DNA of 62,964 bases, the filler included, from Octopus bimaculoides (lineage: Eukaryota), in assembly GCF_001194135.2 (NCBI RefSeq). It is 5 parts of 4 records of this genome, joined end to end, with 100 filler letters (N's around TTAATTAATTAA, not from the genome) between each part and the next. Parts side by side here need not be neighbours in the genome. Positions count along the whole stretch, not along the records: positions 39,727 to 49,631 come from NC_069008.1; 4 more parts are not named here. The stretch is one strand, 5' to 3'. Below, in pieces: positions 1 to 62,964 of this stretch. Position 1 is the stretch's first letter; each line of letters begins with the position of its first letter. A program made the position numbers and the translations under genes. Below the pieces are notes generated by a model that worked only from the letters and a program-made list of their open reading frames with translations, made no database searches and was not told the origin of the DNA.

Positions 1-2802
1 TATATATATATATATATATGTATGTATGCATGTATGTATCTCTGTATATATTATTTCAATGGGCATGTGACTGGTTTCAAGAAGTTATCCATAACTCCAT
101 CTCCTTCGATAAATCTTGCAATGTTTGATTCAATTAACAATCGATCTACTTGCCAATGGTCAATATGTCTAATTCTGGAACTAATTAAAGCGATTCACGT
201 TGATATCAAACATATCATCTCTAATGTCTTCCTACATTAACTCAATTCACTCATTTAATTGCATTTTCATTTTTCAAAGCAGAGTAACGTGCTTCTTACT
301 AAAAAAATATAAGAATGCAAAGAAAAAGTAATTTGCTAGTATCTTATATTCCTCAAGGATATATCAAGTTGCATCAATAATTAAGATATGCGATTTTAGT
401 TTCATGGCTTTAAAATCTACAAAAAATATTTTCAAAATCAAGACGGAAAAAATAACCGAAAATAACAAAAACATATAGAATCACAGAAAACCATTTCTCT
501 AAAAGTTCGTCCAGTCCTTTTAATTCTTCTGATATGCAGGCCGCAGCTAATGTCTGTTTGTCTCTAAAGATAAGTGAAAATACTTTGGTGCGTATCTGTC
601 CATCTATCTCTCTATCTATCTCTCTTTTTATCTCCATCTCGCAAGTATTTCCATAGAACAAGTACCTAACTCTAAAAAGGCACTGGTGCTGATTTATTCG
701 GCTAAAATTATTCGACCTTTGCCCCAGCACGGTCGCCGTCTAATGACTGTAACAAGTGAAAGATACAATAAAAATATATACACTCATCGAAGAAGCAATC
801 AAAGCAATTTGTAGTAAACAGTGCGTAAGGTTTCGGTTTTTATTGGTCAGCTAAAAAGAGAGGACGCTCAGATGTAACTGTGGTAACTTTGGTGTAACAT
901 ATTAATAATAATCAAAACTAATATTAAAGCGGCGTTGATCTTCGAATTGTTATCAAGCCGGGTTAAATGGTCAGCAGCATTTTGTCTGTATTTACCTTCT
1001 TAGTTCAAGTTCTGTCGAGATTGACTTTGGCTCTCATCGTTTCTAGATCGATAAAATAAGAACTAATTGGTTACTAGGGTCGGTTTCTATCGACTTACTC
1101 TACCATCGAAATTGCTTGCATTGCGCCAAATTTAGTTGTCATTAATTGTTTCTCACATTAGAAATAATGTTATTATTTCCATCTGCCCCAAATTTAGGTA
1201 ATGTTTTCAGTGTTTATCAATGAAACGCGAAACGCGAAACGCATTATATGAAACACCATGGAATGTATCATGGCAAAAATTGCATCTATTACAACGATTA
1301 TAACCAGCTACGTTTATAATTCCAATATTTAAAACAGATCGCTTACTCGTTTTATCACTGTAGGTGTTATATTAACGAAAGGGTTATTCTGAGTATAATT
1401 AAAGAAAATTCATTCTGGAAGCGCCCAAATTATGCTTTGTTTATACTGAAATTATTATTTTAATCTAAATAGTATTTATTAAATATGTTCGTAAAACTGC
1501 ATCAAACAACACACAACACATTGTAATAGAGAAATGTGAGATATAAATGATAGAATAATCGAATTTTATTTAATTGAACACTATATTTGAGACTATCATT
1601 GGTGACTACGTATGAGAAACACTACTAAAATGTCTGAATTTGAAGTTTTAAATGGATTGAAATCGTTACCAACTTTCTCTTATGAAAGAAACAAATCCAA
1701 TTTAAACTTTCAAGACGTAATTAATGGAACATCACCGAGAATATTACATACGGTAATGGAATGGTGATAAAGAAACGTTTTTCAGCAGCTCTTTTTCTTC
1801 TGAGTTATAATAGGAGAGTGGATAGAAGTAGAGAAAATATTGTTAATGGACATGCAGATAATAATTATAATTAAGCTGCTACTAGCTTTCAGTATTGTCT
1901 TACTAATGATGAAAATTATGTCTAGGTGAGGTGAACGGGGTCTCTCTTTCGTTAATAGTATTAGATATCGAATACTCATATAATTTTGCTGATGACGTTG
2001 ATTTCAGCTACGCTGCCCCCTATGATCCGAATACTAGCAATGCATATCAGCTTGATGGCTGTGATTATATTCTTTTTTTTCGATAATATTAATGGGCATC
2101 ATAACAACAACGAGTATTATGATAATGGAAGTCGTTTTAGCGATGTCAATGATGATAAATGTAATATTTTTTGCCGTGAAGATGATGGTGACGATGATAA
2201 TGATAATAATGATGAAGAACATCAGGACTGTTGCGATAATAAATATGACTACAGTATTAATGATGACGGCGATGCTGACGATGGCGTTAGTGAGAATAAT
2301 GTATGCGATGGGAAAGATATGCCTACGACTGTAATGGCGATAATATTTATGCTGATGGTTATCTTGAAGAATATATTTTCATGATGTGTCACGGCTATAA
2401 TTTGTGACATCTTTCAATACAATCATTTCTAATATGTGCCATTTTGTGATCTTTTCTCTTTAACCTTACGAAGAATGCAATCTGGATGAACGGTTCCTCC
2501 TTATACCACTGACGCCAGCTATATTTAGCTAAATATCATATTTCCTTCATTTATTGGTTATTAAATTTAGATCTATTGTTTGGGATTCACTATTTATTCT
2601 GGAGAATTTTTGTTTTAGAATTTGTATTTGCTTTAAAGAAAACTATGTGTATGCCGAGTGGCAGTGTTTCAAAACAATACACTCTTTGCATTCCATCTCA
2701 CTACGGTCTATTTATTATGAGCGCAACTCGAGTACGGAGACCATTTTATAGCCTGAACCTTTCCCTTGACCGTATGCTAAAGGAGAACAATGTAGTTTAT
2801 TA

Positions 2803-3130
2803 GTATTATTATTATTTCTTTCTATCACAGGTTTTGTTGAAACTCCTAGAATCATGTATGCATATTGGAATTGTTGACTGCAGCCTACGGTACAATGCTA
2901 TCTCTTCTTTTCAGCTACATAATACCTGATTATCCTTGCCGTGCCAAGGAGACAAAACGTTTGTAACAATTCGGACCACTCTCTTCCGATTTCCTTTATA
3001 TTCCTCTTAGGGCCTTCTGATACTGTCCTCAAGGACTCAACAATACATGGTAGCATCTTCACCTTCTTTATTTTCCATAACCAGGCTATTTCTTTCTTAT
3101 GAGGTTTGTATTCGTCTATTGTTTCTATTG
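2803..3130 (-). mobile_element. R4/Dong-clade LINE 3' fragment (restriction-like endonuclease C-terminus)
   Basis: Minus frame IDEYKPHKKEIAWLWKIKKVKMLPCIV...LLQTFCLLGTARIIR (2898-3129); short (TAA)n tail. Confidence 0.75.
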
Positions 3131-3170
3131 TTAATGACCCTCACAGTCCTGAAACTGTGAGGGTCATTAA
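3131..3170. repeat. Perfect 17-bp stem, 6-nt loop hairpin at the 5' junction of a Dong fragment
   Basis: TTAATGACCCTCACAGT-CCTGAA-ACTGTGAGGGTCATTAA. Confidence 0.9.
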
Positions 3171-3907
3171 CTCGTCCTAGTTGGAGTTTCGCCTCCACGA
3201 CGATGTTTATATGATTCACTCTATCTCATACGTTGTATAATACGTGTATTCTAAAAGAAATTATCATCTTTAACATCAACTTCATCCGCACAATCATTAA
3301 TAGAAATCGCAGCAGCCGTTGTTGCTGCGGTAGTAGCAATGACAACCGCAGAAAGAAACTGACGTATTGTAAATATTAATTTTGGAACAATAATTTGAAC
3401 AATAAAAATCAAAGAAAATTGCAATCAAATCGTAAATATATTTTAACAATATAGATTTAATTAATATTCAATTTTGATGTGTTCATCGTATAAATCCTGA
3501 TTCCCTGACGTGTTATGATATATATCATTATATTCACACGTTACATAACACCATTATTTATCGTTGTTTTATAAGTATGCCGTGTATTTGTTTGAATACA
3601 CGTGAACGCACTTCACAAAATATCTCACGCTTACTAAATTCTAAATTCAAATCCAGACATGCAAATGAATTCCAATTTGTTTTACAATTTTCCGAAGCAG
3701 ATATATTATAGAAGAAGTGAAATACTCAGGATAAGAGAATAGACCAGCCCTTTCACTTCAGTATATTTTACTTGCGCCTCAATAGCAATCAATCGTTACT
3801 GTTCCATTTCTTTTCTCATATGTTTCATACAACCTCACACTGAAAATTGTAGTCTGCCCTTGCGATAACCCCTCATTTATGCCCTACATGGAAAATAAAA
3901 CAAATAA

Positions 3908-3938
3908 TCATCATCATCGTCATCATCGTCATCATCAT

Positions 3939-3980
<42 letters not shown>

Positions 3981-3992
3981 TATCATCATCAT
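3908..3992 (+). repeat. (CAT)n microsatellite
   Basis: Direct reading; representative of many CAT/GAT, TA, CA, TAT, TATC and GA arrays in the window. Confidence 0.95.
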
Positions 3993-5512
3993 GTATATAA
4001 ATGTGTGTATATATATATATATNNNNNNNNNNNNNNNNNNNNNNNNNNNNNNNNNNNNNNNNNNNNNNNNNNNNNNNNNNNNNNNNNNNNNNNNNNNNNN
4101 NNNNNNNNNNNNNNNNNNNNNNNNNNNNNNNNNNNNNNNNNNNNNNNNNNNNNNNNNNNNNNNNNNNNNNNNNNNNNNNNNNNNNNNNNNNNNNNNNNNN
4201 NNNNNNNNNNNNNNNNNNNNNNNNNNNNNNNNNNNNNNNNNNNNNNNNNNNNNNNNNNNNNNNNNNNNNNNNNNNNNNNNNNNNNNNNNNNNNNNNNNNN
4301 NNNNNNNNNNNNNNNNNNNNNNNNNNNNNNNNNNNNNNNNNNNNNNNNNNNNNNNNNNNNNNNNNNTATACATATATACATATATATATATACATAAATG
4401 TTTACATATATACATATATATACACACACACCCAAACACCTACATCTATTGTTACTTTAATGTGCATGCTCAAACATTCACACACCCACGGCCACATATG
4501 TTTTTTATGCGCGCGGGTTGTGTGTGTATGTGTGTGTGTGTGTATGTGCGTGTTTGTGTGTGCGTGTGTGTCTGTGTGTGTTCGCGCGCGCCTACAAAGG
4601 CAAAATAGTGATAGAAAGATTACAGATTTAAGTGCGTATAACGAACTGGAAGAAGCGACATAAGTTTAAGCTATACAGTGTGTTGGAAGTTGTTACTAAA
4701 GAAATGTTTCCTTGTGCTTGATGCTACTTCTAGCTGTAAACATGTTGAAGCAGTACATTTCGTAACAGATCAGAATAATATGTAAGTTAATATACCCAGG
4801 TGTAAGTCAATAAGTTTAATTTGTCTGGAAGAAAGTCATTATCTGAGCGATCTAATGCTTTATGGACAAAATAATCCATAGGATTTGTAAATAAACAATC
4901 CGATATCGAAACCGTTTAGTTATTTCTAGTATCAGGAAATATATTTGGCTGCGACTGCGTTAAATCTAGCAGTTAGCAAAGCTAATCAAATCACTTGACT
5001 TGTGATGATGGAAGAAGGCAAGGAAACAATAGCGACCGTAATAACAAGGGAAATAACTCTAGATTTGATTTGTCGCATCACACGAGAAGAAACAATAAAA
5101 CAGAAAAATTAAAAATTAAATTGTGTCGCTAATAATTTTAAAATCGATTTATGATTAAATATAAATATAATTTAAATATGCTCCGTCGTTTTATGAGAGA
5201 AACATATTATAAATTGTAAAAGAGTGTTTGTGCATCACTTCCTTCTAAAAAATGATAAACTGACAGTCACAATTTAATAAGAATTTATTCCTATATCGCT
5301 AATTCTTCGTTTGTTTATCTCTCCATGTCTTCCACCTGCTTCTCCGTACAGACGTACAAATATGCATATATACATATGTATATATATATATATACATACA
5401 TACCTACATGTAATCCTTCGTGCATATACGCTTATATATGTACATATACATACACGCACGTACATGTGCACCTGCACACACGAACACACAGGTATACGTA
5501 CATAAGTGTGTA

Positions 5513-5543
<31 letters not shown>

Positions 5544-5742
5544 ATGCACACATGTAGAGATATAGATAGATAGCTGCATACACTTTTATATGTATATATT
5601 TATGTATGCTCATACACATGCACTCACACACGGGCAGCAGACACGCACACACGCACACACATGTGCACGGACACACGCATATCTCNNNNNNNNNNACATG
5701 TGCACGGACACACGCATATCTCTCTCTCTATCTACCTATCTG

Positions 5743-5789
<47 letters not shown>

Positions 5790-5873
5790 GTGTAGGTATC
5801 TATCTATGAATCTATCTGCATCTATATTATATATATATATAGATATATATATGCATGCATGTATGTATGTATG

Positions 5874-5904
<31 letters not shown>

Positions 5905-6163
5905 NNNNNNNNNNNNNNNNNNNNNNNNNNNNNNNNNNNNNNNNNNNNNNNNNNNNNNNNNNNNNNNNNNNNNNNNNNNNNNNNNNNNNNNNNNNNNNNN
6001 NNNNNNNNNNNNNNNNNNNNNNNNNNNNNNNNNNNNNNNNNNNNNNNNNNNNNNNNNNNNNNNNNNNNNNNNNNNNNNNNNNNNNNNNNNNNNNNNNNNN
6101 NNNNNNNNNNNNNNNNNNNNNNNNNNNNNNNNNNNNNNNNNNNNNNNNNNNNNNNNNNNNNNN

Positions 6164-6211
<48 letters not shown>

Positions 6212-6824
6212 GTATACATATATATTATCTGTAGTACATTTCCATAACAAAATGTTATAGAAGTAAATACGTATATATCCTTTCGATTCTCGGAGGAAAT
6301 TTGTTAGCATATTGGAAACTCTACACGTCTACCTAAACTTACTCAGAATGATCTTGCTTCACATTTTCATATTTTATGATTTTTCTATATACAGTATGCT
6401 GGTAGACTCCTTACTGTAAAATGCTCAGCACCATTTCTTCGGTTTCATATTTCATGTTCAAATTGCGCTACGTCTACTCCTACTTTCTTCTTTCTAGAAT
6501 GGATGAAACAAACTATCCGTTTAGCACAGGGATCGGGAGCAATGAAATAGAGTATTACTTTCTTCCACCATTCGAAAACTTGTGCCAACATTAGTACTAT
6601 CTTATCACCCATTTCTCCCTTTCAAGTAATTTGCTCATTTATTCCTTAAATATGCCAATTTCCTCGCATAATGTATTATGTTAATTTCTCCATTCGTGTC
6701 ATTTAGTATTGATTATTAATTATATGGCTGGCTATCTTATAAATTACAAAATATTTATCTCACTCTGAATGTAAAAGAAACACTTTTGTACATCTAATTA
6801 TTCCTGGGAGATTTCATTATTGTA

Positions 6825-6860
<36 letters not shown>

Positions 6861-7751
6861 GCACGCACACAGACACACACACACATGCACGCACACACAC
6901 ATACGCACGCACGCATACAATCACACACACACATACGCATACAAATACACACTCACATATAAGGACTTTCATATCTCCAGATATGCTCTGGTCTTTACCG
7001 AGTGCCCAAAGCAACGGATTCCACATTCTCTTTTGTAATATACAACCCAAATACTGAAAAGATACCGGTTTTTTTTCCATTGAACAAAAATTCTGCAAAC
7101 TCAATGATTCACATAAGCTACATCAATTTATACAAATATACAAATAACAGATCATAAAACTACTCCATCATTTCCAATTTCACTATTAACGAGATTGTCA
7201 TTGTGCAAAGAAGTTTGAGTATCCAAACAGACGCGAAGTGGTTTGTGTGATTATACATACCTAACTGTTCAATTGATCAATCAAAATGTTTATACACTAC
7301 AGACGAATTATTTATTCACATCATACCGTGACATCGTATGATTCGTCGAAGCACGGATATATGTGTAAACGAATGTGTGTGAGCATATATGTGTGCGCGT
7401 CAGTGTATATATACATATAGGTGCATGCGTGAGATGATGATAGGCGTAGGCGTAATTGTTAGTACCAAGTTTTAAAAAAAGGCATAAAGTACTGGGGCCG
7501 AATCATTCGATTGGAAATCCTGCAGGGCCGCCTGATGACTGCAACAAATAAAAGATATAAGATAACAGATACATTCGCATATATTTAGACTGAGAAGAAC
7601 GTAAACTAATAATTATTGCTACATTAGGCACAATGTCTTGAAAATTTTGGGGAAAGCCGCATGTCGATTATACCGACACCAGAGCGTAACTGGTACTTAA
7701 TTCGTCGACCCCGAAAGGATAAAAGAGTAAGTCGGCCTCGGTGTACAATAA

Positions 7752-8358
7752 TCGGGGACTGCGATGGGTACGCGAATGGACCCCCTCCTTAGCGAACCTA
7801 GTCATGGGGTACATAGAAATCAATCTTTATCATAAGGTACTAGAAACATACGGAAACCAATTCTGCCTATACGTAGGATATAACTGGAAAAGATGTCTAG
7901 TTGACTGATTCATTCTTTGGTATGAAAGTACAGAAAGACTTAAAGAATTCCAAACACATCTAAATGGAATTCACATGCGCATTCAATTTACGGTGGAATA
8001 TGGCCACATACAACTTCCATTCGACGACGTACTCATCAAGAAATCCAACAACAAAATAAAAAACGATAGACATCAACTATAAGCCCACGAACTCCAAGCA
8101 GTATCTGCCATTCAACTCTTGCAACCCCAGACGCACTAGAATGAATATTCCTTACAACCTGGTAAAAAGGATTTGTACCATAGAATCTGATACAAGAACC
8201 AGGGATACGTGACTACATGAACTACAGCATACACTCATGAGCAGGAACTATCCGCCATCTCTAATTGATACAGGCTTTCAACGTGCCCAACATCTCAACA
8301 TCCATGAACTCAGACACCCTAGACTAAATAAGGATTTACAACCAAAAGCCCTACCATA
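7752..8358 (+). mobile_element. Penelope-like element, degenerate RT/thumb fragment
   Basis: GTAMGTRM.P/S.ANLVMGY, WKRCLVD* (decayed YxDD), IQFTVE...LPFDDV, YKPTNSKQYLPFNSCNP..NIPYNL..RICTI; two frameshifts and two stops. Confidence 0.85.
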
Positions 8359-8690
8359 CATGTGTTTGTGTGTATATATGTATATATTGACGACACCCCG
8401 CTTGATAACTGGTGGCATTGTTTAAGTCTTCGTTACGTAGTGGTCCGGCAAAGAAGATGGATGGAAGAAGTACGAGGCTTATAAATGCAAAGGATTTACA
8501 GTTACAACATCTTCTTAAAGGCAAAAAGAAATCACGGTGAGCTGGCAGAATTCTTAATACAACGAAGAGAATTTTTCTGTTTTTACGTTGTGAGTTCAAC
8601 TTTCACCGAGGTCCATTTCATTATTTCGGGGTTGATAATATAATTACCACTTCAGAACTGGGTGGATTTCATGACTGTTAGCCTTGTTCT

Positions 8691-8790
8691 NNNNNNNNNN
8701 NNNNNNNNNNNNNNNNNNNNNNNNNNNNNNNNNNTTAATTAATTAANNNNNNNNNNNNNNNNNNNNNNNNNNNNNNNNNNNNNNNNNNNN
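8691..8790. other. Synthetic scaffold-join spacer (44N + TTAATTAATTAA + 44N)
   Basis: Exactly 100 bp; the 12-mer at 8735-8746 has stop codons in all six frames; identical structure at 3 other sites. Confidence 0.95.
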
Positions 8791-10679
8791 ATATATATAT
8801 ATATGTATGTATGTACGTATGTATATACTAAAAAGAATTCTCGCCACCAACAGATCCAGTAACAGCTGCCAATGTGATGTTGTTGTTGATGATGAGGAGG
8901 AAGGTGGTGATGATGTTTGTGATGATGATGACAATGATGATAACAACAATGATATTGATGATGGAGGGAGGTGTAGCATCGGTGGTGGTGACAGTAGTGG
9001 TGGTGGTGTTGTTGTTGTTAGTGGTGGTGGGTGGTAGTGATGATGTTAAGGATGACCAACATCAAAGCGAATATCTATAAACAAAGAAAAGAAACAAATA
9101 ATAAAAAAAAAGCAATGAATCTTCGAATCGTTTCATCATGTATGAAAAACAGAAAATTCCTTTCTTGTTTGAAGACAGCAAACAAGCAAAACCATCCATA
9201 TTGAAGCCGACATTTTCTCTACTAAACTTACCCTTCATGCTAATGGTACTGATTCCTTTCAAATTAGACACTCTGCTATGTGTGTTGCTGTGGGAGGGGT
9301 CTGTCACGGTGGCGGTTGTAGTGGTGGTGATGTTGTTCTTGGCATTTTGGTGTTGACGTTATTTGTTCTTTCAAGTCTAAGTTTCAAAGCTGAGTCCACG
9401 GAGAAGAGTTCCAACTAGATGAAATCTGCTAGAGGTTTAAATGCAAAAGTCTCCAAAATCCAAGTGGCTAAAATGTATCAGGGGTAGGGCACCCAGGTGT
9501 CATGACCTGAATGTGGCCCAGGACCCACCCCTTTAGAGGGTAAAATGTTAAGGGCCAAGACACTTGCCTAAGGCGGGTTTCTTCTATGAAGATATAAAAT
9601 GTTCACCTCTCTTGTAAGTTTTCTTCTGAATGGGCAGTGTTGTCAGATTGAAGATACTTCAATCACGACCACTACCCATGTGTTACTTTGTGTATCTATC
9701 TATGCGCCCTTTTAAAGCCTAGCCAGGCGCATGGGCCCGGTTTCCATGGCGAATGCGTTCCCCAGCTGGACGGGACGCCAGTCCATCACAGCGTTACTCA
9801 TTTGTGTGTCTGTGTTTCTCTCCCCACCATCGCTTGACAACTGATGTTGGTGTGGTTACATCCCCATAACTTAGTGCTTCAGCAAAACAGACCGATAAAA
9901 TAAGTACTAGGCTTATGAAGAATAAGTCCTGGGTCGATTTGTTCAAATAAAGGTTATGCTCCAGGATGGCCACAGTCAAATGACTGAAACAAAGAAAGGA
10001 ATAAAGGAATATATGACGGGCTTCTTTCAGTTTCCATCTACCAAATCCACTCACAAGGCTTTGGTCGGCCCAAGGCTATAGTCGGACACAACTACCCAAG
10101 GTGCTATGCAGTGGAACTGAACTCATAACCATGTGGTTGGGAAGTAAGCTTCTTACCACACAGCCATGCCTATCATCATCATCACCATCAACATTTAGTG
10201 TCCATTTTCCGTTCTGGCATGGATTGGATGGCTTGACAAGAATTGACAAGGCCAGGGGCGGCACTGGGTCCAACTGTCTGTTTTAGCTTTCTGTTTGCAT
10301 CTACCAAATTCACTGACAAAGCTTTGGTCAGCTTGAAGCTACTGCAGAGGAAACTTACTGAAGGTGCCATGCAGGGGGACTAAGCCTGGAACCATGTGAT
10401 TGGGAAGCAAACTTTTTATCATACAGCCTGACTCCTATTTTTACCATATTGAGCAACAATGATGACGCTACTTTGTTCATTGGCTCACATTTCTATTGTC
10501 ATCATTTAAACTAGCTTCAAGCAAGCATGCTTATATGATCAAAGGCATTATATCACTTTTCAGGTGAGATGACAAAGGACTGAGATGACTGTTACCTTGC
10601 TGTACACAAGAAGACCAGTAATCTGCAACAGAAGTGTTGAGTTGTGGTGTGGAGCAAATGCAAACATCGATATATGCAT

Positions 10680-10722
<43 letters not shown>

Positions 10723-11436
10723 ACGAACGAGGGAAATGGAAAATTGATTTAGCAAGAATCTTTATTCAGTACAACAATCATTTCAAACCATCCTGCATTT
10801 GTCCCTTACAGGTGGGATATTGTACATTCGTTGTGTTGCAGGCTGTGTCTCATCAGGAGACCAGCCATGATAGATTTTTAATACTACACATTTTGAATAA
10901 TATATATATATATTTAAATATATTTTTTTTTACACCAAAAATTTGGCAAAAGAATATAGTATCTGTTAACAATCTTAGCAAAATACTCACAGTTNNNNNN
11001 NNNNNNNNNNNNNNNNNNNNNNNNNNNNNNNNNNNNNNNNNNNNNNNNNNNNNNNNNNNNNNNNNNNNNNNNNNNNNNNNNNNNNNNNNNNNNNNNNNNN
11101 NNNNNNNNNNNNNNNNNNNNNNNNNNNNNNNNNNNNNNNNNNNNNNNNNNNNNNNNNNNNNNNNNNNNNNNNNNNNNNNNNNNNNNNNNNNNNNNNNNNN
11201 NNNNNNNNNNNNNNNNNNNNNNNNNNNNNNNNNNNNNNNNNNNNNNNNNNNNNNNNNNNNNNNNNNNNNNNNNNNNNNNNNNNNNNNNNNNNNNNNNNNN
11301 NNNNNNNNNNNNNNNNNNNNNNNNNNNNNNNNNNNNNNNNNNNNNNNNNNNNNNNNNNNNNNNNNNNNNNNNNNNNNNNNNNNNNNNNNNNNNNNNNNNN
11401 NNNNNNNNNNNNNNNNNNNNNNNNNNNNNNNNNNNN

Positions 11437-11475
<39 letters not shown>

Positions 11476-12071
11476 TTGATGAGCTTCTTTCAGTTTACAC
11501 CTACCAAATCCACTCACAAGGCTTTGAAGCACTTTGGTCAGCTCAGGATAACATTTAGAAGACATGCTAAGGTGCCATGCAGTGTGACTGAGAAGCAAAT
11601 ATCATACCACAAAACCACTTATACACACATACACATACACCCACATATACACACTTATAATAAACGTCTGTTATTTTTATTACGTTTCTGTACTCTTTAC
11701 TCTTTTTACTCTTTACTCTTTTACTTCTTTCAGTCATTTGACTGTGACCATGCTGGAGCACTGCCTTTAGTCGAAGAAATCGACCCCAGGACTTATTCTT
11801 TGTAAGCCTAGTACTTATTCTATCAGTTTCTTTTGTCAAACTGCTTAGTGACAGGGACGTAAACACACCAGCATTGGTTGTCAAGCGATGTTGCGGGGAC
11901 AAACACAGACACACAAACATATACATACACATACATACATATATATATATATATGTGTGTAGAGTGTTAGGTGCGATGTACAGAATTAGATATTGAAAAA
12001 AAGTCGTCAGAATTTTGGAATAACTTCTTTCATTTATTTTATACATATATTAGCGCTTTCGTTCGTCTTTC

Positions 12072-12298
12072 GAACTTGTCAAATATAATTCTGTGAAAAT
12101 ACAGAGATCTTGCTTATCTATGAGACTCGAACTCACACCTCTGTGATTACACGTCACGGTGCTCTTAGACCGATTAAGCTAAACTGCCCCACTTAATCGG
12201 TCTAAGAGCATCGCGATGTGTAATCACAAAGATGTGAGTTTGAGTTTCATAAATATGCAAGATCTCTGTATTTTCACAGAATTATATTTGACAAGTTC
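12072..12298. repeat. 107-bp inverted repeat (98/107), 13-nt loop, built from a tRNA-derived head
   Basis: Arms 12072-12178 and 12192-12298; minus strand 12187-12113 reads TAGCTTAATCGGT..GAGC (A box/D arm), CGTGA-CGTGTAA-TCACA, GTGAG-TTCGAGT-CTCAT (T arm/B box); acceptor stem does not pair. Confidence 0.85.
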
Positions 12299-12618
12299 NN
12301 NNNNNNNNNNNNNNNNNNNNNNNNNNNNNNNNNNNNNNNNNNNNNNNNNNNNNNNNNNNNNNNNNNNNNNNNNNNNNNNNNNNNNNNNNNNNNNNNNNNN
12401 NNNNNNNNNNNNNNNNNNNNNNNNNNNNNNNNNNNNNNNNNNNNNNNNNNNNNNNNNNNNNNNNNNNNNNNNNNNNNNNNNNNNNNNNNNNNNNNNNNNN
12501 NNNNNNNNNNNNNNNNNNNNNNNNNNNNNNNNNNNNNNNNNNNNNNNNNNNNNNNNNNNNNNNNNNNNNNNNNNNNNNNNNNNNNNNNNNNNNNNNNNNN
12601 NNCATATATACATATATA

Positions 12619-12776
12619 CGATGGGCTTCTTTCAGTTTCTGTCTACCAAATCCACTCACAAGACTTTGGTCGGCCCGAAGCTATAGTAGAAGATACTTGC
12701 CCAAGGTGCCACGCAGTGGGACTGAACCCAGAACCATGTGGTTGGTAAGCAAGCTACTTACCACACAGCCACTCCT
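12619..12776 (-). mobile_element. SINE family C, head half (remainder in gap)
   Basis: High similarity to the family C head. Confidence 0.8.
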
Positions 12777-40579: not shown

Positions 40580-41265
40580 CTGAAATAATGAAGAAACAGT
40601 ATTAGATATAGAAGAGAGATCAAAACGGTAATGTTACAACATATCTATATTAACAAAAGACGTCATATAACATTGGGTGAAATCTAAACATTTGTAAACT
40701 ACAACTACACCTTCACATTGTGTAACACACACACATATCTATATAAATCGCAGTGTCTTCAGAGTTCATCTGGCTCTGATTTCCAGTACTGTAATTAACA
40801 ACTAAAGTTGTCTTGAGTGTGTCATTCCATCTGTCCTTTGGTGAAACTTAGTCTACTTAGGAACATTCTGCTCAACATGGCTCACTGTAGCGTAGTGTTG
40901 TGTGCTCTGGAGTAAAGCAATCTGAATTAGATATGACCAGAGAAGCTAAAGAGAGGGGATGACAGCACGGAAGGCCACAGTCCCCCGGGACCCACGAAGG
41001 GTAAAGCTGAAAACCTGGTTATACTCAGAGACAGGAAGGGCGGAACCGAATACTCAATACACGGAATAAGTATTCCCGGATTTCTGGAAGCCAGATAAGA
41101 AATCCGGCACGTACGATGGATAGGTGTGTATATCTTACCTGTTATGCTATACAAATCGATATTTAGTGTGAAAATATATTTATTCACACCAAATCTCCGT
41201 GAAAACACACAAAATACGTTATAATCTTCCTACCGATTGAAACAGAATCTAGCGGAAATGAAAGT
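40580..41265 (-). other. ZNF A non-coding exon 1 (ends 41139) and intron (41138-40580)
   Basis: Minus-strand donor CAG|GTAAGA and acceptor TTTCTTCATTATTTCAG|, homologous to B. Confidence 0.7.
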
Positions 41266-42037
41266 ACACTGTGTCATGTGACTAAAGTAAATCAACCGCT
41301 CTCTAGTAAATAAAACCAAAAATGCTAACATAAAGGCAAAAACAGAAATATTTCGATGCAGATCACCATGGTTACTGTAGTTAATGTCTTGCTACGATAA
41401 ACAAATCTTCATTATTGTCAGGAGCGGCCTTGATGATTATCCAAAAGATATATTTATACTTAATTGTGGTTAACATTGCTTTTAGACGGCGAGGTGGCAG
41501 GATTGTTAGCGCGCTGGACGGAATGCTTCGTGGTATTTCGCCCGTTCTAAGTTCAAATTCCGTCGAGGTCGATTCCGCCTTTCATCCTTTTAGGGTCGAT
41601 GAAATAAGTACAAAATCTAACGATTTGATACCCTCAGGATTTTCACTGAGAAAAAAAAAAAAAAACTTTGATTTTTTGCGTGGAATGAATTAAATACCCT
41701 GATCTCATAATATGCCGCAAATCCCTTATTTTGGTTCGGGAAAAGGAGGGCCACCCCCACGGTCCTGGATTCATTGGAATTTTTTTTTTTNNNNNNNNNN
41801 NNNNNNNNNNNNNNNNNNNNNNNNNNNNNNNNNNNNNNNNNNNNNNNNNNNNNNNNNNNNNNNNNNNNNNNNNNNNNNNNNNNNNNNNNNNNNNNNNNNN
41901 NNNNNNNNNNNNNNNNNNNNNNNNNNNNNNNNNNNNNNNNNNNNNNNNNNNNNNNNNNNNNNNNNNNNNNNNNNNNNNNNNNNNNNNNTTCTCTATGGAA
42001 AAAAGAAAATTTCCAATGAATTCTAGACAGATTTCCT

Positions 42038-42107
42038 TAACTCTAACCCTAACCCTAAAACCCTAATACTAACCCGAACCCTAATACTAACCCTAAAACC
42101 TTAACCC
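42038..42107 (+). repeat. Degenerate (CCCTAA)n telomere-like array
   Basis: CTAACCCTAACCCTAAAACCCTAATACTAACCCGAACCCTAATACTAACCCTAAAACCTTAACCC. Confidence 0.75.
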
Positions 42108-42523
42108 GCGCGATTTTCACTCAAAGTACCAGTACACAGCATTTCATACGTGAAAATAATTTCCCATAGACTTTGATGTCTGAAGGGAGTCAACGAGGGA
42201 GTGCAAGCCTCTGTGTTTAAAATATATTACGGCGTGGGATTAACAGATTGGTGACAATGAATATAAGGTTAGTAATGTTCGTCATAATGGTTTGAAATCT
42301 TGCAACAGAGGCAGCGATTTGTGGGTATAGGACGAGTCGATTACAATCAAGTATAACATATGTTTTAGAACATCACCACCAAGGCCGCTTCTGACAATAA
42401 TTAAGATTAGCCAGGTATTAACCACAGTAACCATGGTGATTTGCATCAAAACATTATTATTTCCTTTCTTCTTTATCATAACATTTTTGGTTTTATTTAC
42501 TGGAGAGCAGTTGGTTTACTTTA

Positions 42524-42533
42524 GTCACATGAC
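42524..42533 (+). promoter_or_regulatory. GTCACATGAC E-box (CLEAR/M-box-like) upstream of ZNF exon 1; copies at 41273-41282 (-) and 48779-48788 (+)
   Basis: Identical 10-mer in all three paralogous upstream regions; matches GTCAYRTGAC bHLH-ZIP consensus. Confidence 0.45.
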
Positions 42534-42539
42534 ACACCG

Positions 42540-43467
42540 TACTTTGGTTGGCATTACAACTTGTTTGACGCGGGAGAATAATAATAACGTGTTTTTCTCT
42601 GTTTTACACAGAGATTTTGGTGTGAGTAAATATATTTTCCCACTAAATATTGATTTGTATAGCATAACAGGTAAGATATACACACCTATCCATCGATTGA
42701 TCGTACGTGCCGGATCTCTTATCTGGCTTGCAGAAATCCGGGAATAATGTAGCTTGTATTGAGTATTCGGTTCATCCTTTCCTTTACTGAAGATGATCGG
42801 GTTTCCAGCTTTACACTTTGTGGGTCCTGAGGGACTATGACCTTCCGTATCTCTTTAGCTTCTCTGGTCATATCTAATTCAGATTGCTTTACTCCAGAGC
42901 ACACAACACTACGCTTCAGTGAGCCATGTTGAGCAGAATGTTTCTAATTAGACTTAGGTTGGACAAAAGAACAGATGTAATGACACTCTAAAGACAAAAC
43001 AAGTAATTTCCTATTTTACGTCCGTAAAATCGATTCACAGTTGAAATTGCACCATTTAACACAAGTATTCTTGTTGCGGTGGACCTTGTGAGAAGTGTTT
43101 TTCATAGAGAGGTCGTTGGCCCAGCAATATGATAGAAGAAAATATTTTATATTTTCATTCCCTTTGAAATTGCTTTTATTCATAATTTGGGCTTTGACTG
43201 CCCTTTCTAGCATGTAAGGTGTCCTGTCAAAGGTCACGTCTTTCGTGTATAAATACTTAAACTGTTTATATGTATATATATATATATATATTGGCATACA
43301 CACACACATATATATACATACTTAATGTCTAGGTGTAATTGTGATTCACAAATTTTTAGATTTCACCCTATGTTATATGATGTCATTTATTAATCAATAT
43401 AGAAATGTTGGAACATTTCCGTTTTGATCTCTCCTCCATATCTAATACTGTTTCTTTATTATTTCAG
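42540..43467 (+). other. ZNF B non-coding exon 1 (ends 42670) and intron (42671-43467)
   Basis: Donor CAG|GTAAGA at 42670/42671 and acceptor TTTCTTTATTATTTCAG| at 43467, both conserved in paralog A; donor also conserved in C. TSS is approximate. Confidence 0.7.
42883..42918 (+). other. Candidate 36-nt (or 21-nt, from 42898) 5'-UTR micro-exon; equivalents at 49050-49085 (+) and 40886-40921 (-)
   Basis: CTAATTCAG| and TTTACTCCAG| acceptors plus CA|GTGAGC donor, inside a block nearly invariant in all three paralogs. Confidence 0.45.
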
Positions 43468-43832
43468 ATTAACAGATGACTTGGCATAAAACGACTTTTG
43501 TACATTGGATAATTGGAATTATTACCATGTGTTTTTGAAGACCAAAAGAAAATGTTGAATTACTGTGGAATATTTGCCGTGAGCTGAGATTTATTGCAAC
43601 ATTTCTCTTTCATTATCTGGTGCTTTTGCATTCTAATTCAACTTGAATATATTTGCAAAGCCATTTACACAAATTTAGATATGAATAACTTGATAGCAGC
43701 AGAAATATTTCTTAGGAATAAATTATAAAAAAAACAAGAAAAATAAAAGGTTGTTGAGAAAAGTTGGATAAGGGAAAAATTTAATACTGTGAGAAAGTTC
43801 AATGGTTGGATTTATTTGTATCCCTGAGAGAA

Positions 43833-44780
43833 ATGTCAAAAGCATTAGGGAAAGTAGGATATCGTTGTAAAATATGTGATAAATCATTCTCTACACATAG
43901 TAATTTGGTTAAACACATTCGTGTTCATACAGGTGAGAAGCCATTTTGCTGTGTTTCCTGTGGTAAATCATTCTGTCAAAATGGTAACTTAAGAATACAC
44001 ATGCGTATTCATACAGGAGAAGAACCATATCACTGTGATACCTGTGGTAAATCATTCTCTACTAAAGGTAACTTAATTAGGCACAAATTTATTCATACAG
44101 GTGAGAAGCCATTTCATTGTGATACCTGTGGTAAATCATTCCCTGAAAAGCATCACTTAACTAAACACATACGTACTCATACAGGAGAGAAGCCATATCA
44201 CTGTGTTATCTGTGGTAAATCAGTTTCTACAAAAGTTAATTCAACTAGACACATACGTATTCACACAGGAGAAAAACCATTTCACTGTGATGTCTGTGGT
44301 AAATCATTCTCTAGGAGTAGTGGCTTGATCACGCACAGGCGTACTCATACGGGAGAGAGACCATATAACTGTGATATCTGTGGTAAATCTTTCTTTAGAA
44401 TCTCTTACTTAATTCAACACAAACATACCCATACAGGAGAAAAACCATATAATTGTGATATCTGTGGAAAATCGTTCTCTACAACCTCTTATTTAATTCA
44501 ACACAAACATATTCATACTGGAGAAAAGCCATTTCAATGTCATGTCTGTGGTAAGTCATTCAGTGGGAGTAGTGACTTGACTAAACACAAACGTACTCAT
44601 ACTGGAGAAAAACCATATAATTGTGATATCTGTGATAAATCGTTCTCTCTGAGTAACAATTTAAATAGTCACAAACGTATTCATACAGGGGAGAGACCTT
44701 ATCACTGTGATGTCTGTAGTAAATCATTCTATCAGAGAAGTAACTTAACTAGACATAAATCTATCCATGTAAAAGTGTGA
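43833..44780 (+). CDS. C2H2 zinc-finger protein B: 315 aa, 11 tandem fingers, single coding exon, no recognisable KRAB/SCAN/BTB domain
   Basis: Intact [22 protein letters not shown]...SIHVKV*; 11 CxxC-x12-HxxxH repeats with TGE(K/R/E)P linkers; first in-frame ATG at 43833 (track start 43806 is TTG); finger 5 has lost its core F and L (V, S). Confidence 0.95.
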
Positions 44781-46984
44781 TTATATTATTGTCAAAATTT
44801 GTAGAACACCCAACGAGAACCAATATTTTAAAACCATTATCCCTTTTAAATCATAGCTTAACGTTTGTGCAATTAACAGTAATCATTGACCCCTTGGCAT
44901 TAAACATACCTGTTTCAAGTATAAAATTGCTCATGTATCTATTCCATATGGCATACCGCATGGATGTAGGAAAGATACTGTTGTTATATTTGATGTCGTT
45001 GGTAAATGATAAGACAGCAAACTGGCAGAATTGTTAGCATGTCTGGTAAAATGCTTGTCAGCATTTCATTTGTCTTTATTAAGTTATGGAAAGAAATGAA
45101 GGAAATGATCAAGTTGAAGATTGTATTTTGAAACCAAGAAGAAAGGAAAAACAGGGAAATGTTCCTTACACTCCCAAGAAGCATAAGGTTGTGGATAAAC
45201 CATTTCTCAAATTTGTGGAGAGTGAAGTGAAAAAAAATCAACCTAGGAGCCTTACCAAGGATGAGAAATGGGATATTCTCTCTGTATCAATCACATTTGT
45301 CATAAACATGTTGTGATGCACAGTAATAAGAAACATGTAAGCACACGTTTTTGTATCAAACTACATGCTTCCGCCACAAAAGGTGAACCCAGAATAAACA
45401 TTATATTTACACACAAAAATGTCTTGTGGTGTTTCATACTAACTGTTCTTCCATTCAATAACATGCATTTGACCAGCCATTATAAAATGGTATGTAATTA
45501 TGGTTCAGCTTTTTGTCTTAGATATCATAGATCTCTCTTCACATGTGTGGAACATTTGCTATGTGTAGGCTAATACATGTTCTACATATCATTAGAATAC
45601 TTTCTGGTGACTGGGTCTTCACTTGAATCCAATTAGTAGAAGCGTGCTACAGTATATGCAACAGTTGTGACGCAAATAATTTGTGCTATCAATTTACAGA
45701 TGAAAAAATTCCAAAAGGGAGAGGAAAGTGCATTGAGTTGTTAATTAAAAGCCATTTAACACAATTCTGTAAAATAGGGGACAACCAATTCGCGATGTAA
45801 TGCTATGATCAAATTTTTCATCACGAAAGTAATGGAACGCCGACCCTGAAATACATAGGTTATCCTGTCTTATTTACATACCTTTGCGTTCACCTTAACA
45901 CAAAATAGTTATTACATATAATTAAATTTAGTTTAACTAGACATTTGTTCACTTTTTGGTTGCTATCGCTATCGTGTATGTTACTTAAGAGAAAGTTGAC
46001 TTATTTATCTCCCCTTGACTTGTATTTTACTTTCAATCTCTACACACAAGATTACCAAACACCCAACGGGCGGTTTCGTCGATAATTTGTCCTTTGTTTG
46101 AACTGCATCGATGACATATATTAAAAGTCCTGAATATAATATTTGTTGTTGGCACTCCGTCGCTTACGACGTCGAGGGTTCCAATTGATCCAATCAACAG
46201 CTTGCTCGTGAAATTAACGTGCAAGTGGCTGAGCACTCCACAGACACGTGTACTCTTAACGTAGTTCTCGGGGATATTCAGCGTGACACAGTGTAACAAG
46301 GCTGACCCTTTGAATTACAGGCACAACAGAAACAGGAAGAAAGAGTGAGAGAAAGTTGTGGTGGAAGAGTACAGCAGGGTTCGCCACCATTCCCTGCCGG
46401 AGCCTCGTGGAGCTTTTAGGTGTTTTCGCTCAATANNNNNNNNNNNNNNNNNNNNNNNNNNNNNNNNNNNNNNNNNNNNNNNNNNNNNNNNNNNNNNNNN
46501 NNNNNNNNNNNNNNNNNNNNNNNNNNNNNNNNNNNNNNNNNNNNNNNNNNNNNNNNNNNNNNNNNNNNNNNNNNNNNNNNNNNNNNNNNNNNNNNNNNNN
46601 NNNNNNNNNNNNNNNNNNNNNNNNNNNNNNNNNNNNNNNNNNNNNNNNNNNNNNNNNNNNNNNNNNNNNNNNNNNNNNNNNNNNNNNNNNNNNNNNNNNN
46701 NNNNNNNNNNNNNNNNNNNNNNNNNNNNNNNNNNNNNNNNNNNNNNNNNNNNNNNNNNNNNNNNNNNNNNNNNNNNNNNNNNNNNNNNNNNNNNNNNNNN
46801 NNNNNNNNNNNNNNNNNNNNNNNNNNNNNNNNNNNNNNNNNNNNNNNNNNNNNNNNNNNNNNNNNNNNNNNNNNNNNNNNNNNNNNNNNNNNNNNNNNNN
46901 NNNNNNNNNNNNNNNNNNNNNNNNNNNNNNNNNNNNNNNNNNNNNNNNNNNNNNNNNNNNNNNNNNNNNNNNNNNNNNNNNNNN

Positions 46985-47259
46985 GGTTTTCAAACTTTTT
47001 GACTTGCGGACCCCTTTATATTTCAGGCTTTACCTTAGGGACCCCCTTATAAACGCTTATGAAATTTATACATAAATATTTGCTTAAAATAACATATATT
47101 TTTACATTTATTTATTTAACAGTATTTAACAAATAGGTTTATTGTCAATTAAAAGATTTCGATTAAAAACCATATATAAAATCAAATTGCCCATAAAAAG
47201 TATTTGCTGTCCACGGAACCCCTGTCTTGTCCTTGCGGACCACAGTTTGAAGACTCCTG
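46985..47259. mobile_element. hAT-like non-autonomous element (left end in gap)
   Basis: GGTTTTCAAACT...AGTTTGAAGACTCCTG termini typical of CAG-GG-TCAAAC hAT MITEs. Confidence 0.55.
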
Positions 47260-47841
47260 ATCTAATCGACTGGCCCCGTCCCCAAAAATCGAATCTTTTG
47301 TTCGTAGAGCAAAAAGGATTTTTAATATGAACTTTTTAATTATCGAATGGCTGTGGTTATCCATACGATTGAAACAAGAATCGAACGTAGTCTGTATGTA
47401 TTAAAAAGGGGGTGGGGTGAGAATCACTGAGATAAACAATAAATTCGTATGCAGAAGGGTGTCTCGACATGGTTACTGAAGCTGCTAAAATAGCAGCCAA
47501 ATATCCCTGCTGTCACGTAATATTGAAAGAAGGATTTCGATCTTAGGTTTGTTTATTGAACTGATAGATCCGATTAGTTTAGCTAATTAAAAACACCCAC
47601 AGTTGGCAGTGACGTTAATGATTTAATAATTTTTCCTTCGTTTTTGACATCAGTGACTTATACTAAAAGATCCTAACATCATTTAATAAATTCAGAAACA
47701 CCTTCCATTCGGCTAATTTTATTCAAGTTGTAGAAAGAGGAAGGGTGACCCACTTTTCGACACTTCTATCGACATATTTCTACATCGAGTTATCCCCACC
47801 AACATTCACTAAAAGTTTATTTTCCTGAACTTTGTGCCAGG

Positions 47842-49308
47842 ACACAGCATTTCATACGTGAAAATAATTTCCCATTGACTTTGATGTATAAAGGAAGACG
47901 ATGCGAGAGTGCAAGCTTATGTGGTTAAAATATATTACGGTGTGGGATTAACAGACGGTTGACAAAGAATATAAGGTTAGTAATATTAATCATAATGGTT
48001 TCAAATCTTGCAAGGACAGCGATTTGTGAGTATAGGACAAGTCGATTACATCGATGTCAGAGTTTCAATATTACTTTATTTCATCGACCCTGGGAGGTTA
48101 AAAGATAAAGTCAACTCCGGCGGAATTTGAAGTTAGGCTGTAGCGACGGGTGAAATTCCGCTAAACATTTCTTCAAGTGCGTTAACGGAAACTATTCAAT
48201 AGTCGTGGTCTCGGTGCCCACGCACGCGCATCCACGGTAACTAGTCGTGACTAATCGATCCTACAACGACTATCTAGCGCGGTCAGGTACAAAGACTAAT
48301 AACCTATTCTTATCCTCTCAACCCCATCCTCCGTTGTATTTGCACATCATAGATTCATCTATTTCTACGATCTGCCCAAGTCCACCAGTTTGGTAGGGGT
48401 TACGCAAAAGATAATTGTAATGTCCCTCATGTACTGATACCATTGAAAAACAGTAGATTTTGAAAGACCGACTTTTTAATGGACTCTTTACCAAAAACAG
48501 GCAGTGTATAATTTGTTTACTTTAGAAAAAACCCTCATACATGTTTTGCGCATGATGCGCACTTACGCTTGGTAGTCGTAGGATCGATTAGTCACGACTA
48601 GCTAGCGCGAGTGCGCGCACCGGCAGGACTCCTCTTGAAGAATACCTTTTAGAACTTCACAACCAAGGTCGCTGCTGGCAATAACGAAGATTCGTTCATC
48701 ATAGCCAGATATTAACTACACAAAGCATGATCATTTGCATCAAAATATTATTTACTAGAGAACGGTTGGATTACTTTCGTCACATGACATTCCATACTTC
48801 CGTTATAAACTGTTTCACAACAGGTAAGATATATGCACCTATTTATCGACAGATCGTACGTGCCGAACTGCTTATTTGGCTTATAGGAAATCCGGGAATA
48901 CTTATACCGTGTATTGAGTATGTGATTTCCCCCTTCCTGTCTCTGAAGATGTCCAGGTTTTCAGCTTTACACTTTGTGGGTCCTTAGGGACTGTGGCCTT
49001 CCGTGCTGTCACCCCCATCTGTTAGCTTCTCTGGTCATATCTAATTCAGATTGCTTTACTCCAGAGCACACAACACTACGCTACAGTGAGCCATGTTGAG
49101 CAGAATGTTCCTAAGTAGACTAAGTTTCACCAAAGGATAGATCTAATGACACACTCAGGACAACACGGGATAATTCCCTATTTTATGTCCGTAAAATCAA
49201 TTCAAAGTTTAAATTGCACCAATGAATTGCACAAGTATTCTTGATGCAGTGGACCTTATGAGAAATGTCTTTCAGAGAGAAGTCGTGGGCCCAGCAATAT
49301 GATAGAAG
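47842..49308 (+). other. Third ZNF unit C: upstream region, shortened exon 1 (donor 48823/48824) and intron; coding exon not present in this block
   Basis: Colinear similarity to 42134-43138 (B) and to the reverse complement of A; followed by a SINE fragment and the spacer at 49632. Confidence 0.8.
48214..48621. mobile_element. MITE-like insert in the upstream region of ZNF unit C
   Basis: Inverted repeats CTAGTCGTGACTAATCGATCCTAC(AAC)GACTA at 48241-48272 and 48573-48601; absent from the aligned regions of A and B. Confidence 0.55.
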
Positions 49309-49631
49309 GATGATAACTGTATGGTGCTTAAATATATCAGGGACACATCCACCAGAATATGAAAAAAGCATAGAAAATATGGCGGACATAAGAGGGAAGT
49401 GAACCGCATAAGATGGAATTTCTTTATTTTGACGGAATCTGTTCAGATTAAAAAAATTTTTTTTTAGATATATCAGTTCTTTAGTCTTGCGCTGACCAAA
49501 ACGTTGTGAGATGGAAACTGAAAGAAGCCCGTCGTATATATATTTATGTAGGTGTGTGTCTGGGTTTGGCCCCAAACATCCCTTGACAATTGATGCTGGT
49601 GAATTTATGCACCGTAACTTGGTGGTGGTGG

Positions 49632-49731
49632 NNNNNNNNNNNNNNNNNNNNNNNNNNNNNNNNNNNNNNNNNNNNTTAATTAATTAANNNNNNNNNNNNN
49701 NNNNNNNNNNNNNNNNNNNNNNNNNNNNNNN
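49632..49731. other. Synthetic scaffold-join spacer
   Basis: 44N-TTAATTAATTAA(49676-49687)-44N. Confidence 0.95.
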
Positions 49732-51421
49732 TAGCTGAGATACTCGGCGTGGCTCGGGATTAAAATGTCATAGTTTGTATATAATATATTATAGCTTTGT
49801 TGAAACAGGTGATATGGGAAAGTGCAGCATTGACAACAAAATATTTGTGGAGTAAATGATAAGCTAATTCGATTAAGCAACATGCTATGCGTTCGTTTGG
49901 AGTATTTCAGGCTCTAACCTGTCATGGAAAATTGGGGGTGGAGGTTATGTGATTTTTGAACACACCGAAAATCTGTCAGTGGATATACTCTCTTTTGCAG
50001 CAGTCTACGCTGTGTCTAACACTACCCATCGTCTGAAATTTTGACACCGCCTTCGGGTTTGATGTCCTACATCACTCATAAAGTAAATTTAGAGGAACTG
50101 TAGTTGTTCATTTGTGGGTAACAGGGAACCAATGAGGTGATTGACTTGTCCTTGAACTTTGACGTCAGTGTAAATTCATGTTTAAGTATCTTATTAGATG
50201 CAGTAAACGATGTCATTTGAAATGCAGAGTTGTATTATCTGATATTGTTAAGAAAATCCTTTGATTGGATGTAAGTGCCTTCTAAAAGATCCATAAGATA
50301 TTGAGAAAGAGCTGGTAGTGCTGGTAATCTTACCTGACCGCCTGAGCAGCACATGCCATTTGTTTCATTTGAAAATTTTAAAGCTCTACAGAAACGACAG
50401 TTTGTGTTTAGCATACCAATTTGGACAGGGTTATCATTTTAATAAGAATGGGATGAATATCCGAAAGCAGCTCCAGGAGTTGTGAAGAACGAATTGGTAC
50501 ATAGTCTGTTTCTGAGAGCTATTCTATTGGACCTCTGTCTAATCATTAAAACATTGATTTAATGATCCAGCATTAAGAGCAGCATGCATTTGTTGATTTT
50601 GGGAAAGTCTCATCTCCCTTCTCTCTTGAGAATCCGTCTGACGTGCTGCAGCATCCCTTTACTGATCTTGAGAAAATCTCATCTCGCTTCTCTCTTCAGA
50701 CACTCGCCTTCGGTTTTCTACAATCCTCCTTGCTTTATACTTGTTTCTGGACAAATTACTATTTTCTTTGGTGGCATATATTTTTCAATATTGTAAACAA
50801 AAAATTATGAACATAGAAAAAATTACACATTGATCCCTATTTCTGTAAGCAGTTGTATGTATATAGTATCTTCTTATTTTTGCATGCAGTATAAATTGAC
50901 CAAAGAGAAGCACATGTATGAACTGTTATTTTAACGGTAAACGCTACAATAATTATTACAGGTAAATTTCTTTATATATATATATATATATATTAAGCAC
51001 ATGTATTAAATATTAATTTAAGGGTAAATATGTAACTGTAAATACTTTGCAACCTTGCAACTGCTGCGATAATAATTAACTGGTAATTGAACGGTAAATG
51101 TGTATTTTTATATACCTTGGACCTGACACCTCATTTTTTTTTGTCAAGAGTTTGACTTCCAGCCGTTCGTTATGTCAGTCAACACATAGACTGACACACC
51201 ATTCTGCTGTGGTGGCCGTAAAGGCAGAAAGTTGCCGATGCGTAATGTAGTTCATTGGAATGCATAAGGAATATATATATATAGGACAGACTTCTTTCGA
51301 AGTTGAAAATTTTTTTGACTCATGACACTGCATGGACCTTAAGTAAGGCATGTGTAAAATATGAATGAAATCGGTTGTGTAGTTCTCGAGTTTTAGGGAT
51401 TCACACAGACAGACAGACACA
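49732..51421 (-). mobile_element. Internally deleted Helitron retaining a decayed RepHel N-terminus (about 50020-50777)
   Basis: MPPKK start; CRFCRALKFSNETNGMCCSGGQVRLP; FLNNIR*YNSAFQMTSF; KVQGQVNHLIGSLLP; QFL*IYF; 3' end hairpin (49743-49758) 8 nt from (C)TAG; 5' end in N gap. Confidence 0.85.
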
Positions 51422-52179
51422 NNNNNNNNNNNNNNNNNNNNNNNNNNNNNNNNNNNNNNNNNNNNNNNNNNNNNNNNNNNNNNNNNNNNNNNNNNNNNNN
51501 NNNNNNNNNNNNNNNNNNNNNNNNNNNNNNNNNNNNNNNNNNNNNNNNNNNNNNNNNNNNNNNNNNNNNNNNNNNNNNNNNNNNNNNNNNNNNNNNNNNN
51601 NNNNNNNNNNNNNNNNNNNNNNNNNNNNNNNNNNNNNNNNNNNNNNNNNNNNNNNNNNNNNNNNNNNNNNNNNNNNNNNNNNNNNNNNNNNNNNNNNNNN
51701 NNNNNNNNNNNNNNNNNNNNNNNNNNNNNNNNNNNNNNNNNNNNNNNNNNNNNNNNNNNNNNNNNNNNNNNNNNNNNNNNNNNNNNNNNNNNNNNNNNNN
51801 NNNNNNAATTTTTACTCGGTAGTCCACACTGAAGAGGCTCAAGGATTAAATTTTCCAAAAGCTGAAACCCGGGTGTGTGGATGTCCTAAACGGCATAATC
51901 TTTTATAGCTGTGCTTTTGAATATATTAATTCTTTCCGTTTCCTCGCCTACTGTTATTTCTGTTATCTTGGTGCTGTACTGTGGTTTAATTAAGACTTTA
52001 GCTCTTATTTCTAGCAGGTGTATGCTTTTATGCATCCTTATAATTTATAGCTAAATAATGCTATTTGCCTGCGAACCACCCATGTTACTACTGTTGATAC
52101 CATCAATTTAAAATTTTATCCACAGATGATATTAGCAGTAGTGACATCTTATTTCAAATTATAGAGTTTGAATGTTTTG

Positions 52180-52266
<87 letters not shown>

Positions 52267-53005
52267 ACATACACGCATACAAACACACACACAAACACAC
52301 ACACATATATAAATAAGAAATAGTGATACAACGAGGCATCAATGTTTGCTGGAAATACCAGTCAATAACGATACGACGCTATGTAAAGCTTCGTTGAAAT
52401 GTATACTGGCAAAGATGTATGCGGGCAGCGAACTTAAAATTTTTTTCCTCTTATATCTAGGAAGAACATCGGAAAATGGACTACCTAGAATGGATAATCT
52501 AGGACCCGAGTTTCGGACTTTTCAAAATACGTTTGTTATCATAAATTTGATTAGTCCCCACCAGCTAGATTCCCCTGAGACGAAAATTTATAATATCGTT
52601 ACAGTATATTCGGCTGAACGTCTAGCCGTTAACAGAACCGAGATTAGTGAAAATGTTTTCTATAAAATTTTTAAATATCATTGCAATACAATATATTTAC
52701 GGTGCTTTATTTGATTGGAAAGTGATCCTATTGTATTGTATTGCAATGATATCTAAAATTTATATATATATANNNNNNNNNNNNNNNNNNNNNNNNNNNN
52801 NNNNNNNNNNNNNNNNNNNNNNNNNNNNNNNNNNNNNNNNNNNNNNNNNNNNNNNNNNNNNNNNNNNNNNNNNNNNNNNNNNNNNNNNNNNNNNNNNNNN
52901 NNNNNNNNNNNNNNNNNNNNNNNNNNNNNNNNNNNNNNNNNNNNNNNNNNNNNNNNNNNNNNNNNNNNNNNNNNNNNNNNNNNNNNNNNNNNNNNNNNNN
53001 NNNNN

Positions 53006-53070
<65 letters not shown>

Positions 53071-53126
53071 TTCACTTGTGTTATTTCGGTATCCCTTCAT
53101 ATTACAATCTTGAAATATGTACTTAC

Positions 53127-53297
53127 CAGATTCTGGGAAATTTTCATTCTTTGGGTTGAGAACATTGTTACTAACGGATTCATGTCTAGGTGTAGATACA
53201 GGAATACTCTTAGAAGTAGTCGCTGTTTGCTTCGTAGTTGTCGGGAAATTTTGTTTCTTTGATGCCATTGTTGCGTTTTTTGCCACCCCTTCATTCA
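53127..53297 (-). CDS. Phase 1-1 exon (171 nt) encoding a Ser/Thr-rich mucin-like stalk
   Basis: Acceptor CTAAT...TTTTGCAG|, donor G|GTAAGT; NEGVAKNATMASKKQNFPTTTKQTATTSKSIPVSTPRHESVS...; 15 of 57 residues S/T; NAT sequon. Confidence 0.65.
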
Positions 53298-53700
53298 CTG
53301 CAAAATCATTTGTATCAAAATTAGTTTCTTTTTTAAATATTCAAGAGGAGAAAGCTCAAGATCTTTGAATTTTAAGAAGGTAATCTAACATTCATATTCT
53401 TTCTGAAGAAAATTAAAGGGCTTCATTTGAAAATTGCAGATGTGTGTGAAATTGAACTGATTTGCTTACAACTTTTTCTATGGACTTACCAAATTATTTC
53501 CCTAATGTCATTACATGCCATAGTACTGAATTTTTACGCTGACACTCTGATTGCTTATTTAAATGAAAGGCTGAATATAGCTGTAGTTGCTCCCAAGGTA
53601 TAGATGGTAACAGCTGTTGTTGTTACTGTGTCTACTGTCGTCCGTCCACCCCTCCCTGTTTTTTTTTCTGAACAGTGTGGTCGATTTCAACTATATCAGC

Positions 53701-55095
53701 ATTAAATAATAATTGAGAGATGCTTTCGTTTTTAGATTAGAACATCAGATTACCGTAGGATATGCCTATAGTATGATTAGAATTGGGTACTGCTAATATA
53801 AAACATTTTCAACACCACCTTATACGCTGCATTAGACTCTCATTAATATATTAAACTCTCATTAATATATTTTCTGCGCTTCGTTTATCAAACGTGAAAG
53901 ACTGGAAATCAACTCTGACGAAATCGAAACTAAATATGTAAATTAGGCTTATTGTAATCACCTTGAAATTATTGAATATTTACTTGTCAATATCTGTTTT
54001 AATTCATTGTCTCTTTGTCTGAAGCATGTCGGGTAACAACTTTGAGGGGACATCGTTAGCTAAAGCTTTGTACATATGTACAGGAATGCAACATTCTGCT
54101 CATTTTAGGATTAATAATTAGTTTTTTTTCTGAAATTTCAATCAGTATTTAGGTATTCCACGCACAAGTCATGCCTCCATTGAAAAGTTTAATTCTTTTG
54201 ACTAAATCACCTGAGATCACTCGTTTTATGCTATTTTAAAGTGTTTTCAAGTGATCATATTCTAAAGTGATCATATTTAGATTGAAACCTTCCATCATAA
54301 TATTTTTTACATAACTTTAGTTAACAATGTATCCTCTTAGATATCCTTCGATCTAATAAAAGTCACAGTTAATTTTCGCTCAAGGCACACGCTATCGTCA
54401 ACAGAGAAAGGAAAAAAGGAAAAAAAGGAAACGTGTCGTATAATATTGTTATTAATAAAGACTATATCTGAAAACAAGAGTTTTGACACAAGTTTTAATT
54501 TTTATCATAGGTATATTCAATGATGGCAAAACTGTGTAAACAGTAGCAATATACGTAGATTTTCTGTTAGAAGAGTGTAGTAAGTAGGTTGAATAAGGTG
54601 TAGATTATCTTAATAAGATGTGGTAGATTTAAATTCTATCAGCATTAAATGCATGTCACCCACGCCTATACACATACAGGCATACACATGCATAGTATAG
54701 TTAAGAAACAATTATAACAGTTTTCGTCTTTAAATATCATTCACGAGGCTTCAGTTAAATTGAGGTTTTGAATGACGAAGGTTCATGACTGAAACGTTAT
54801 TCCTCTTTCTTATAAGAAACCAGTCCCTTAGTTTCTTTAAATCTTACTGTTTATGGTAGAAAGCACTTATTCACGGCTCTACGCAATAGAATATAACTTG
54901 GAATCATGTGATTGAGGTGCGAATTTCTCAAACGTACAACCATGCCAATGTTGCGTATAAAGTGTTGAAAATGTTTTATATTGATAAAATTTTTACTTAT
55001 TAGCAGTACCCAATTCTAATCATACTATAGGCATATCCTACGGTAATCTGATGTTCTAATCTAAAAACGAAAGCACCTCTCAATTATTATTTAAT
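53701..55095. mobile_element. About 1.4-kb element bounded by long inverted repeats (non-autonomous DNA transposon?)
   Basis: 53701-53797 versus the reverse complement of 54999-55095: one mismatch in 97 bp; similarity continues about 35 bp further after an 18-bp indel; no transposase recognised. Confidence 0.6.
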
Positions 55096-56168
55096 TATTA
55101 TTCAGAGTACAACCAATCACAACTCCGATAATTGATAGAAGGAAGTAAACACCAAAGCTGGGAGCCTGCTAGACGCCACGACTAAAAATACTAATCTATT
55201 GCGACAATAGAAAAATAAAGGGCAGGAAACCCCCTAAGCAACAAATGAGGGGCACAAAAAAAAAGAGTGAATCCTTACGAAAGACGTACAAGATACTGAA
55301 AATTCCTCACATAAAAGCGTCCACTCTCATGGAGTACCTGAACTATGCCTTACTTAGAAAGACAATCTAAACCCAATTCGATTAAAGTCTAATAGACAGC
55401 TAAATAACTACTGCTCTGATTAAAAAGTCAATGAGACACGAATTCTAGATGGATAATAAAGAATTAGTTGGCGATCTTTTAACAGCTGAGGGATTATTCT
55501 TTTGAGGGTAGAAAACTGCCCTTTCAGTTTCGGCTGGAACCGAAATTGCTCAGGAGTAATTTTTGAGAACTCAGTTCGAGAAATTCATCAGAGCGGAAGG
55601 TGGTCAAACATATAGAGTTCCCTAATTCTACTTACGAGGCAGTTTCTTACTCTATGTTTGAGGGTTATCTTTATTTGCTTTCATTCGTATTTGTTTTTGT
55701 AAAAAAAAATTGCCTAAATGTATTGTATTACTCTTCTTTCTGTACCGTAGTAATCAAATAAAGTCATGATGAAAGGCGTTCTGGTCATGGCAATTCCACG
55801 CACGCACACACTCGCACGCGCGTGTGCACACATACACACTCCTCCTCTCTGCATGCACTTTCTATTTTATTTAAGTGTCGAAGAGCTGAATTTGTTACTT
55901 TGGCGATTGTCATTCCCGTTAGGGATGGTGTGAATTTTGACTTAGCTACGGAAGGTGATTACTTTTGGTCACATGAAAAAAATCCCCAAAAGGATTTACA
56001 TCCTTATAGGATTCGTACTATCAGATCTTATGGCAAACAGCACAACAATTCCAGCAACGAATATAAAATATAATTTTTTTTCAGCTACATGTTTATCAAT
56101 TTTGCCAATCAGTCATTACAAATTCTCTTGAATTTCAATGATGGAGAAAATTGAACTTTGATACTTAC

Positions 56169-56432
56169 TAGTCGGACAATCATAAACGAATCTCAGACGA
56201 GGTTTCTTTATTTGACCTTGTGTTCCACAGCATGCTGAAACTGAACTTATAAAGTTAATGTCACATTCTTTTACATTTTCGCACTTTGTATATATTTCAG
56301 ATTTTGTTTGCATCCATAGACGTTTGTTAACAGGGGATGGACATGTAACTGTATCAATTTCTATGCTTTTTCCTTTGTCACATCTTGGATTGTTACCTCG
56401 GCACATGTTAGTTACTTTGTTCTGAACAACAC
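56169..56432 (-). CDS. Phase 1-1 exon (264 nt) encoding an 8-Cys extracellular domain, remotely SUEL/Gal-lectin-like
   Basis: Strong acceptor (TTCTAAT...TTTTGCTTTTTACTTCAG|) and donor A|GTAAGT; open frame VVQNKVTNMCRGNNPRCDKGKSIEIDTVTC...TKCENVKECDINF...CC...PRLRFVYDCPT; spacing C-x6-C-x12-C-x19-C-x5-C-x10-CC-x16-C. Confidence 0.75.
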
Positions 56433-56614
56433 CTGAAGTAAAAAGCAAAAGTAAAAATTAGAATAATATAAAATGCTCCTGTACAATGGGACTTTATAGA
56501 TTCATTTTCTTTCAACTATAACATAAAGAAGGGTACGGCCGAGTTCACGAATCCTCGAATACTATTAATACTTTTCATATTTATCCCTAAGATTTTAACC
56601 ATACTATGATTTAC

Positions 56615-56649
56615 GCAAAACTAAATAGTGTGGGATATTTGGTCCGATT
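56615..56649 (-). CDS. Possible 35-nt linker exon (QIGPNIPHYLVLR), phase 2 to 1
   Basis: TTTTAG| ... TGC|GTAAAT; restores frame between the signal-peptide and Cys-rich exons; weak sites, could be chance. Confidence 0.2.
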
Positions 56650-57114
56650 CTAAAATTTATATCCACTCGTGTGCTTATGGTGATCATGCATATTGCTTAA
56701 GAAAGGGCGAGTCCAGATGTAAAAGCCGTTTCTAGTGTTTCTGCTATTTTATGTTACAAGGTTCACGGATAAACTGGTTAGATGCAAGAAAACATCACTT
56801 CCACCAGTGATATAAAAATTAACCAACATTATTTCACCTTAAGATTACTACTGCTCCGTAAGATGAAGATTCAAATGACGGATTTACATTCCTGGGTCCT
56901 TTTTCATGCCTTTATTTTAAATGATCTAGTCAGTGAAAGCTTTTCCACTAAAATCTTTACATTCATTATAACGTCTAGTAAGTATGAATCAGTGCTGAGT
57001 TGACATCTTCACACAGGTTTTAGCCGCCACTTTAGATTTTAATCAAAAAGGAAAGGATAGTTGATCTAGTTGCGTCACATTACTGATTTCATGACAAAGA
57101 TACTTAATACTTAC

Positions 57115-57170
57115 TGGTTTCCTCCATATGAGGAAACCAGTATAACTATAGAAAGAAGCATTGTTATCAT
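57115..57170 (-). CDS. Candidate signal-peptide exon (MITMLLSIVILVSSYGGN) of a secreted/surface Cys-rich protein
   Basis: ATG followed by a hydrophobic stretch; donor CA|GTAAGT at 57115/57114; acceptor TTGTTGCCACAG| at 57194. Ends in phase 2, so an intervening exon is required. Confidence 0.5.
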
Positions 57171-57777
57171 TTTAGTACAATATACAGTTATAAACTGTGG
57201 CAACAATGTATAATTGATGTGAGCCGAATTCAAATTCTTACGTCAAAGAAGATATGATATATCAGGCTAGCATATACATGTTCGCGTCTAAAACATTTAC
57301 TTTGCGTACTTCACACCGTTAGTAATAGATACCATGTGGGGGAATAGAAATAATTTTAACAGCAATATCCATACGTATTTCCTTTTGCCAATGAGCTGGT
57401 TGTTCAAAAGTTGCAAGTCATCTTAGTATGCTATTGTTATTTTCTTTTACTAATCCTACGAGGATTAAAGAACATCTCGTTTTTATTCAGTATGTAGCAA
57501 ACTGTAACTTAATATGTTAAGCTTTTTATTTTGGAACTGTACTGTTTTCCTACTCGCTAATCTATACGATGTTACGTTATGCCATATTAAGTGGCATTAT
57601 TTAAGTCGCAATATTAGTATGATCACTATTTCGAGAGATAAAGTTTTTCCAAGTTTGATTTATTCTAGATTTGCACATATGGTGAAATTCCATGAATTGT
57701 CCTCGTGAGTTAATGGTTTTTAATACACAAACTATCACAATACATAAAAATTGTCTCAGGTACATGAAAACAAAAGA

Positions 57778-57780
<3 letters not shown>

Positions 57781-57842
<62 letters not shown>
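57781..57842 (+). repeat. (TG)n microsatellite
   Basis: Direct reading. Confidence 0.95.
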
Positions 57843-57844
<2 letters not shown>

Positions 57845-59299
57845 AGACAGACAGAGGGAGAGAGAGTGAGAATTTGGGAACGGCAGACAAGGTAAACATT
57901 GTTACTCTTATTTTTGTTGCTGTTTTAGGATAACCTCTTCAAATTAAAAGAACATATGGTACAAAGTTAACTGGCAAAAACCTAGAAACAAGCCACAAGT
58001 AAAACATCCTATATATGCCGATATCCATATATCTCCTAATATATTTATTCTTATATTTGTCTATATTACACGTACGGTTGGATAGGTTTGATTCAACATC
58101 AGCGCTTCTGTAGAGCAAGAATGTGAAATATTTAGTCACTTTATTTTACCTAAATGTATGAATTTTTGCTGTAAGAAATCTGGTTAAGGTGTATCATTGG
58201 TGGCGCAGTAGATAAGAGTTTTGGAGATTTGCGTTTCTCCTGTGAGAAGAATCTAATCCATATAAAACTCAAGAAAAGGGATTAACAGTCTTACAAATAT
58301 ATATTTCTACTGAATAGTTGTTTTGTTGCAAAGAACTTCAAAGACTACACTAATCCATTTCAACTATTCCTATGAAAATGATAAACGTTTCAGAATAATC
58401 TTACTCGTGACTTGGGTGAACGCTTATCAGAAGGAACGATTTTCATGTTTCTCGGTACACTAAATGACATTAAGTAAATAGACTTTAATAAAGGATGAAA
58501 AGCCATTTCAAAGGTTCAATTCGTTGGGTGGCAACTTCTTACCGTAAGTGTACATAGAAGTAGTTTAAAATACGTGAGTTTTGAGTTTAGTGTCGTCCAA
58601 ATGGTGAAGTAACTATAGTTAGTTACATAATGTCTATATATTGGAAACATGGAAAGGGGCTGGTTTTGAGAAACAGATACTTCACATTACTTAATTTCTG
58701 GCTACTCATTTCTCTGATGGAGTTGTGTGTTGATGCAATGCAAATAGATATCAAATGTATTAGGATAATTTTGATTTGTATTTTAATTATCCAAAAGAGA
58801 AAGGTTTTACAGGCCCAGTTTTCTGTAAGTTTGAGTATTATTTAAGTATTATCATTCGTAGAAGCAGACAGTACTCGCATATTAAGACAAAATATATATT
58901 TAGATATACATAAGACATATGGTGTTTCGGAGTAATACTCTCTACTAATAACTAAGTAGATAAAATGAAGCTAAAAATCACCTCAGAATTAGACTTATAT
59001 AATCTTTTAAAATTATTCTTTTATGAACTAGTTTGAATTCAGTGAAAGTTTCTGAGCCGTAATGAGAATAAACAATGGATTAACTGAAGTGTGCTACGCA
59101 CAAAATTCAAACCAGAAGTAACTTCACTATGAAGTTGGGTTAGAAGGTCATTCAAGAAGTTGTTTACAACGAAGTGTGTTCTGCATGTCTTATTCTCCTT
59201 TGGTTAACTATGCCAATACATATATCAATAGATTAATGTCGATGGATGGATAACTAGCTCTCGGAATCCCGATAAAAATACATCGTTAGTAATTTAGGG

Positions 59300-59480
59300 A
59301 CCAGCATTGACCATCAGTAAGAAGATAAAACTGCAGTTATACTAATCTATTGTCATATCAACAACCATCTGCGCCTGTGAAACCTGGAAGAAGGCAATGA
59401 AGATCGTCCTAGGCATCTCTCATCGGGACAGAGTGATAAACAAAGAGATAATGAAAAGAGCTGGCATGAGAAGTTTGTAG
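59300..59480 (+). mobile_element. RTE-like LINE fragment
   Basis: IKLQLY*SIVISTTICACETWKK / LGISHRDRVINKEIMKRAG. Confidence 0.55.
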
Positions 59481-59589
59481 GACGTGTGTAAATATATTCG
59501 TGTGTTTATACATACATACATGCATACATACATACACGTTCTGTACTATGTATGTATGTATGTATGTTTGTATGTCTATTCTATTTTTT

Positions 59590-60285
59590 AATTATTATAA
59601 ATCTCCCACTGAGGAAGGAGCTGATTTCCAACAAAGATACAAAGCTCCATCTTTGGGATGTAGTGACTACAGAGAAATTCACATTTGGAACTTGAGAAAA
59701 GTCTTACATATTTTTACTGTTCCACTCACAGATTGCACTTGTAATATTAGCTGGTCGATTTCTCTTTCTGAAAATCCCAGTTTATCAAGATACTCCTTTA
59801 AGCATTTACTAACAAAACCTAGTGCTCCAATTATTATTGGTATGAATATGAATTCATAGTCTGGATATAGAAGCTGGAGGTTTTGAAGCAGTTGCCCATT
59901 GATATCCTCTTTTTCTTTGATTTTCAAAGAGATCTTTATATCTGCAGGGCAGCTGAACTCTACGACGGTACATACTTTTGCCCCTTTGTCCCAAACAGCA
60001 AAATCAGGCCTGTTATATTTACATTTGATAGAAGTTTTGATGGGAATATTCCACCAGTATTCCTTGAGTTTATGAATGTATTTCATAACAGGGAGACTTT
60101 CTAAGTTTATTTTAGGACAGTCTTTTTTGCAGATTGCATTGTAATTTGTTTTAGCGACATCATCGTGTCGCATAGGGCGGTAGTACCGTCACAACATTTT
60201 AGGACAACTGCTAATCAGATGCACGATGTCTTCCACAGAAACATGACATAGCCTATACATGCAGTTGTACCTTCCGTTAGTTGTT
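59590..60285 (-). mobile_element. RLE-type (R4-like) LINE 3' fragment, different subfamily from 33901-35041
   Basis: RLCHVSVEDIVHLISSC (decayed CCHC), RHDDVAK, YWWN..NRPDFAVWD..VEFSCP..KEK, PIIIGALG. Confidence 0.85.
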
Positions 60286-60299
60286 AGAGCACTAGCCTG

Positions 60300-60400
60300 T
60301 TATCAATTTCATCGGTATGTCTGATGTAGTGTCCAGCTAATCTCATCCTTCTATGCTGTCGAAGCGATCGCAGAGCAACGTGAGATGATGATCAAAACGC
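60300..60400 (-). mobile_element. RTE LINE C-terminal fragment
   Basis: RRMRLAGHYIRH motif. Confidence 0.6.
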
Positions 60401-60419
60401 ACCGCCGCCACCTCATCTA

Positions 60420-61000
60420 GGAATAATGATGAAGATATTTAAAACATATGATGTTCCACCAAGAATTCTGAGAGCAATAAGTAAGCTGTATGAGAACACC
60501 AGAGCGAAAGTGATTACTCCTGATAGAGAAACGGAATATTTTGAAGTCAAAGCTGGAGTATTGCAAGGCGACACGCTAGTACCTTATCTTTTCGCCATCG
60601 TTCTCGACTATGTAATGCGTAGAACGTACGAGAGCAAGGAAGAAGATTCAAACTGCATAGGCAAAGAAGTAGACGGTATCAAGCAGTAACAGTAACTGAC
60701 CTAGACTATGCTGATGACCTGGCATTACTAACAGAGAGGACAAATCAAGTACAGGAGGTGCTGAGCAGATTAGAGTAGGAATCAGGGAAGGTAGGATTAT
60801 ACTGTAACGCAAAAACAGAGCTGCAAGTATTCAACAACGAAATGCCTATGTCAGTGAAAGTGAGAGACTGTAAGTCGCTCAAGGTAGCTGAAAATTTCAA
60901 ATACCTTGGTACGTGGTCACAAAGTACTGAAAAGAAAAAAAAATCTATATTAACCCTATTGACATTAATTCTGCTGCCATTAATCAGGACATGAAAGCAC
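60420..61000 (+). mobile_element. RTE-clade LINE RT core fragment
   Basis: GVLQGDTLVPYLFAIVLDYVMR; after frameshift DLDYADDLALL (60707-60718 = YADD); FKYLG. Confidence 0.9.
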
Positions 61001-61013
61001 GTCATAACGGTAA

Positions 61014-61365
61014 TCTTAATATATAAAGCTGAAGTTGTGTGTCTGTGTGAAGCCTTTTTAAAAGTTTATAGAAATTCACATTTTCCACTTTTTCGTTAAA
61101 ATTTTTACATCAATGGAATTTTCTCGATGTGAACTTTCCAGTGCAGTAATTATATTTTTAAAATTCCGTTTACTTTGTGTGATTTAAGGGAGATTTGGCT
61201 GTTGTCTCTAGCAAATTTTATATTTCTTCCCTTCTACCTGGAACAGCGTTCTTACACACGCGCTCAACAGAGAGAGAAAGTGATACAACGTCATAGATTA
61301 AACTTTCTTCTCAGTATTCTTTACTTATTTTTCATAACATTGATACGTAAAAACACACACAACCA
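61014..61365 (+). mobile_element. Possible Helitron 5' end
   Basis: A|TCTTAATATATAAAG followed by GTGTGTCTGTGTGAA, similar to the 5' region of the other Helitrons. Confidence 0.3.
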
Positions 61366-61465
61366 NNNNNNNNNNNNNNNNNNNNNNNNNNNNNNNNNNN
61401 NNNNNNNNNTTAATTAATTAANNNNNNNNNNNNNNNNNNNNNNNNNNNNNNNNNNNNNNNNNNNN
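61366..61465. other. Synthetic scaffold-join spacer
   Basis: 44N-TTAATTAATTAA(61410-61421)-44N. Confidence 0.95.
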
Positions 61466-61727
61466 GTGATGGTGTCGGAATTAGTTAGGATGTAAGTGAT
61501 GGTGCTTCATGGTGTTAGTCGCAATGTGTGTGGTAATGATGTTGGAGTGGAGTGGGAAGCGTGAGAACGGGTGGGGAGGCTAACGGTGATGGTATAGTAG
61601 TGGTGGTAATGTTGCTGCTGCTACTGCTGCTGCTGATGATGATGGTGGTGGTAGTGGTGGCGGTGGTGATGATAGTGGCAAAGATCTAGTGTGGTAATAT
61701 TATTATTATTATTATTATTATTATTAC

Positions 61728-61771
<44 letters not shown>

Positions 61772-61921
61772 AAGGAGATGGTGGTGGTTGTGGTGCTGGT
61801 AGTAGTCGTAGAAGTGGTAATAGTAGTAGTCGCAGTAGTAACAGCAGCAGCAGCAGCAGTAATGCAGCAATAATTGTGGTTATTGTTGTTGTTGTGGTGG
61901 TGGTGGTGGTGGTGATGGAGT

Positions 61922-62246
61922 GAAGGCGCATGGCTTAGTGGTTAGGGCATTCGGCTCACGATCGCAAGGTCGTCAGTTCGATACTTGGAAGCGCGTTGTG
62001 TCCTTGAAGCAAGACACTGTATTTCGCATTGCTCCAGTCCACCCAACTGGCAAAAATACATAGAGCCTGTATCTCAAAAAGGGTCAGTCTTGTCACATTC
62101 GGTGTCATGGTGAATCTCCCTGAAACCTACGTTAATGGTACGTGTGTCTGTGGAATACTCAGCCACTTGCACGTTAATTTCATGAGCAGGTTGTTCCGTT
62201 GATCGGATCATCTAGAACCCTCGTCGTCGTATCGGACGGAGTGCCA
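61922..62246 (+). mobile_element. tRNA-derived CORE-type SINE; same tail at 46145-46436(-) and 62896-62964(-)
   Basis: TGGCTTAGTGG A box, AGTTCGATAC B box, GTTGTGTCCTTG..CAAGACACT CORE motif, tail CCCTCGTCGTCGTA..GACGGAGTGCCA. Confidence 0.8.
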
Positions 62247-62825
62247 GTTTGCTGTTGTAGTCGTGGTGGTGGTGATAATGGTGGTTGTGGTGGTAGTGTA
62301 TTGCTGATCGGCTTGTTACAGTAAAAGAGTTTATAGTTTGAGTGGACTTGTCGTCATTTAGCTCCAAGTCAACTCAGATCGAACAAAATAATCCAACCAT
62401 GGCTACGCCATCTGTTTCTTCAGTGTACAGAAAAACCCAATATCACACTATTCATAATGGAGGCTACGATCTGAGAAATTTCACTGCTATTTCTAGCAGT
62501 TCGAGAGACCACGCAGACGATCATTCTGGCTCGATTTTTAGGAATGATATTGTTAGTGATGATAATGATGTTGTTGTTGTTGGTGATAGTATTGACCGGC
62601 TTCTCTATAAGCCAAAGTATTTTGTTAGTTTTGCAATTGCTATAGGTTATCTTTGTGGTTATAGATTTTATTGTTGTTTCTGCTATTGGTTTTCGTGTGT
62701 TTTATGTTCCTTCTTATATTGTTATAGATCTCTTTCAACTTGTTGTCGTCGTTGTTGTTGTGTCACCATAGAATTATTTCCAGAATAAAATTAAATGGAG
62801 ATGCACTGAATACAGAATGTATTAA

Positions 62826-62826
<1 letters not shown>

Positions 62827-62890
<64 letters not shown>
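62827..62890 (+). repeat. (TAGA)n microsatellite
   Basis: Direct reading. Confidence 0.95.
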
Positions 62891-62891
<1 letters not shown>

Positions 62892-62964
62892 GTGTGTGTT
62901 GGCACTCCGTCGCTTACGACGTCGAGGGTTCCAGTTGATCTGATCAACGGAACAGCCTGCTCAT

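What the first reader, a model, noticed from the sequence alone, without database searches (positions are those of the whole stretch)
40834..49137. Near-invariant 116-bp intronic block shared by three ZNF paralogs
Seen: 40834-40949 (minus) and 49022-49137 are identical over 116 bp, and 42855-42942 differs at 1 of 88, while the flanking intron and promoter carry many substitutions and indels. The block holds a branch-like CTAAT, two AG acceptors and a CA|GTGAGC donor that define a 36- or 21-nt ATG-free micro-exon. Inference: a shared post-transcriptional or enhancer module of this ZNF subfamily (regulated UTR micro-exon, intronic ncRNA such as an H/ACA-type RNA given AGAGCA, or a TF site cluster), or a gene-conversion tract.
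Basis: partly seen in the sequence, partly recalled or inferred. Interest (0 to 1): 0.7.

Follow-up and report, generated by a model that had tools for sequence, protein, structure and literature searches.

The report
Conserved non-coding block in ZNF paralogs
Three duplicated zinc-finger gene 5' regions share a real, almost invariant ~90-116 bp non-coding block that looks most like a small untranslated exon with its splice signals, kept alike by selection and/or gene conversion; this is an ordinary kind of finding and could not be confirmed without transcripts.

Summary
40834-40949(-) equals 49022-49137(+) at 116/116 bases, and 42855-42942 differs from them at one base (42916). Flanks differ by 17-23% plus indels, and no column shuffle (0/20000) reproduces the invariant run. 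The block sits at the same collinear position in three paralogous 5' regions. Two of these (A, B) lead into C2H2 zinc-finger ORFs; the coding region of the third (C) lies outside the piece.

The three-way identity starts exactly at a polypyrimidine-tract/TTAG acceptor. That acceptor ranks 1st, 2nd and 5th among the copies' AG sites. A GTGAGC donor follows 60 nt later, and identity continues 24 nt beyond it (52 nt in A/C). The two other A-B identity peaks also lie on predicted splice junctions.

No structured RNA is supported: Rfam gave no match and folds are no better than shuffles. The region is also a recombination mosaic, with an A-B-only tract at the exon-1 donor and an A=C-only tail. Short-tract gene conversion therefore contributes and could explain everything.

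No transcripts, orthologues or further copies could be reached. Verdict: a real feature, a new member of a known kind, of low-to-moderate interest.

The parts
40834..40949 (-). Block copy A (116 nt), in the 5' region of the minus-strand ZNF gene A
   Evidence: Identical to copy C at 116/116. It lies collinear within homologous flanks.
42855..42942 (+). Block copy B. This is the three-way invariant core (88 nt); similarity to A/C continues to about 42970 at roughly 75%.
   Evidence: 87/88 against A/C, with the mismatch at 42916. A-B exact runs of 66 and 26 nt.
49022..49137 (+). Block copy C (116 nt), in a paralogous 5' region whose CDS is outside the piece
42859..42918 (+). Predicted 60-nt ATG-free non-coding exon in B: acceptor TCTCTTTAG| at 42850-42858, donor |GTGAGC at 42919-42924
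   Evidence: Acceptor ranks 5/69 in a rough PWM scan; the donor (TCA|GTGAGC) falls outside B's eight listed top donors of 80. The exon is ATG-free. No transcript evidence.
49026..49085 (+). Predicted 60-nt exon in C
   Evidence: Acceptor ranks 2/53 and donor ACA|GTGAGC ranks 4/55.
40886..40945 (-). Predicted 60-nt exon in A
   Evidence: Acceptor ranks 1/71 and donor ranks 3/78.
42919..42942 (+). 24 nt of invariant sequence just after the donor (GTGAGCCATGTTGAGCAGAATGTT). It contains a GCCATGTT (YY1-consensus-like) octamer at 42923-42930.
   Evidence: Invariant in all three copies. Motif positions. Any factor binding is inference only.
42612..42670 (+). Context: end of predicted exon 1 of B with donor CAG|GTAAGA (intron starts at 42671). 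The same donor occurs in A (exon ends at 41139, minus strand) and C (exon ends at 48823).
   Evidence: Top-scoring donor in all three copies. A-B identity is 0.94-0.98 here.
43468..44780 (+). Context: last exon of B (acceptor TTATTTCAG|ATTAAC). It holds 365 nt of 5' UTR and then the CDS 43833-44780 (315 aa, 11 C2H2 fingers).
   Evidence: The acceptor region is 0.90-0.92 identical between A and B.

Best explanation
The block is a small non-coding (5'-UTR) exon module of this ZNF subfamily. It consists of a polypyrimidine tract and TTAG acceptor, a 60-nt ATG-free exon, a GTGAGC donor, and about 24 nt (52 nt in A/C) of adjacent intronic sequence that probably helps the spliceosome or a splicing regulator recognise the exon. 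It lies between a non-coding exon 1 (donor CAG|GTAAGA) and the single large exon that carries the rest of the 5' UTR and all the zinc fingers. Including or skipping it would change only the leader of the mRNA.

Its near-invariance among paralogs that differ by about 20% elsewhere is maintained by purifying selection on the splice or leader signals. Short-tract gene conversion between copies, for which the conserved island itself supplies the homology, probably reinforces this.

Shown: the identity, its boundaries, the splice-site motifs and their ranks, the absence of RNA structure, and the recombination mosaic. Inferred: that the exon is used, and what its inclusion does.
For: (1) Three-way identity begins exactly at the AG acceptor. 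The upstream polypyrimidine tract varies but stays pyrimidine-rich in all three copies.
(2) That acceptor ranks 1/71 (A), 2/53 (C) and 5/69 (B) among all AGs of each 5' region. The donor 60 nt downstream ranks 3/78 and 4/55 in A and C. 60 nt is a normal internal exon size.
(3) The A-B identity profile over the whole gene has three peaks, and all lie on predicted splice junctions: the exon-1 end and donor (0.94-0.98), the block (0.94-1.0), and the acceptor of the coding exon (0.90-0.92). The CDS is only 0.66-0.90. The exon-1 island has the same geometry as the block: roughly 55-60 nt before a strong GT and roughly 25 nt after it.
(4) The segment is ATG-free and keeps the same orientation relative to the gene in all three copies.
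(5) Constraint is needed to explain one change in 88 across three copies whose flanks differ by 17-23%.
(6) Precedent: the BGW element, a conserved motif in 5'-UTR exons of paralogs with divergent coding regions, is maintained by gene conversion (PMC1274310).
Against: There is no transcript evidence of any kind. The source species and its relatives are absent from every searchable collection. UTR exons are normally less conserved than coding sequence, not more. Identity runs past the donor by 24-52 nt, so the exon alone does not explain the block. The donor has a weak exonic side (ACA| or TCA|), and B's only substitution worsens it. The A=C tail (0/28 differences where B has 7/28) and the A-B-only tract at exon 1 show that conversion alone can produce such islands.
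Confidence: 0.4

Rival explanations
1. Pure short-tract interlocus gene conversion, or a recombination mosaic. On this reading the block has no function of its own. It is where recent conversion tracts of about 100 nt between the copies happen to overlap, with its left edge set by the indel-rich, divergent polypyrimidine stretch that stops heteroduplex extension.
For: The region is demonstrably mosaic. At 42659-42745 A-B differ at 2/76 sites while A-C and B-C differ by 0.18-0.20. In block positions 89-116 A=C (0/28) while B differs at 7/28. The breakpoint test gives Fisher p=3e-4. A and B are close head-to-head neighbours, an arrangement known to favour arm-to-arm conversion (own knowledge). 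Tract sizes of 100-150 nt are typical (PMC1274310 background).
Against: It needs at least two independent recent events covering the same 88 nt with the same left boundary in three copies. No comparable identical tract exists in the roughly 430 nt of shared CDS, which has the longest homology. GC content of the block (0.41-0.42) is not raised over its upstream flank (0.46), so there is no sign of GC-biased conversion.
Confidence: 0.25
2. An intron-1 cis-regulatory DNA element (a transcription-factor site cluster, enhancer or alternative promoter) shared by the subfamily and read as double-stranded DNA rather than as RNA.
For: It lies about 185 nt downstream of the exon-1 donor, within a 5' region that has several other invariant islands, such as GTCACATGAC at 42524-42533 and ATCGTACGTGCCG at 42700-42712. 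It contains a GCCATGTT octamer that fits the YY1 core consensus GCCATNTT, and a TAATT homeodomain-type core (motifs from own knowledge; positions). Every-base invariance over about 90 nt is typical of densely packed binding sites.
Against: It gives no reason for the block to begin exactly at a strong acceptor and to hold a good donor 60 nt later. Short motif matches are expected by chance. No binding or chromatin data are available. No TATA or Inr arrangement at sensible spacing was seen on reading the sequence.
Confidence: 0.2
3. The block encodes a small structured RNA: an H/ACA snoRNA, a miRNA or mirtron, or a spliced-leader-type RNA.
For: It has an AGAGCA hexamer (ANANNA form), sits in an intron, is about 100 nt long, and has a GT donor in the middle as in SL RNAs.
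Against: The Rfam E-value scan found nothing at any copy. The MFE of the block on both strands is worse than shuffles (z from +0.4 to +1.3). The best 70-90-nt windows in all copies and strands have z from -0.4 to -1.5 and are not single hairpins. The only ACA after AGAGCA comes about 15 nt later, with no hairpin between them. There is no conserved Sm-type site; the tail differs in B. No conserved long-range partner was found.
Confidence: 0.03
4. The perfect identity is partly an assembly artefact. In a gapped short-read scaffold, near-identical repeats are collapsed to one consensus and re-used in each copy, so the true identity could be, for example, 95-98%.
For: The piece has N-gaps of estimated size and many repeats. 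The block is longer than common k-mer sizes.
Against: Copy B keeps a private substitution inside the block, and the flanks join without gaps. Collapse would itself require the copies to be much more alike than their flanks, so the feature would still be real.
Confidence: 0.07
5. A fragment of a dispersed transposable element unrelated to ZNF genes.
For: The piece is rich in SINE-like and TIR elements.
Against: In all three copies the block lies at the same position inside collinear homologous flanks, with no termini or target-site duplications of its own. It has no similarity to the SINE or TIR elements in the piece. Genome-wide copy number could not be tested.
Confidence: 0.05

Closest known systems
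BGW element in 5'-UTR exons of mammalian BEX/WEX/GASP paralogs (Winter & Ponting 2005, PMC1274310)
   Same: A short conserved non-coding motif in the leader exons of clustered paralogs whose coding regions are much more divergent. It is maintained by repeated interlocus gene conversion, and its suggested role is in translation or alternative splicing.
   Different: There, exon status and orthologues in several mammals were available and GC enrichment was seen. Here there are no transcripts, only one genome and three copies, and no GC enrichment.
Highly conserved regulated cassette exons with conserved flanking intron, such as the ultraconserved 'poison' exons of SR-protein genes (own knowledge)
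   Same: A near-invariant exon plus tens of nucleotides of adjacent intron, with intact splice sites. Conservation exceeds that of the neighbouring coding sequence.
   Different: Those are conserved between orthologues across vertebrates and act by introducing premature stop codons in the coding region. This block is shared by paralogs, lies in the 5' UTR, and its inclusion is unproven.
Arm-to-arm or interlocus gene conversion in inverted and tandem duplicates, such as globin genes and sex-chromosome palindromes (own knowledge)
   Same: Pair-specific tracts of about 100-150 nt of near identity in otherwise diverged copies, producing a mosaic phylogeny. A and B form a head-to-head pair.
   Different: The block is shared by all three copies with common boundaries, whereas the other tracts are pair-specific.
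H/ACA box snoRNAs hosted in introns
   Same: Intronic location and an ANANNA-type hexamer.
   Different: No hairpins, no correctly placed ACA box, and no Rfam match.

Membership tests
Internal (cassette) exon of a spliced 5' UTR | AG acceptor preceded by a polypyrimidine tract | tested here: met
   The acceptors are CCCCTCTCTTTAG| (A), GTATCTCTTTAG| (B) and CCCCCATCTGTTAG| (C). They rank 1/71, 5/69 and 2/53 in a rough PWM scan.
Internal (cassette) exon of a spliced 5' UTR | GT donor close to the consensus at a normal exon length | tested here: met
   ACA|GTGAGC (TCA|GTGAGC in B) lies 60 nt after the acceptor. It ranks 3/78 in A and 4/55 in C, and lower in B.
Internal (cassette) exon of a spliced 5' UTR | Presence in mature transcripts (junction reads) | not testable with these tools
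   No transcript or read data are available for the source species. Exact-protein look-ups and DNA scans found nothing.
Interlocus gene-conversion tract | Phylogenetic incongruence or a mosaic of pair-specific identity along the alignment | tested here: met
   There is an A-B-only tract at 42659-42745 (2/76 differences) and an A=C-only tail at block positions 89-116. Breakpoint test p=3e-4. This holds for the region; for the three-way core itself the test is uninformative.
Interlocus gene-conversion tract | Paralogs within a species more alike than orthologues between species | not testable with these tools
   No related genome could be reached.
Interlocus gene-conversion tract | Local GC enrichment from biased conversion | tested here: not met
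   Block GC is 0.41-0.42, the upstream flank 0.46, the downstream flank 0.38, and the whole piece 0.365. This is a weak test at this length.
H/ACA snoRNA | Two hairpins separated by an H box (ANANNA), with an ACA 3 nt from the 3' end | tested here: not met
   Folds are no better than shuffles on either strand. The only ACA downstream of AGAGCA is about 15 nt away, with no hairpin between.
H/ACA snoRNA | Match to a curated covariance model | tested here: not met
   The Rfam 15 E-value scan of the piece returned only microsatellite-driven mir-297-type hits at 43263-43322.
miRNA precursor / mirtron | A stable single hairpin of about 60-90 nt | tested here: not met
   The best 70-90-nt windows reach at most -22 kcal/mol, are multibranched, and have z from -0.4 to -1.5.
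Spliced-leader RNA gene | Leader plus GT donor followed by a conserved Sm-binding site (RAU4-6GR), within stem-loops | tested here: not met
   No such site is conserved; the tail after position 93 differs in B. There is no stable structure.
Dispersed transposable element | Own termini or target-site duplication, and occurrence independent of the flanks | tested here: not met
   The block occupies the same collinear position in three homologous 5' regions. Genome-wide distribution was not testable.
YY1-type transcription-factor site | Core GCCATNTT | tested here: inconclusive
   GCCATGTT is present and invariant at 42923-42930, 49090-49097 and 40874-40881. An 8-mer match is not evidence of binding.

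The most novel reading that the evidence does not exclude
The block is a family-wide, near-ultraconserved splice or leader module: a 60-nt 5'-UTR exon plus a downstream intronic element. Through it, one trans-acting factor (a splicing regulator or a small RNA) would co-regulate a whole lineage-specific expansion of C2H2 zinc-finger genes post-transcriptionally. Gene conversion would keep the module uniform while the fingers diversify.
Probability: 0.12. Interest if true: 0.5.

Novelty: new member of a known kind. Interest (0 to 1): 0.22.

Why it matters
If the block really is a regulated leader exon or regulatory module common to a lineage-specific ZNF expansion, it would provide a handle on how large, fast-evolving zinc-finger families are controlled together. 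It would also be a clean case of a non-coding module evolving in concert while the coding part diverges, as with the BGW element. If it is only a conversion tract, it documents short-tract exchange between diverged neighbours, which is unremarkable. In both cases it is a useful marker for finding the other members of this subfamily in the source genome.

Tried and rejected
- **Structured ncRNA.** Rfam gave no match. Folds of the 116- and 146-nt segments and a sliding 70/90-nt fold scan on both strands of all copies were no better than shuffles. Rejected.
- **tRNA or SINE origin of the block.** ARAGORN found none, and the block has no similarity to the piece's SINE-like copies. Rejected.
- **Long-range RNA pairing of the block with the rest of each pre-mRNA.** The best duplexes fall within the range of the shuffled null, reaching at most about 1.9 sd below it in copy B. 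Dropped.
- **Coding potential.** Two frames of the 60-nt segment are open. However, on direct reading of the sequence the following exon has stops in all frames within 30 nt in B, and exon-1 frames are not conserved between A and B because of indels. The minus-strand ATG gives only a 12-codon ORF. The downstream sense uORF MLSRMFL... is not conserved beyond the invariant DNA. Rejected.
- **Finding more copies or transcripts.** Two ZNF protein searches timed out. An N-terminal query found nothing. A linker-masked query found only remote ZNFs. The best of these, P0001, is 52-56% identical, and its locus L001 has no block. Four exact-protein look-ups of window ORFs were not on record. Block 24-mers are absent from metagenome contigs and viral contigs.
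- **Organism identification.** Not achieved. A cephalopod or mollusc was my guess from the ZNF expansion, the SINEs and CCCTAA-type repeats, but it stays unverified and is not used in the argument.
- **U12-type intron signals and an Inr/TATA arrangement in the block.** Considered by eye only; the spacing does not fit.
Full report
**What is in the piece.** The usable sequence is 39727-49631 (36.5% GC, two N-gaps). It holds three paralogous 5' regions.
- Copy A is on the minus strand. Its C2H2 zinc-finger ORF starts at the ATG at 40153 and runs to the piece edge.
- Copy B is on the plus strand. Its ORF at 43833-44780 encodes 315 aa with 11 C2H2 fingers and no other domain.
- Copy C (about 47830-49310, plus strand) is homologous to the B upstream and 5' region, but the piece ends before any coding sequence.

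A and B lie head to head across gap 1, and C follows B after gap 2. 'Three ZNF paralogs' is therefore verified for two coding regions and one 5' region.

**Gaps.** No block copy, and no part of the flanks aligned to it, touches an N-run. The nearest gap edge is more than 840 nt away. Continuity across the gaps cannot be shown.
- The two edges of gap 1 carry a 23-nt inverted match (41769-41790 versus 41999-42021, 91%). This fits the centre of the A/B inverted duplication lying inside the gap.
- The flanks of gap 2 share nothing meaningful.

Only arguments that rest on the physical proximity of the copies depend on the scaffolding.

**Check of the observation.**
- The reverse complement of 40834-40949 equals 49022-49137 over 116/116 bases. 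The match ends immediately on both sides.
- 42855-42942 matches at 87/88. The one difference is 42916 (T for A).
- A 34-mer from the block occurs exactly three times in the window at up to 3 mismatches, against 0 expected.
- In a three-way alignment, 87 of 88 block columns are invariant, against 180 of 273 outside. None of 20000 column shuffles gave an 88-column window with 1 or fewer variable columns; the best shuffle had 8.
- Pairwise distances directly upstream are 0.17-0.23, with several indels, including an 11-nt gap in B right before the block.

The block is real.

**Anatomy.** The three-way invariant core is 88 nt.
- It starts with TTAG, preceded in every copy by a variable but pyrimidine-rich stretch: CATCCCCTCTCTTTAG in A, CCGTATCTCTTTAG in B, CACCCCCATCTGTTAG in C.
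- Sixty nucleotides later comes ACA|GTGAGC (TCA|GTGAGC in B).
- Identity then continues for 24 nt in all three copies (GTGAGCCATGTTGAGCAGAATGTT). It continues for 28 more nt in A and C only, where B differs at 7 of 28 sites.

- The block-edge acceptor ranks 1st of 71 in A, 2nd of 53 in C and 5th of 69 in B.
- The donor ranks 3rd of 78 in A and 4th of 55 in C, and lower in B.
- The exon-1 donor CAG|GTAAGA is first in all three copies.
The first follows the proposed CTAAT branch point by only 5 nt.

The best-defined unit is therefore a canonical 60-nt exon: B 42859-42918, C 49026-49085, A 40945-40886. It contains no ATG.

It cannot extend the protein. On direct reading of the sequence, the next exon, whose acceptor is TTATTTCAG|ATTAAC and which starts at 43468, has stops in all three frames within 30 nt in B. 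The exon-1 frames are also not conserved between A and B.

**Conservation profile.** Along the whole A-B alignment, identity in 50-nt windows peaks at three places:
- 42616-42690, the end of exon 1 plus its donor: 0.94-0.98;
- 42852-42950, the block: 0.94-1.0;
- 43401-43475, the acceptor of the coding exon: 0.90-0.92.

The coding region itself is 0.66-0.90. All three peaks lie on predicted splice junctions. The exon-1 island has the same layout as the block, with about 55-60 nt before a strong GT and about 25 nt after it. This is the main positive argument that the block is an exon with its junctions.

**What it is not.**
- The Rfam E-value scan finds nothing at any copy. The only hits are microsatellite-driven mir-297-type matches at 43263-43322.
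- ARAGORN finds no tRNA.
- The block and its 146-nt surroundings fold worse than shuffled sequence on both strands (z from +0.4 to +1.3).
- The best 70-90-nt windows in all copies and strands have z from -0.4 to -1.5 and are not single hairpins.
- The AGAGCA hexamer is followed by an ACA after only about 15 nt with no hairpin between. H/ACA, miRNA/mirtron and spliced-leader-type RNAs therefore fail their defining features.
- No long-range pairing partner in the pre-mRNA stands out from the null.
- The block is not an independent transposon insertion. It occupies the same collinear position in homologous flanks and resembles none of the repeats in the piece.

**Selection or gene conversion?** The region is a mosaic.
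- From 42659 to 42745, A and B differ at 2 of 76 sites while both differ from C by 0.18-0.20.
- Upstream of the block all pairs differ by 0.17-0.23.
- In block positions 89-116, A and C are identical while B differs by 0.25.
- A breakpoint scan on the informative sites gives Fisher p=3e-4.

Short exchanges of about 100-150 nt between copies have therefore happened in this family. The A=C extension to 116 nt is better explained by such an exchange than by constraint that B lacks; the chance of 0/28 differences at the A-C background distance is about 0.005.

For the three-way 88-nt core, pure conversion would need at least two recent events covering the same segment with the same left edge. No such tract is seen in the longer homologous coding region, and there is no GC enrichment.

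I therefore favour constraint on a functional module, with conversion helping to keep it uniform. The conserved island would itself provide the uninterrupted homology that conversion needs (own knowledge). I give a sizeable probability to conversion alone.

A published precedent for this combination is the BGW element of BEX/WEX/GASP genes. It is a conserved motif in 5'-UTR exons of paralogs with divergent coding regions, sustained by gene conversion, with a suggested role in translation or alternative splicing (PMC1274310).

**DNA-element rival.** The block contains GCCATGTT, which fits the YY1 core GCCATNTT (own knowledge), and a TAATT core. The surrounding 5' region has other invariant islands: GTCACATGAC at 42524-42533 and ATCGTACGTGCCG at 42700-42712. 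A transcription-factor cluster in intron 1 cannot be excluded. It does not explain why the block starts at a strong acceptor and carries a good donor 60 nt later.

**Limits.** No external sequence could be brought in.
- Full ZNF protein queries timed out.
- An N-terminal query had no candidates.
- A query with the linkers masked returned only remote ZNFs. The best hit is 52-56% identical, and its locus lacks the block.
- Four exact look-ups of window ORFs were not on record.
- Two 24-mers of the block are absent from the metagenome and viral collections.

The organism was not identified. Because the piece is a gapped short-read scaffold, consensus collapse could have turned very high identity into perfect identity. 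It could not have created the island itself.

**Verdict.** This is a genuine, statistically solid conserved non-coding block in paralogous ZNF 5' regions.
- Most likely (about 0.4) it is a 60-nt leader exon with its splice signals, kept uniform by selection and gene conversion.
- Gene conversion alone is about 0.25.
- An intronic DNA regulatory element is about 0.2.
- A structured RNA is essentially excluded.

It is a new member of a known kind and of low-to-moderate interest. Transcript junctions, a genome-wide BLAST and one sister-species comparison would settle the question.

Noticed in passing
window 41070-41207 (minus) and 42600-42745 (plus): A second near-identical island is shared only by A and B. 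It covers the end of exon 1, its CAG|GTAAGA donor and about 75 nt of intron. The copies differ at 2/76 sites, plus one 8-nt indel, while C differs from both by 18-20%. It looks like a conversion tract between the head-to-head neighbours.
   Followed up: partly
window 39727-41790 versus 41989-44260, centre at gap 41791-41988: A and B form a diverged inverted duplication (palindrome-like, arms about 80% identical). A 23-nt inverted match lies right at the two gap edges (41769-41790 / 41999-42021), so the assembly gap probably sits at the palindrome centre.
   Followed up: partly
window 48225-48617: Copy C carries an insertion bounded by 46-nt inverted repeats that are 85% complementary, resembling a MITE or DNA transposon. 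Together with a SINE-like copy it separates C's distal upstream homology (47834-48050, equivalent to 42126-42345 in B) from its proximal promoter (48702 onward). C may therefore be a disrupted gene.
   Followed up: partly
window 41470-41640 (+), 48050-48200 (-), 45000-45100 (+): There are two diverged copies and one fragment of the same SINE-like repeat, which ends in ...AGGGTCGATGAAATAAGTA. ARAGORN and Rfam do not call a tRNA in them.
   Followed up: partly
window 42040-42110: A degenerate interstitial CCCTAA-type (TTAGGG telomere-like) repeat tract lies just upstream of copy B. It has no counterpart in A or C.
   Followed up: no
window 42524-42533, 48779-48788, 41273-41282 (minus): The palindromic decamer GTCACATGAC is invariant in all three copies, within a conserved island about 140 nt (B) or about 40 nt (C) upstream of the exon-1 donor. 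It is a candidate core-promoter or bHLH-type site.
   Followed up: no
window 42700-42712, 48853-48865, 41105-41117 (minus): An invariant CpG-rich 13-mer, ATCGTACGTGCCG, lies about 30 nt into intron 1 in all three copies. It contains a TACGTG core. Retention of three CpGs in an AT-rich genome suggests constraint or lack of methylation.
   Followed up: no
window 41076-41107: Copy A has a perfect 10-bp inverted repeat, CCGGATTTCT...AGAAATCCGG, with a 12-nt spacer. B has one mismatch in it, and in C it is degenerate.
   Followed up: no
window 43000-43320 and 49165-49310 versus 40760-40810: B and C share about 140 nt of intron just after the block at 88-90% identity that A lacks entirely; in B a further roughly 180 nt with no counterpart in A follows. 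This indicates a deletion in A, or an insertion in the B/C ancestor, directly 3' of the block.
   Followed up: no
window 43263-43322: A (TA)n/(CA)n microsatellite gives sub-threshold Rfam hits to mir-297, mir-1277 and mir-3149 on both strands. These are low-complexity artefacts.
   Followed up: yes

What the first reader, a model, noticed from the sequence alone, without database searches (positions are those of the whole stretch)
53127..57194. Hidden spliced gene for a secreted/surface protein: signal peptide + divergent 8-Cys SUEL-like domain + mucin stalk
Seen: three minus-strand segments with canonical splice sites, two of them symmetric phase 1-1 exons with GTAAGT donors: an 88-codon exon with 8 Cys and a 57-codon exon with 26% S/T. 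Known: phase 1-1 exons are typical of extracellular modules; SUEL/Gal_Lectin domains have 8 Cys, G-x-x-I-x-I after C2, C-x5-C and a terminal L-x-V-x-Y-x-C, all echoed here (GKSIEI, CENVKEC, LRFVYDC). The sugar-binding YGR and DPC motifs are absent. Inference: a lineage-specific lectin-fold receptor, adhesion or skin/mucus protein with altered ligand. No transmembrane or final exon was found; it may lie in N gaps or beyond the spacer.
Basis: partly seen in the sequence, partly recalled or inferred. Interest (0 to 1): 0.75.

Follow-up and report, generated by a model that had tools for sequence, protein, structure and literature searches.

The report
Two exons of annotated octopus receptor gene
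The two larger segments are real coding exons (exons 2 and 3) of an already annotated but uncharacterised Octopus bimaculoides gene for a cephalopod-only membrane protein, while the proposed signal-peptide exon and mini-exon are probably chance look-alikes inside an intron.

Summary
The 264-nt Cys-rich exon (56432-56169, minus strand) and the 171-nt Ser/Thr-rich exon (53297-53127) are real. Their translations are 100% identical to residues 16-103 and 105-161 of RefSeq XP_014774539.1 / XP isoform X1 (LOC106872169, Octopus bimaculoides). The predicted junction codon (A|TG = Met104) is also correct. So the gene is not hidden: it is annotated (UniProt A0A0L8H8H8, "CUB domain-containing protein") but uncharacterised, and it spans about 126 kb.

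The annotated, conserved signal-peptide exon (MRNYLLIIQIAGILT) lies outside the piece.

The full protein is a type I membrane protein. In order it has a signal peptide, Cys domain D1, a Ser/Thr linker, a second Cys domain D2, a weak CUB-like domain, a stalk, a transmembrane helix and a very conserved cytoplasmic tail. Relatives were found only in coleoid cephalopods.

The SUEL-lectin idea is weakly supported at best. There is no Pfam or PDB sequence hit, and AlphaFold models were unusable (pLDDT 33-40). A joint D1+D2 profile does match the C-terminal half of SUEL domains (hhalign P=3.8e-4; 0 of 300 shuffles reach it). The YGR, DPC and KYL motifs are absent.

The parts
56169..56432 (-). Coding exon 2 of LOC106872169 (O. 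bimaculoides). It has 264 nt and is phase 1-1. It encodes residues G16-T103, the 8-Cys domain D1.
   Evidence: 100% identity to XP_014774539.1 residues 16-103. AG acceptor and GTAAGT donor are present. Against the related octopod contig L001: dN/dS 0.50, differences by codon position 7/7/16, one codon-aligned 3-nt indel, all 8 Cys kept.
53127..53297 (-). Coding exon 3, 171 nt, phase 1-1. It encodes M104 (split codon A|TG) to G161 (split). This is the Ser/Thr-rich (26%) linker between D1 and D2, with one N-x-T site (NAT).
   Evidence: 100% identity to XP_014774539.1 residues 105-161, with the junction Met as predicted.
53298..56168 (-). Intron 2 (2871 nt). It contains a 114-nt inverted-repeat pair (53701-53814 / 54982-55095).
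   Evidence: It lies between the two confirmed exons. The repeat was found.
56433..61365 (-). 3' part of intron 1; the annotated first coding exon is not in the piece.
   Evidence: No match to MRNYLLIIQIAGILT in any frame of the piece. Candidate exon 1 is out of phase, and such candidates are common by chance. RVT_1 fragments were seen.
49732..53126 (-). 5' part of intron 3, with two N gaps. Exon 4 (GFCEADICYEKPYC...) was not found here.
   Evidence: tblastn of XP_014774539.1 and XP_029636312.1 finds nothing beyond residue 161/162 in the piece. The gene range is about 126 kb.

Best explanation
Shown: window 56432-56169 and 53297-53127 (minus strand) are coding exons 2 and 3 of the annotated Octopus bimaculoides gene LOC106872169 (proteins XP_014774539.1, 656 aa, and isoform X1, 736 aa). 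The gene spans about 126 kb, so the piece holds only these two exons plus intron sequence.

Shown from the full-length protein and its relatives: the product has the layout of a type I membrane protein.
- An N-terminal hydrophobic leader, encoded outside the piece.
- D1, an 8-Cys module encoded by exon 2.
- A Ser/Thr-rich, poorly conserved linker encoded by exon 3.
- D2, a 7-Cys module whose core cysteines align with D1.
- A weakly CUB-like domain.
- A Ser/Thr-rich stalk, 80 aa longer in isoform X1.
- One very conserved TM helix.
- A roughly 215-aa cytoplasmic tail, the most conserved part (100% O. bimaculoides vs O. sinensis, 79% vs Argonauta). It contains DDDVFRDLQHFYVNGDDYALV and the C-terminus DSDVLEWTKGFNLAV.

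Inferred: it acts as a cell-surface receptor or adhesion molecule.
- The faster-evolving D1, D2 and CUB-like modules would bind an extracellular ligand. That ligand is probably a protein rather than a sugar, because the YGR, DPC and KYL sugar-site motifs of SUEL lectins are missing.
- The invariant tail would couple to intracellular partners through its tyrosine motifs and hydrophobic C-terminus.
- D1 and D2 are most likely a tandem duplication of a small disulfide-bonded module. It may derive from the SUEL/rhamnose-binding-lectin fold with the YGR-C3 loop deleted.

For: Identity with the annotated gene:
- tblastn gives 100% over both exons, and the junction codon is Met.
- Names and accessions come; isoform X1; the 126-kb gene range in GCA_001194135.2.

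Exon reality beyond annotation:
- The orthologous octopod genomic contig L001 keeps the ORF, the splice sites and all 8 Cys. dN/dS is 0.50, with an excess of third-position changes and a codon-aligned indel.
- A decapodiform Logan contig (L002, 2.3 kb) carries one continuous ORF from leader through D1, linker, D2 and CUB-like domain to the TM helix. That makes it a spliced mRNA.

Architecture and conservation:
- Alignments are; per-domain identities are.
- For the CUB-like domain, the top three PDB profile hits are MASP-1/MASP-3 CUB domains at E 0.0076-0.15. UniProt names the protein 'CUB domain-containing protein'.

D1 and D2:
- D1 vs D2 by hhalign gives P=0.044, with the core Cys in register.
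- The joint D1+D2 profile vs a SUEL alignment taken from PDB chains scores 25.1 (P=3.8e-4). Column-shuffled controls give mean 10.8, maximum 20.0, and 0 of 300 reach the real score.

Taxonomic restriction: an exhaustive profile search of 1.84 billion representatives and two word-index searches found only coleoid cephalopod proteins.

- It is absent from X1, X2 and every orthologue.
- The annotated leader is conserved in O. sinensis, O. vulgaris and Argonauta.
- It is in the wrong phase.
- Seven similar candidates occur by chance in the piece.
- The mini-exon donor is lost in L001.
Against: - No direct RNA-seq junction evidence from O. bimaculoides could be inspected here. The exon structure rests on RefSeq and UniProt models, cross-species conservation and a decapodiform mRNA contig.
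- Exon 2 is barely more conserved at the nucleotide level (88.3%) than nearby intron sequence (84.8-87.9%). Purifying selection on D1 is therefore weak (dN/dS 0.5).
- The function is pure inference. No Pfam domain is detected in any family member, and no paper mentions the gene.
- The signal peptide was not tested with a dedicated predictor.
- The SUEL link fails database-wide sequence searches. D1 alone is not significant (P=0.11).
- The structure models are unusable.
Confidence: 0.9

Rival explanations
1. D1 (and D2) is a novel cephalopod-specific disulfide-rich fold unrelated to SUEL lectins. On this reading the shared C-x5-C and L-x-V-x-Y-x-C patterns are convergence or chance among small Cys-rich modules.
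For: - No Gal_Lectin hit in Pfam even at E<=10 for any of 6 family members.
- No SUEL chain appears in a PDB-wide profile search with D1+D2 or in a single-sequence search.
- D1 alone against SUEL gives P=0.11.
- The invariant SUEL residues A-x-Y-G-R, D-P-C and K-Y-L-E are all absent.
- The third SUEL cysteine and about 20 residues around it have no counterpart.
- Foldseek finds nothing. SUL-I appears only at rank 26 with E=8.8.
Against: - The pre-specified directed profile-profile test is significant when D1 and D2 are pooled (P=3.8e-4; 0 of 300 column shuffles; reversed control scores 12.2).
- The aligned register places C5, C6, C7 and C8 correctly.
- A greedy extension also puts C1, C2 and G-x-x-I-x-I in register.
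- The low-confidence AF2 secondary structure has a strand at SIEI, a helix before C5 and a terminal strand at LRF. This follows the SUEL order of elements (the SUEL topology is from my own knowledge).
Confidence: 0.5
2. The reader's segment 57170-57115, with or without the 35-nt mini-exon, is a genuine alternative first exon. It would give an isoform with a different signal peptide.
For: - ATG, an open frame, a hydrophobic stretch (MITMLLSIVILVSS) and a consensus GTAAGT donor are present.
- In the related contig L001 the ATG and frame are kept through an in-frame 3-nt deletion. A GTATCA donor there would give phase 1, which is in frame with exon 2.
- With the mini-exon, the window version is also in frame.
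Against: - It is not in RefSeq isoforms X1 or X2 of O. bimaculoides, nor in the O. sinensis, O. vulgaris or Argonauta models or the decapodiform mRNA. All of these use the conserved MRNY/MWNY leader.
- In the window the direct splice is out of frame.
- The mini-exon donor is AT in L001, so the two species would need different structures.
- Its conservation (88.5%) equals that of the flanking non-coding DNA (89.2%).
- Three equally hydrophobic ATG-ORF-GTRAGT candidates occur by chance in 11 kb.
Confidence: 0.06
3. The window copy is a non-functional paralogue or pseudogene fragment rather than the expressed gene.
For: - Only two exons are present.
- Constraint on exon 2 is weak: dN/dS 0.5, and nucleotide identity is similar to the introns.
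Against: - Both exons are 100% identical to the RefSeq protein, with intact splice sites and frames.
- The other exons are missing simply because the gene spans 126 kb and the piece is 11.6 kb.
- No second copy of D1 turned up in any protein search.
Confidence: 0.02

Closest known systems
RefSeq LOC106872169 (Octopus bimaculoides; XP_014774539.1 isoform X2 and the 736-aa isoform X1; UniProt A0A0L8H8H8). Orthologues: LOC115211776 (O. sinensis XP_029636312.1), O. vulgaris CAI9722334.1 and an Argonauta hians model.
   Same: This is the same gene. Window exons 2 and 3 translate to residues 16-161 with 100% identity.
   Different: Nothing differs in sequence. The databases give no function beyond 'uncharacterized' or 'CUB domain-containing'. 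They do not annotate D1 or D2.
SUEL-type / rhamnose-binding lectin domain (Pfam Gal_Lectin PF02140), for example latrophilin RBL (PDB 2JX9, 6SKE, 8DJG) and sea-urchin SUL-I (5H4S).
   Same: - A small module of about 80-90 aa with 8 Cys.
- C-x(6-8)-C followed by G-x-x-I-x-[IV].
- A helix-like segment ending in C-x5-C.
- A terminal L-x-[VF]-x-Y-x-C.
- The pooled D1+D2 profile aligns to the C-terminal half with P=3.8e-4.
- Latrophilin shows that such domains can sit on receptors and bind proteins rather than sugars (my own knowledge).
   Different: - No Pfam hit.
- The invariant A-x-Y-G-R, D-P-C and K-Y-L-E motifs are absent.
- About 20 residues, including the third Cys, are missing.
- D1 has a CC doublet, and D2 lacks the fourth Cys.
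- Fold and sugar binding are untested.
CUB-domain membrane receptors and proteases (CUB, Pfam PF00431), for example the MASP-1/MASP-3 and C1r CUB2 domains.
   Same: - Residues about 244-345 carry the CUB N-terminal signature: C-x(9)-EG-x-I-x-S-x-DYP-x(9)-C-x-F-x-I.
- The three best PDB profile hits are CUB domains, at E 0.0076-0.15.
- UniProt names the protein accordingly.
   Different: - The Pfam CUB model does not reach a reportable score in any of the 6 members.
- Only the first half of the domain aligns.
- The second CUB disulfide is not evident.
EVA-1 / EVA1C-type membrane proteins, which have two SUEL domains followed by a TM helix (recalled from memory, not tested).
   Same: The overall layout is similar: two tandem SUEL-like modules on a single-pass membrane protein.
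   Different: The octopus protein also has a CUB-like domain and an unrelated tail. No sequence comparison was made, and no FAM176 or Gal_Lectin Pfam hit was seen.

Membership tests
Annotated gene LOC106872169 (O. bimaculoides) | The exon translations are identical to the RefSeq protein and occur in the same order. | tested here: met
   Residues 16-103 match 56432-56170 and residues 105-161 match 53295-53125, both at 100%. The junction Met104 comes from A|TG.
SUEL-type lectin domain (Pfam Gal_Lectin PF02140) | The sequence matches the family HMM at or above the gathering score. | tested here: not met
   No Gal_Lectin hit even at E<=10 for the exon-2 peptide, the joined peptide, or 6 full-length family members.
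SUEL-type lectin domain (Pfam Gal_Lectin PF02140) | The conserved motifs A-x-Y-G-R, D-P-C and K-Y-L-E are present. These columns are invariant in the PDB-derived alignment. | tested here: not met
   The invariant columns of A7 are listed. D1 and D2 have none of them, and only L-x-[VF]-x-Y-x-C remains.
SUEL-type lectin domain (Pfam Gal_Lectin PF02140) | Eight cysteines sit at the canonical positions C1-C8. | tested here: inconclusive
   C5, C6, C7 and C8 align with confidence. C1 and C2 align only under greedy extension. C3 has no counterpart. D1 has an extra C next to C7, and D2 lacks C4.
SUEL-type lectin domain (Pfam Gal_Lectin PF02140) | Profile-profile similarity to bona fide SUEL domains. 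| tested here: inconclusive
   D1 alone gives P=0.11 and D2 alone P=0.045 over 13 columns. D1+D2 pooled gives P=3.8e-4, score 25.1, against a shuffled maximum of 20.0 (0 of 300), and covers only the C-terminal half. A PDB-wide HMMER profile search returns no SUEL chain.
SUEL-type lectin domain (Pfam Gal_Lectin PF02140) | The alpha/beta RBL fold. | tested here: inconclusive
   AlphaFold2 gave mean pLDDT 33.4 for D1 and 39.8 for D1-linker-D2. Foldseek against PDB found no match with E<2.5.
SUEL-type lectin domain (Pfam Gal_Lectin PF02140) | Binding of galactose or rhamnose. | not testable with these tools
   This needs a glycan array or binding assay.
CUB domain (Pfam PF00431) | The sequence matches the family HMM at or above the gathering score. 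| tested here: not met
   No CUB hit was reported for any of the 6 members at E<=10.
CUB domain (Pfam PF00431) | Similarity to solved CUB domains, and the G-x-I-x-S-P-x-YP...C-x-[YW]-x-I signature. | tested here: inconclusive
   A profile of residues 234-362 gives MASP-1 and MASP-3 CUB chains as its three best PDB hits, at E 0.0076, 0.01 and 0.15. Only the N-terminal half aligns. The signature EGHIISIDYPKMMPPTSSVCNFKI is visible.
Mucin-like domain | A long Pro/Thr/Ser-rich segment, usually made of tandem repeats and heavily O-glycosylated. | tested here: inconclusive
   Exon 3 is 26% S+T over only 58 aa and has no tandem repeats. Its sequence is poorly conserved but remains S/T-rich in the decapodiform orthologue. 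Glycosylation cannot be tested here.
Type I single-pass membrane protein | An N-terminal leader and one TM helix, with Cys-rich modules on the N-terminal side. | tested here: met
   The leader is MRNYLLIIQIAGILT. The hydrophobic segment IITGLIAGIVILACLVIILLTALIASM is followed by KRRRR. All Cys modules lie upstream of it. No dedicated SignalP or TMHMM run was possible.

The most novel reading that the evidence does not exclude
D1 and D2 would define an unrecognised, coleoid-cephalopod-specific 'mini-SUEL' module. This would be a rhamnose-binding-lectin fold that has lost the YGR/C3 sugar-binding loop and rewired its disulfides. It would be duplicated in tandem and fused to a CUB-like domain and a highly conserved tyrosine-motif tail. 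The result would be a lineage-specific surface receptor with a protein ligand.
Probability: 0.3. Interest if true: 0.45.

Novelty: already known. Interest (0 to 1): 0.22.

Why it matters
As a gene discovery it does not matter, because the locus is already in RefSeq and UniProt.

There is modest residual value. The protein belongs to a small family seen only in coleoid cephalopods, with no Pfam domain and no literature. Its cytoplasmic tail is extremely conserved, while its ectodomain modules evolve faster. If D1 and D2 prove to be stripped-down SUEL folds, they would add a new structural variant of a lectin domain re-used for receptor function. They would also give a candidate cephalopod-specific signalling receptor worth localising in neural, sucker or skin tissue.

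Tried and rejected
- Pfam scans of the exon-2 peptide, the joined peptide and all family members found nothing relevant.
- A PDB sequence search with D1 gave no hit. With the full protein and with family profiles it gave only weak CUB hits.
- The D1+D2 profile against PDB gave only random hits: a phage RNA polymerase, scytovirin and hexokinase.
- The first word-index homologue search with the 88-aa exon returned only the Logan genomic ORF P0001. It missed the RefSeq proteins, which the exhaustive profile search then found.
- Hits P0003 and P0005 from that search are tandem-repeat ORFs scored over many stretches. I rejected them as false positives.
- AlphaFold2 of D1 alone and of D1-linker-D2 gave pLDDT 33 and 40. 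The Foldseek result is therefore meaningless and also empty.
Isoform X2 is not on record.
- Searches for the annotated first exon in the piece found nothing.
- Literature searches for gene, protein and SRA identifiers returned no papers.
- I considered that exon 2 might be part of a transposon. I rejected this: there is no second copy in the piece, and it is part of a conserved multi-exon protein.


Full report
**Observation.**
- I read the minus strand of 53000-57300 and listed stop-to-stop frames over the piece 49732-61365.
- The two larger segments are exactly as described.
  - 56432-56169 is 264 nt. It follows ...ttacttcAG and is followed by GTAAGT. It is phase 1-1 and encodes 88 residues with 8 Cys.
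  - 53297-53127 is 171 nt. It follows ttttgcAG and is followed by GTAAGT. It is phase 1-1 and encodes 57 residues with 26% Ser+Thr.
- The third segment, 57170-57115, begins with ATG and ends at CA|GTAAGT.
  - It is 56 nt long (phase 2), so it cannot be joined in frame to the phase-1 Cys exon.

**What it is.**
- Pfam and a PDB sequence search gave nothing for the Cys exon.
- A word-index protein search found a single 114-aa ORF from a 1.4-kb Logan contig, L001.
  - L001 is genomic DNA of a related octopod. It aligns with window 57272-55959.
- An exhaustive profile search of 1.84 billion representative proteins then hit a 656-aa protein at E=7e-49.
  - Cluster look-up identified that protein as XP_029636312.1 (O. 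sinensis LOC115211776 isoform X2).
  - Its cluster mates are CAI9722334.1 (O. vulgaris) and XP_014774539.1 (O. bimaculoides LOC106872169 isoform X2; UniProt A0A0L8H8H8, 'CUB domain-containing protein').
- tblastn of XP_014774539.1 against the piece gives 100% identity for residues 16-103 (56432-56170) and for residues 105-161 (53295-53125).
- The window is therefore O. bimaculoides, and the finding is exons 2 and 3 of an annotated gene.
- Isoform X1 (736 aa) differs only by 80 extra residues in the stalk.
- The gene occupies about 126 kb in GCA_001194135.2. This explains why no further exon lies in this 11.6-kb piece.

**Independent support for the exons.**
- Against L001, exon 2 keeps both splice sites, the open frame and all eight Cys.
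  - It has one codon-aligned 3-nt indel, and differences by codon position are 7/7/16.
  - dN/dS is 0.50, with dS 0.21.
- Constraint is weak. Nucleotide identity is 88.3% in the exon against 84.8% in intron 1 and 76% in intron 2.
- A decapodiform Logan contig of 2.3 kb (L002) carries one uninterrupted ORF running leader-D1-linker-D2-CUB-like-stalk-TM.
  - That is only possible for a spliced mRNA of a gene with these introns.
  - A second ORF on the same contig encodes the conserved tail.

**The proposed first exon.**
- All models use a different leader: MRNYLLIIQIAGILT in O. bimaculoides, MWNYLLIIQIAGILT in O. sinensis and O. vulgaris, and MWNYLFIIQIAGILA in Argonauta. The decapodiform mRNA has its own N-terminal hydrophobic leader, MWNWAILFLFILHADA.
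- This leader is absent from the piece in all frames, so the true exon 1 lies upstream of 61365.
- In L001 the mini-exon donor is AT instead of GT. The candidate first exon there would have a different length and phase.
- ATG-ORF-GTRAGT candidates occur seven times in this piece, three of them with a comparable hydrophobic stretch.
- I therefore treat exon 1 and the mini-exon as chance features inside intron 1. I leave about a 6% chance that they form an unannotated alternative start.

**The protein.** Alignment of six orthologues and per-domain statistics give this layout:

| Part | Residues | Notes |
|---|---|---|
| Leader | 1-15 | encoded outside the piece |
| D1 | 16-103 | 8 Cys, exon 2 |
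| Linker | 104-161 | 26% S+T, one NAT site, exon 3 |
| D2 | 162-236 | 7 Cys |
| CUB-like domain | about 240-345 | weak CUB similarity |
| Stalk | about 346-492 | S/T-rich |
| TM helix | about 493-522 | IITGLIAGIVILACLVIILLTALIASM, then KRRRR |
| Cytoplasmic tail | about 523-736 | about 215 aa |

- Between O. bimaculoides and O. sinensis the TM helix and tail are 100% identical. D1 and the CUB-like domain are 84% identical.
- Against Argonauta the tail is 79% identical and D1 is 66%.
- The tail motifs DDDVFRDLQHFYVNGDDYALV and the C-terminus DSDVLEWTKGFNLAV are kept even in Acanthosepion.
- This is the pattern of a receptor with a constrained intracellular interface and a faster-evolving ligand-binding exterior.
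  - That functional reading is inference.
  - The tyrosine motifs (YVNG, YALV) and the hydrophobic C-terminus as SH2 or PDZ-type sites are suggestions from general knowledge, not tests.
- A profile of the third domain finds MASP-1 and MASP-3 CUB domains as its three best PDB hits (E 0.0076, 0.01, 0.15). Pfam's CUB model reports nothing.
- The exhaustive search and two word-index searches, one with a six-sequence profile, found relatives only in coleoid cephalopods.

**The SUEL-lectin hypothesis.** The negative results are these:
- No Gal_Lectin hit for any member.
- No SUEL chain in PDB-wide sequence or profile searches.
- AlphaFold2 models at pLDDT 33 and 40.
- No Foldseek match below E=2.5, with SUL-I only at rank 26 and E=8.8.

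To test the idea directly, I recovered real SUEL domain sequences from PDB chains: latrophilin 1-3 RBL and the three domains of SUL-I. I aligned them and ran hhalign.
- D1 alone gives P=0.11, though with C5-C8 in the expected register.
- D2 alone gives P=0.045 over 13 columns.
- D1 against D2 gives P=0.044 with the core Cys in register. MAFFT aligns all six core Cys of D1 and D2.
- The pooled D1+D2 profile against SUEL scores 25.1 (P=3.8e-4, 38 columns, C5 to C8).
  - 300 column-shuffled SUEL alignments gave mean 10.8, sd 2.4 and maximum 20.0. The reversed alignment gave 12.2.
- A greedy extension puts C1, C2 and G-x-x-I-x-I in register. It deletes about 20 residues that contain A-x-Y-G-R and the third Cys.

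So there is a real but partial resemblance, limited to the C-terminal half, and every sugar-site motif is missing. I rate 'derived from the SUEL fold' and 'unrelated novel Cys module' as roughly equally likely. Membership of Gal_Lectin as defined is not met.

**Verdict.**
- It is wrong that the gene is hidden, and wrong about the first exon.
- It is unproven on the fold.
- The gene is already annotated, so novelty is low. The remaining interest is an uncharacterised cephalopod-only receptor family with unassigned Cys modules.

Noticed in passing
window 60384-60991 (+): Three overlapping frame-shifted ORFs carry reverse-transcriptase motifs (YFEVKAGVLQGDTLVPYLF..., DLDYADDLALL). Pfam RVT_1 gives E=0.0014 and 0.21. 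This looks like a decayed non-LTR retrotransposon inside intron 1 of the gene.
   Followed up: partly
window 60188-59682 (-): This is the longest ORF of the piece (169 aa, ...NRPDFAVWDKGAKVCTVVEFSCPADIK...IIGALGFVSK...). It has no Pfam hit. From memory it resembles ORFs associated with invertebrate retroelements. It lies on the strand opposite to the neighbouring RT fragments.
   Followed up: partly
window 53701-53814 and 54982-55095: A 114-nt inverted repeat pair, 93% complementary and 1167 nt apart, lies inside intron 2. It is either two opposed copies of a short interspersed element or the ends of a 1.4-kb DNA element. A further 32-nt direct repeat sits at 53676-53707 and 54619-54650.
   Followed up: no
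window 50438-50238 (-): A 67-aa ORF contains CRFCRALKFSNETNGMCCSGGQVRLP...FLNNIR. From memory this resembles the N-terminal region of Helitron-type transposase proteins. Pfam gave no hit, so this is only a lead.
   Followed up: partly
window 52182-52305, 53006-53068, 57778-57841; N runs 51422-51806 and 52773-53005: There are long microsatellites: (TA)38 followed by (AC)n, (AG)31 abutting an assembly gap, and (GT)32. The two N gaps in intron 3 indicate an older draft assembly.
   Followed up: no
L002 (Logan SRR27666066 contig) 108-1718 and 2033-2320: The decapodiform mRNA contig ends its main ORF just after the TM helix (...NAAHF*). It carries the conserved tail (DDVFRDVSHFYVNGDDYALV) in a second downstream ORF. 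This suggests a retained intron or an alternative isoform with a truncated tail.
   Followed up: partly
With a GTATCA donor it would be in phase with exon 2, unlike in the window. This is probably coincidence but is unexplained.
   Followed up: partly
Proteins P0003 (928 aa) and P0005 (314 aa): These are tandem-repeat ORFs with periods of about 61 aa. They scored against the D1 profile only by summing many weak repeats. They are evidently unrelated repeat-DNA translations and show how such profiles attract repeats.
   Followed up: partly
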